Part shown: positions 1 through 33,240 of the stretch, piece after piece | How the letters are laid out: each line of letters opens with the position of its first letter | Position numbering within the stretch: position 1 is the first letter of the stretch | Origin: Candidatus Spyradenecus faecavium | Lineage (GTDB): Bacteria; Verrucomicrobiota; Kiritimatiellia; RFP12; DVOR01 | Length of the DNA stretch: 33,240 bases | Direction of reading: 5' to 3' | NCBI GenBank assembly: GCA_018713405.1 | Contig: DVOR01000156.1 | Span: 1-33,240 of the forward strand | Position numbers and translations under genes: made by a program | Notes under the pieces: generated by a model | Told to the model about the DNA's origin: nothing | What the model saw: the letters and a program-made list of their open reading frames with translations, nothing else | The model's database searches: none

Positions 1-396
1 TCTGCGGAAGTTCGCGCCCGGGGAGAGGTCCGGATCCCAGGGGGCCTTCGCGTCGGCAAAGGACTCCTCCAGACGCGTCCTGAAGTCAGCCACGAAGGCC
101 TCCAGCGACGTAGCCTTGACGCCGGCGAAGGAGAACTGGAGGATGGGGTAGTCGACCCAGTCGTAGTCCAGCGTGTCGATGGCGAGGCCGGCAAAGAGGT
201 CGCGACGGCCCTGGAAGATGCTCTTCAGGGTCGAGAGCATGAGCGACTTGCCGAAGCGGCGCGGGCGGGAGATGAAGTAGAGCTTACGGCCCGGGTCACG
301 GATCAGCGCGTGCAGGATGTCCGTCTTGTCGACGTAGATACACCCCTTCTCCCGCAGTTCACGGAAGTCAGAAATGTCTTGCGCAATCGGTCTCAT
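1..396 (-). CDS. AAA-ATPase-like domain protein (PF09820-type predicted ATPase); N-terminal ~132 codons only, gene runs off the left window edge
   Basis: Own translation of the minus strand from ATG at 396 (AAGGAGG, 5-nt spacer): MRPIAQDISDFRELREKGCIYVDKTDILHALIRDPGRKLYFISRPRRFGKSLMLSTLKSIFQGRRDLF... The YFxSRPRRFGKSL block is typical of this family. Absent from the ORF track because it is open at the edge. Confidence 0.65.
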   Translation of the reverse strand, partial: MRPIAQDISDFRELREKGCIYVDKTDILHALIRDPGRKLYFISRPRRFGKSLMLSTLKSIFQGRRDLFAGLAIDTLDYDWVDYPILQFSFAGVKATSLEAFVADFRTRLEESFADAKAPWDPDLSPGANFRR

Positions 397-437
397 GGTC
401 GCCTCCTTCGTGCCTCAGTATAGCAAACCTGGGCGGC

Positions 438-1238
438 TCAATCGAAGGAGCCGGAGCGGAAGGCGGCGAGGTCGAGGGTGACGAAACGGTAGCCGAGGGG
501 GCGGAGGGCGGCGAGGAGGGCCTCGCGACGCTCGAGGACGCGGGGGAAGTCGGCGGCGGGGACTTCGAGTCGGGCCAGGTCGCCGTGGTCGCGGAGGCGG
601 AGGTCTCGGGTCTGGGGAAGGAGCGCACGGAGTCGCTCCTCGGCGGCCTCGACGCGGCGGAGTCGGGCTTCGGTGAGGGGCGTGCCGTAGGGGAAGCGTG
701 TGGCGAGGCAGGGCGTGGCGGGGCGGTCGGGGTCGGGCAAGGCGAGCGCCCGGGCGAGGTCGCGGACGGCGGGTTTGGGGAGGCCGAGCGCCGCAAGAGG
801 GGAGCGGACGCCGAGCTCGTCGAGCGCGCGGAGGCCGGGGCGGTTGGGGGCGCGGCGGTCGTCGGCGTTGGAGCCGTCGATGAGGAGGGCGAAGCCCGCG
901 GCGGCCTCGCGGAGGCGGGCCATCATCAGGCGCTTGCAGGCGTAGCACCGGTCGGGCGCGTTGGCGGAGACGGCGGGGGCGGCGAGCGGGTCGGCCTCGA
1001 CAAGCCGCCAAGGGACGCCGAGGCGTTCGGCCAAGGCGCGGGCTTCGTCGGTCTCGGCCTGGCGTTGGAGGGGTGTGCGGAGGGTGAGGGCCAGGCAGGG
1101 GAAGGACGTCTCGCGGCGCAACTCGGCCAAGGCGGCGAGCAGGACCGCGCTGTCGACGCCGCCGGAGTAGGCGAGGGCGACGCCGCCCGCGGCGTGGGGG
1201 CGGAGCCACTCCAGCAGCCGCGTCAGGTCGCGGGTCAT
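438..1238 (-). CDS. larE: LarE, ATP-dependent sacrificial sulfur transferase of the nickel-pincer (NPN) cofactor pathway
   Basis: 266-aa ORF. PP-loop motif ALAYSGGVDSAVLL, then a Cys-containing loop PCLATRFPYG. ATGA start/stop overlap with upstream larC (1235-1238). Confidence 0.85.
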   Translation of the reverse strand: MTRDLTRLLEWLRPHAAGGVALAYSGGVDSAVLLAALAELRRETSFPCLALTLRTPLQRQAETDEARALAERLGVPWRLVEADPLAAPAVSANAPDRCYACKRLMMARLREAAAGFALLIDGSNADDRRAPNRPGLRALDELGVRSPLAALGLPKPAVRDLARALALPDPDRPATPCLATRFPYGTPLTEARLRRVEAAEERLRALLPQTRDLRLRDHGDLARLEVPAADFPRVLERREALLAALRPLGYRFVTLDLAAFRSGSFD

Positions 1239-2437
1239 GGTTGGGCGGCGAGGGCCTGCGCGGCGGCGTTGGCGAGGGCGAAGGCCTCGGGGAGGGGCAC
1301 GCCGGCCTTCTCGGCGGCGGCGCGGACGCTCTCGTATTCGGGGTAGACGCGGACGAGCGTGCCGTGGGCGCAGCGCTTGGCCGCGACGTCGCCGATGGGC
1401 GTGCGGAGGGTGACGGGGCCGCGGGCCATGACGGTGCGCGTGACGGGGTAGGACCGCACGCCGATGGTGGTGGTCTCGCGGAAGAGGGCCTCGGTGAGGG
1501 CGGGGAGGAGCGGCTCGTCGGCGAGGACCTGGACGATGGTGGCCGGGCGCCCCTTCTTCATGGCGCAGGGGATGAGGGAGACGTCACGCGCGCCGAGGGC
1601 GAGGAGGCGCTCCGCGGCGGCGGCGAGCACCTCGCCGGTGCAGTCGTCGAGGTTGGCCTCGAGGACGTGGACGCGCTCGGCGGGCTCGTCGGCCCGGATG
1701 AGCAGGGCGCGGAGGGCGTTGGGGGCGCCGATGTCGCGCTTGCCGAGGCCGACGCCGACCTTGGCGACGGTGAAGGGCGCGGGGAGGGCGTCGCGGGTGC
1801 GGAGGGCGGCGGCCAGGGCGATGCCGGTGGGGGTGACGCGTTCGCCGCGCACGGGGGTGAGCTCGAGGGGAATGGCGTGGGCCTGGGCGACGTTGAGGGT
1901 GGCGGGCACGGGCACGGGGAGTTCGCCGTGGGCGCAGACGACGGTGCCGGTGCCCTCGCAGAGGCGGGTGACGACGCAGTCTTGGACGCCGAGGTCGTCG
2001 AAGAGGACGGCCGCGCCGACGATGTCCGCGATGGAGTCGAGCGCGCCGACCTCGTGGAAGTGGACCTCCCCGAGGGGGCAGCCGTGGGCCTTGGCCTCGG
2101 CCTCGGCGACGATGCGGAAGGTGCGCAGGGCGATGGCGCGGGCGCGGTCGGTCATCGGCAGATGGCCGAGGACGTGCTCCACGTCGGCCAGGCGCCGATG
2201 GTCGTGATGGTGATGTTCGCCCTCGTGGTGGTGATGCTCTGGGAGATGGACGTCGAAGTCGCACCCGGCCAGGCCGTGCGAGGCCTTGCGGGAGATGGCG
2301 TAGGAGAGGCCCTCGGCGGCGAGGGGCGCGAGGGCGGCGTCGAGCTTGGCGCGGTCGGCGCCGAGGTCGAGGAGCGCGGCGACGGTCATGTCGCCGCTGA
2401 TGCCGCAGGAGCCGTCAAGATAGAGCAGGGTCGGCAT
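1235..2437 (-). CDS. larC: LarC, nickel insertion protein (pyridinium-3,5-bisthiocarboxylate mononucleotide nickel chelatase)
   Basis: 400-aa ORF. N-terminus MPTLLYLDGSCGISGDM is typical of the LarC/DUF111 family. His-rich tract HLPEHHHHEGEHHHHDH. Lies between larB and larE. Confidence 0.9.
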   Translation of the reverse strand: MPTLLYLDGSCGISGDMTVAALLDLGADRAKLDAALAPLAAEGLSYAISRKASHGLAGCDFDVHLPEHHHHEGEHHHHDHRRLADVEHVLGHLPMTDRARAIALRTFRIVAEAEAKAHGCPLGEVHFHEVGALDSIADIVGAAVLFDDLGVQDCVVTRLCEGTGTVVCAHGELPVPVPATLNVAQAHAIPLELTPVRGERVTPTGIALAAALRTRDALPAPFTVAKVGVGLGKRDIGAPNALRALLIRADEPAERVHVLEANLDDCTGEVLAAAAERLLALGARDVSLIPCAMKKGRPATIVQVLADEPLLPALTEALFRETTTIGVRSYPVTRTVMARGPVTLRTPIGDVAAKRCAHGTLVRVYPEYESVRAAAEKAGVPLPEAFALANAAAQALAAQP

Positions 2438-3116
2438 GGGGGGCCTTTCGTTTGGCGAGGCGGAGGATGCGGCAGGCCATGACGGCCGCGCCGAAACCGT
2501 TGTCGATGTTCACGACGGCGAGGCCCTCCGCGCAGGAGTTGAGCATGGAGAGCAGGGGCGCGAGGCCGTCGAAGGCCGCGCCGTAGCCGACGGAGGTCGG
2601 GACGGCGACGACGGGGGCCTCGACGAGCCCGGCCACGACGCTGCCGAGCGCCCCCTCCATCCCGGCCACGGCGATGACGACGTCCGCCGCGCGCACCTCG
2701 TCGAGCCGGCCGAGGAGGCGGTGGAGCCCCGCGACGCCGACGTCGTAGCAGCGGGCGACCTCGGCGCCGAAGAAGGCGGCCGTGCGCGCGGCCTCCTCGG
2801 CCACGGGGACGTCGGCGGTGCCGCCGGTGAGGACGATGACGCGGCCGATGGCGGGCGCGGGGGGCGGGGCGCCGAGGATGAGCGTGCGGCCGACGGCGTC
2901 GTAGTCCGCCGCGAGGCCGGCCTCGGCCACGGCGCGGGCCTGTTCGGGCGTGCACCGCGTGCCGAGGACGGCTTGGCCGGCCTCGGCGAAGGCCCGCAGG
3001 ATGGCGACGAGCTGCCCGGCGGTCTTGCCGGGGCAGTAGACGGTCTCGCCCATGCCGGTGCGGCGGGGGCGGGAGAGGTCCAGGCGGGCGAAGCCGAGGT
3101 CGGCGGCGGCGTCCAT
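2415..3116 (-). CDS. larB: LarB, pyridinium-3,5-biscarboxylic acid mononucleotide synthase (PurE-like carboxylase/hydrolase)
   Basis: Internal ATG at 3116 of the 2415..3797 ORF gives MDAAADLGFARLDLSRPRRTGMGETVYCPGKT...VIVLTGGTADVPVAEEA...VAGMEGALGSVVAGL...VPTSVGYG. The upstream part of that ORF overlaps the CbiM-like gene out of frame and is R/P/G junk. Start lies 2 nt after the CbiM-like stop. Confidence 0.85.
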   Translation of the reverse strand: MDAAADLGFARLDLSRPRRTGMGETVYCPGKTAGQLVAILRAFAEAGQAVLGTRCTPEQARAVAEAGLAADYDAVGRTLILGAPPPAPAIGRVIVLTGGTADVPVAEEAARTAAFFGAEVARCYDVGVAGLHRLLGRLDEVRAADVVIAVAGMEGALGSVVAGLVEAPVVAVPTSVGYGAAFDGLAPLLSMLNSCAEGLAVVNIDNGFGAAVMACRILRLAKRKAPHADPALS

Positions 3117-3118
3117 GG

Positions 3119-3844
3119 TCACTCTTGGACGGTGGCGCGCTCGATCGACCACTCCAGACCGTCGGGCGCGGAGGAGGCGAAGCCGGAGAGGCCGAAGACC
3201 AGGACGAGCGCGCAGAGGGCGAAGGAGGCCGTGAGCGTCTTCCACGAGAAGGCCCGCGCCTGCGCCGCCACCAGGAGCGCGCCGGTCAGCAGACCCTCGC
3301 CCAGGCCGATGGCCAGGTGGATGGGCTGCATCGCCGACAGGAAGTCGCCCATGTGGAGCGTGCTGATGCCCGAGAGCGCGACCTCGGCGCAGACGGCCAG
3401 GGCGCCGAGCTGCAGGGCGACCACCGAGGCGACCGTGGCCCGGAGCATCGTCGAGGCAGGGGAGCGCCGCCCGCCGCGGAAGGCGACCGCGCCGCACAGG
3501 CACCCGATGAGGCCCATGTTGAAGAGGTTCGCGCCGTAGGCCAGGAAGCCGCCGTCGTTGAAGCCCAGGCACTGGATGAGCAGGATCGCGGCCATCGTCA
3601 CGAAGGCCGCGCAGGGGCCGACGAGCGCGGTCAGGAAAACGGCGCCGACCAGGTGGCCGCTCGCGCCCGTGGCGGGGATGGCGCAGTTCATCATCTGCGC
3701 GCCGAAGACGAACGCGCCCGCGCCGAGCATGAGCGGGAGCTTTTCCTTGCCGACCTTCGTCAGCGCGGCGCCCAGCGAGGTGGAGGAGAGGCCCCACATC
3801 GTGGCCCCGACGGCCGTTGACACCAAAGCGGTTTCCATATGCAT
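3119..3844 (-). CDS. CbiM/NikM-family metal (Ni/Co) uptake membrane component with C-terminal PDGLE domain
   Basis: 241-aa polytopic membrane ORF starting MH..., the N-terminal Met-His typical of CbiM/NikM. C-terminal ...SSAPDGLEWSIE is a PDGLE motif. First gene of the lar operon. Alternative start at 3838. Confidence 0.7.
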   Translation of the reverse strand: MHMETALVSTAVGATMWGLSSTSLGAALTKVGKEKLPLMLGAGAFVFGAQMMNCAIPATGASGHLVGAVFLTALVGPCAAFVTMAAILLIQCLGFNDGGFLAYGANLFNMGLIGCLCGAVAFRGGRRSPASTMLRATVASVVALQLGALAVCAEVALSGISTLHMGDFLSAMQPIHLAIGLGEGLLTGALLVAAQARAFSWKTLTASFALCALVLVFGLSGFASSAPDGLEWSIERATVQE

Positions 3845-3939
3845 GGCAGGTTCCTTTCTATGATTGAAGAGGCCTATAGTGTAAACCTTGGAGCGCGCAC
3901 CACGTCAAGCCTTCTTTCCACGGGGAGGGGCCGCGCGTC

Positions 3940-5934
3940 TCAGCGCCGCAACAGGCGGTCGAGGAGGGGCTTGCGGAAGGGCAGGTCGAAGAAGGCCCTG
4001 GCCTCGGCCAGGTTCATGATGACGAGCTCGCGGGACTTGCGCGCCTCAAGGGTCTCGGGGAGCTCCTTCAGGATGCGGTCGGCCTCCCACGTGGCGCCGG
4101 CGTCGTACTGGAGGCGGTTGAAGCGCTCGGAGACGTCGAAGGCCGCGCGGTTGGTCTCCCAGGCGGTGCGGATGGTCTTGATGGCGTAGCTGCCGGTCAC
4201 CTTCTCGCTGAAGTAGTCGTCCAGCGTGAGGGGGCGGACGTAGCCTGGCAGGGTGGGCGTGTGCGCGGCGAAGAGGCCCACCAGGATGCGCGAGGACTCG
4301 GCCAGGATGTCCGGCGCGCTTTCGGAGGCGTCGTCCTTCATCTCCTCGAGCAGGCGCGAGACGACCTCCATCATGCGGCGCAGGTACTCGCGGTAGAGCG
4401 CCGTGCCGATCTCGCGCTGGACGGTGCGGACCACGCTGCTGCGCATGACCTCGGTGTTCGTGAGCCCCGCCTGGACGCGGCAGATGACGGTGCGGCGGAT
4501 GACCTCCGGCGCGACGGCCTTCACGTCCTCGTTCGCGCTGATGACGACGGCGGGGTAGTGCACGAGGCGCTCGGCGATGCCGAAGTCGTCGTTCTTGATG
4601 GTCTCGATGGCGTGTTGGTTGAAGCGGGTGTTGGTGAGGTCGTCCACGATGATGGGCGCGCCCTTCACCGTCCGCTTCAGCCCCTCGATGCTCGAGCGCG
4701 TGAACTCCGGCGCGGCGAGCTTGGTCTTCTGCCCGATCATCATCTTCAGCAGCGTCTCCAGGAAGCTCGTCTTCCCCGCCTTGCTCTGCCCATAGACAAG
4801 CCCGAAGACGGGATACGGCAGGAGGTTCTGGTTGTGGCGCACGGCCATGTCGCGCATCACGGCCATGAACGGCGAGCAAAAGAACCAGTTCGCGAACTCG
4901 AAGTAACGCCGCTGCATCCCCTCCACGTCGCCGTGGAACTTCTCATAGCCGTCCATGTACCGCAGGAAAAGCCCCACGTCGCGGGCCACCTCCTCCTCCG
5001 CCGGCGCGAGGTCGAGCGTCGCGTCGTTCAGGCGCACCAAGCCCTCGTCCTGGAAAATCTCAAGCTTGGGGTACTCACTCCGCACCTCCCGCTCCTTGGC
5101 CAGGTCCGCCGCCACCTGCCGCCGGATGGTCTTCACCTTCTCGGGCGCGAGGACCAGCCTCCCCTGCTTGTCCGGCTTGGGCACCGCCGGCGCGAGCCGC
5201 GTGGCCAGGTTGCGCACGTCCAGCATGAAGCGCACCTCCTCCCGCGCCTCCGCCACCGGCTCGATGACCAACGCGTTCCGTACCCGCACCGTCTCCGCGA
5301 CGGGCAACGCCTCCAGGTTCTCCCCCGCGTCCGCCGTCGCCAACGCCTCCCGCGCGATGCGGTCCGTGCTCGCCTCCTTCAGCTGCTCATAGACCCCCGC
5401 GTACCACTCATAGGCCCGCTCGCCGTCCACATAGCAGATGTTCTCCCGCTGGACGCCCCCGAACGCCGCGAACGACAGGTTGGCCGACCCCATCACCACC
5501 CGCCTGCGCCCATCCTTCGCCGCGAGCAGATAGAGCTTCTCGTGCGAGAGCGCCGCGCGCGCCACGAAGAGCCGCAGCGTCCCCGCCTCGATGCGCCCCA
5601 CCAAATCCACCTTCGCCTTGCCCGCCGTCTCCTTCAGTCGCTCCAACGTCTTGCACTGGTACGCCATCACCTCCTGCAGGGAAAAGGACATCACCTCCTC
5701 GCACCCGAAGATGACCTCAGCCTCCTCGAAGAGCCCGATCAGCCGGCACGCGAACCCGATCCCCGAGGAATACGTGATGGCCCGCAACGAATCGAACCCC
5801 TCGAACAGCTCCCGCCACGACAGCGTCTCCGCCCCCTCGAAGGCGAGCCGCACCACATCCAGCTTCCCCTCACCGCGCACGCGCTCCTCCGCGCCGCCGA
5901 ACAGCGAAAGCTCCTCCTCGTCCTGCCGCCTCAT
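3940..5934 (-). CDS. PLD-family (HKD-like) nuclease domain fused to an SF3-helicase-like P-loop NTPase; function unknown
   Basis: 664-aa ORF with GGGAGG 8 nt upstream of the ATG. N-terminal region has ...SHEKLYLLAAKDGRRRVVMGSANLS (HxK...GSxN, one copy, non-canonical spacing). C-terminal half has Walker A GQSKAGKTS, Walker B APIIVDD and a motif-C-like VVISAN. GC is visibly lower than in the flanking lar genes. Confidence 0.6.
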   Translation of the reverse strand: MRRQDEEELSLFGGAEERVRGEGKLDVVRLAFEGAETLSWRELFEGFDSLRAITYSSGIGFACRLIGLFEEAEVIFGCEEVMSFSLQEVMAYQCKTLERLKETAGKAKVDLVGRIEAGTLRLFVARAALSHEKLYLLAAKDGRRRVVMGSANLSFAAFGGVQRENICYVDGERAYEWYAGVYEQLKEASTDRIAREALATADAGENLEALPVAETVRVRNALVIEPVAEAREEVRFMLDVRNLATRLAPAVPKPDKQGRLVLAPEKVKTIRRQVAADLAKEREVRSEYPKLEIFQDEGLVRLNDATLDLAPAEEEVARDVGLFLRYMDGYEKFHGDVEGMQRRYFEFANWFFCSPFMAVMRDMAVRHNQNLLPYPVFGLVYGQSKAGKTSFLETLLKMMIGQKTKLAAPEFTRSSIEGLKRTVKGAPIIVDDLTNTRFNQHAIETIKNDDFGIAERLVHYPAVVISANEDVKAVAPEVIRRTVICRVQAGLTNTEVMRSSVVRTVQREIGTALYREYLRRMMEVVSRLLEEMKDDASESAPDILAESSRILVGLFAAHTPTLPGYVRPLTLDDYFSEKVTGSYAIKTIRTAWETNRAAFDVSERFNRLQYDAGATWEADRILKELPETLEARKSRELVIMNLAEARAFFDLPFRKPLLDRLLRR

Positions 5935-6042
5935 CCGTTCCGCCTCCCATCCTGTGTTCTCATGTCACAAGCATACCATATCCCACCCCAACCGTGCCAA
6001 AGAATCCTCCCCACGCCCCCAAACACCCCAAAGGGCCCCGGG

Positions 6043-6216
6043 CGAAACCCTAAGGGGGCCGAGGCGAAACCCTAAGGGGTTCGACCCAAAACCCTAAGGG
6101 TTTCGAGGCAAACCCTTAAGGGTTTCGGAAAAAGATGTGGACTTATGCAGAATCGGCCCCGGGGTGGGGCCGATTCGGAAGTGTGGAAGCTTGGAGGGTT
6201 GGAAGTTTGGTTGTGT
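6043..6216 (+). repeat. Composite repeat, copy 1: four palindromic units at exact 22-nt period (6043-6128), an 11-bp-stem hairpin (6150-6176), and a 5-unit 8-nt tandem array GGAAGNTT (6177-6216)
   Basis: Units CGAAACCCTAAGGGGGCCG / CGAAACCCTAAGGGGTTCG / CAAAACCCTAAGGGTTTCG / CAAACCCTTAAGGGTTTCG start at 6043, 6065, 6087 and 6109. Hairpin is GAATCGGCCCC-ggggt-GGGGCCGATTC. Array is GGAAGTGT GGAAGCTT GGAGGGTT GGAAGTTT GGTTGTGT. Near-identical to the reverse complement of 18322-18488. Confidence 0.9.
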
Positions 6217-6257
6217 CCTTGCGCGCCTTCGTGTCTTCGCGGAGAAGCGCACCGGGG

Positions 6258-7346
6258 TCAGTCGGCGGCGCGGAGGGTGAGGAGGGTGATCTCGGAGGGG
6301 TAGAGGCGGTAGGGGAAGCCGAGCCAGACGCCCGTGCCGGGGGCGACGAAGAGGCGCATCCCGTGGGGCAGGTCGTACCACCCGCGGACGAAGCCGCGGT
6401 TGTAGCGCGCGATGATGGGCGCGACGATGGGCAGCTGGCCGCCGTGCGTGTGGCCCGAGAGCTGCAGGCGCACGCCCATCGCGTCGGCCTCCGGGGCGAT
6501 GCCGGGCTTGTGCACCAGCAGCACGGGGAAGGCGCCGGCGGGCACCTGGTCCATCAGGCCGCGCAGACGGCGCTCGGCCTCGTCGGAACGCGTGAGGGAG
6601 CGGCCGTCGGGCAGGCCCAGCAGCCAGAGGGGGCCGACCTGCCGGGCGCGGCCTTCGAGCAGGGTGATGCCCAGGCGCTCGTACTCGAGCAGGTAGGCGC
6701 CGGTCTCGAAGTAATGCTCGTGGTTGCCGGAGATGAGGTATTTGCCGAGGGGGGCCTCCAGTTTCGCCAAGGGGGCGATGTCGTCGCGCCGCAGGGCGAT
6801 GCGGCCGTCCGCCTGGTCGCCGGTGAAGAGGATGAGGTCGGGCTTGGCGGCGTTCACGCGCGCCACCAGTCGCTCGCACCAGTCGCGTCCGCGCCAGCGG
6901 TCGATGTGCACGTCGGCCAGGACGGCCACGCGCAGGCCGTCGGCCTCGGCGGGCAGGCCCGGGAGGACGGCCTCGCGTTCGCGCACGGAGGGCAGGCGCT
7001 CGCCCAGATAGAGGAAGAGGAAGGCCATCGCCGCGCCCAACGCGAGCGGTGCCCACGCCGGGATCGCCACGTGGCACCACCGCAGCGCCCACCACAGGAT
7101 CGTCAGGCCCCCCGCGGAGGTCAGGAAGGCCGTCCCCCACAGCAGGACCGCCACGATCCACAGCGGCATCCCGTCGGGCGACATCACCGAGGCGCGGAAG
7201 ACGCGGTGGACGATCACCTGCTGGGCCAGCCCCACCAGGATCACCCCCACCACCGCCACCGCCCAGCGCGGCAGCCCCAGCCGGGCCACCGGCCCCAGCG
7301 TGACAAGGATCGCCAACAGCGAACAGAACAGATTGATCGGCATCAT
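6258..7346 (-). CDS. Membrane-anchored metallophosphoesterase (calcineurin-like, YkuE/YaeI-type)
   Basis: 362-aa ORF. About 4 N-terminal TM helices, then metallophosphoesterase motifs VLADVHID, FTGDQADG, ISGNHEHY, LLVHKP and SGHTHGGQ. Confidence 0.85.
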   Translation of the reverse strand: MMPINLFCSLLAILVTLGPVARLGLPRWAVAVVGVILVGLAQQVIVHRVFRASVMSPDGMPLWIVAVLLWGTAFLTSAGGLTILWWALRWCHVAIPAWAPLALGAAMAFLFLYLGERLPSVREREAVLPGLPAEADGLRVAVLADVHIDRWRGRDWCERLVARVNAAKPDLILFTGDQADGRIALRRDDIAPLAKLEAPLGKYLISGNHEHYFETGAYLLEYERLGITLLEGRARQVGPLWLLGLPDGRSLTRSDEAERRLRGLMDQVPAGAFPVLLVHKPGIAPEADAMGVRLQLSGHTHGGQLPIVAPIIARYNRGFVRGWYDLPHGMRLFVAPGTGVWLGFPYRLYPSEITLLTLRAAD

Positions 7347-7450
7347 AATGGCGCGTTATTTTAGCACACCCTCCCCGCCTCGGCGGCGGTGCGCAGGGGC
7401 GGGCGGTTTTTGCTATACTACAAGAAACGGTACACTTTGGAGACTGAAGC

Positions 7451-8410
7451 ATGAAGCGACTTTCCCTTTTGCTGTGTTGCGCGGCGGCCTGCGCGTTCGT
7501 CGGGTGCGGGGACGATTCCCCCACGGAGGCGGAGAGCCAGGAGCGGGCGAAGGCCCTCTTCGCGCAGGCCGCGGCCGCGGCGGACAACGGCGACGCCCAG
7601 GAGGCCGCGCGCCTCTACCGCGAGGTGCTGGGGCTGGACGGCGACAACGCGTCCGCCCACCTGAGCCTGGCGTTGATCGAGGACGACGCGCAGGGCGACT
7701 ATCTGGAGGCCGTCCACCACTATCAGGCCTATCTGGCGCTGCAGCCGACCGCCGAGTCGCGCGCGATGGTGGAGGAGCGCCTGGCCGCCGCGCGCGGGAA
7801 GCTGGCCGACCAGCTGGCCGGCGGCTCGGAGAAGGCGCGCGCCGCCGAGTCCGAGCGCACGCGCCTGGCCGCCCGCGTCCAGGCCCTCGAGGCCCAGGTC
7901 GGCGAGCAGGAGGCCCTCCTTGCGGAGAAGGACCGCACCATCAAGAGCCTGGAATCGCAGGTCGCCACCTGGAGGCGCACCGCCGAGGAGATGCAGACCG
8001 CCGAGAGCGAGGCCTTCCGCCTGGCCGGGCAAAAGGCCGCCGAGGACGCCGAGAGGGCGGTGCAGGAGGCGGACGAGGCGGCCTCCGACGCCGGCGTCAC
8101 GCTGGGCGAGATCGCCGCCGCCCGCGCCGAGGCCGAGCGCATGATCAACGAGGCCGACGGCGGCGTGGCCGCCCGGAACGCCGCCACCCGCAAGGCCGTC
8201 GAGGGCGTGGAGGACGCGCCGCGCCTGGGCGCCTCGCCCGTGCCGGGGCGGGACTACGTGGTGCGCCGCGGCGACACCCTTTCGAGCATCGCCCGCGAGG
8301 CCTACGGCAGCAACGCCAAGTGGCCGGTCATCCGCGAGGCCAACCGCGCGACGGTCAGCCCCGACGGGCGGATCCAGCCCGGGCAGGTGCTCATCATCCC
8401 TGAGCTGTAA
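7451..8410 (+). CDS. Lipoprotein with TPR-like region, coiled coil and C-terminal LysM peptidoglycan-binding domain
   Basis: Signal peptide and lipobox MKRLSLLLCCAAACAFVGC. C-terminal YVVRRGDTLSSIAREAYGSNAKWPVIREANRATV...PGQVLIIP is a classic LysM domain. Confidence 0.8.
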   Translation: MKRLSLLLCCAAACAFVGCGDDSPTEAESQERAKALFAQAAAAADNGDAQEAARLYREVLGLDGDNASAHLSLALIEDDAQGDYLEAVHHYQAYLALQPTAESRAMVEERLAAARGKLADQLAGGSEKARAAESERTRLAARVQALEAQVGEQEALLAEKDRTIKSLESQVATWRRTAEEMQTAESEAFRLAGQKAAEDAERAVQEADEAASDAGVTLGEIAAARAEAERMINEADGGVAARNAATRKAVEGVEDAPRLGASPVPGRDYVVRRGDTLSSIAREAYGSNAKWPVIREANRATVSPDGRIQPGQVLIIPEL

Positions 8411-8418
8411 GGCCGCCC

Positions 8419-8697
8419 ATGCGCCGCTTCCGCCGACGCCGCGACGTCTCGTTCCACCGCCCGGAGAGCGATTCTTTCCGGCTGGACACGGGCGACGTGG
8501 CGGAGGGGCGGCCCTTCTGGGCGCGGCTCTTCGGCCGCCGCGGCAGGCGCGACGTCTTCTCGCGTTACATTGCCGCGGGGGGCACGCGCGACGCGCGCGA
8601 CGAGGGGCAGGACGCCCTGGAGCGGCGGTCGTGGCGGCGTTTCTCGCTCGCGCTTGGCGCGTTGGTTCTCATCTGGATGCTGGGGGCATGGTTATGA
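8419..8697 (+). CDS. Small hypothetical membrane protein (Arg-rich N-terminus, one C-terminal TM helix)
   Basis: 92-aa ORF in the same direction as its neighbours. Its stop overlaps the nspC start as ATGA (8694-8697). C-terminal FSLALGALVLIWMLGAWL. No recognisable SD and no family recognised. Confidence 0.35.
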   Translation: MRRFRRRRDVSFHRPESDSFRLDTGDVAEGRPFWARLFGRRGRRDVFSRYIAAGGTRDARDEGQDALERRSWRRFSLALGALVLIWMLGAWL

Positions 8698-9869
8698 ACG
8701 GACTGCCCGAGACGCCCGCCTTCGTGGTGGATGTGGAGGCCCTGCGCCGCAACGCGGCCATCCTGCGCGAGGTCGCGGAGGCCTCCGGCGCGCACCTGCT
8801 GTTGGCCCTGAAGGCCTTTTCGATGCCGGTGGCCTTCCCGTACCTTTACGCTGAGGGCACCTGCGCCAGCAGCGTGCACGAGACGCTCCTGGGCGGGGAG
8901 TTCGGGGGCGAGCGGCACGCCTTCGCCGCGGCTTTCTCCGAGCGCGAGATGGCCGAGTTGCTCGACGCGGGGCTCAACCACGTCACGCTGAACTCCTTCG
9001 CGCAGCTGGCGCAGTGGCGACGCGTGGCCGCGGCCCACCCGCGCGGCGGGGAGGTCGCCGTGGGCCTGCGCATCAATCCCGAGCATTCCGAGGGGCAGGT
9101 GCCGATCTACGACCCCTGCGCGCCGCACTCCCGCCTGGGCATCCGCCGCGCCGCCTTCGCGGGGCAGGACCTCACGGGCGTCACGGGGCTGCACTGCCAC
9201 AACCTCTGCGAGCAGAACGCCGACTGCTTCGCCCGCACGCTCGAGGCCATCGAGGAGAAGTTCGGCGACCTGCTCCCGCGCATCTCGTGGTTCAACTTCG
9301 GCGGCGGGCACCACATCACCCGCGCGGACTACGACCGCGACCTGCTGGTGCGCACGTTGCGGGGCTTCCACGCGCGGTATCCGCACATCCGCTACTACCT
9401 GGAGCCCGGCGAGGCGCATGTGCTCAACGCCGGGACCTTCGTCTGCACGGTGCTGGACGTGGTGGACAACGCCGGCCCCATCGCCATCCTCGACGGCTCC
9501 GCCGCCTGCCACACGCCCGACGTCATCGAGATGCCCTACGTGCCGCGTGCCTTCCTCGACCTCGCGTGGGACGGCGCCGCGGCGCCCGGCCCCGGCGCGC
9601 TCCGCGCCGGCAAGCCCGGGGAGAAGCCCTGCGAGGTGCGCCTGGCCGGGCCCAGCTGCCTGGCGGGAGACGTCTTCGGCGACTATTCCTTCGACCGGCC
9701 CCTCGTGCCGGGCGACCGCGTGCTCTTTGAGGACATGGCCCTCTACACGATGGTCAAGACGAACACCTTCAACGGCATCCGCCTCCCCTCCCTGTGGCTG
9801 CGCCAGGGGCCCGGCGAGTTCACCCGCGTGCGCAGCTTCGGCTACGACGACTTCCGGTCGCGCCTGTGA
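8694..9869 (+). CDS. nspC: Carboxynorspermidine/carboxyspermidine decarboxylase
   Basis: From MNGLPETPAFVVDVEALRRN...: blocks LLLALKAF, GLRINPEHSEG, IYDPCAPHSRLGI, GLHCHNLCEQN, FNFGGGHHITR and YLEPGEA match the NspC-type PLP decarboxylase family. Alternative ATG at 8688. The 8631 start in the track is an unlikely extension. Confidence 0.85.
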   Translation: MNGLPETPAFVVDVEALRRNAAILREVAEASGAHLLLALKAFSMPVAFPYLYAEGTCASSVHETLLGGEFGGERHAFAAAFSEREMAELLDAGLNHVTLNSFAQLAQWRRVAAAHPRGGEVAVGLRINPEHSEGQVPIYDPCAPHSRLGIRRAAFAGQDLTGVTGLHCHNLCEQNADCFARTLEAIEEKFGDLLPRISWFNFGGGHHITRADYDRDLLVRTLRGFHARYPHIRYYLEPGEAHVLNAGTFVCTVLDVVDNAGPIAILDGSAACHTPDVIEMPYVPRAFLDLAWDGAAAPGPGALRAGKPGEKPCEVRLAGPSCLAGDVFGDYSFDRPLVPGDRVLFEDMALYTMVKTNTFNGIRLPSLWLRQGPGEFTRVRSFGYDDFRSRL

Positions 9870-9884
9870 GAGGAGGCCCCCGCC

Positions 9885-11822
9885 ATGAGAAAGATTCTTG
9901 CCCTCGCCCTTGCCCTTGCGTTCTGCCTGCCCCTCGCCGCGGAGGAGAAGGGCAAAATCGAGCTCCCCGCGCTGGAGCATGAGATCACCGGCCCCAATCA
10001 CGTCTATGGCCGCGCCCTCGACCCCGAGGACCTGGGCCAGCGCGCCGTCATCCTCTGGAACATCTCGCGCTTCGTCGAGCCCGGCTACAACCGCCTCAAG
10101 GCCGCGGAGAGCGGCGACGATGACGACGACGACAACAACAATTACCGCCGCAACAACCGCGACGACAGGGACAGGGAGGGCGGCCCGCAGGACCAGATGC
10201 GCGAGGAGAGCCGCGCCATCCAGCGCGCCTCCAAGGGCGCCGTCAAGGACGGCCGCCTGCTCGTCATCGCCGTCGACCCCCAGCCGGCCGACCCCGAGCT
10301 CCGCCGCTTCCGCACCGACGCCATCCGCGAGCTGAAGCCCTACTTCCCGGTCTACGCCATCGACGTCTCCTCGCAGTACTACGACGCCTCGGGCAAGCAC
10401 CGCGGCATGATCTCGGACATCAAGACCTTCGCCGAGGGCAACCGCCTCACCGACCTCCTCGCCGAGACGCCGGACTATCTCCCCGGGCGCATCATCACCT
10501 TCAAGACCAAGAAGATGGAGACGCTCTCCAAACGCTTCGTGGAGGGCAAGAACATCGAGCAGCCCCTCAAGCAGCTCCGCGCCGCGGCCAACGGCTCCGG
10601 CGAGAAGGCCGAGGAGGCCCAGCGCATGCTCGCCGCCGTCGAGGCCCACCTCGACGCGATGGCCGCCGACATCGACGCCGACCTCAAGGCCGCGCCCTCG
10701 CGCGCCCTCACGCGCATCGAGGTGCTCCTGAAGACCGCGCCCAGCCAAGGCGCGCGCTACGCCGGCGCCCGCCAGGCCCTCCGCGCCAACCCCGCCGTCC
10801 GCCAGCTGGCCCGCGCCCGCGAGTTCCTGCGCAAGGCCAACCACGGCGACGTCGGCCGCGGCGACACCGGGCGCCAGGCCGACGCCTTCGCCAAGGCCCT
10901 CACCCTGATGGCCAAGAGCGACAACGCCTCCATCGCCGCCGAGGCCACCGAGCTCGCCGCCGCCATGGAGCCCTATTCCGCCGCCACCCTCGCCAAGGAG
11001 CAGGCCGAGCTCCACGAACAGATCGCCGCCCGCCGCAAGGCCCGCGACGAGGCCCGCAAGGAGCGCGAGCAGGAGCGCCGCAACCGCCGCTCCGGCCGCG
11101 GCTCCTCCTCGCAGGAGGAGGACGACGACCCCGTGCAGCGCTTCGACACCGCCGGCGCCATCCTCGCCAAGTCCGCCGGCGAGGCCGCCATCGCCCCGCT
11201 CCGCGCCGAGCTCGACCGCCTGAACGACGCCACCTGCAACTACGAGCGCATCCGCGAGAACTACGCCGGCCACGCCGAGCGCCAGGGCGCGCGCAGCGAG
11301 GCCGCCAAGGCCGTCATCGCCGCCATCGACTCCTCCCGCCAGGGCTACCTCGCCGAGCTCGAGGCCATCCAGAAGGACAGCCGCCCCCTGGACCTCTATT
11401 CCACCCGGGACTGGGAGCAGATCATCGAGGTCAACTACCCCTCGCTCCAGCGCACGCCCGCCGGCTCCGAGGCCCTGAAGATGCTTCGCGACTCCGAGCT
11501 GCGCGGCATCCACGGCGTCTACGAGGACGTGCTCAAGGGCACGCCGGACCGCGAGGAGGGCGAGTCCAACGAGGACTACGCCGTCTCCACGAACCGCTAC
11601 CGCCAGACCAAGCTCAAGGCGCTCCTGAAGTACCGCGGCTCGCGCTCCAAGTATGGCCGCATGGCCGCCGCCCAGCTCGACTCCCTGGGTTACTCCAACG
11701 CCGGCATCCAGCAGAAGCTGAAGGACCTCGAGAGCCAGCTCAAGGACCTGAAGAAATCCGCCAAGGAGGCCGAGAAGGCGCGCGAGAAGGCCCAGAAGGA
11801 GGCCCGCCGCAACCGGGACTGA
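9885..11822 (+). CDS. Secreted hypothetical protein, largely coiled-coil, with an Asp/Asn run
   Basis: 645-aa ORF with GAGGAGG 8 nt upstream. Signal peptide MRKILALALALAFCLPLAAEE. Contains SGDDDDDDNNNYRRNNRDDRDRE. Long A/E/K/R-rich helical segments. No family recognised. Confidence 0.7.
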   Translation: MRKILALALALAFCLPLAAEEKGKIELPALEHEITGPNHVYGRALDPEDLGQRAVILWNISRFVEPGYNRLKAAESGDDDDDDNNNYRRNNRDDRDREGGPQDQMREESRAIQRASKGAVKDGRLLVIAVDPQPADPELRRFRTDAIRELKPYFPVYAIDVSSQYYDASGKHRGMISDIKTFAEGNRLTDLLAETPDYLPGRIITFKTKKMETLSKRFVEGKNIEQPLKQLRAAANGSGEKAEEAQRMLAAVEAHLDAMAADIDADLKAAPSRALTRIEVLLKTAPSQGARYAGARQALRANPAVRQLARAREFLRKANHGDVGRGDTGRQADAFAKALTLMAKSDNASIAAEATELAAAMEPYSAATLAKEQAELHEQIAARRKARDEARKEREQERRNRRSGRGSSSQEEDDDPVQRFDTAGAILAKSAGEAAIAPLRAELDRLNDATCNYERIRENYAGHAERQGARSEAAKAVIAAIDSSRQGYLAELEAIQKDSRPLDLYSTRDWEQIIEVNYPSLQRTPAGSEALKMLRDSELRGIHGVYEDVLKGTPDREEGESNEDYAVSTNRYRQTKLKALLKYRGSRSKYGRMAAAQLDSLGYSNAGIQQKLKDLESQLKDLKKSAKEAEKAREKAQKEARRNRD

Positions 11823-11840
11823 GCCGTCCCGCCACGGCAC

Positions 11841-11874
11841 AAAAAAGGGCCGCCCGGCAAGGGCGGCCCTTTTC
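11841..11874. terminator. Bidirectional intrinsic terminator between convergent genes
   Basis: AAAAAA-GGGCCGCCC-ggcaa-GGGCGGCCC-TTTT: a perfect 9-bp GC stem flanked by an A-tract and a T-tract. Lies between the stops at 11822 (+) and 11885 (-). Confidence 0.75.
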
Positions 11875-11884
11875 GTCGTCGGCC

Positions 11885-13450
11885 TCAGCCGACGGAGATG
11901 GATTCCTCAGGGTAGCGCACGTGGTGGGCCTGCGCGCGGGAGGCCATCATGAGCGCGAGGGAGACCGGGCCGATGCGGCCCAGGAACATCGTGAGCGAAA
12001 TGAGGAGCCGTCCGGCCTGGGAGAGGTCGCCGGTGGCGTCGAGGGTGGTGCCGACGGTGCCGAGGGCGGAGGAGACCTCGTAGAAGAGGGCGAACTCGCC
12101 GTGCTTGGCGATGAGGGCGTCCTCGGTGAAGAGGAGGAGGAAGTAGAGGAGGAAGAGGGTGGCGAGGTAGAAGAAGAGGATGACCATGGCCTCGCGGCAG
12201 ATGGCGTCGGGGATGGTGCGACGGTGGAGCTGGACGTCCGGGTTGCCGCGGATGTAGGCGCGGATGGTGAGGAGGACGACGACGAGGGTGGTCGTCTTGA
12301 TGCCGCCGGCCATGGAGCCCGGGGCGCCGCCGACGAGCATGAGGAGGACGGAGAGGACGTTGGCGGGGTGGGAGACCTCGCCCATCGGGATGGCGTTGAA
12401 GCCGGCGGTGCGGAAGAAGATGGCCTGGGCGAAGCCGGCGCAGGCCTCCTCGAAGTCCGTGTTGAAGGCGACGAGGGCGTCGCGCCACGCGCCGTCCGCC
12501 AGGGAGGCGATCAGGCCGGGGGCGGAAGGGTCGTGGACCAAGGAGCCGCGCCACTCGAGGGCGGTGAAGAGGAGCCCGCCGCCGACGGAGAGGATGAGGC
12601 TCATCCAGAGGACGACACGCGCCTGCAGGATGATGTGGCCGCGGCGGCGGAGGTCGCGCCGCCAGAAACGGTAGCGGAAGACGTTGGAGAGGACGAGGAA
12701 GCCGATGCCGCCGGCCGCGACCAGGAGCGCGAGGATGATGAGGATCGGGGCGTCGCCGCGGATGTCCAGCAGGTTGTTCGGGTGGAGGGAGAGCCCGGCG
12801 TTGCAGAAGGCCGAGACCGCGTGGAAGACCGAGAACCAGACGGCCCGGCCGAGTTCGTAGCCGTGGACGAAGTGGTAGCGGACGAAGAGGAGCGCCGCGC
12901 CGGCGACCTCGAAGGTGAGGACGTAGCGGAAGGTCTGCGAGAGCAGGCTGGCGGGGCGGCCGCTCGAGCCGAAGCTGATGGCGATCTGCCGCTCGCCGCC
13001 GAAGGGGACGCGCCCGAGCAGGATGGAGACGATGAGCGTGCCCAGGGCGACCAAGCTGATGCCGCCGAGCTGCACGCACCCCAGCAGGACGGCCTGCCCG
13101 AAGAAGGTGTACGTCTCGGGGACGGAGACCACGGCCAGCCCCGTGACGCAGGAGGCCGAGGTCGCCATGAAGAGGTTGTCGATCAGCGCCTCGCCCAGCT
13201 TGGCCCACGTGAAGGGGCGCCCCGGGGCGAGCCACGCCCAGCACCCGTCGCTCTGGGCCCACGGGGAGCAAAGCAGGAGGGTGCCCAGGGCGATGAGCGC
13301 CAGGAAGGTGACGGCGAGGGTGCGGTAGGGGTTGAACGGCTCCTGCTTGGCCGGGTCGCGGCGGCGCGCGGGCAGGGGCGTGGGCAGGTCGCGGAGGCGG
13401 TCGCGGTAGTCGCGCAGCGCCTGGCTTTGGGTGGGGGCGGCGTCGGTCAC
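11885..13450 (-). CDS. trkH: TrkH/KtrB-family potassium uptake membrane protein
   Basis: GTG start at 13450 overlaps the upstream stop as GTGA. Polytopic protein with repeated pore-loop-like segments (ATSASCVTGLAV, FHAVSAFCNAGLSL, FFRTAGFN, SSALGTVGTT). The 720-aa track ORF (to 14047) is an out-of-frame overlap with the upstream gene. Confidence 0.85.
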   Translation of the reverse strand: MTDAAPTQSQALRDYRDRLRDLPTPLPARRRDPAKQEPFNPYRTLAVTFLALIALGTLLLCSPWAQSDGCWAWLAPGRPFTWAKLGEALIDNLFMATSASCVTGLAVVSVPETYTFFGQAVLLGCVQLGGISLVALGTLIVSILLGRVPFGGERQIAISFGSSGRPASLLSQTFRYVLTFEVAGAALLFVRYHFVHGYELGRAVWFSVFHAVSAFCNAGLSLHPNNLLDIRGDAPILIILALLVAAGGIGFLVLSNVFRYRFWRRDLRRRGHIILQARVVLWMSLILSVGGGLLFTALEWRGSLVHDPSAPGLIASLADGAWRDALVAFNTDFEEACAGFAQAIFFRTAGFNAIPMGEVSHPANVLSVLLMLVGGAPGSMAGGIKTTTLVVVLLTIRAYIRGNPDVQLHRRTIPDAICREAMVILFFYLATLFLLYFLLLFTEDALIAKHGEFALFYEVSSALGTVGTTLDATGDLSQAGRLLISLTMFLGRIGPVSLALMMASRAQAHHVRYPEESISVG

Positions 13451-14133
13451 AGGGCGAGCTCCTCGGGGCTGGGCGGGCTCAGGTGCGCGCCGGGGTAGGG
13501 GATGCCGAGGGCCTCGTACTTGTGGACGCCGAGCTCGTGGTAGGGCAGGCGGTCGATGCGCCGCACGTTGAGGCCGCGGAGCAGGTCGCGCGTGGCGGCC
13601 TTCTCGGCGGGGGTGTCGTTGAGGCCGTGCGCGACGACCTGGCGGACCCAGACCGGCTTTTGGGTGTCGCGCAGGTGGGCCAGGAGGCGCCAGTAGGGCG
13701 CGGGGTCGGCGCCGGTGACGGCGCGGAAGCCCTCTGGCGTGGGGCTCTTGACGTCGAGCAGGATGAGGTCGGCGGCGTCGAGCGCGGCGCGGGCGTCGGG
13801 CGTGTCGAGCGCGCCCGAGGTGTCGATCGCCACGTGGAGCCCGGCCTCGTGCAGGGCCTGGATGGCGGCCAGCAGGGGCTTGGCCTGCAGGAGCGGCTCG
13901 CCGCCGGAGAAGGTGACGCCCCCCTCCTTCCCCAGGTAGGGGCGCATGCGGACGGCCCGGCGGACGATGTCGGGCACGGGGGTCTCGACGCCGCCCTGCG
14001 TGGCCCAGGTGTCGGGGTTGTGGCAGAAGACGCACCGCAGGGGGCACCCCTGGAGGAAGACGACCAGGCGGATGCCGGGGCCGTCCACGGCGCCGAGGCT
14101 TTCGTAGGAATGGACGCGAAGGGTGGGGGTCAT
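13447..14133 (-). CDS. Glycyl-radical enzyme activase (PflA-like radical SAM protein)
   Basis: From MTPTLRVHSYESLGAVDGPGIRLVVFLQGCPLRCVFCHNPDTW (CxxxCxxC cluster), GGVTFSGGEPLLQ, DTSG. ATGA overlap with the upstream GT2 stop (14130-14133). Confidence 0.8.
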   Translation of the reverse strand: MTPTLRVHSYESLGAVDGPGIRLVVFLQGCPLRCVFCHNPDTWATQGGVETPVPDIVRRAVRMRPYLGKEGGVTFSGGEPLLQAKPLLAAIQALHEAGLHVAIDTSGALDTPDARAALDAADLILLDVKSPTPEGFRAVTGADPAPYWRLLAHLRDTQKPVWVRQVVAHGLNDTPAEKAATRDLLRGLNVRRIDRLPYHELGVHKYEALGIPYPGAHLSPPSPEELAL

Positions 14134-14903
14134 GGCGCGCGGCGGAGGAGTTCGAGGACTTTGTAGGCGTATTTCGGGACCATCATGGGCAGGCAGCACC
14201 ACACGCCGTTCAGGCGGTTGGCCCGCACGATCTCGCGGTTCAGGCGCACCTTCGCCTGGAGGCCGTCGGTGGAGAGCCCGCCCAGGCGCATGGCGGTGGT
14301 GCAGAAGGGCACGTAGCGGGCGCGGGCGCCGGAGCGGAAGAGCCGGAGCAGGAACTCATGGTCGGCGGCGATCCGCATGTCGGTGCGGTAGCCGCCCACG
14401 CGGCGGAGCGCCTCGCGGCGGATGGCGAAGCTCGGGTGCGGGGGGATGAGGCCCCAGCGGAACATCCAGGGCCGCCAGAACCCGCCGGCGTAGTAGCGGC
14501 GCGTCGGCGCTTCGCGCCCCGTGGCGTCCTGGGGGATGAAGCGGATGTCGCCGTAGACGGCGTCGAGCCCCGGCTCCTCCGCGAAGGGGGCGCACCAGCG
14601 CGCGAGCACGTCGTCGCCGTCGAGGATGTCGTCGGCGTGCAGGAGGGCGACGAGGTCCCCCGTGGCGCGGGCGATGCCCTTGTTCAGCGCGTCGTAGAGG
14701 CCGCCGTCGGGCTCGCTGGTCCAGCGCAGGCGCCCCCCGAAACGGGGCTCCCAGGCGCGGAGCAGGTCGGGCGTGCCGTCGGTCGAGGCGCCGTCCAGCA
14801 CGATCAGCTCGTAGTCCGCGCCCCGCTGGCGGAGGGCGCTCTCCAGGGCGGTCGGCAGGGTGGCGGCGCTGTTGCGGCAGGCGGTGATCAGGGAAAGCTT
14901 CAT
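14130..14903 (-). CDS. Family 2 glycosyltransferase
   Basis: From MKLSLITACRNSAATLPTALESALRQRGADYELIVLDGASTDGT...LHADD. GT-A fold with DxD-like motifs. ATGA overlap with the DUF192 stop (14900-14903). Confidence 0.85.
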   Translation of the reverse strand: MKLSLITACRNSAATLPTALESALRQRGADYELIVLDGASTDGTPDLLRAWEPRFGGRLRWTSEPDGGLYDALNKGIARATGDLVALLHADDILDGDDVLARWCAPFAEEPGLDAVYGDIRFIPQDATGREAPTRRYYAGGFWRPWMFRWGLIPPHPSFAIRREALRRVGGYRTDMRIAADHEFLLRLFRSGARARYVPFCTTAMRLGGLSTDGLQAKVRLNREIVRANRLNGVWCCLPMMVPKYAYKVLELLRRAP

Positions 14904-15211
14904 GGCGTGACCCCCAGGCCGGCGAGGGTCTCGCATCCCCGGAAGGCGGGGTCGCCGGCGGCGGATTCAAGGACAGCATGGGCGCGCCAGCCGCCCCAGA
15001 CCCAGGGGCGGCCCGGCCCGACGCCGAGGGCTTGGCGGACGAGCCTGCCGCGGCGGTCGTAGAAGCGCGCGTCGATGGGGAAGCGCATCCCCACGGTGTG
15101 GATGGCGCGGCAGGGCGAGAGGAGCAACGCCCGGCCGGGCGGCAGCCCATCCCGGCCGAGCAGCCCGCGCATCCGGGCCAAGGGCGTGCGCGCGACCTCC
15201 ACCTCAGTCAT
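14900..15211 (-). CDS. DUF192 (COG1430) domain protein
   Basis: 103-aa ORF; ARTPLARMRGLLGRDGLPPGRALLLSPCRAIHTVGMRFPIDARFYD matches the DUF192 signature. 8-nt overlap with the exosortase gene's 3' end. Confidence 0.75.
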   Translation of the reverse strand: MTEVEVARTPLARMRGLLGRDGLPPGRALLLSPCRAIHTVGMRFPIDARFYDRRGRLVRQALGVGPGRPWVWGGWRAHAVLESAAGDPAFRGCETLAGLGVTP

Positions 15212-16820
15212 GGGGCGCCGCCTTGTCGGCCCACAGGGTGGGGAACCAATCCTCCATGAAGCGCCGGAGCGCCGCCTCGCCCTCGGGCGTGCGGAAGTCC
15301 AGCGCGTCGCACCGGATGGTGACCATCGCCCAGCGGCGGATGCGGTTGTGCAGCGAGCGCTCCAGGGTGTCGCCCACCACGCGGCGGAGGTTGGAGACGG
15401 TGACCCCGTCGGCGTTCAGGAAGAGGTAGGCGAAGCCCCGCGTGCGCGTCTCCTGCTTGAGGTGGATGGAGAAGAGCGCCATCGGCAGGCTCGGCAGGAC
15501 GGTCCGGACGTCGCGTTCGCTGAGCACGTAGCCCTGGGCGGGCAGGCAGAGCTCGGGGCGGTGGATGGAGCGGCGGCTGTGCCCGGCCACGACCACCGCG
15601 ACGGTGAAGTCGGTGCCGTCTGGCATCGTGTAGATGGCCTTACGGGTGACGGTGTCGGCGGGCAGGATGTCGCGCTCGGCGCGGCTCATGCGGTCGAACG
15701 CCGTCCCGCCGCAGAGGGGGCAGGCCTCCGGCGGCTTGCCCTCCACGTCATAGGCCTGCCACCACGGGCAGTCGCGCCCCTGGCAGAACCACGGGTACTG
15801 CAGGTCGTAGCCCTCGATGGGGGCGAAGTCCGGCGCGATGAAGGCCGCGCTCTCGTAGACGGCCTCGGGCTGGGCGTCGACCCACGCGCGGAAGGCGGGC
15901 AACGCCAACGCCAGCGCGCAGAGGAGCGCGGCGTTGACGCGGCGCAGGCGCGGCGAGGGCTCGGGCGGCGGCGTGGGGAGCGCCTCCTCGGGGCGGTCGC
16001 CGCGGCGGAGCAGGTCGGTCAGCCAGAAGACGCACAGCGCGTAGATGGGCGCGACGATGAAGAGGGCGTTGTCGTGCAGCACCATGCCGGCGCTCTGCCC
16101 CCACAGCTTGCACGTGAAGGCGGTCAACAGCAATCGCAGGATGTTCCCCAGGAAGGCGATGGGCAGGCTGGAGAGGAAGAGCGCCCACCGCCGCCACACC
16201 CCCCGCAGCATGAACGCGCCGTAGGCCGCCGTCCCCACGAAGAGCGCGACGAGCGACCGGATGCCGCTGCAGGGGTCCGCCACGTCGAGCTGGAAGGGCG
16301 TCGCGCCCGCCGAGAGGATGGCCGTGCCCTGCTGCTGCACGTCGATGCCCAGCCCGTTCAGGATCACCGCCGTCACGGTGACCGAGGCCCGGCGCAGCGG
16401 CACCGTGAAGTTGTCCAAAAAGCCCACCGGCATCACGAAGGCCAGCAGCACCACGGGGAACCACGCCACCCGGAAGGCGCCCCGCCCCCAGCACGCCAAC
16501 GGCGCCGCCAGGAGCAGCAGCACCGCCGCCGTCTGCACGAAGCGCGACTGCCCGCCGCGCGCCCCCAAAAAGAAAAAGACCGCGGCCAGCAGGATCAACG
16601 GCAACGCCCGCAGCGGCTCCGGCGCGCCCAGCGCCGCCACGAAGGCCCGCCGCCGCGCCCACAGCACCGCCGCCGCCAGCACCGGCACCAGCCAGACATA
16701 CTCCATGTGCTGCGAGGCGTCGTTCATCGAGCCCACCGTCTCCGACGCCGCGGGCAGCACCCACGCGAGGGCGCAGAGCAAAAAGAGGGCACAGGGCAGA
16801 TGGCGGAGCAGACGGTTCAC
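15204..16820 (-). CDS. Exosortase fused to an EpsI-family C-terminal domain
   Basis: GTG at 16820 (GTGA overlap with the upstream stop). Multi-TM N-terminal half with the catalytic-Cys motif DVADPCSGIRSLVALF and GNILRLLLTAF. C-terminal soluble domain ...FTVAVVVAGHSRRSIHRPELCLPAQGY...FSIHLK...AYLFLNADG is EpsI-like. Linker holds CQGRDCPWW...ACPLCGG. Confidence 0.8.
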   Translation of the reverse strand: MNRLLRHLPCALFLLCALAWVLPAASETVGSMNDASQHMEYVWLVPVLAAAVLWARRRAFVAALGAPEPLRALPLILLAAVFFFLGARGGQSRFVQTAAVLLLLAAPLACWGRGAFRVAWFPVVLLAFVMPVGFLDNFTVPLRRASVTVTAVILNGLGIDVQQQGTAILSAGATPFQLDVADPCSGIRSLVALFVGTAAYGAFMLRGVWRRWALFLSSLPIAFLGNILRLLLTAFTCKLWGQSAGMVLHDNALFIVAPIYALCVFWLTDLLRRGDRPEEALPTPPPEPSPRLRRVNAALLCALALALPAFRAWVDAQPEAVYESAAFIAPDFAPIEGYDLQYPWFCQGRDCPWWQAYDVEGKPPEACPLCGGTAFDRMSRAERDILPADTVTRKAIYTMPDGTDFTVAVVVAGHSRRSIHRPELCLPAQGYVLSERDVRTVLPSLPMALFSIHLKQETRTRGFAYLFLNADGVTVSNLRRVVGDTLERSLHNRIRRWAMVTIRCDALDFRTPEGEAALRRFMEDWFPTLWADKAAPHD

Positions 16821-18229
16821 GGCGTTCCTTTCTTGGCCGACGGGCGGTCGGCGAAAACACGGAAGGAGACTCCCTTCCACAGCGTGGCTCGGCCCAGCTC
16901 GGCCTGGCGCGGCTCCCACTGGGCGCCCTCGGGCACGAGCGTGATGTCGGCCTCCTCAAACCGCCCGTCGCAGGCCACGCGGGTCGCCGCCGTGCGCAGG
17001 GGCCACAGCAGCGTGGCGCAGGCCCCCGGGTCCTCCGAGAGGACGCGGATGCGCGCCTCGTGCGTGGCGGGGGCGTCGTGCGCCTGCAGCAGGAGCGCGA
17101 CGGCGGCCTTCTGCTCGGCGCGTTCGGGCGCGCTCTCCCAGGCCTCGCCCGCCGTGCGGTGGAGCCAGAAGGCCAGGAAGGCCAGGACCAGCGTGCCGAG
17201 CACGCCGCGGATCCACGCCTTGGGGATGGTGGAGAGCGCCACGCCGCCCATGAGCGGCGTCAGGCACGCCAGGGGCACGGCCAGCGCGCCCCCCTCGTCG
17301 AAGAAGAGCGACCCCGCCAGGCAGAGCGGGAAGGCCACGGCCATCAGGCGCGCCCAGCGGCGGTTGTTGCGCCAGCCGCCCCACACCGTCAGCCCCAGCC
17401 ACGCCAACGCCGCCAGGCCGCCCGCGCACAGCCAGACCAGTCTCCAGGCCGATTCGCGCAGCCACGTCCCCGGGGTGGTGGAGAACGTCGGCAACGTCAG
17501 CTCCCCGCCGGCCCAGCCCAACCACGCCAGCGCCCCCCACACCGCGGCCAGCGTCGCGGCCATCGCCGCCACGTGCGCCGTCCGCCAATAGAGGCACAGG
17601 CGCGTCCAGCCCACGCCCACGGCCATCGCCGGCGCCAACGCCAGCAAGGCCCAGGCCACGTTGGGGTCGACGGCCAGCCCCACGCCCACCAGTGCGCCGA
17701 AGGCCACCGCCGCCACGTAGGTCGGCCACTGCGCGTAGGCCCGCGCCGCCACCAGCAGCGCCAGGAAGGCGAAGGTCTGCCCCGCGAAGGGGTCGAAGAG
17801 AATGCCCGACCACACCAAGGCCGGCGACACCGCCGCGAAGGCCATTGCCCACAGCGGCCCGTCCGCCGTCTCGAAGACGCCGCCGCGCCGCCGCAGCCCC
17901 AGCGCCGGGATGGCCGCCAGGAAGAGCGCCGAGAGCGTCAGCCCGAAGATCCGGTAGCACCGCGCCGTCGGCGCACCCTCGTTCCCCTCGTGCAGGAAGC
18001 GCGCGCAGGCCGCCGCCGCGCACAGGAAGGGCGACGGCGCCTTCGCCACGCCCTCCGGCCACTGGCGCGCGTCCAGCCCCTCGCCCGCCGCCGCCGCGCC
18101 CAAGAGCGCGGGCGCCTCGCGCGGCAACGGCAGGGGCGCGTTCAGGTTCGGGGCGCGCAGCCACACGCCCACGGCCAGAATCGCCGCGAACGCCAAGACC
18201 TCGATTGCGATCAACCAAACTTTGCGCAT
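16817..18229 (-). CDS. Large polytopic membrane protein, possibly a GT-C (ArnT/PMT-like) glycosyltransferase, with a C-terminal soluble domain
   Basis: ATG at 18229 (MRKVWLIAIEVLAFAAILAVGVWLR...). About 10 or more hydrophobic helices, then ~110 soluble residues. The upstream 50 codons of the track ORF (…SLEVWKFGG…) are translated repeat array. The functional call is weak, based only on topology and operon context. Confidence 0.4.
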   Translation of the reverse strand: MRKVWLIAIEVLAFAAILAVGVWLRAPNLNAPLPLPREAPALLGAAAAGEGLDARQWPEGVAKAPSPFLCAAAACARFLHEGNEGAPTARCYRIFGLTLSALFLAAIPALGLRRRGGVFETADGPLWAMAFAAVSPALVWSGILFDPFAGQTFAFLALLVAARAYAQWPTYVAAVAFGALVGVGLAVDPNVAWALLALAPAMAVGVGWTRLCLYWRTAHVAAMAATLAAVWGALAWLGWAGGELTLPTFSTTPGTWLRESAWRLVWLCAGGLAALAWLGLTVWGGWRNNRRWARLMAVAFPLCLAGSLFFDEGGALAVPLACLTPLMGGVALSTIPKAWIRGVLGTLVLAFLAFWLHRTAGEAWESAPERAEQKAAVALLLQAHDAPATHEARIRVLSEDPGACATLLWPLRTAATRVACDGRFEEADITLVPEGAQWEPRQAELGRATLWKGVSFRVFADRPSAKKGTP

Positions 18230-18321
18230 AAGTGCCCACCATTTTACCAAACCCACGCCCCGGCGTGCCCATTGCTTTTTTGTAAGCGCCGCCCCTCCGC
18301 CCTCGCTCCGACCGGCCCCAA

Positions 18322-18488
18322 CCAAGCCTCCAAACTTCCAAACTTCCAAACTTCTCGAATGGGCCGCCAAGCGGCCCATTCGAAATAAGTGCTGATGATT
18401 TTCTGAAACCCTTAAGGGTTTGCCTCGAAACCCTTAGGGTTTTGGGTCGAACCCCTTAGGGTTTCGCCTCGAACCCTTTAGGGTTTCA
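18322..18488 (-). repeat. Composite repeat, copy 2 (inverted relative to copy 1): 8-nt array CCAAGCCT/CCAAACTT x4 (18322-18353), hairpin (18357-18381), four 22-nt-period palindromes (18403-18488)
   Basis: The reverse complement of 18403-18488 reads ...GAAACCCTAAAGGGTTCGAGGCGAAACCCTAAGGGGTTCGACCCAAAACCCTAAGGGTTTCGAGGCAAACCCTTAAGGGTTTCAG. From the second unit on this is almost base-for-base identical to 6061-6127. Hairpin is GAATGGGCCGC-caa-GCGGCCCATTC. Confidence 0.9.
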
Positions 18489-18548
18489 TCTCTGGCGCTT
18501 TTGGGAAAGCGGCCCGGGAAAGAGACGTGGCGCACCGCGACGGCCACG

Positions 18549-18577
18549 CCTCCAAGCCTCCAAACTTCCAAGCCTCC
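18549..18577. repeat. Additional 8-nt-unit array (CCTCCAAG CCTCCAAA CTTCCAAG CCTCC)
   Basis: Read directly. Same unit family as 18322-18353. Lies ~100 nt upstream of the gspK-like start. Confidence 0.8.
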
Positions 18578-18675
18578 GGCCGCCCCCTTGGGGGGGGCCG
18601 GGGTGCCTCCCCGGGGTCGCGCCTGAGGGTAGGCTATTTCCATCGGGGGGATTTTTTGGTATCGTAGTCGGAAAC

Positions 18676-19953
18676 ATGATTGTGAAAGGGACGCAACGCG
18701 CGCGCGGCGGGTTCGCCTTGGTCGCGGTGATCTGGACGGTGGCTGTGCTCAGCCTCCTGGTGTGTTCCTTTGCCATGGACGCCTACACCGAGGCGAAGTC
18801 GGCCGTCTACGTGCGCAGCCGCCACCAGGCGTCGGCGCTGGTGGACAGCGGGCTGACGCTGGCGGAGATGTTGATGGAGCGGCAGGACGGCGTCTCGGAG
18901 GAGGCAACGAAGGAGGACGCGGAGGAAGACCGCTGGATCGTCCCGGCCATCCGCCTGAAGCGGGGGCAGCGGGTGGAGATCTACCAGCGCCTCTACGCCG
19001 ACGAGGCCGGCCACCTGCAGTTCGCGGAGGACAGCGTGGAGAAGGGCGTGGGCGACCCGCCCGACGCGGAGATCTTCGTGGCCATCGAGCCCGAGCCCGC
19101 GCGCTGGAACATCAACAAGATCACCCACGCGGGCATGGGCGAGAAGGAGGCCGACGAGCTGTGGGCGCGTATCCTCCTTTGGGCAGGCGTGCCGGAGGAG
19201 GATTGGGACGAGCTGGTGGATTCCTTCTACGACTGGGTGGACGAGGATGACAACAAGGAGTCGGAGTACGGCGCGGAGGAGGAGTACTACGAGGCGTTGG
19301 AGCCGTCCTACCACTGCAAGAACGGCCCCCTGGACACGGTGGGCGAGCTGGCCTACATCCGCGGCTTCAGCCGGAACGGTGGCGTGCTCCTGAAGGGCGG
19401 CGTGTGGAATCCCGACGAGGAGCGGGCGCGCCAGATCACCGTCAAGGGCATCGAGCACCTCTTCACGACCTACGGCACGGGGAAGATCAACGTGAACGCC
19501 GCACCGCGCGACGTGCTCCTGACCGTGCCCTGCCTGGTGGAGAACCCGATGGAGGACGTGGAGACCTGGGACACCCTGACGGTGGACGCCATCCTCGAGG
19601 AGCGCGAGGGCCTGAACGCCGGCACGGCGGACGCCTCGGAGCGCGTGGCCCAGGAGTACAACTCCGCCGATGACAAGGCGGTGGCGGATTACCATTTCAA
19701 GGATATGTCGGACTTCCTGGCGCGAATCTCGGGCCTGACCCAGGAAGAGGTGAACCCTTACTTGACCGTGGATTGCGACGTCTACAAGCTGGAGCTGGAG
19801 GGGCGCGTGGGCAAGGTGCGCCGGCGCGTCACGGCGGTGGTGCAGCGCGGCGCCTCGGGCAGCGACTCGGCCGCGGCCGCGGGCTCGGGGAAGACGAGCG
19901 TCGGGACGGGTGGGAACGGATTGACCATCTTGCAGTGGCGGGAGGAGACCTAA
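18676..19953 (+). CDS. gspK: GspK-like minor pseudopilin (type II secretion / type IV pilus-like system)
   Basis: 425-aa ORF. N-terminal RGGFALVAVIWTVAVLSLLV hydrophobic segment typical of GspK. GKINVNAAPRDVLLTVPCL is a helix-hairpin-helix-like GspK signature. Confidence 0.7.
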   Translation: MIVKGTQRARGGFALVAVIWTVAVLSLLVCSFAMDAYTEAKSAVYVRSRHQASALVDSGLTLAEMLMERQDGVSEEATKEDAEEDRWIVPAIRLKRGQRVEIYQRLYADEAGHLQFAEDSVEKGVGDPPDAEIFVAIEPEPARWNINKITHAGMGEKEADELWARILLWAGVPEEDWDELVDSFYDWVDEDDNKESEYGAEEEYYEALEPSYHCKNGPLDTVGELAYIRGFSRNGGVLLKGGVWNPDEERARQITVKGIEHLFTTYGTGKINVNAAPRDVLLTVPCLVENPMEDVETWDTLTVDAILEEREGLNAGTADASERVAQEYNSADDKAVADYHFKDMSDFLARISGLTQEEVNPYLTVDCDVYKLELEGRVGKVRRRVTAVVQRGASGSDSAAAAGSGKTSVGTGGNGLTILQWREET

Positions 19954-19957
19954 AGGC

Positions 19958-21184
19958 ATGCCCAAGAAACGACAGAAGTTGCCGGACAGCCTGCCCTACG
20001 TGCCGACCTTCGACACGGTGTGCGCGCGCCTGTCCCTGCCCGCCGAGGCGCGGGAGACGCTGGACGACGCGGTGCGCCTGACGATGGAATCGCTGATGCC
20101 CTTCGAGGAGGAGGCCTACACCTATTCCTACGAGGTGGTGCGCGAGCGTCCCGAGGCGCTGGACGTCTTCGTGGCGGGCGCCGCGAACGAGACGCTGGCG
20201 CAGTGCGGCCACGACGCCCTGCGCGCGGTGGACGGCCTGGGCAAGGTGCGGCTGGACCTTTCGGCGCTGGGGTGGGCGCGGGGCGTGGCGGCGCGTTGGC
20301 CGCAGGTGGGCGAGGGGCTGCGCCCCGTGCTGGTGCGCGCCCCGAAGGAGACCGTCTTCCTGTTGCTCGCCGACGGCGCGCCGCTGGAGGTGCGTGGCTT
20401 CCCGCCGGACTCGGCGGACGAGGTGTTGGCCCACGCGATGACCCTGGCCCTGGTGCGCCTGGGCATGGAGGACGAATCCGCCGGCGCGGTGGGCCGCGGC
20501 CTCTGCCTGGCGGCCGAGCCGGCACAGGCCGAGCCGTTGCGCCAGGCCCTGGGCGGGGAGGTGGACTTCGAGCCGCTCGCCGACGCCGAGGCGCTGCTGC
20601 AGGCGGGGCTTCGGGCGCGGGCCGAGGAGGGCCGCGCGACCTTCGACCTCACCCCGCCGGCGTGGATCGCCGAGGCCAAGGCCCTGCGCCAGAAGCGCCT
20701 GCTGCTCCTCGGCGGGTCCGCCTTCGGCGTGGTGTGGCTGCTCTGCGCGCTGACGCTTTTCTTCCTGCCGCGCGTCTACGCCAAGATGGCCGCCGACGTG
20801 CGCGCCGAGCTGGACGCCCAGCACGCGGCCTATGAGGAGGTCATGGCCCTGCGCAACCAGCTGGACCTGGTGCGGGCCTACGGCGACCGCAGCCAATCCG
20901 CCCTCGAGATGCTCCTGCTCATCTGCAAGAGCAAGCAGCCCAACGTCATCCTCAAGTCCTTCACCTACGACCGAACGAAGGACAGCACCGTGCGCGTGAC
21001 GGGCCTGGCCGACACCACGGGCGACGTCTACGACCTCATCAACAAGCTGGAGGCCGACGAACGCATCGTGCGGGTGGACCGCGGCACGCAGGTGGCGTCG
21101 CTGGACCGCGCCACGGGGCGGCAGGCCTTCACCTTCACCCTGTATCTCCCCGTGCCCGAGGAAGAGGAGGAGGAGACCCGATGA
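19958..21184 (+). CDS. GspL-like / PilM-PilN-like bitopic assembly protein
   Basis: 408-aa ORF. About 250-aa cytoplasmic domain, a single TM (LLLLGGSAFGVVWLLCALTLFFL), a coiled coil and a small periplasmic alpha/beta domain. Call rests on position between the GspK-like and GspM-like genes and on topology, not on strong motifs. Confidence 0.55.
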   Translation: MPKKRQKLPDSLPYVPTFDTVCARLSLPAEARETLDDAVRLTMESLMPFEEEAYTYSYEVVRERPEALDVFVAGAANETLAQCGHDALRAVDGLGKVRLDLSALGWARGVAARWPQVGEGLRPVLVRAPKETVFLLLADGAPLEVRGFPPDSADEVLAHAMTLALVRLGMEDESAGAVGRGLCLAAEPAQAEPLRQALGGEVDFEPLADAEALLQAGLRARAEEGRATFDLTPPAWIAEAKALRQKRLLLLGGSAFGVVWLLCALTLFFLPRVYAKMAADVRAELDAQHAAYEEVMALRNQLDLVRAYGDRSQSALEMLLLICKSKQPNVILKSFTYDRTKDSTVRVTGLADTTGDVYDLINKLEADERIVRVDRGTQVASLDRATGRQAFTFTLYLPVPEEEEEETR

Positions 21185-21729
21185 CCGAGCGCGACAAGAA
21201 ACTCCTGGTGGTCTTCGCCTTCGTCGTGGCGTTGGGCGTGCTGGGCATCTGGCTGCCCAAGGCGCGCGTCGCCTGGGAGATGGCGCAGATGGACCTGGAG
21301 CGGAGCCGGACCCAGCTGGAGCGCGAGCGCGCCGTCGTGGCCCTGCGCCCCGTCATCGAGGAGCAGTACGGCCAGCTCCGCGCCACGATGCCCAGCTTCC
21401 CCGAGGGCGTCGCCCTCGACACCACCCACTGGCTGCCGCTGGTGGACAACCTCGCCACCGCCAACAACGTGAGCATCGTCCGCCGCGCCGTCGGCGCCGA
21501 GACCACCCACGGCACCGTCACCGAGCTGCCCATCCGCTGCACCGATTGGCAGGGCCGGCTGGATTCGCTCGTGGACTTCCTCTATCAGGTCGAGACCCAG
21601 CAGGGCGCGATGATGGACGTCCGCGCCATCACCGTCAGCCCTGACGCCAAGAACCCCGGCATGCTCAAGGGCACCTTTACCATCAATTGCGCCTACACGC
21701 GCCAAGCCGCCACCACCGACAAGGATTGA
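21181..21729 (+). CDS. GspM/PilO-like bitopic assembly protein
   Basis: 182-aa ORF. ATGA overlap with the upstream gene. N-terminal TM (LLVVFAFVVALGVLGIW), a coiled coil and a ferredoxin-like C-terminal domain. Call is topology- and context-based. Confidence 0.5.
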   Translation: MTERDKKLLVVFAFVVALGVLGIWLPKARVAWEMAQMDLERSRTQLERERAVVALRPVIEEQYGQLRATMPSFPEGVALDTTHWLPLVDNLATANNVSIVRRAVGAETTHGTVTELPIRCTDWQGRLDSLVDFLYQVETQQGAMMDVRAITVSPDAKNPGMLKGTFTINCAYTRQAATTDKD

Positions 21730-21731
21730 CC

Positions 21732-24506
21732 ATGCGCGACACCCCCCGTTCCCTTCTCCTCTTGCTGCTCCTGCTCTGCGTCGGCGTGGCGCAGGCGCAG
21801 ACGCGCGCGCCCTCCCTCACCGGCCGCCGCACCACCGCCCGCCAGGGCCAGCAGGCCGCCACCGCGGCCGCCGCCACCTCGTCCACCGAGGTCGCCAAGC
21901 AGCTCGCCCAGGCCGAGCGCGGCAAGGGCGGCCGCCCCAAGCTGAAGTTCGACAACGCCCCCGCCGAGCTCTTCCTGCAGATCTACTCCCAGGTCACCCA
22001 CCGCACCCTGCTCACCTCGCCCGACGTCCCCAAGGTCACCATGTCCCTCCGCTCCACCGATGAGGAGGAATGGACCGACGAGGAGTACCTCCAGGCCATC
22101 GAGCAGCAGCTCCAGCTCAACGGCATCGGCCTGATTCCCGTGGGCGAGCGCTTCGTCCTCGTCGTGCCCTTCAAGTCCATCGGCCAGCAGGGCATCGAGA
22201 CCTTCCTGGACATCCCCGAGGGCGGCCGCCACCCCGAGCAGGGCCAAATCGTCCGCCAGATACTCACCCCCAAGAACATCTCCGCCGAGGAGGCCCAGAA
22301 GGTCATCGAGAGCTTCAAGCGCCCCGACGGCCAGATCCAGTACCTCGAGCGCACCAACTCCCTCCTCGTCACCGACACCCAGGAAAACGTCAACCGCATG
22401 ATCGAGATCCTGGAGTTCATCGACAAGCCCCTCCCCGTCCTCGAGGAGGTCAACGTCTACCCCATCAAGTACGCCAAGGCCGCCGACATCAAGACCGCAC
22501 TCGAGGAGTTCGTCGCCGCCAGCCGCGAGCAGGACGAGACCACCAAGCGCACCACCGCCGCGCCCCGCCCCAGCAACTCCCTCAGCGGCGGCATGCGCCC
22601 CGGCGCCTCGCGCGTCCTCCCCGGCGTCACCCGCCCGCAGACCGCCCAGCCCGTGCCCGACTCCGCCATCGGCGACGCCCTCGTCTCCGACGCCGACCGC
22701 GGCATGATCCGCGGCAAGGTCCAGATCATGGCTGACGAGCGCTCCAACCAGCTCATCATCGTCACCCGCCCCTCCAACATGGCCTTCTTCGAGCGCATCA
22801 TCAAGGTCCTCGACATCGAGACCGCCCCCGAAATCGCCGTCGAGGTCATCCGCCTCAAGTACGCCCAGGCCGAGACCGAGGATTCGAACAAAGGCGTGGC
22901 CGACCTCCTCAACGAGCTCATCGACAACGCCTCCTCCTCCAAGGACGACGACAACAACACCCGCAACACCGCCAACCAGGCCGGCAACCAGAACCTCACC
23001 CGCCGCGCCCGCCAGGTCGAGGCCTCCCTCCCCGCCGCCACCAAATCCCGCATGGGCGAGCTCAAGAAGGAGAACATCAAAATCCTCGCCGACTCCCGCA
23101 TCAACGCCGTCATGGTCATGGCCTCCCCCGCCGACCTCGCCGCCATCAAGGAGATCATCGCCGCCATGGACGTCCCCGTCGCCCAGGTGCTCATCGAGAC
23201 CGTCGTGCTCAACGTCTCCCTCGGTGACAACTTGGCGACAGGCATGCAGTGGGTTAAACGTGTTTCTGGAGGAAGCAAGTATCGCGACTCATACGGTGGC
23301 GGTGGTGCTCCGTCAGGTGCGGGGGTAGGCCCCTCTAACCTCTTTGATGACTCGACGACGGATTATAAGAACACAGATGACGATGAGGGAAGTACGCAAG
23401 AATACACAGAAACTGTTCGGACGGTTGCAGAGAATATTGGTGCCATTAGCGGTGGTATGCAATATCTTGCCACTATCGACAAGCTCAATTTGGATTTCCT
23501 TATCTATGCTGCTTCTAGTGATACGCGGACACAAGTACTCACTTCGCCCGTCCTTATGACGCAGGACAATAAGGAAGCAACGCTGGAGAGTACAAGTCTG
23601 GCTTATCTCTACAACGGCATGAAGTACATGGGGTACTCTGGGTCGAGCTACAACTCTGGTTACCAACCTGACATCTCCCAAGAGGAAATTGGTCTGAACA
23701 TTACCGTCACGCCGCGTATCAATCCTGATGGCACCGTTGTCCTCGACTTTGAGGAGACTTTCCAGAATCTTGGTCCCGAGCAAGAAGTCCCGGGGTCCGG
23801 CGTGGATGGTGAGTCCTCCATGTGGCCGACGCCTGTGACTCGTAAGATTTCCGGTTCCGTCGCGGTAGACAATGGGCAGACGGTTGTTATTGGTGGTCTC
23901 GTTACCCAGAACCGTACGGAGTCCGAGGCGGGTATTCCCTTCTTGAAGGACATCCCGTGGATCGGTAAATATCTCTTCGGTTATACGGACTACTCTGATG
24001 AGCGCGATGAGTTGCTCGTCTTCCTTACGCCTTATGTCTTCCAGAATTCCGAGGAGGCCCAAGCCGAGGCTAAGCGCCGCAAGGACTATCTTGACGCTGC
24101 TGGTGTCTGGAACAAGGGGTGGTCCAACTCCGAGTTGGCCGATGTAATGGACGAGCAAGAGATGCTCCGTCGCGAGAAGCTGAAGCGCGCCTACGAGGAC
24201 AAACAGTTCACGGCCTCCCAGGAGCGCGTGAAGGCGCGGCGGGAGCATGACCGCAAGATGCTGGACTTGCTCGAGGACTCCATCCGCATCAAGAGCGAAG
24301 ACCTCGAGGACGAGCGCGAGGACCTCTCCCCGCGCGAAATCCGCGACCGCGAACGCGAGATCGCCAACGAACGGCAGATGCGCGACGCCCTCTACAGCGA
24401 GATTGAGGCGGACGGCGGCGCGGTGCCGGAGGAGGCGCCCGCGCCGGACCCCGACGCGGCGTTGTTGCGCCCCATGATCGTGATTGAGCCTCAAGAGGAG
24501 GAATAA
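21732..24506 (+). CDS. gspD: Secretin (GspD/PilQ family) with a long charged C-terminal tail
   Basis: ATG at 21732 gives the signal peptide MRDTPRSLLLLLLLLCVGVAQAQ. N-domains (…LVTDTQENVNRMIEILEFIDKP…, …LIIVTRPSNMAFFERIIKVLD…, …AVMVMASPADLAAIKEIIAAMD). Secretin domain VLIETVVLNVSL...VLTSPVLMTQDNKEATL...GQTVVIGGL...GIPFLKDIPWIGKYLF...LLVFLTPYV. About 150 aa of E/R/K/D-rich tail. Confidence 0.9.
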   Translation: MRDTPRSLLLLLLLLCVGVAQAQTRAPSLTGRRTTARQGQQAATAAAATSSTEVAKQLAQAERGKGGRPKLKFDNAPAELFLQIYSQVTHRTLLTSPDVPKVTMSLRSTDEEEWTDEEYLQAIEQQLQLNGIGLIPVGERFVLVVPFKSIGQQGIETFLDIPEGGRHPEQGQIVRQILTPKNISAEEAQKVIESFKRPDGQIQYLERTNSLLVTDTQENVNRMIEILEFIDKPLPVLEEVNVYPIKYAKAADIKTALEEFVAASREQDETTKRTTAAPRPSNSLSGGMRPGASRVLPGVTRPQTAQPVPDSAIGDALVSDADRGMIRGKVQIMADERSNQLIIVTRPSNMAFFERIIKVLDIETAPEIAVEVIRLKYAQAETEDSNKGVADLLNELIDNASSSKDDDNNTRNTANQAGNQNLTRRARQVEASLPAATKSRMGELKKENIKILADSRINAVMVMASPADLAAIKEIIAAMDVPVAQVLIETVVLNVSLGDNLATGMQWVKRVSGGSKYRDSYGGGGAPSGAGVGPSNLFDDSTTDYKNTDDDEGSTQEYTETVRTVAENIGAISGGMQYLATIDKLNLDFLIYAASSDTRTQVLTSPVLMTQDNKEATLESTSLAYLYNGMKYMGYSGSSYNSGYQPDISQEEIGLNITVTPRINPDGTVVLDFEETFQNLGPEQEVPGSGVDGESSMWPTPVTRKISGSVAVDNGQTVVIGGLVTQNRTESEAGIPFLKDIPWIGKYLFGYTDYSDERDELLVFLTPYVFQNSEEAQAEAKRRKDYLDAAGVWNKGWSNSELADVMDEQEMLRREKLKRAYEDKQFTASQERVKARREHDRKMLDLLEDSIRIKSEDLEDEREDLSPREIRDREREIANERQMRDALYSEIEADGGAVPEEAPAPDPDAALLRPMIVIEPQEEE

Positions 24507-24507
24507 G

Positions 24508-24972
24508 ATGGAATTGACCCAGGAACAGATTGAGCAGGTCCGCCGTTGGCTGGACGAAGGCGCCTCCCTCAGCGACGTGCAGGCGCGCATCCGCAGCGAG
24601 TTCGGCCTGCACCCCACCTTCTTCGACGTGCGGATGCTGGTGATGGACATCGGCGCGCAGGTCAAGGACAAGGTCGTCCAGGTCGACGCCGACGACGTCA
24701 CCAAGGCCAAGCTCCCGCCCAAGCCCGGCGCGGACGCCGCCCCCGCGGCCCCCGGCGCCGTCACCGTCACGGTCGACGCCATCCAGTCCGCCCCCGGCGT
24801 GCTCGTCTCCGGCTCCGTCACCTTCTCCGACGGCAACAAGGCCCGGTGGCTCTTCGACCAGATGGGCCGCTTCGGCCTCGAGCCCGAGCTCCCCGGCTAC
24901 CAGCCCTCCGCCGAGGACTTTCGCGCCTTCCAGACCCAGCTCCAGGCCGAGCTCTCCCAACGCGGCTACTGA
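24508..24972 (+). CDS. Hypothetical protein co-transcribed with the secretin
   Basis: ATG at 24508, 6 nt after GAGGAGG and 1 nt after the secretin stop. MELTQEQIEQVRRWLDEGASLSDVQARIRSEFGLHPTFFDVRMLVMDIG..., a P/A-rich linker, then a C-terminal ~70-aa domain. No signal peptide and no family recognised. Confidence 0.6.
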   Translation: MELTQEQIEQVRRWLDEGASLSDVQARIRSEFGLHPTFFDVRMLVMDIGAQVKDKVVQVDADDVTKAKLPPKPGADAAPAAPGAVTVTVDAIQSAPGVLVSGSVTFSDGNKARWLFDQMGRFGLEPELPGYQPSAEDFRAFQTQLQAELSQRGY

Positions 24973-25012
24973 TTGGAAGTTCGGAAGCTTGGAGGCTTGG
25001 ATGTTTGGCAAC
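24973..25012. repeat. 8-nt-unit tandem array, G-rich orientation (TTGGAAGT TCGGAAGC TTGGAGGC TTGGATGT TTGGCAAC)
   Basis: Read directly. Begins immediately after the stop at 24970-24972. Inverted relative to the array at 25200-25236. Confidence 0.85.
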
Positions 25013-25035
25013 GCCCTGACGGGCGACGGACAGAG

Positions 25036-27795
<2,760 letters not shown>

Positions 27796-27828
27796 GAGAA
27801 CAGAGAACAGAAAACAGAGAACAGAACG
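27796..27828. repeat. 7-nt tandem array GAGAACA x4.5 immediately after the ABC fusion stop codon; inverted relative to 26893-26920
   Basis: GAGAACA GAGAACA GAAAACA GAGAACA GAACG. The reverse complement of CCGTTCT is AGAACGG, against AGAACAG here (6 of 7 matches per unit). Confidence 0.9.
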
Positions 27829-27893
27829 CGCGCAAACGCGCGACAGGCCCCGCAAAAGCGCAAAAGACAACGTGGCTATCCCGCTTAGGCAAA

Positions 27894-27934
27894 GCCTCAG
27901 TGGGCCTCTGTGTATGCCTCCGTGACCCCCTGTG
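27894..27934. repeat. Degenerate ~10-12-nt tandem repeat (GCCTCAGTG / GCCTCTGTG / GCCTCCGTG / CCCCTGTG)
   Basis: Read directly in the intergenic region between convergent genes. Confidence 0.6.
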
Positions 27935-28075
27935 ATCTCCAACAAGGGCACACGCTGCGGCAAAAGGAACCTCAATGGGTTCGTCGGAGTGTCCGACAAA
28001 GAATGCCTATAATTATAGCAACCTTTCCGTTCTGAGTCAAGCGCTATTTTCAGTCCTGCGTGCGCTAGCACGCCC

Positions 28076-28104
28076 TCAATCTGCAACCAATCTGCGCAAT
28101 CTGC
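28076..28104. repeat. Three copies of CAATCTGC spaced 11 and 9 nt apart
   Basis: CAATCTGCaacCAATCTGCgCAATCTGCg, read directly. Confidence 0.7.
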
Positions 28105-28173
28105 GGTTCCCTTGCGCCGCGCGGGACGCTGTGTCCCCCGACTTTCCCCGGGCAGGGGCCGGCCCGGATGGCC

Positions 28174-29559
28174 TCACGAGGCGGGGCGGAGGTCGTTCCA
28201 GATGGCACGGAAATGGGTGAGGAGGGCCTCGCGGCGGGCGGCAATCACCTCGTTTGAGAAGGAGGTCGGCAGGTCGTAGAGCAGGTCACGGATGTCGGTG
28301 GAGAGCTTGGCGCGGGCGCTCTCGCTGGCCCAGAAGTCCGGCTTGCCGAACACGCCGCGCACGGTCGCCAAGATTTGCTTGGCCACCCGCTTGGCCTTCG
28401 CCATGTCCTCCTTGGAGAGCGCGACCCCACTGCGGATCACGTCATAGACCGCCAACTCCTCCTCGCTCTCGAATCCCTCCCGCACATAACGGTTCTGCTC
28501 CTCCGTCAGGCGCTTGGAGAGCTCCAGCAATTCCAAGAAGAGCCGTTCGGTGGCCTCGGGGTCCTGGCAGGCGTTGTAGGCCTCGGCGAGCGCCTCGTAG
28601 GCCTTCAGGAAGTCGGTGCGGACGGGGTTCTTGCGCGCGAGCGCCGTCGCCTTGGCCTTGATCCGCTCCAACACCTCCTCCATCATCAGGCGCTTGTGCG
28701 AACTTCGCCGGAAGGCGTCGGCCAGGCGGCCGAAGTCGATGGCGGAGAGGTCGAGCGGCTCGGCGACGGCCTTGCCCGTGTCCGTCTCGACATGGACATA
28801 GGCGTCGACGATCCGTTGGATGGTGGCGGAGAGGTCCGTGACGTCAATCTCGCGCCGGCGGCTCTCGAAGAAGGCCGAGATGGCGCGGTGGGCCTCCCGT
28901 TCGTCGATTTCCTCCTCCGTCAGGCTCTCTCGCCCGATGAGCGCCGCGGTATGGGTGAGCATCCGCACGGCGGCGAGATAGGCCGCCTTGTTCTCGGCGC
29001 TTTGGCTGACGGCCTCAGCGGCGTCGGCCAACGCCTGCAGGCGCTCCGTGGCCGTCACCGCGCCGAAGAGCCGCTCAATCGCGAAGCCACCCTCCTCCAG
29101 GCGCCGCGTGGCCTCGGCCAACGCCTCGCGGAAGCGCGCCACGAGCGCGTCCAAATCTTGGAAGGGATCCTGCCCCGCCGCGCCCGCGACGTTCGTGTAG
29201 TCGGCCAACGCCTTGCGGAGGGCGTCGACGATGCCGATGTAGTCCACCACCAGCCCGCCGACCTTCCCGGCGTCCACGCGGTTCACGCGGGCGATGGTCT
29301 GCATCAGCGTGTGGGCCTTCAGCGGCTTGTCCAGATAGAGGCAGCTCAGCGGCTTCACGTCGAAGCCCGTCAGCCACATGGCGCAGACGAAGACCAGCCG
29401 TAACGGGTCCTCGCGGTCCTTGAAGCGCTTGTCCAGCCGCTTCTGCTCCATGAGGTCCCGATGCGGGCGGATGTCCAGCCCATGCTTCTCGAAGACGGTC
29501 TCTTCGCCCTGCGCCTTGCTCACCACCACGGCCATCTCGGTGTCTTCCATGGAAGCCAT
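28174..29559 (-). pseudogene. hsdR: Type I restriction enzyme R subunit, C-terminal ~460-aa remnant (5'-truncated)
   Basis: ...TEMAVVVSKAQGEETVFEKHGLDIRPHRDLMEQKRLDKRFKDREDPLRLVFVCAMWLTGFDVKPLSCLYLDKPLKAHTLMQTIARVNRV... is the helicase motif VI region plus the C-terminal helical domain of HsdR. The nuclease, Walker A and DEAH regions are absent. High-GC sequence ends near 29560 where the low-GC cassette begins. The first ~23 codons of the track ORF are junction sequence. Confidence 0.8.
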
Positions 29560-29662
29560 CTCTGACGAAATCCGACATATGTGATACGCTAAGTTGCACG
29601 AAACGCTGAGCGACAAAATAAGCGGCAAAAGGAGTTGCGATTAAGATGTTTTAGTATCCCCC

Positions 29663-31006
29663 TTACAGACTCTTATTCTCTCCGTCATTGGGTTCAAACA
29701 ACGTCAATTGGCACGCGATTGGCGGCGTGGCACGCTGAGAGCTTCCACCCCCGTTCGCCTCATCTTCCATCGCTTCCAGAAGACGTTTTCCCATGCGCGT
29801 AATGAGGGGGACGACAAGTGCATTCCCCATCGCAAAGTAACGGAACTTTTCAGGCACGCCAGGTACATCTGTCCATCCATCAGGGAAGCCGTTCAAGCGT
29901 TCACATTCCACGGGTGTGAGGATACGTAAACGTCCGGTTTGTGCGTCAGTGATAACGTGGGATGATCGGTTGACAGATCCCTCACTGGTGAGCATCGTCC
30001 TCGCAGGAAGTTCAAGCGCATCTGGAAATCGTACAGGGCCTTCCGAGAAGAAGTAGGGGTCTCCGTTTGGCTTGACGCGGGGGATACGCTTTGCGCCCTT
30101 TAAGAATTTCCATTTATCCAGAGCTCCATTGAGGAAGAAACGGGCCGGAACTTCATCTGTCAATCTGATTTTCCCAAGCGGCGTTGGAGGTTCGTGGACA
30201 GGGGTTGTCTCAAAGGAAAGGACTTTCCCATCAGACATCACGCCAGCTGAATAAAACGGAGCAGCGAACGAGTCTGAGACATTTGCCAAATCTGGGAATT
30301 CCACCGGACCGACAGAGGTCTGCGTGTATTTACGTTCATCTGCCATATCCCCCTCAATAGGGAAAGCCTTCGCGAAGAAGCCATCGTGCAAAATAGTGTC
30401 TTTCAGCGCATAGTCCGCATCTTCCTTAATGTGATTCGCCAAGGCTTCACCTAAGGCTGTATCTTTTCGATAAGCGAAAATAAACGTCCGACGGCGTCGT
30501 TGAGCGTTTCCATAATCCGCAGCATTGACGACTCGCCATTCCACAGCATAGCCTTGGTCAAGCAGGCAACGCAGAATGACTCCAAAATCTCGGCCTCTTT
30601 GTTTTGTCGGGGACTTGAGTAGCCGGTCGACATTTTCCAATAGTACGTATTGGGGATGATGTTCCGTAATGACATCATTAATCGACCACCACAAGACCCC
30701 TTTTTTGCCTTCCATCCCTTGCGCACCGGTTCGCGCTACGGAATAATCCTGACAGGGGAAACCGCCGACAAGTAAGTCGTGCTCTGGGATTTCATTTTTG
30801 ACAAGGGCAATGTCTTGGTTTACGTGGTTCGGTCCAGCCCCAAAGTGATGAGTATAACAGGTGAACGCGTGTTGAACTGTTTTCCCAGGTTCCCACTGGT
30901 TTGCCCAAACTGTCTTGAATCGTTCAGAAACTTGTTCAAGGCCAAGACGGAATCCGCCGACCCCTGCGAACAATTCCACCACGCGAATATCTTTGTTTTC
31001 TCTCAT
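29663..31006 (-). CDS. DNA (cytosine-5)-methyltransferase, probable partner of the Sau3AI-like enzyme
   Basis: 447-aa ORF with C5-MTase motifs I VVELFAGVGGFRLG, IV GGFPCQDYSVA, VI LLENVDRL, VIII QRRRRTFIFAY and X AMGNALVVPL. ATGA overlap with the upstream endonuclease gene (31003-31006). Confidence 0.92.
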   Translation of the reverse strand: MRENKDIRVVELFAGVGGFRLGLEQVSERFKTVWANQWEPGKTVQHAFTCYTHHFGAGPNHVNQDIALVKNEIPEHDLLVGGFPCQDYSVARTGAQGMEGKKGVLWWSINDVITEHHPQYVLLENVDRLLKSPTKQRGRDFGVILRCLLDQGYAVEWRVVNAADYGNAQRRRRTFIFAYRKDTALGEALANHIKEDADYALKDTILHDGFFAKAFPIEGDMADERKYTQTSVGPVEFPDLANVSDSFAAPFYSAGVMSDGKVLSFETTPVHEPPTPLGKIRLTDEVPARFFLNGALDKWKFLKGAKRIPRVKPNGDPYFFSEGPVRFPDALELPARTMLTSEGSVNRSSHVITDAQTGRLRILTPVECERLNGFPDGWTDVPGVPEKFRYFAMGNALVVPLITRMGKRLLEAMEDEANGGGSSQRATPPIACQLTLFEPNDGENKSL

Positions 31007-32394
31007 TGCCTTGCCCCAATCACCTGTTCGATGTATGGCTTGTTAAACCAGAAGCCTTGTTTGGTGATAGTGCGACCATCCGGCAACAAATCTGTGTCCA
31101 ACCCGTCATGTCCATGTGGGCGTACATGGGCAATACGATTGTCTTTGGATTTGGGCAAGTCATTCTTAGTCCCGTTTCCTTTCTTCCAAAGTCTCACGCC
31201 ACGGCGAATGGTTTGACGCGTTTGCTCCCATACTTTACTGACTTCATTCAAATCAGACTCCGGCATATGCCAGAAAACTGTTCGCCAAAGCCGAATTTCT
31301 CCGTCCTTTCCTTCTTTAAAAACCACAAAGAAGAACTTTCGAGTTCGCAACAATTCTCCGAATCTTGATTCTTCCCATGATGGTTCTTCCAGCAATTCCG
31401 CGATTCGGAAGGCGGGAAAGGAAATGTGCTCCTTCATTCGACCGTTCTTATTGACGAAAACAGTTTTTGCATAAATCCCAGCCTTTTGGAACTCTTCTGT
31501 ATCCGTCAATGGTCCCTTGATACCATAAATTGCAGAAACAATTTGAGCACGAACGTTTTTGGCTTTTCCACTAAGACCAAAATGAGACTCAAGCGCCTGT
31601 TGTGTCCACCCAATGTAGGGACGAATCATATCTTGGATATAATCCTCAAACCGACTCTTCAAGGCAGAGGCGTCACGAATAAGTTTCTCATCCGGGGCCT
31701 TCCCAAATGCTTGATTGATAACACGTGTCATATACGTTGCCTTTAACGCATAAGCTCTTTGCATGGCAAGAATCGGTGAATATGGTTGGCGACGTAAAGT
31801 GGCGTTGTTTGGGCCTTTGGGGCAAGCCGAAAGATAGGTTGTTTCTGCTTCAGACAACAGGTGTGCCTCCCCCGCACGAATTTTCCCGACAATCCACGCC
31901 CAATCCTGCTCGATGATCTTTAAATCTTCATATGAAAACTGATGCAAAAATGCGGCTGCAATACGAAAGTCCGCACGTTGTACGTCTTTCTTGTACTCAT
32001 ATGGCAGAATCAGCATTGTTTCGCATTTCTTCCAAAACGAACTATCAAAGAAGTTGGCCTTCTCTGCCTCCTCCATATAGTCAATGATATTACAGACCAA
32101 CCTCTCTTTTGCCCGAATCTTCTTATCCTTTCTCCGGACAAACGGTGTTACCTTCAGTTCTACTTTTGCCTCTGGAAAGTCATATTCCGCACGACTGTTT
32201 GGCGAAAAACCAAACCAACCTTCTTCTACGACTTGTCCTAGACTTCCTTTGTTGCCAGTGTGCGACAATCGTCCGTGGATATCCAGTTCCCCAAACGTCT
32301 TACCTACCACGCCTTTCGCGCGCGCCAACACTTCTTCTTTTGTCTTGTACTGTCCATTCATGACACTCATTATACCGCAATCAATAAGAATCAT
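31003..32394 (-). CDS. Sau3AI/MutH-family type II restriction endonuclease (predicted GATC specificity by family)
   Basis: 463-aa ORF. ...VGKTFGELD...DFPEAKVELKVTPF...AKERLVCNIIDY...IIEQDWAWIVGKIRAGEAHLLSEAETTYLSACPKGPNNATLRRQPYSPILAMQRAYALKATYMT...FFFVVF...HVRPHG... is colinear with my recollection of Sau3AI (two MutH-like halves). The start could instead be M9 (32370) or M12 (32361). Confidence 0.85.
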   Translation of the reverse strand: MILIDCGIMSVMNGQYKTKEEVLARAKGVVGKTFGELDIHGRLSHTGNKGSLGQVVEEGWFGFSPNSRAEYDFPEAKVELKVTPFVRRKDKKIRAKERLVCNIIDYMEEAEKANFFDSSFWKKCETMLILPYEYKKDVQRADFRIAAAFLHQFSYEDLKIIEQDWAWIVGKIRAGEAHLLSEAETTYLSACPKGPNNATLRRQPYSPILAMQRAYALKATYMTRVINQAFGKAPDEKLIRDASALKSRFEDYIQDMIRPYIGWTQQALESHFGLSGKAKNVRAQIVSAIYGIKGPLTDTEEFQKAGIYAKTVFVNKNGRMKEHISFPAFRIAELLEEPSWEESRFGELLRTRKFFFVVFKEGKDGEIRLWRTVFWHMPESDLNEVSKVWEQTRQTIRRGVRLWKKGNGTKNDLPKSKDNRIAHVRPHGHDGLDTDLLPDGRTITKQGFWFNKPYIEQVIGARQ

Positions 32395-32972
32395 GCGACA
32401 CTTTCAAGATAACGTCTCGCTTGTAAGGCGTAAAAGTGCTCCTGCGGTGCGAATTTCTGAAGAAAGTATTCGTAGATGCGGCCGAAGACGTCGCCGCCGA
32501 TGGTGTCGAGGACGGGGTCGTTGAAGGTGCGCACCAGGTCGGCCAGGATGGCCGGCGGCAGCTCGCCGTACTGCTTGGGGAGGACGCCCGCGAGATCGGG
32601 GGACTCGGCCTCGATGGCGGCCATGGCGGCGTTCAGCGCCTCGGCCAGGTTTTCGTCTCCCGGCAGGGCCGCCAAACGGTCGTAGCGCGCGGCCTCGGGG
32701 AGCCAGAGCACACCGTTGCCTGTGTAGTCCGCCTTTTCGATGTCGTCGATGTCGCGGGAGCGGCTGTTGGGATTATTCTTTCTCTTCTGCTCCAACTTCT
32801 CCGTCTGCCGGCGGAAGCGTCCCCACGCGTAGCGCAGGAAGATGAGCCCCATCACGGGCATGCAATATTGGCTCGACGTCAGCTTGGAGTTCGAGCGCAA
32901 CGCGTCCGCCGACTCCCAAAGCCGCGCCTCCAGCGCCCTCAGCCGCTCATTCCACGCCATCGTCTCTGCCAT
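32391..32972 (-). pseudogene. hsdM: Type I R-M methyltransferase subunit, N-terminal ~180-aa stub (3'-truncated)
   Basis: From MAETMAWNERLRALEARLWESADALRSNSKLTSSQYCMPVMGLIFLRYAWGRF...GDVFGRIYEYFLQKFA (HsdM_N-type region and the start of the catalytic domain). It then reads into low-GC sequence to a stop at 32391. The AdoMet-binding and NPPF/Y motifs are missing. No hsdS is present. Confidence 0.8.
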
Positions 32973-33141
32973 CGTCGTTCCTTTCCGGTCTTTCCCATAG
33001 GATACCACAACCGCCCACCCACCGTCAGCGGGGCGTTCGGAGGCTTGGCGGCGCCTCCTTTTCCGCGAAGACGCAAAGAGTGCGGGTGCTCCGGCGGGGA
33101 CGGTCCCCGCCGTCCACCCGCCCTTCACGACTTACGGGAAC

Positions 33142-33168
33142 GTCCTATTGGTCCTATTGGTCCTACCG
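33142..33168. repeat. 9-nt tandem repeat GTCCTATTG GTCCTATTG GTCCTACCG
   Basis: Read directly, upstream of the hsdM stub. Flanked by GC hairpins (GGCGGGGAcgGTCCCCGCC about 33103-33121; GCAGGGGGagcttCCCCCTGC about 33207-33227). Confidence 0.8.
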
Positions 33169-33240
33169 TGTCGCCTGGAGGCATGTCCGCAGGACGTGCC
33201 GCGGGTGCAGGGGGAGCTTCCCCCTGCCGGGGTTCAAGGG

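What the first reader, a model, noticed from the sequence alone, without database searches (positions are those of the whole stretch)
3940..5934. Stand-alone PLD-nuclease / SF3-like P-loop NTPase fusion: candidate undescribed single-gene defence or interference module
Seen in sequence: one 664-aa ORF combines an N-terminal single-copy HKD-like motif (SHEKLYLLAAKDGRRRVVMGSANLS; HxK...GSxN with non-canonical spacing) with a C-terminal NTPase. The HKD-like motif is the kind found in Nuc/BfiI/NgoFVII-type nucleases that dimerise to build one active site. The NTPase has Walker A (GQSKAGKTS), Walker B (PIIVDD) and an Asn-containing motif (VVISAN) resembling SF3 helicase motif C. The gene has its own SD, is visibly lower in GC than the adjacent lar operon, sits alone between housekeeping operons, and is preceded by the composite repeat at 6043-6216. 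From established knowledge, PLD nucleases recur in defence systems, but there they pair with SF1/SF2 helicases or sit on separate polypeptides. SF3 NTPases are typical of phage/plasmid primase-helicases. I cannot name a described system with this PLD+SF3-like architecture. Inference: either an NTP-driven nuclease acting on invading DNA, or a domesticated or relic mobile-element replication protein.
Basis: partly seen in the sequence, partly recalled or inferred. Interest (0 to 1): 0.72.

Follow-up and report, generated by a model that had tools for sequence, protein, structure and literature searches.

The report
PLD nuclease fused to ring-helicase motor
This gene encodes one protein that joins a restriction-enzyme-type DNA-cutting domain to a motor resembling the replication helicases of mobile elements; it belongs to a large, widespread and experimentally uncharacterised family that often sits among anti-phage genes, so it is a good but unproven candidate for a new single-gene defence nuclease.

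Summary
The N-terminal part is a BfiI/NgoAVII-type PLD nuclease (H131, K133, N152, E164). The C-terminal 380 aa fold like SCCmec Cch and SF3 self-loading helicases (K388, D431/D432, N468, R481).

No neighbour gene recurs in more than 7 of 77 species-level loci, so the gene is self-contained. Many loci lie in defence islands (type I/IV R-M, BREX, DISARM, Azaca, CRISPR III). There are no phage hits, and the gene is only cargo on a few plasmids.

In this Kiritimatiellota lineage it is a long-resident gene under purifying selection (GC3 equal to neighbours, dN/dS about 0.07). The low-GC clue and the upstream repeat clue both fail.

New here: the disordered N-terminal tail carries a motif like the β-clamp-binding consensus (ELSLF in this protein; QLSLF and similar elsewhere), about 75-fold enriched across the family.

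Best reading: an NTP-driven, ring-forming PLD nuclease acting on foreign or replicating DNA. This is a new variant of ATP-dependent PLD restriction enzymes. The function is inferred, not shown.

The parts
3940..5934 (-). Whole gene, 664 aa: PLD nuclease fused to a Cch/SF3-like helicase (Pfam PF27394 'Aq_aa27' family)
   Evidence: ORF. The identical protein P0001 carries PF27394. The full-length architecture is conserved in 969 representatives at 50% clustering.
5943..5947 (-). Shine-Dalgarno sequence GGAGG, 8 nt upstream of the ATG
   Evidence: Read directly from the sequence.
5899..5913 (-). aa 8-12, ELSLF: a motif like the beta-sliding-clamp-binding consensus QL(D/S)LF, in the disordered N-terminal tail
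   Evidence: pLDDT is below 50 for aa 1-20. Family-wide enrichment in the first 30 aa: the strict motif Q[LIMV]x[LIM]F is found in 15 of 102 representatives against 0.2 expected, and the relaxed form in 27 against 2. The consensus and its usual location in flexible termini are from PMC6511837. Binding was not tested.
5365..5844 (-). aa 31-190: PLD-superfamily nuclease domain with a single HKD copy, of the BfiI/NgoAVII restriction type
   Evidence: Pfam RE_NgoFVII scores 27.1 bits, above its cut-off, and is found in 66 of 69 family members. Foldseek matches: R.NgoAVII 4rct E=8e-6, the SauUSI N-domain, BfiI and Zucchini.
5443..5544 (-). aa 131-164: catalytic motif H131-x-K133 ... G149-S150-x-N152 ... 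E164
   Evidence: K133 and N152 are invariant. H131, G149, S150 and E164 are at least 90% conserved in 69 sequences.
5083..5364 (-). aa 191-284: helical linker or middle region, function unknown, lowest model confidence (aa 226-232 have pLDDT below 50)
   Evidence: No family or fold match is specific to this stretch.
4825..5082 (-). aa 285-370: N-terminal tier of the helicase module (two short beta hairpins plus two long helices)
   Evidence: C-half model with pLDDT 92.4. This region is aligned as part of the 428-column match to SCCmec Cch 5dgk.
4435..4824 (-). aa 371-500: ASCE/AAA+ ATPase core of SF3 / Cch type
   Evidence: Foldseek matches: 5dgk E=5.7e-6, JCV and SV40 large-T helicases, ASFV PrimPol, B19V NS1, SaPI5 PriRep. 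The PDB profile search hits 5dgk at E=0.011. Pfam SF3-clan hits across family members: RNA_helicase in 13 of 69, plus PPV_E1_C, VapE-like, DUF5906 and DUF927.
4768..4791 (-). Walker A, GQSKAGKT (aa 382-389)
   Evidence: G382 and G387 are at least 98% conserved and K388 is invariant. Translation checked.
4639..4656 (-). Walker B, PIIVDD (aa 427-432)
   Evidence: P427 is 96% conserved. D431 is D in 58 of 69 members, and D432 is D in 59 and E in 10.
4531..4548 (-). Strand VVISAN (aa 463-468): motif C / sensor-1 Asn (N468)
   Evidence: N468 is invariant in 69 sequences.
4492..4497 (-). R480-R481: candidate trans-acting arginine finger
   Evidence: R481 is invariant. Position 480 is K or R in 68 of 69 members. 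The assignment as an arginine finger is an inference from its position, 13 residues after sensor-1 as in SF3 helicases.
3943..4434 (-). aa 501-664: C-terminal helical plus small-beta domain, in the position of the dsDNA-binding winged-helix tier of Cch/SaPI Rep helicases. Candidate target-recognition domain.
   Evidence: Secondary structure and pLDDT above 90. Included in the match to 5dgk. The role of the winged-helix domain in Cch/Rep is from PMC9371898. Its function here is inferred.

Best explanation
The gene encodes a self-contained, NTP-driven nuclease of the restriction/defence kind.

Shown: an N-terminal single-copy PLD (HxK...N...E) nuclease domain of the BfiI/NgoAVII/SauUSI type is fused to a C-terminal module. 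That module has the three-tier layout and catalytic residues of the self-loading hexameric helicases of mobile elements (SCCmec Cch, SaPI Rep, viral SF3 helicases).

Inferred mechanism:
1. The protein oligomerises through its AAA+-like core into a ring. ATP sites form at subunit interfaces, with K388, D431/D432 and N468 acting in cis and R481 in trans.
2. The ring loads on DNA, perhaps guided by the C-terminal winged-helix-like tier and by docking of the N-terminal ELSLF motif on the beta sliding clamp. It then translocates.
3. Single-HKD PLD domains must pair to build one active site (established for Nuc and BfiI). Cleavage would therefore be licensed only when two PLD domains are brought together, either within one ring or between two rings or converging motors.
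4. The cut would be metal-independent and proceed through a phospho-histidine intermediate.

No cognate methyltransferase is linked. Discrimination of self from non-self is therefore probably not by a partner methylase. It may instead rely on DNA modification, structure or replication state. The target is most likely invading or replicating foreign DNA (phage, plasmid, ICE).

In this Kiritimatiellota genome the gene is an old, maintained resident and not a recent import.
For: Architecture and catalytic residues.

Self-contained unit: in 77 species-representative loci no neighbour family occurs in more than 7 loci. The helicase cassette partners seen in some Firmicutes are present in only about 12 of 80 loci and are absent from the window.

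Defence context:
- In Oscillospiraceae the gene lies on integrase-bearing islands next to a SauUSI-like type IV enzyme (PADLOC mREase_IV, E=9e-229), the PDC-S07 NUDIX gene and PDC-S26.
- The +/-1 neighbours include mREase_IV (6), PDC-S41/SLFN helicase (6), type I R-M, BrxL, ZorD, Csm6, GmrSD and NERD.
- The +/-5-6 neighbours include PglZ, BrxH, DrmA/DrmD, ZacB/ZacC and Csm3.

Patchy, horizontally spread distribution: 73% amino-acid identity between Kiritimatiellota and Oscillospiraceae; also found in Acetobacteraceae, Arcobacter, Thermotogota and haloarchaeal plasmids.

Not a replicon gene: 0 of 50,697 phage records and 15 of 72,556 plasmids, where it sits in cargo positions and pATS1 has a separate replication initiator.

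Functional copy: dN/dS 0.07-0.25, with all nine catalytic positions kept in six orthologues.

Precedent: N-terminal BfiI/NgoAVII-like PLD nucleases with swappable C-terminal domains act as single-gene defence systems (END nucleases, PMC12191111). CglI/NgoAVII and SauUSI couple PLD cleavage to ATP-driven translocation (PMC5861437 abstract; Foldseek hit 7clg).
Against: - No experiment exists on any family member that I could find.
- PADLOC v2 gives only marginal hits (mad8 and ZacB, E=0.0014).
- In this window and in several other genomes the gene sits among housekeeping genes with no defence neighbour.
- In this lineage it diverges at the same rate as the adjacent lar genes. That looks more like a stable chromosomal function than a fast-turnover immune gene.
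- The defence-neighbourhood evidence lacks a proper genomic background control. The +/-5-6 'control' was itself defence-rich.
- The closest relatives of the motor are replicative helicases, not restriction motors.
- Ring formation, PLD pairing, clamp binding and target choice are all inferred.
Confidence: 0.55

Rival explanations
1. It is a replication-fork or DNA-repair accessory enzyme of the host. A beta-clamp-docked helicase-phosphodiesterase would process stalled forks, flaps, or covalent or blocked DNA ends. This is Tdp1-like chemistry from the PLD domain with a motor to reach the lesion. It would not be an immune protein.
For: - The N-terminal motif like the clamp-binding consensus is strongly enriched across the family. 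Known clamp partners are replication and repair proteins, including MutL and RecBCD.
- The gene sits alone among housekeeping genes in this window, L008, L098 and L099.
- It shows strong purifying selection and divergence equal to that of neighbouring housekeeping genes.
- Weak Pfam hits to Tyr-DNA_phospho occur in 6 of 69 members.
Against: - The distribution is very patchy, with clear inter-phylum transfer.
- The gene is carried on integrase-bearing islands and large plasmids.
- It is often embedded in R-M, BREX, DISARM and CRISPR clusters.
- The PLD domain is closest to restriction nucleases (R.NgoAVII, BfiI, SauUSI), not to Tdp1.
Confidence: 0.17
2. It is a replication initiator-helicase of a mobile element. 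It would be a functional analogue of the HUH-endonuclease plus SF3-helicase Rep proteins, with the PLD domain serving as a covalent nicking or joining enzyme and the Cch-like ring as the self-loading replicative helicase. The copy in this window would then be a domesticated remnant.
For: - The C-terminal 380 aa are closest to MGE replicative, self-loading helicases: SCCmec Cch, SaPI5 PriRep, PriRep1, viral SF3, and phage DUF927 primase-helicases.
- PLD enzymes work through a covalent phospho-histidine intermediate (established knowledge), as a nickase-ligase would need.
- Some homologues lie on integrase- and VapE-bearing islands.
Against: - There are no matches in 50,697 phage genomes.
- Only 15 of 72,556 plasmids carry it, all large and in cargo positions, and pATS1 has its own replication initiator.
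- No conserved partner such as a primase, SSB, integrase or origin repeats is found. No neighbour family occurs in more than 7 of 77 loci.
- The only nearby iteron-like repeat is a dispersed element that is absent from orthologous loci.
- The solo chromosomal copy is under strong purifying selection, so it is not a decaying remnant.
Confidence: 0.1
3. It is one subunit of a multi-gene system. The unit would be PLD-helicase protein + ~105-aa protein + DUF6998/Mrr-like ~152-aa protein + 758-aa DEAD/ResIII helicase, often behind a SauUSI-like enzyme and a NUDIX gene. The solo copy in this window would then be an orphan that cannot act alone.
For: The cassette is conserved and tightly packed, with overlapping stops and starts, in Gemmiger, Lawsonibacter, Agathobaculum and related contigs. 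The partners have nuclease or helicase signatures.
Against: - Only about 12 of 80 species-level loci have any of these partners.
- The partners are absent from all Kiritimatiellota orthologues, yet the solo gene keeps every catalytic residue at dN/dS of about 0.07.
- The partners could equally be a separate neighbouring system within a defence island.
Confidence: 0.1

Closest known systems
SauUSI (type IV ATP-dependent restriction endonuclease; PDB 7clg)
   Same: Single polypeptide. N-terminal single-HKD PLD nuclease of the same subfamily (Foldseek hit). An NTP-driven motor follows it, then a C-terminal DNA-recognition region. No linked methyltransferase. A SauUSI-like gene is the immediate or near-immediate upstream neighbour in 7 of 77 loci.
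   Different: The SauUSI motor is a monomeric-type SF2 (DEAD/ResIII) helicase, and its reader domain is DUF3427. This protein has neither. Its motor is an SF3/Cch-type ASCE core with a sensor-1 Asn and an arginine finger, which predicts a ring oligomer.
NgoAVII / CglI (R-subunit PLD+B3 domain, H-subunit DEAD-Z1 motor, plus methyltransferase)
   Same: Best structural match of the nuclease domain (4rct, E=8e-6) and best Pfam family (RE_NgoFVII). Cleavage in that system depends on ATP-driven translocation (PMC5861437).
   Different: That system has the nuclease and the motor on separate proteins. Its motor is SF2, it has a B3-like sequence reader, and it has a cognate methyltransferase. None of these is found here.
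END nucleases (END-PaCF1) and BfiI: N-terminal PLD nuclease with a variable C-terminal sensor
   Same: The same N-terminal PLD type. The same modular 'PLD plus swappable C-terminal domain' logic. Single-gene defence was shown for END-PaCF1, which PADLOC and DefenseFinder also missed (PMC12191111).
   Different: Those proteins have no NTPase. Their C-terminal domains are an inactive EndoIII/OGG-like domain (END) or a B3-like barrel (BfiI). Here the C-terminal 380 aa are a complete helicase module.
SCCmec Cch / SaPI Rep / PriRep self-loading helicases (PDB 5dgk, 7ola, 7pds) and viral SF3 helicases
   Same: Best structural and profile match for aa 285-664. The same three tiers: an N-terminal tier, the ATPase, and a C-terminal winged-helix-like tier. 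The same Walker A, Walker B, sensor-1 Asn and Arg pattern.
   Different: Those proteins are replication initiators of mobile elements. They are fused to or partnered with primases and sit next to iteron origins (PMC9371898). This protein carries a nuclease instead. It has no primase partner and no origin repeats, and it is absent from phage genomes.
McrBC and HerA-nuclease defence systems (Sir2-HerA, DUF4297-HerA); Mokosh type II (helicase + PLD)
   Same: Functional analogy only: a ring NTPase or helicase coupled to a nuclease effector in defence. Mokosh type II also puts a helicase and a PLD nuclease in one chain (my own knowledge of these systems).
   Different: There is no homology of the motors. 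McrB is a GTP-specific AAA+ protein, HerA is FtsK-like, and Mokosh uses an SF1 helicase with a C-terminal PLD. The query gave no PADLOC hit to any Mokosh protein (Mko) or McrBC model.

Membership tests
Pfam PF27394 'Aq_aa27' (uncharacterised family) | Significant match to the family HMM | tested here: met
   The identical protein P0001 and all 120 listed homologues carry a precomputed PF27394 hit. The model is not in the local Pfam copy, so I could not see its score or extent.
PLD superfamily nuclease, restriction-type (RE_NgoFVII / BfiI-like) | HxK ... GSxN ... E catalytic motif, single copy | tested here: met
   H131, K133, G149, S150, N152 and E164 are conserved or invariant in 69 sequences.
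PLD superfamily nuclease, restriction-type (RE_NgoFVII / BfiI-like) | Profile match above the curated cut-off, and a PLD fold | tested here: met
   RE_NgoFVII scores 27.1 bits against a cut-off of 23.8 and is found in 66 of 69 members. Foldseek matches 4rct, 2c1l, 7clg and 4gel.
PLD superfamily nuclease, restriction-type (RE_NgoFVII / BfiI-like) | Dimerisation of two HKD domains into one active site; metal-independent DNA cleavage | not testable with these tools
   No multimer prediction or biochemistry is available.
SF3 helicase / Cch-DUF927-type self-loading helicase | Walker A, Walker B, motif C (sensor-1 Asn) and a downstream arginine finger | tested here: met
   K388, N468 and R481 are invariant, and D431/D432 are about 85% conserved.
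SF3 helicase / Cch-DUF927-type self-loading helicase | Fold of the ATPase core and flanking tiers | tested here: met
   The C-half model (pLDDT 92.4, pTM 0.91) matches 5dgk at E=5.7e-6 over 428 columns, then the JCV and SV40 large-T helicases, ASFV PrimPol, B19V NS1 and SaPI5 PriRep. TM-scores are low (0.26-0.38), so the tiers are oriented differently.
SF3 helicase / Cch-DUF927-type self-loading helicase | Significant sequence-profile match to an SF3-clan family | tested here: inconclusive
   The window protein itself has no SF3 Pfam hit. Across the family only sub-threshold or sporadic hits appear: RNA_helicase in 13 of 69 (best E=1.8e-4), PPV_E1_C in 1 (1.4e-5), and DUF927, DUF5906 and VapE in 1-3 each. 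The PDB profile hit to 5dgk has E=0.011.
SF3 helicase / Cch-DUF927-type self-loading helicase | Hexamer formation, ATP-dependent 3'-5' unwinding, motif B' beta-hairpin contacting DNA | not testable with these tools
   K447, which is at least 90% conserved, lies before the 448-462 loop and could be the B' residue. This is an inference only.
SauUSI-type type IV restriction enzyme | SF2 (DEAD/ResIII + Helicase_C) motor and a DUF3427 reader domain | tested here: not met
   No ResIII, DEAD, Helicase_C or DUF3427 hit in the query or in the 69 members. The PADLOC mREase_IV models do not hit the query, although they hit the neighbouring gene at E=9e-229.
NgoAVII/CglI-type R-M system | B3-like DNA-binding domain on the R-subunit, separate DEAD-Z1 H-subunit, linked methyltransferase | tested here: not met
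   No such domains were found in the protein. No conserved partner gene exists. The neighbours in the window are a metallophosphatase and the CbiM-LarBCE genes.
Beta-sliding-clamp client proteins | QL(D/S)LF-type pentapeptide in a flexible terminus | tested here: met
   ELSLF at aa 8-12 lies in a tail with pLDDT below 50. The family-wide enrichment is about 75-fold for the strict motif. The consensus is from PMC6511837.
Beta-sliding-clamp client proteins | Physical binding to DnaN | not testable with these tools
   Needs AF-Multimer/AF3 modelling, pull-down or ITC.
Known anti-phage defence systems (PADLOC-DB v2.0.0) | Significant match to a defence-protein model | tested here: not met
   Only mad8 (E=0.0014, P-loop region) and ZacB (E=0.0014, PLD region) were hit.

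The most novel reading that the evidence does not exclude
The Aq_aa27 family is a previously unrecognised class of immune nuclease. It would be a hexameric, self-loading, replicative-type (Cch/SF3) helicase that was captured from mobile elements and re-armed with a restriction-type PLD nuclease. It would dock on the host beta sliding clamp through an N-terminal QLSLF-type motif. In this way it would find and destroy DNA that is being replicated by the host replisome but is foreign (phage, plasmid, ICE). This would be 'clamp-guided restriction' that needs no methyltransferase.
Probability: 0.2. Interest if true: 0.8.

Novelty: new variant of a known kind. Interest (0 to 1): 0.6.

Why it matters
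ATP-dependent PLD restriction enzymes known so far (SauUSI, NgoAVII/CglI) use SF2 motors. Ring-motor restriction systems such as McrBC use unrelated nucleases.

This family would add a third design: a restriction-type PLD nuclease driven by a replicative, self-loading SF3/Cch-type ring helicase in a single 75-kDa polypeptide. The family is large (about 970 clusters at 50% identity), spans bacteria and archaea, and is abundant in human and animal gut Firmicutes. It is absent from the PADLOC-DB v2.0.0 defence catalogue, so defence annotation based on it would miss these genes.

The putative clamp-binding motif offers a concrete, testable idea for how such an enzyme could find its targets without a methylase. 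A single gene of this size is easy to test. If it is active, it is a candidate tool enzyme: a metal-independent, NTP-gated nuclease.

Tried and rejected
1. NCBIfam, PHROGs and a PDB sequence search with the single protein gave nothing usable.
2. The literature search for 'aq_aa27' returned only false matches in DOIs, and 'PF27394' returned none. Searches combining PLD with SF3, DUF927, Cch or defence found no description of this architecture. The DefensePredictor and 'modularity' preprints do not contain it.
3. The search for related loci with the diverse alignment failed because no conserved 7-10-mer was available. I used the single protein instead, which biases the loci toward relatives at 58% identity or more.
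4. The upstream 22-nt-period repeat could have been an operator or iteron set for this gene. I rejected this: a second copy lies at 18.33-18.50 kb, and the repeat is absent from orthologous loci.
5. Lower GC as a sign of recent transfer is rejected, because GC3 is 0.955, the same as the neighbours.
6. I looked for effector swapping on the helicase module as a defence signature. Only one variant (P0199) has an SPFH/Band-7 N-terminus instead of PLD. Other apparently divergent N-termini still contain PLD or have no hit. The signal is weak and I do not use it.
7. The +/-5-6 gene set was intended as a background control for the PADLOC neighbourhood scan, but it was itself defence-rich. It shows extended islands but is not a control.
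8. The whole-protein Foldseek TM-scores are low (0.15-0.25) because the model has several domains. I re-modelled the C-terminal half alone to get a cleaner answer.


Full report
**1. The observation**

The ORF at 3940-5934 on the minus strand is real: 664 aa with an ATG start. A GGAGG sequence lies 8 nt upstream of the ATG.

The motifs are the conserved core of a protein family, not chance matches. I aligned 69 full-length relatives at 24-69% identity to the query. K133, N152, K388, N468 and R481 are invariant. H131, G149, S150, E164, G382, G387 and P427 are at least 90% conserved, and D431/D432 are about 85% conserved. Pfam's RE_NgoFVII PLD model scores 27.1 bits, above its curated cut-off of 23.8.

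**2. The family**

A word-indexed search found 1,781 homologues. All of those listed carry a precomputed Pfam hit to PF27394, which the gene tables name 'Aq_aa27'. This model is newer than the local Pfam copy. From my own knowledge, the name looks like that of an uncharacterised ORF on an Aquifex aeolicus plasmid.

An exhaustive phmmer search of 1.84 billion representatives at 50% clustering found 969 clusters at E<=1e-3 and 302 at E<=1e-30. Nearly all are 650-690 aa and match end to end down to about 25% identity. The fusion is therefore old and stable.

Source annotations are generic: 'phospholipase D family protein' or 'restriction endonuclease PLD domain-containing protein'. PADLOC v2 has no model for it, giving only E=0.0014 hits to mad8 and ZacB. 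NCBIfam, PHROGs and PDB sequence searches gave nothing.

**3. Domain anatomy**

An AlphaFold2 model of the whole protein is confident (pLDDT 88.2, pTM 0.79).

- *N-terminal part.* Foldseek against the PDB gives R.NgoAVII (4rct, E=8e-6), then SauUSI, BfiI, Zucchini and Tdp1.
- *C-terminal part.* The same search gives ASFV PrimPol, JCV large-T helicase, B19V NS1, E1, D5 and AAV Rep40. Against predicted viral structures the matches are DUF927 proteins, primase-helicases and SF3 helicases at E of about 1e-7.
- *Residues 285-664 modelled alone* (pLDDT 92.4, pTM 0.91). The best match is the SCCmec Cch 'active helicase' (5dgk, E=5.7e-6, 428 aligned columns). The next are JCV and SV40 large-T, ASFV PrimPol, B19V NS1, SaPI5 PriRep and PriRep1.
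- *Independent sequence evidence.* A profile of the family hits 5dgk from Walker A to Walker B (E=0.011). Across the 69 members the only NTPase Pfam families hit repeatedly are SF3-clan ones: RNA_helicase in 13 of 69, plus PPV_E1_C, VapE-like, DUF5906 and DUF927.

Cch and the SaPI Rep proteins are self-loading hexameric initiator-helicases. They have an N-terminal tier, an ATPase tier and a C-terminal winged-helix tier that reads dsDNA (PMC9371898). The second half of this protein has the same three tiers.

The invariant R481, 13 residues after the sensor-1 Asn, sits where SF3 helicases have their arginine finger. That assignment is an inference.

**4.

The first ~20 residues are predicted to be disordered and contain E8-L-S-L-F12. 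Relatives have QLSLF, QLTLF, QISLF, QIGLF, QMSLF, NLSLF and similar at positions 3-12.

I counted motifs in the first 30 residues of 102 full-length representatives:

| Motif | Observed | Expected (shuffles and other windows) |
|---|---|---|
| Strict Q[LIMV]x[LIM]F | 15 | 0.2 |
| Relaxed form | 27 | 2 |
| [LIM]F | 73 | 28 |

The bacterial beta-clamp-binding motif has the consensus QL(D/S)LF and is normally found in flexible termini (PMC6511837). The sequences are related, so the shuffle test overstates independence. Even so, conservation of a pentapeptide in an otherwise unalignable tail argues for selection. Binding to DnaN was not tested.

**5. Genomic context in this lineage**

The window comes from a gut Kiritimatiellota genome. 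The closest loci are MAGs labelled uncultured Kiritimatiellaeota, at 82-93% identity.

The gene sits between a metallophosphatase gene and the CbiM-LarB-LarC-LarE genes. Orthologues at 91-93% keep either the lar genes downstream or a Sua5 gene upstream, while the other flank differs.

The gene's GC3 is 0.955, the same as its neighbours (0.92-0.97). The lower total GC therefore reflects amino-acid composition and not recent import. Its protein divergence (92-93%) equals that of the adjacent lar proteins (82-94%).

dN/dS against six orthologues is 0.07-0.25, with all catalytic residues kept. NG86 estimates are rough at this extreme GC3. It is a maintained, functional, solo gene.

The repeat upstream has 4-5 units of 22 nt with the palindrome AACCCTWAGGGTT, preceded by a GC hairpin and CCAAACTTCC-like repeats. 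It has a near-identical second copy at 18330-18500 and is absent from the orthologous locus. It is a dispersed REP/MITE-like element and not a control region of this gene.

**6. Context elsewhere**

In Oscillospiraceae (Gemmiger, Lawsonibacter, Agathobaculum and others; about 73% identity) the gene lies on integrase- and VapE-bearing islands in a tight cassette. The order is:

- a SauUSI-like type IV enzyme (PADLOC mREase_IV, E=9e-229);
- a NUDIX gene (PDC-S07) or DUF7662;
- this gene;
- a ~105-aa gene;
- a DUF6998/Mrr-like ~152-aa gene;
- a 758-aa DEAD/ResIII helicase;
- sometimes PDC-S26.

Across 77 species-representative loci, however, no neighbour family occurs in more than 7 loci, and the cassette partners are present in only about 12 of 80. 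The protein is therefore a self-contained unit that lands in varied places.

Those places are often defence islands. The +/-1 neighbours include type IV and type I R-M, PDC-S41/SLFN helicase, BrxL, ZorD, Csm6, GmrSD, NERD and Fic. The +/-5-6 neighbours include PglZ, BrxH, DrmA/DrmD, ZacB/ZacC and Csm3. That second set was meant as a control and is not one, so I have no proper background rate.

The gene is absent from 50,697 phage genomes. It is present on only 15 of 72,556 plasmids, all large. On those examined it sits among toxin-antitoxin genes, recombinases and a helicase-methylase-helicase cluster, and pATS1 has a separate replication initiator. Some copies, like the one in this window, lie among housekeeping genes.

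**7. Mechanism**

Shown:
- a restriction-type single-HKD PLD nuclease domain with a complete catalytic set;
- a Cch/SF3-type helicase module with complete NTPase residues;
- a conserved N-terminal motif like the clamp-binding consensus;
- purifying selection.

Established for the parent families (my own knowledge):
- single-HKD PLD nucleases act as dimers with one shared, metal-independent active site and a phospho-histidine intermediate;
- PLD restriction enzymes can be gated by ATP-driven translocation (SauUSI, CglI/NgoAVII);
- Cch, Rep and SF3 helicases form hexameric rings with interfacial ATP sites and self-load on DNA.

Inferred: the protein forms a ring, loads on DNA and translocates. 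Loading may use its C-terminal winged-helix-like tier and possibly the clamp. The protein cuts when two PLD domains are brought together, either within a ring or between two rings or motors. With no linked methylase, self/non-self discrimination probably relies on DNA modification, structure or replication state.

I put 0.55 on 'defence/restriction-like nuclease acting on foreign DNA'. The alternatives are:
- 0.17 for a clamp-associated fork or repair enzyme;
- 0.10 for a mobile-element replication initiator;
- 0.10 for an obligate subunit of the multi-gene cassette.

**8. Comparison and novelty**

The protein works like SauUSI and NgoAVII/CglI (a PLD nuclease plus an NTP motor) and like the END-nuclease and BfiI design (an N-terminal PLD plus a swappable C-terminal module; PMC12191111). 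It fails their membership tests: it has no SF2 motor, DUF3427 domain, B3 domain or linked methylase.

Its motor is related to Cch and SF3 replicative helicases, but it lacks their primase and origin context.

It is a member of the catalogued but uncharacterised Pfam family PF27394. I found no paper describing the architecture or testing a member. The library does not cover subscription journals, so I cannot exclude a description there.

I rate it a new variant of a known kind, with interest 0.6. The case rests on a large, widespread, easily testable family with an unusual motor and a possible clamp link. Its function is still inferred only from context.

Noticed in passing
window 28174-33128 (- strand genes): There is a sharp low-GC block (0.46-0.50 against about 0.70 elsewhere). 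It holds a C5 cytosine DNA methylase (29663-31006, PF00145, E=8e-62) and a MutH/Sau3AI-like endonuclease (31003-32394, PF02976, E=5e-31), i.e. a type II R-M pair. It is flanked by type I R-M pieces: an HsdR C-terminal part at 28174-29628 and an HsdM N-terminal domain at 32391-33128. This looks like a recently acquired R-M cassette lying within or beside a type I locus, about 24 kb from the PLD gene.
   Followed up: partly
window 6020-6225 and 18325-18505: These are two copies of a composite dispersed element of about 170 nt. Each has CCAAACTTCC-like short repeats, a GC-rich hairpin (6150-6176 in copy A), then 4-5 units of 22 nt each holding the palindrome AACCCTWAGGGTT. The central ~85 nt are nearly identical between the copies. 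The element is REP/MITE-like; its family and function are not determined.
   Followed up: partly
L094:2211-7923 (Kiritimatiellia MAG): A distant family member (59% identity) in another Kiritimatiellia genome also lies just upstream of LarB-LarC-LarE. I cannot say whether this is coincidence, an insertion hot spot or old synteny.
   Followed up: no
L010:9615-10001; also L024, L033, L036, L061, L067, L068, L074, L085: A small NUDIX protein (PADLOC candidate PDC-S07, E=2.6e-43) lies immediately upstream of the gene in some Firmicutes, with its stop overlapping the start of this gene. Relatives at 45-52% identity lie 1-3 genes upstream in several Kiritimatiellota and Verrucomicrobiota loci. This may be a recurrent two-gene association.
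   Followed up: partly
P0199 (743 aa, from the representative search): This variant joins the Cch-like helicase half (38% identity over aa 270-655) to an N-terminal SPFH/Band-7 domain in place of the PLD nuclease.
   Followed up: no
L010:11995-15060 and L003:12004-16310: A conserved trio lies downstream of the gene in some Firmicutes: a ~105-aa protein with no family, a ~152-aa DUF6998 protein with weak Mrr/mREase_II similarity, and a 758-aa DEAD/ResIII helicase with a weak N-terminal MTES_1575 nuclease-like hit. It is sometimes followed by PDC-S26 (PDDEXK_4). It may be a separate, undescribed system.
   Followed up: partly
window 3845-3939: The 95-nt gap between this gene's stop codon and the cbiM start codon contains a TTGACG ... 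TACACT/TATAGG promoter-like arrangement when read by eye. This suggests the lar genes have their own promoter. The consensus scan found no promoter in the region.
   Followed up: no

Follow-up and report, generated by a model that had tools for sequence, protein, structure and literature searches.

Composite repeat elements at the locus

The window, that is, the whole stretch of 33,240 nt analysed here, belongs to 'Candidatus Spyradenecus faecavium', which is placed in Lentisphaerota (PVC group) by NCBI, and has a G+C content of 68%. It contains two copies, A and B, of a composite repeat element that includes an array of short palindromes. Both arrays are intergenic in the public gene calls, in agreement with an earlier reading of the sequence (the first-pass annotation), which had found no coding feature to explain the element. 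Copy A is located between two co-directional genes: the stop codon of a metallophosphoesterase gene precedes it by about 50 nt, and a 664-aa gene starts about 90 nt further on. Copy B is found between two divergent genes, which encode a 470-aa membrane protein and GspK.

Palindrome array A (6025..6127, + strand) starts with a degenerate fifth unit at about 6025-6042, followed by four 19-nt imperfect palindromes at 6043-6061, 6065-6083, 6087-6105 and 6109-6127 on the same strand. The unit types are CGAAACCC/CAAAACCC/CAAACCC. The unit starts 22 nt apart (6043, 6065, 6087 and 6109), as reported in the first-pass annotation, were confirmed by direct reading of the sequence and by Tandem Repeats Finder, which gave a period of 22 with 4.4 copies at 6027-6122. 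Palindrome array B (18404..18488, - strand) consists of four units and was assigned the same period of 22 with 3.8 copies (18405-18487). The 15-nt core AAACCCTAAGGGTTT, with up to three mismatches, has 19 matches in the window versus 0.17 expected; all of them are confined to arrays A and B, and this count was attained by none of 100 shuffles. The inverted orientation of the second copy was likewise verified: positions 6026-6167 and 18364-18505 form an inverted repeat of 142 nt with 83% complementarity, and the second composite copy as a whole spans 18322-18505.

Each 22-nt unit consists of two 8-nt half-sites, CGAAACCC and GGGTTTCG, which are spaced alternately by TAA and by AGG or ACC. The units have the form AAACCC-TAA-GGGTTT with imperfect outer arms; their mismatches are A.G and A.C, not G.U. 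Since the orientation of the half-sites alternates every 11 nt, each half-site is able to pair with either neighbour.

A and B lie 12.2 kb apart in inverted orientation, with the palindromes outermost. The ends of Tn7 and Mu hold several 22-bp binding sites, and A and B could accordingly mark, as inverted ends, a segment of 12.2 kb that is able to move or invert, on the model of Tn7 or Mu, each end with several 22-bp transposase sites. This is extremely improbable. The enclosed genes are of the housekeeping type (exosortase, TrkH, a radical SAM protein and Orn/DAP decarboxylase), and the palindromic units do not resemble TnsB or MuA sites. The pair was rejected as transposon ends or as an invertible segment on account of the missing transposase, the order and orientation that are unchanged in all strain contigs spanning the segment, and two further arrays, C and D (described below), that occur singly without partners.

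Linker, hairpin and 8-nt arrays

The palindromes of copy A are followed by a linker (6128..6149, + strand; GAAAAAGATGTGGACTTATGCA) that is common to copies B and C (GAAAATCATCAGCACTTATTTC, GAAATTCATCAGCACTTATTTG); in copy B it is located at 18382..18403 on the - strand. Next to the linker is a GC-rich hairpin. Hairpin A (6150..6176, + strand) has the sequence GAATCGGCCCC-GGGGT-GGGGCCGATTC, with a perfect 11-bp stem and a 5-nt loop, GGGGT, that is replaced by TTGCC in other strains. Hairpin B (18357..18381, - strand), with the sequence GAATGGGCCGC-TTG-GCGGCCCATTC, also has a perfect 11-bp stem and the loop TTG. When the stem pairs were compared by eye, two of them differed between A and B, each changed on both arms; the loops differ as well. 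The 11-bp stem and the two compensatory pair changes between the copies, both described in the first-pass annotation, are therefore borne out. On neither strand is the stem followed by a T run, so the hairpin is not a canonical terminator.

Directly after hairpin A, as had been noted, there is an 8-nt tandem array (6177..6210, + strand) of about four copies of GGAAGYKT, which is predicted to be unstructured. The corresponding array beside hairpin B is located at 18322..18354 (- strand). A second 8-nt array in the same orientation lies on the far side of array B (18544..18577, - strand), about 55 nt past its far end and within an 88-nt stretch that is missing in strain contig L084. Two further 8-nt arrays are free-standing: one at 24973..25008 (+ strand), with no palindromes and directly 3' of a stop codon, and one in the opposite orientation at 25200..25236 (- strand), inside a called 919-aa coding region. 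In some strains, 8-mer arrays are also found within a MITE-like insertion. Because 8-mer arrays occur away from the palindromes and arrays C and D lack the hairpin and the 8-mers, the composite is best seen as three or more repeat families that were joined by chance or in modular fashion.

Two side observations concern the start regions of genes. The inverted 8-mer arrays at 24973-25008 and 25200-25236 flank the start codon (25036) of the called 919-aa gene, an SBP/permease gene, in which the second array encodes a low-complexity PKSQASKPPSLQTSKE stretch. Both carry Shine-Dalgarno-like GGAGG/GGAAG every 8 nt and are, on their own, predicted to be unstructured. Close to copy B, the 29 nt that end at the start codon of the 470-aa gene (18227-18255, - strand; GGGTTTGGTAAAATGGTGGGCACTTATGC) match copy A at 23 of 29 positions, covering its last half-palindrome and the linker, and none of 2000 shuffles scored as well. 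Judged by this match, the stretch may be a degenerate extra copy of the element that now supplies the start region of the 470-aa gene.

Further copies in the same population

Contigs of the same population reach about 9.6 kb past the left end of the window, where two further arrays, C and D, are found; about 43 kb of population sequence hold the four palindrome arrays A-D. Array C (L092:14420-14500) consists of three palindromes and the linker GAAATTCATCAGCACTTATTTGGAAT; its neighbours are a zinc-ribbon gene on one side and a NUDIX gene on the other, and both the GAATxGGCC hairpin and an 8-mer array are missing. Array D (L092:19870-19985) is made up solely of five palindromes, with a mix of TAA- and TTA-centred units, and is located between two co-directional genes.

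The first-pass annotation had considered that only A and B might exist, as the product of a recent segmental duplication. This is not the case: the same genome also holds arrays C and D, and further arrays are present in the related MAGs described below. The genome-wide copy number is extrapolated from the roughly 43 kb of population sequence and the scan of related MAGs.

Genomic context of the arrays

All arrays seen are intergenic, in every type of setting: A and D have co-directional neighbours, B and C divergent ones, and the array of L034 convergent ones. The palindrome side of A, B and C faces a gene start that is 90-170 nt away. Among the 39 proteins flanking 25 arrays in PVC genomes, 87 Pfam families were matched, none of which was common to more than two proteins. 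These families include MutS, ClpB, TrpS, NusA, ATP synthase subunit a and MurF, and no enrichment of regulators or transposases was observed among the 39 proteins. No regulator, Rep or Par gene was found near the arrays. A scan for tRNA and tmRNA genes yielded nothing, and a blastn search of plasmid and phage collections returned no match.

At its right end, the window contains a restriction-modification cluster (28174-33128) with a MutH/Sau3AI-like endonuclease, a C5 DNA methylase and fragments of type I T1R and HsdM_N. All strain contigs end at most about 1 kb beyond this cluster.

Variation between strains

Copy A was aligned from the window and nine strain contigs (10 sequences), copy B from the window and ten strain contigs. 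Copy A varies in several ways. Exactly one 22-nt unit is lost in three of the nine strain contigs, the hairpin loop is either ACCCC or GGCAA on identical stems, a spacer reads GGGTCG or GACCCA, and point variants of the 8-mers are swapped between strains. In addition, 15 nt of the hairpin are deleted in L070 and the entire hairpin (32 nt) is deleted in L073. Copy B is near-identical in all sequences, its palindrome array being almost invariant; in L084, the 88 nt containing the distal 8-mer array are missing. One-unit steps and block replacement of loop and spacer are the outcome to be expected from slipped-strand mispairing and from gene conversion between copies.

The deletions also bear on the hairpin. 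In the first-pass annotation, its covariation had been taken to suggest selection on the structure. This interpretation is not upheld, as there are two stem versions only, the hairpin is partly or wholly gone in two of the ten copy-A sequences, and it is absent from arrays C and D. From two stem versions, selection on the hairpin and templated correction cannot be told apart, and the loss in two of ten copy-A sequences argues against strong selection on it.

The hallmarks of MITEs are terminal inverted repeats, target-site duplications and filled/empty polymorphism. For A and B, neither an empty site nor a target-site duplication was found in the window and the 19 aligned strain contigs (nine for A, ten for B). 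Nor was a clean pair of filled and empty sites found for any palindrome array.

All three hallmarks are present in a different, MITE-like element of 345-380 nt in the same population. Its empty site corresponds to positions 7347-7450 of the window, and the filled site is found at about 9610-9990 in seven strain contigs (L069, L070 and L072-L076); the element is absent from the window, L071 and L078. The terminal inverted repeats are approximately GTGTCCnGGGAA, with GCCGCC as the likely target duplication, and the internal cassette is variable, with GGAAGTTT 8-mers in L069 and CCGGATTGGGAA repeats in the other contigs. Pieces of the element are also located at 28051-28154 and at the contig end (33179-33232). 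Perfect 7-nt tandem arrays are found in the window at 26892-26922 and 27795-27825 (TCCGTTC x4.4 and AGAGAAC x4.4), and in a relative, GAGAACG arrays resembling them adjoin MITE pieces (L100:4030-4060).

Related arrays and the recurrence of the 22-nt period

To survey related arrays, 185,579 genomes, one per species, were scanned with a pattern of two cores 20-23 nt apart, and at least 68 loci were matched. The MAG CALXMV (BRZ_SL bin71) carries at least four loci with 2-4 units of the CGAAACCCTAAGGGG type, and Spyradenecus sp. MAHA01 carries arrays at nine loci or more. Arrays of TTAACCCTAAGGGATAATTSAA occur in MAHA01 and in two related MAGs, and these MAHA01-type arrays consist of exactly four units with defined end units at all 12 of 12 loci among the matches listed. 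Some of them adjoin a second four-unit array with CCCCNNGGGG cores. Across loci, the related arrays hold between two and seven units, with a centre-to-centre spacing of 21.5-22.5 nt in every related family. The core AACCCTAAGGG is retained in two Spyradenecus lineages with differing flanks. At L017, L033 and L058, a second four-unit array of 22-23 nt lies about 100 nt upstream of the CCCTNAGGG arrays. It has the AT-rich flanks GATAATTCAATTAA in common with them, and its cores are GC, of the CCCCACGGGG/GCCCGTGGGG type, so that the flanks are kept and the core is changed.

The pattern was also matched in other phyla (Chloroflexota, Gemmatimonadota and others). These matches were rejected as a sign of conservation because core and spacing were fixed by the pattern itself; with 185,579 genomes, REP-like families may plausibly have converged by chance on one 10-nt palindrome. 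The specific pattern had no match in the JGI metagenomes, and the general pattern had two unrelated matches in viral contigs.

In about 75 kb of sequence from closer relatives, which fall into a set with orthologue identities of 85, 74 and 65% and a second set with 86%, no CCCTAAGGG array was found, and the only trace of 8-mer arrays was one short run in L103. At the position that corresponds to array C by orthology, the 86% relative shows a gap of 57 nt. This comparison worked for array C only; around the metallophosphoesterase orthologues, synteny is not kept. The repeat family is missing from two close relatives and therefore, on these sequences, restricted to a lineage, in the manner of repeat populations.

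A period of 22-23 nt is also seen in arrays of unrelated units for which the search had not selected; they occur in the same and related genomes (L103, L045, L064, L031 and L042). L103, for example, with 74% orthologue identity, has 22-nt arrays of very different units at 882-980 (TCAGCGGCTGATCCACCTCGGC x4.5) and at 13132-13187 (ATCAGCCCCCGACCCGAGGAGG x2.5), the latter about 25 nt from the short CCAAGCYT 8-mer run (about 2.5 units).

The regular phasing had led the first-pass annotation to propose a cooperative binding array for a dimeric protein, that is, an operator, iteron or centromere. Helically phased repeats (21.5-22.5 nt) are indeed present, and neither a cognate rep, par or regulator gene nor a coherent regulon was found. 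The proposal is not supported, given the unrelated housekeeping neighbours, the divergent, co-directional and convergent settings, the strain-variable unit number, the absence of a regulator, Rep or Par gene nearby and the close relatives without arrays. A more general form of this idea is that the arrays are sites of a dimeric or structure-specific DNA-binding protein that occupies one face of the DNA every two helical turns and has an organising or regulatory role. Candidates would be a nucleoid-associated protein, a topoisomerase, an IHF-like factor as at the BIMEs of E. coli, or a transposase. The tight spacing in all related families, the fixed four-unit design of the MAHA01-type arrays among the matches listed, the 22-23-nt periods of unrelated units, the core AACCCTAAGGG kept between differing flanks and the palindrome side turned toward a gene start in A, B and C all point in this direction. 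A period that is kept while the sequence is replaced is not needed by slippage alone, which keeps the protein alternative alive. It is nevertheless doubtful. The neighbouring genes are unrelated and include no linked candidate for the binding protein, some arrays are located between convergent genes or inside operons, the unit number ranges from two to seven across strains and loci, and close relatives manage entirely without arrays. Outside AAACCC/GGGTTT the palindromes are imperfect with uncompensated mismatches, and the matches across phyla, being selected by the search pattern, add no evidence of conservation.

The 22-nt period that persists while the units change is unexplained by a purely selfish or slippage model and would fit a protein reading one face of the DNA. 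In an extended version of this thought, a clade of gut PVC bacteria carries elements of about 90 bp with approximately four 22-bp-phased palindromes, whose units are swapped between species (CCCTAAGGG, CCCCNNGGGG, TCAGCGGCTGA and others); this would call for a conserved protein that reads the array or for a dedicated mechanism of amplification, with two helical turns as the length measured. We consider it quite unlikely, and a constant number of four units is seen in a single lineage. If true, such an array-reading or amplification system would be genome-organising or mobile and of a kind not described for REP elements. Only the constant 22-nt period across unrelated units holds out a prospect of something new.

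Predicted folding and the case for a structured RNA

As single-stranded DNA, array A is predicted to fold with -25.9 kcal/mol (z -4.4), and the z-scores of the arrays range from -4.4 to -6.5. RNA folds of 201 nt gave z-scores of -2.6 and -5.6 for A and of -5.9 and -7.8 for B on the two strands. For both RNA and single-stranded DNA, the predicted minimum-energy fold is one long nested hairpin rather than the four tandem stem-loops that the first-pass annotation had envisaged for the RNA.

The element could represent a dedicated structured RNA, be it the gene of a small RNA or a regulatory leader acting in cis, that functions via its stem-loops and the compensatory hairpin. The strongly stable predicted folds (z down to -7.8), the two double-sided pair changes in the hairpin and the position of A and D between co-directional genes, where they are probably transcribed, speak for such an RNA. 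However, the two strands fold with equal stability, which any palindrome would do, the element has no constant orientation with respect to the flanking genes, and the mismatches within the units are A.G and A.C rather than G.U. The hairpin, moreover, is absent in C and D and deleted in part or as a whole in two of the ten copy-A sequences. Transcription signals do not favour an RNA gene either: a sigma-70 promoter scan of copies A and B revealed no promoter-like site, the lone terminator-like site of each copy is located inside the palindrome array, with no more such sites than in shuffles, and the hairpin lacks a T run.

No match was obtained for the whole window with Rfam at gathering thresholds. 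A permissive search gave sub-threshold matches only, to Pxr and miRNA hairpin models, the best of which was the Pxr sRNA (RF01812) with 28.6 bits and an E-value of 0.0034. Pxr resembles the array as a multi-stem-loop RNA of about 100 nt, and this weak match may be counted in favour of a structured RNA; yet 28.6 bits are far below the gathering score of 80, and the array is not a member of the family. Taken together, a dedicated structured RNA is very unlikely.

A probable REP/BIME-like repeat family

The arrays are best explained as a REP/BIME-like family of dispersed, non-coding palindromic minisatellites that is present in multiple copies and varies by slippage and gene conversion. We assign this reading a probability of roughly 0.6. 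It covers four observed properties of the arrays, namely that they are multi-copy, extragenic, modular and strain-variable. The first-pass annotation had mentioned a REP/BIME-like element as its alternative, which fits well with the further dispersed arrays in the same genome and in relatives.

The basic module would consist of 3-5 units of 22 nt that follow one another head to tail, each with two inverted 8-nt half-sites. In a single-stranded array, be it DNA during replication or RNA, any half-site could pair with either neighbour, and the whole array could also fold back into one hairpin of about 30 pairs interrupted by internal loops. The resulting ambiguity of register would permit slipped-strand mispairing in one-unit steps as well as templated repair or gene conversion between copies, which are the kinds of difference seen between strains. 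Where a palindrome arm is repaired from its own partner or from another copy, 'compensatory' changes in the hairpin could arise by a non-selective route. Linker, GC-rich hairpin and 8-nt arrays are modules of their own that happen to be joined in A and B. The arrays would be mobile, spreading either through transposition by a trans-acting enzyme that acts on hairpin DNA or through recombination. Effects on the host would be incidental and in cis, for example through transcript hairpins that slow exonucleases or pause RNA polymerase; by analogy with REP elements, such effects on transcripts would be expected at A and D.

Several observations do not fit a REP/BIME-like family as easily. The regular spacing of 21.5-22.5 nt and the recurring 22-23-nt periods with unrelated units are unexplained, copy B hardly varies among the window and ten strain contigs, and no clean pair of filled and empty sites was found for a palindrome array. 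In addition, no RAYT/IS200-type transposase was found near any array: a phmmer search with approximate RayT/IS200 queries against the ORFs of the window and of L001-L099 gave no match in the PVC loci (about 0.2 Mb of PVC sequence). The sole RAYT-like gene was found in a Leptolinea (Chloroflexi) MAG (L054), where it accompanies its own GTAG-type REPs and not the palindrome described here. This gene (L054:5365-6030) matches Pfam Y1_Tnp with an E-value of 5.7e-4, a match that falls short of the cut-off, and has GTAGGGGCGTACGGCCGTACGCCCCTAC-type palindromes on both sides. It forms a textbook-looking REP-RAYT unit beside, and unrelated to, a ACCCTAAGGGT pair.

If a REP/BIME-like family is the right explanation, the finding is mostly an ordinary one, another lineage-specific family of hairpin-forming intergenic repeats. 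It would document such repeats in gut bacteria of the Lentisphaerota/Kiritimatiellota type, for which none were found described; we know of no REP/BIME-like description in PVC-group bacteria. A literature search for the core sequence returned primer sequences only, and one for Kiritimatiell* together with palindromes returned CRISPR mentions only. For annotators, it would be a caution that the phased palindromes here are not operators or iterons. The arrays could serve as strain-typing markers because of their variation in 22-nt steps, and they would probably also mark places where contigs break and local recombination occurs in metagenome assemblies.

Comparison with known repeat systems

The iterons of plasmid R6K are 22-bp direct repeats at one origin next to a rep gene. 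They share with the arrays the 22-bp phasing and a number of three to seven repeats. Iterons, however, are direct repeats at a single origin beside a rep gene, whereas the arrays described here are palindromic, dispersed in the chromosome and located by unrelated genes, and no match was found in the plasmid collection.

MIRU in Mycobacterium and BOX in Streptococcus pneumoniae are interspersed intergenic repeats whose units, about 45-100 nt long, are no simple palindromes; the orientation of MIRUs with respect to translation is fixed. The arrays resemble both in being interspersed intergenic tandem arrays whose unit number differs between strains in the manner of VNTRs, and in their modular build, with a variable middle and optional flanks. 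They differ in that the MIRU and BOX units are longer and non-palindromic, and the fixed orientation of MIRUs is not seen.

REP/BIME sequences in Enterobacteria and REPINs in Pseudomonas are short imperfect palindromes that are strictly extragenic, multi-copy and arranged in arrays with variable units; they fold into long hairpins, are lineage-restricted and vary between strains (PMC3116915, PMC3337134, PMC3479197). The arrays depart from this type in several respects. There is no GTAG at the unit ends, so that the GTAG-type head tetranucleotide is missing, no RAYT gene is found beside any copy, the units are only 22 nt long and arranged head to tail with half-sites alternating every 11 nt, and the host belongs to the PVC group. 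What they have in common are short imperfect stem-loop palindromes in extragenic positions, clustered arrays of alternating orientation that fold into a long hairpin (half-sites every 11 nt, the mixed array D and the nested predicted fold), restriction to a lineage and differences between strains.

Follow-up and report, generated by a model that had tools for sequence, protein, structure and literature searches.

A foreign Sau3AI-like type II cassette in place of the core of a type I restriction-modification operon in an uncultured Kiritimatiellota bacterium

The core of a type I restriction-modification (R-M) operon has been exchanged for a foreign type II cassette in an uncultured, gut-type Kiritimatiellota bacterium. 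Our preferred explanation, which we hold with considerable confidence, is that the incoming cassette replaced the operon core and that the resulting arrangement of stub, cassette, and stub now behaves as an hsd allele that can spread by recombination through its stubs. The window, by which we mean the whole 33,240-nucleotide stretch of DNA that was analyzed, belongs to a 1.78-Mb assembly, a fragmented MAG (254 contigs, 87% complete) in which the locus lies at a contig end. On the minus strand, a 2,895-bp cassette (32445-29551) separates the N-terminal stub of HsdM (32972-32446) from the C-terminal stub of HsdR (29550-28174). Pfam, NCBIfam, and DNA homology bear out this order at essentially the positions given by the initial annotation.

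Table 1. Features of the overwritten operon, with positions counted from the first nucleotide of the window
Feature	Coordinates	Strand	Comment
HsdM N-terminal stub ORF	32391..32972	-	193 aa; HsdM sequence over residues 1 to ~175
Junction sequence, ~36 bp	32410..32445	-	between the hsdM breakpoint and the start of alignable cassette
Conserved cassette leader	32362..32409	-	TTGAAA at 32407-32402, TATAAT at 32374-32369
Sau3AI-family type II restriction endonuclease	31003..32361	-	452 aa from the MNGQ start; predicted target GATC
Recombinant block, C-terminal effector-domain half of the endonuclease gene	31010..31717	-	mismatch maps
C5 cytosine DNA methyltransferase	29663..31006	-	447 aa, complete
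Remnant of ORF236 (third cassette gene)	29551..29644	-	blastn and comparison with L028 10930-11960
HsdR C-terminal stub	28174..29550	-	458 codons from ATG 29550, residues 569-1026 of the orthologue

Breakpoints were mapped against the intact operons of four same-genus genomes. Same-genus MAGs carry an intact hsdM-hsdS-hsdR operon, of which 4,182 bp has been exchanged for the 2,895 bp of the cassette; by DNA alignment, the breakpoints fall at positions 6839 and 11022 of the intact L022 operon. The full-length orthologues comprise an HsdM of 612 aa with N6_Mtase across residues 158-445, an HsdS of 375 aa, and an HsdR of 1026 aa with HSDR_N, SWI2_SNF2/ResIII, T1R_D3, and T1RH-like_C domains. The truncations called in the initial annotation could have failed on these lengths, and they held: hsdM and hsdR of the relatives are full-length and longer.

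On the hsdM side, DNA identity to the four intact genes (77-82%) runs from 32972 and stops at 32446/32445, and residues 1-173 of L022 HsdM match the stub by tblastn. The last 18 codons of the stub ORF run into non-hsd sequence and end in a TGA that overlaps with the ATG at 32394. Its product retains HsdM_N (66.9 bits) and only profile positions 4-21 (~18 residues) of N6_Mtase, and it matches PADLOC MTase_I over positions 6-170 of 653. On the other side, identity to intact hsdR (79-85%) starts exactly at 29550, and residues 567-1026 of L022 HsdR match the stub by tblastn at 82.6%. Here the frame is open and covers the C-terminal half of the second RecA-like domain together with the C-terminal helical domain (Pfam T1R_D3-like, positions 86-156 of 158, plus T1RH-like_C; TIGR00348 hsdR, positions 548-671 of 674; PADLOC REase_I, positions 609-999 of 1029). 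The HsdM catalytic domain, all of hsdS, and the HsdR nuclease and first RecA-like domain are missing, as first described, but that list was incomplete: about the N-terminal half of the second RecA-like domain is also gone. Because the type I system lacks a methyltransferase catalytic domain, a specificity subunit, a nuclease, and a motor, it is dead. A rearrangement that relocated the missing parts was ruled out, as tblastn found no match to them, including the HsdS orthologue query, anywhere else in the assembly (87% complete).

The two complete genes of the cassette resemble the Sau3AI R-M system of Staphylococcus aureus, in which a two-domain MutH-like endonuclease of ~450-490 aa with a D..E-x-K motif and GATC as the predicted target is paired with a co-oriented C5 cytosine methyltransferase. 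The predicted endonuclease scores 492.6 bits against NCBIfam NF040973 (equivalog cut-off, 300 bits) over profile positions 1-474 of 475, carries Pfam MutH on residues 61-164, and aligns with residues 23-479 of full-length Sau3AI (PDB 4pxg, E = 1.2e-71) as well as with 2reu and 7xm0, structures of the C-terminal domain. Both MutH-like domains, the catalytic N-terminal and the effector C-terminal one, are present, and the D..ELK (D..E-x-K) catalytic motif reads DFPEAKVELK opposite DMAEAGVALK of Sau3AI. In-frame starts are also available at 32370 and 32394, with 32370 or 32361 likelier than 32394. As the initial annotation had noted, the two genes share an overlapping stop and start, the methyltransferase ATG overlapping the endonuclease TGA as ATGA. 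The methyltransferase matches PF00145 (210 bits, positions 1-322 of 324), TIGR00675 (231.7 bits), and PADLOC MTase_II PDLC03329 (538 bits, positions 3-402 of 407). FAGVGG, GFPCQ, ENV, QRRRR, and GNA can be read in its translation, and its catalytic domain is complete with motifs I, IV (PCQ), VI (ENV), VIII, and X. For the endonuclease (R) and methyltransferase (M) genes, dN/dS lies at 0.05-0.12, which points to purifying selection on both. Two complete genes whose motifs are intact, which are translationally coupled, and which evolve under purifying selection make activity of the type II system probable. It would be expected to cut at GATC and to be blocked by its cognate m5C; the cassette itself contains 3 GATC sites versus 10.9 expected, which is a weak observation.

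The composition of the cassette is foreign to this genome. Its GC content is 0.479 versus a genome mean of about 0.685 (SD, 0.038; z of about -5.5), the lowest among 2,209 segments of its size across the genome. GC is 0.64-0.72 outside the two junctions and drops to 0.42-0.52 precisely between them, and GC3 is 0.46 in R and 0.49 in M versus 0.88 and 0.92 in the stubs, so that windowed GC and GC3 alike confirm the abrupt shifts reported at both junctions. The Sau3AI-family gene was present in 1 of 401 sampled genomes of the phylum and 1 of 28 of the genus. In a search for a donor outside the clade, the closest metagenome sequences were about 50-67% identical at the amino acid level, and the best match reached 51% among phage records and 42% among plasmids. 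The alignment of the endonuclease with Sau3AI 4pxg spans both domains but is clearly divergent.

So radical a difference in composition, in a fragmented MAG and at the end of a contig, could also arise if assembly or binning had joined a low-GC segment of another organism to Kiritimatiellota hsd fragments. Such an artefact requires two chimeric joins in one contig, however, and both junctions are identical, base for base, in four independent assemblies made with different assemblers from other samples, of strains 1-6% diverged (identity to the window, 98.9% over 5.2 kb in L026, 99.3% in L027, 96.0% in L037, and 93.9% in L038). A sister form of the locus occurs in nine further contigs. The chimera reading is effectively refuted, and we give it next to no weight. 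Breakpoints, composition, rarity, and shared junctions instead support the initial view that a horizontally acquired type II cassette overwrote the type I core.

No dedicated recombinase was seen with the cassette, in agreement with the initial annotation. Positions 28174-33240, up to the end of the contig 268 bp upstream of hsdM, contain no integrase or transposase genes and no terminal inverted repeats, nor were any seen adjoining the cassette in L028, L032, L033, or L036. A search for direct or inverted terminal repeats around the cassette was also negative, with only chance-level matches pairing its two edges. Direct repeats of 199-344 bp bracket intact type I operons in three relatives; we rejected these as the terminus of one mobile element, as they differ among genomes and are composites of dispersed mini-repeats. 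Because outer neighborhoods lack synteny between any two genomes compared, "same locus" means here the same operon, not one shared chromosomal position.

The left edge of the cassette can be placed by comparison. The window, L028, L032, and L033, when aligned, have the leader in common in four differing genomic contexts, and in L028 a single base (8220) is both the end of homology to the region upstream of hsdM and the start of homology to the L032 cassette. The leader marks the left end of the cassette. A consensus scan called no sigma-70 promoter at this edge, and the conserved TATAAT overlaps possible start codons; a role of the leader as promoter is only conjecture. A 26-mer from the 36-bp junction filler had no match among JGI metagenome contigs.

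The hsdR-side junction is not a plain cassette edge, for it holds the remnant of ORF236. Positions 29644-29578 match L028 11430-11496 at 82% (blastn E = 4.8e-13), with weaker similarity on to ~29551; the gene has lost its 3' end as well as 441 bp at its 5' end, and in L028 short CTT(TT) repeats stand at the ends of what became the 441-bp deletion. By this comparison, the cassette formerly carried three genes, R, M, and the orphan ORF236, a gene that sets it apart from Sau3AI R-M, and the hsdR-side junction of the window may be secondary. ORF236 had no Pfam or PADLOC match, and a word-seeded search found no homologues beyond its own cluster. Past the M stop, L028 has a hairpin and U-run (-11.3 kcal/mol, z = -2.1) that is absent from the corresponding window site (z = +0.2).

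Replacement of the operon is not a one-off among the relatives. In the L028 sister form, hsdM is entirely gone, ORF236 is intact, and 149 bp more of hsdR is kept, the breakpoints on L022 being 6176/10873 versus 6839/11022 in the window form. In G008, a sister species, an unrelated pair of HpaII-family and C5-MTase genes replaces hsdM, hsdS, and the first 180 hsdR codons. Such recurrence raises the idea that the window, L028, and perhaps G008 forms are separate insertions, the operon or its upstream edge being a preferred landing site. Both breakpoints differ between the first two forms, the unrelated pair of G008 hit the same operon independently, and the L028 stub is closer overall to the intact gene of G004 (88%) than to the window stub (86%). 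In addition, the window and L028 cassette alleles are 12% apart with no AT-to-GC amelioration (64 W->S versus 71 S->W changes on the window branch), as if they had diverged outside these hosts. This last result is ambiguous, since GC pressure on the cassette may equally have been ineffective. The ORF236 remnant shows, moreover, that the window descends from the same three-gene form, so later deletions can explain the differing breakpoints; recombination scrambles the stub phylogeny, which makes identity ranking weak evidence; and the cassette family also lies outside hsd, adjoining AAA_21/RelB genes in L032 and alaS in L033, so that any targeting is not strict. Recurrent independent targeting is therefore possible but, in our estimation, rather doubtful. 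With alleles 12% apart and no amelioration, the window and L028 forms could represent one insertion or two.

Divergence along the locus is sharply mosaic. In L037 and L038 the block within R is ~22% diverged, set against identity throughout M and over the 1.4 kb that flanks the block. The window and L037 show 157 differences in R, every one of them within 31717-31010, another 40 that are patchily distributed in the hsdR stub, and one each in the hsdM stub and M. The block shares just 72-87% identity with each of the other cassette alleles sampled and so comes from an unsampled one. Nine L028-type contigs have an identical junction and differ in the cassette by only 0-3 mismatches per 3.5 kb, and yet they have three hsdR-tail haplotypes that part 8 bp or ~170 bp beyond the junction and diverge by up to ~10%. 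Likewise, the L036 stub is 99-100% identical to the intact hsdR of G004 over ~300 bp and 87-95% elsewhere. Since identical cassettes adjoin hsdR tails up to about 10% apart, homologous recombination acts through the hsd stubs, which gives partly specified form to the earlier suggestion of cassette mobility without a dedicated recombinase. The mosaic proves recombination, not its direction; whether cassettes moved into new backgrounds or hsdR tracts into carriers is something we can only infer. A single gene tree of stubs and intact hsdR was set aside as misleading for counting insertions, per-150-bp identities showing patchwork recombination.

The open frame of the hsdR stub invites the question of function. 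The in-frame ATGs at 29559, 29550, and 29535 listed in the initial annotation are real, and translation of the stub is possible. The stubs, chiefly the HsdR fragment, might have been retained as expressed, useful parts, whether by acting on other type I complexes, as decoy or dominant-negative, or by partnering the new system. An ATG stands exactly at the window junction, the post-M hairpin of L028 has been lost, and the hsdR 3' end is kept in all three overwritten forms, with the frame open in six of six stub haplotypes and in the longer G008 fragment. Stub-private changes are 45 synonymous to 13 nonsynonymous (singletons, 27:4), compared to 66:52 in intact genes, such that constraint is no more relaxed than in the latter; pairwise omega is 0.14-0.24 for the stub and 0.24-0.33 for the G008 fragment, like that of intact pairs. 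These values are not decisive as proof of selection, given that the diversity lies in tracts, some of which equal intact alleles, so that low dN/dS may have been inherited from working genes. Cassettes are also near-clonal within each form, leaving little time for decay; the window stub begins in the middle of a RecA-like domain and is unlikely to be a folding unit; and the remnants were found with the hsdR 3' end as the query, which biases toward its retention. We consider a useful stub improbable. If it were real, the fragment, which includes the domain responsible for docking HsdR onto the methyltransferase core, could disarm other type I complexes as a decoy, and it might thereby ease the establishment of incoming DNA or of a type II cassette that has just arrived.

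We return to the explanation that we prefer, replacement followed by spread through the stubs. A low-GC, three-gene type II cassette would have entered a 68%-GC Kiritimatiellota lineage, where illegitimate recombination, which we infer as the founding mechanism, would have swapped it for the core of a resident hsdM-hsdS-hsdR operon. The window form keeps hsdM codons ~1-175 and hsdR codons 569-1026, and ORF236 was mostly deleted later. From then on, stub, cassette, and stub would behave as an allele of the hsd locus, its stubs recombining with other hsd alleles in the population and carrying the cassette into diverged backgrounds without a recombinase of its own. The cassette would probably also overwrite intact type I operons through the homology of the stubs.

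Furuta, Abe, and Kobayashi (2010; PMC2853133) described substitution-type allelic R-M systems and insertions of R-M systems into other R-M genes. As in their cases, related genomes hold another R-M type at the same place, GC3 and codon bias identify the incoming system as acquired horizontally, mobility genes are dispensable, and the target R-M genes survive as fragments. The window locus fits the substitution type, with flank homology confined to the operon itself. It differs from those cases in that the substitution is internal to the operon, with stubs at both ends, that the population is mosaic, with stubs recombining with intact alleles, and that the host phylum is uncultured. Nor is there a long target duplication as in the R-M insertions of Nobusato, Furuta, and Kobayashi, no direct repeat pairing the cassette edges. 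Unlike Sau3AI R-M, the window cassette sits inside a dead type I operon of a 68%-GC chromosome.

A further parallel is the cassette-like immigration control region of E. coli, where hsd genes are reportedly replaceable by homologous recombination, as O'Neill, Chen and Murray in 1997 and Sibley and Raleigh in 2004 are said to have found. There, too, type I genes put up no resistance to loss and are easily exchanged via flanking homology, and alternative restriction cassettes occupy one locus. The arms in E. coli are conserved neighboring genes, whereas those in the window are what is left of the overwritten operon, whose chromosomal neighborhood is not conserved.

The case is a clean but essentially ordinary one of defense-gene turnover. 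It offers a natural, resolved overwriting of a restriction system in a barely studied phylum, and it allows the intact operon to be compared with two derived states and with a second, independent overwriting by an unrelated cassette. For annotation it counsels caution, as short "HsdM" or "HsdR" calls beside a type II pair are remnants, not a working system. It supports the view of type I operons as soft targets that offer no resistance to replacement, and the view that the remnants of an overwritten operon can provide ready homology arms for a recombinase-less cassette in a recombining population. For this lineage we predict a methylome switch, with a type I m6A motif lost and m5C at GATC gained, which would alter which DNA and phages enter.

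The four ORFs between window positions 32972 and 28174 all lie on the minus strand, and their positions and matches to Pfam, PADLOC and NF040973 bear out the order given in the initial annotation: an hsdM stub, a low-GC type II restriction-modification (R-M) cassette, and an hsdR stub. As had been described, the cassette carries a Sau3AI-like endonuclease gene and a C5 methyltransferase gene, with the ATG of the second overlapping the stop of the first; both genes are complete. The endonuclease aligns with the Sau3AI structure 4pxg over both domains (E = 1.2e-71) and keeps the D..ELK motif. The HsdM fragment matches positions 6 to 170 of the 653 in the PADLOC MTase_I profile.

Both stubs have orthologues (71 to 83% amino acid identity) in four genomes of the same genus (G004, G007, G016, and G023), where they lie ∼6 kb apart on a single strand in an intact operon. 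The operon of G007 (locus L022, our coordinate reference) is complete by Pfam, with HsdM_N and N6_Mtase in HsdM, two Methylase_S domains in HsdS, and HSDR_N, SWI2_SNF2/ResIII, T1R_D3, and T1RH-like_C in HsdR. At the DNA level the window is homologous to each of the four intact operons from 32972 to 32446 and from 29550 to 28174, with sharp junctions, so that 2,895 bp of the window stand in place of 4,182 bp of L022 (6840 to 11021). The segment lost comprises hsdM codons ∼174 to 612, the entire hsdS, and hsdR codons 1 to 568; comparison with the four operons thus confirmed the proposed loss of the HsdM catalytic domain, hsdS, and the HsdR nuclease and first RecA-like domain. These parts were not found in the rest of the assembly, a 1.78-Mb set of 254 contigs that is 87% complete and in which the window makes up the whole of contig C119. 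The two cassette edges share no direct or inverted repeats, in keeping with the earlier failure to see obvious direct repeats. An assembly artifact was effectively ruled out by contigs from four other samples, built with other assemblers, which have the same gene order and identical junctions while differing from the window by 1 to 6% (identities of 98.9% over 5.2 kb for L026, 99.3% for L027, 96.0% for L037, and 93.9% for L038).

Coordinates of features at the window locus, at intact hsd loci, and at related loci
Feature	Location	Strand	Remarks
HsdM fragment, 193-aa ORF	window 32972-32391	minus	Pfam HsdM_N plus just the first ~18 residues of N6_Mtase
Sau3AI-family endonuclease, complete	within window 32972-28174	minus	NF040973, 492.6 bits (cut-off 300)
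C5 methyltransferase, complete	within window 32972-28174	minus	PF00145, 210 bits; PADLOC MTase_II positions 3-402/407
HsdR fragment, open frame	within window 32972-28174	minus	solely the tail of the second RecA-like domain and the HsdR C-terminal domain
Intact hsdM (G007)	L022 6322-8160		
Intact hsdS (G007)	L022 8189-9316		
Intact hsdR (G007)	L022 9318-12398		
ORF236	L028 11004-11714		
ORF236	L033 6253-6966		
ORF236 remnant	window 29551-29644		
HpaII-family endonuclease (G008)	L049 (G008:C57) 821-1927	minus	
C5 methyltransferase (G008)	L049 1890-3098	minus	
hsdR orthologue (G008)	L049 3178-5769	divergent from cassette genes	truncated at codon 181, open frame
Bracketing repeats	L022 4150-4458 and 13057-13400		344 bp, 87%
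Bracketing repeats	L023 5522-5733 and 12264-12475		212 bp, 93%
Bracketing repeats	L024 4811-5007 and 11524-11720		199 bp, 86%

The cassette is foreign to the host lineage. GC content changes exactly at both junctions, from 0.64 to 0.72 outside to 0.42 to 0.52 inside, and the cassette's value of 0.479 is the lowest among 2,209 windows of equal size (2,896 bp) in the assembly (mean, 0.685; standard deviation, 0.038; z = -5.5). GC3 is 0.46 and 0.49 in the cassette genes compared to 0.88 and 0.92 in the stubs. The abrupt shifts first noted in the sequence thus held up quantitatively, and together with the breakpoints they support and refine the original proposal that an acquired R-M system had overwritten a type I system. 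The endonuclease family is present in a single one of the 28 species genomes from the genus and in 1 of 401 genomes of the phylum (a sample spanning 184 genera). No close donor was found: outside the clade, amino acid identity is at most 67% for the nearest relatives, typically ∼50 to 53% for gut Firmicutes-type homologues, and 51% and 42% for the best matches in phage and plasmid records, respectively. The next-lowest GC islands of the assembly, C202:∼27000-30400 and C192:∼2500-9400 (0.52 to 0.57 against the mean of 0.685), are candidates for further horizontally acquired DNA.

Divergence along the cassette and stubs is mosaic. The window and L037 differ at a single position in each of the hsdM stub and the methyltransferase gene, at 157 positions in the endonuclease gene, and at 40 in the hsdR stub. 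All 157 fall within 31717 to 31010, in the C-terminal half of the endonuclease, at ∼22 per 100 bp with identical sequence on both sides. L037 and L038 therefore carry a ∼22%-diverged allele of the effector-domain half, whose best match to any sampled allele is only 72 to 87%; this block represents domain-level allele swapping inside the type II endonuclease.

A sister form of the locus occurs in L028, L036, and ten further contigs, with a cassette 88% identical to that of the window, adjoining an hsdR stub, and with different edges. Nine L028-type contigs share one cassette (0 to 3 mismatches over 3.5 kb) and the same junction sequence (GAATTTC/TGGCGGCG) and carry three hsdR-tail haplotypes, whose divergence starts 8 bp or ∼170 bp past the junction and reaches ∼10%. 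The L036 stub is 99 to 100% identical to the intact hsdR of G004 over about 300 bp and 87 to 95% identical elsewhere. Given the mosaic divergence, the three tails on one cassette, and this identity tract, we concluded that the stubs exchange sequence with other hsd alleles, intact ones included. A near-clonal cassette is found in diverged hsdR backgrounds; on the simplest reading, the stub-cassette-stub unit would spread as an hsd-locus allele by homologous recombination, with a direction of transfer that we infer.

The left edge of the sister form adjoins sequence 146 bp 5' of the hsdM start codon (L022 6176), hsdM being wholly lost, and its hsdR stub starts 149 bp further 5' than the window's (L022 10873). 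Its methyltransferase gene is followed by an orphan ORF of 236 amino acids (ORF236). Relative to L028, the window lacks two segments, one of 441 bp, whose ends in L028 have a common short CTT(TT) repeat, and one of ∼383 bp that includes the 149 bp of hsdR; also missing is the hairpin and U-run of L028 after the methyltransferase stop (-11.3 kcal/mol; z = -2.1). Because the window keeps a piece of ORF236 (29644 to 29578 matches L028 11430 to 11496 at 82%, with weaker similarity on to ∼29551), its hsdR-side junction either arose by a later deletion or was a founding junction within ORF236. The portion kept resembles a hydrophobic segment. On the hsdM side, all cassette copies become alignable ∼2 nt upstream of TTGAAA at 32407, leaving ∼36 bp (32445 to 32410) between the hsdM breakpoint and the shared start, outside the cassette alignment; this segment had no match among JGI metagenome contigs.

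The cassette family also occurs outside hsd in high-GC contigs of the same clade, in L032 (84%) beside AAA_21 and RelB genes and in L033 (72%) beside alaS, the latter with an ORF236 homologue. Two cassette lineages have ORF236 next after the methyltransferase gene, with a dN/dS of 0.28 between them, and this ORF may be an accessory of the R-M cassette. It had no Pfam or PADLOC match, and no homologues were detected beyond its own copies.

Neither breakpoint is the same in the two Sau3AI forms, whose cassettes are 12% apart. Neither cassette branch shows AT-to-GC bias (64 W-to-S and 71 S-to-W changes for the window; 52 and 69 for L028). Both forms could have arisen by deletions from a single ancestor (hsdM stub, endonuclease, methyltransferase, ORF236, and long hsdR stub) or, equally, by two separate insertions. 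In the sister species G008, a type II pair unrelated to the Sau3AI-like cassette sits directly upstream of a fragment of the same hsdR orthologue, without hsdM and hsdS; the GC content of this cassette is 0.55 to 0.60 against 0.66 to 0.70. In G008, then, the same type I operon was overwritten independently. Because the G008 cassette is unrelated and the hsdR orthologue is the same, we concluded that type II cassettes have overwritten this operon at least twice in the genus.

The G008 hsdR fragment has an omega of 0.24 to 0.33, similar to intact pairs, and the frame is open in all six stub haplotypes at the Sau3AI-type loci. Stub-private changes are 45 synonymous to 13 nonsynonymous (singletons, 27:4), compared to 66:52 in intact genes, a low nonsynonymous share that is not decisive because the cassettes in each form are near-clonal, so little time has elapsed, and because stub diversity comes in tracts with a probable origin in functional genes. 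We consider it unlikely that the hsdR stub is functional.

The type I operon is itself an accessory island, since no synteny outside the operon was found between any two of the genomes compared and it is present in just about 6 of 28 species. Three of the four genomes with an intact operon have direct repeats of 199 to 344 bp on either side of it. These repeats vary between genomes, are composites of dispersed mini-repeats (8-nt-unit arrays, 46 to 74 hits each in the window's assembly), and may serve in the excision or insertion of the entire hsd island. An element of ∼60 bp, located 55 bp past the stop of hsdR (28051 to 28119), recurs at 84 to 95% near other hsd loci (L022 4105-4166, L023 3870-3932, L028 6060-6113, and L036 5914-5973); being a dispersed intergenic repeat, it was rejected as evidence of synteny. 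Elsewhere in the assembly we observed a second, distant HsdR-like gene (24% amino acid identity, ∼987-aa frame) and a 1,039-aa frame that contains an N6_Mtase domain and may encode a type IIG enzyme (C124:4076-5935 and C176:2107-2700); neither a second HsdM nor a second HsdS was found. Genome-wide observed/expected ratios of tetranucleotide palindromes were 0.62 for GATC, 0.13 for CTAG, 0.54 for GTAC, and 2.2 for TATA; the moderate GATC depletion spans the whole genome and is not attributable to the cassette.

O'Neill, Chen and Murray reportedly found in 1997 that type I hsd genes do not resist recombinational replacement, and the Escherichia coli immigration control region is said to hold alternative restriction cassettes (Sibley and Raleigh, 2004). 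The window locus belongs to a known kind of R-M substitution and is a well documented case of it. Substitution-type allelic R-M systems, compositionally foreign incomers, and R-M units inside other R-M genes have been described (PMC2853133). Compared with that kind, the replacement here is internal to the operon and leaves stubs at both ends, the population evidence of recombination via the stubs is clear, and the event recurred with an unrelated cassette.
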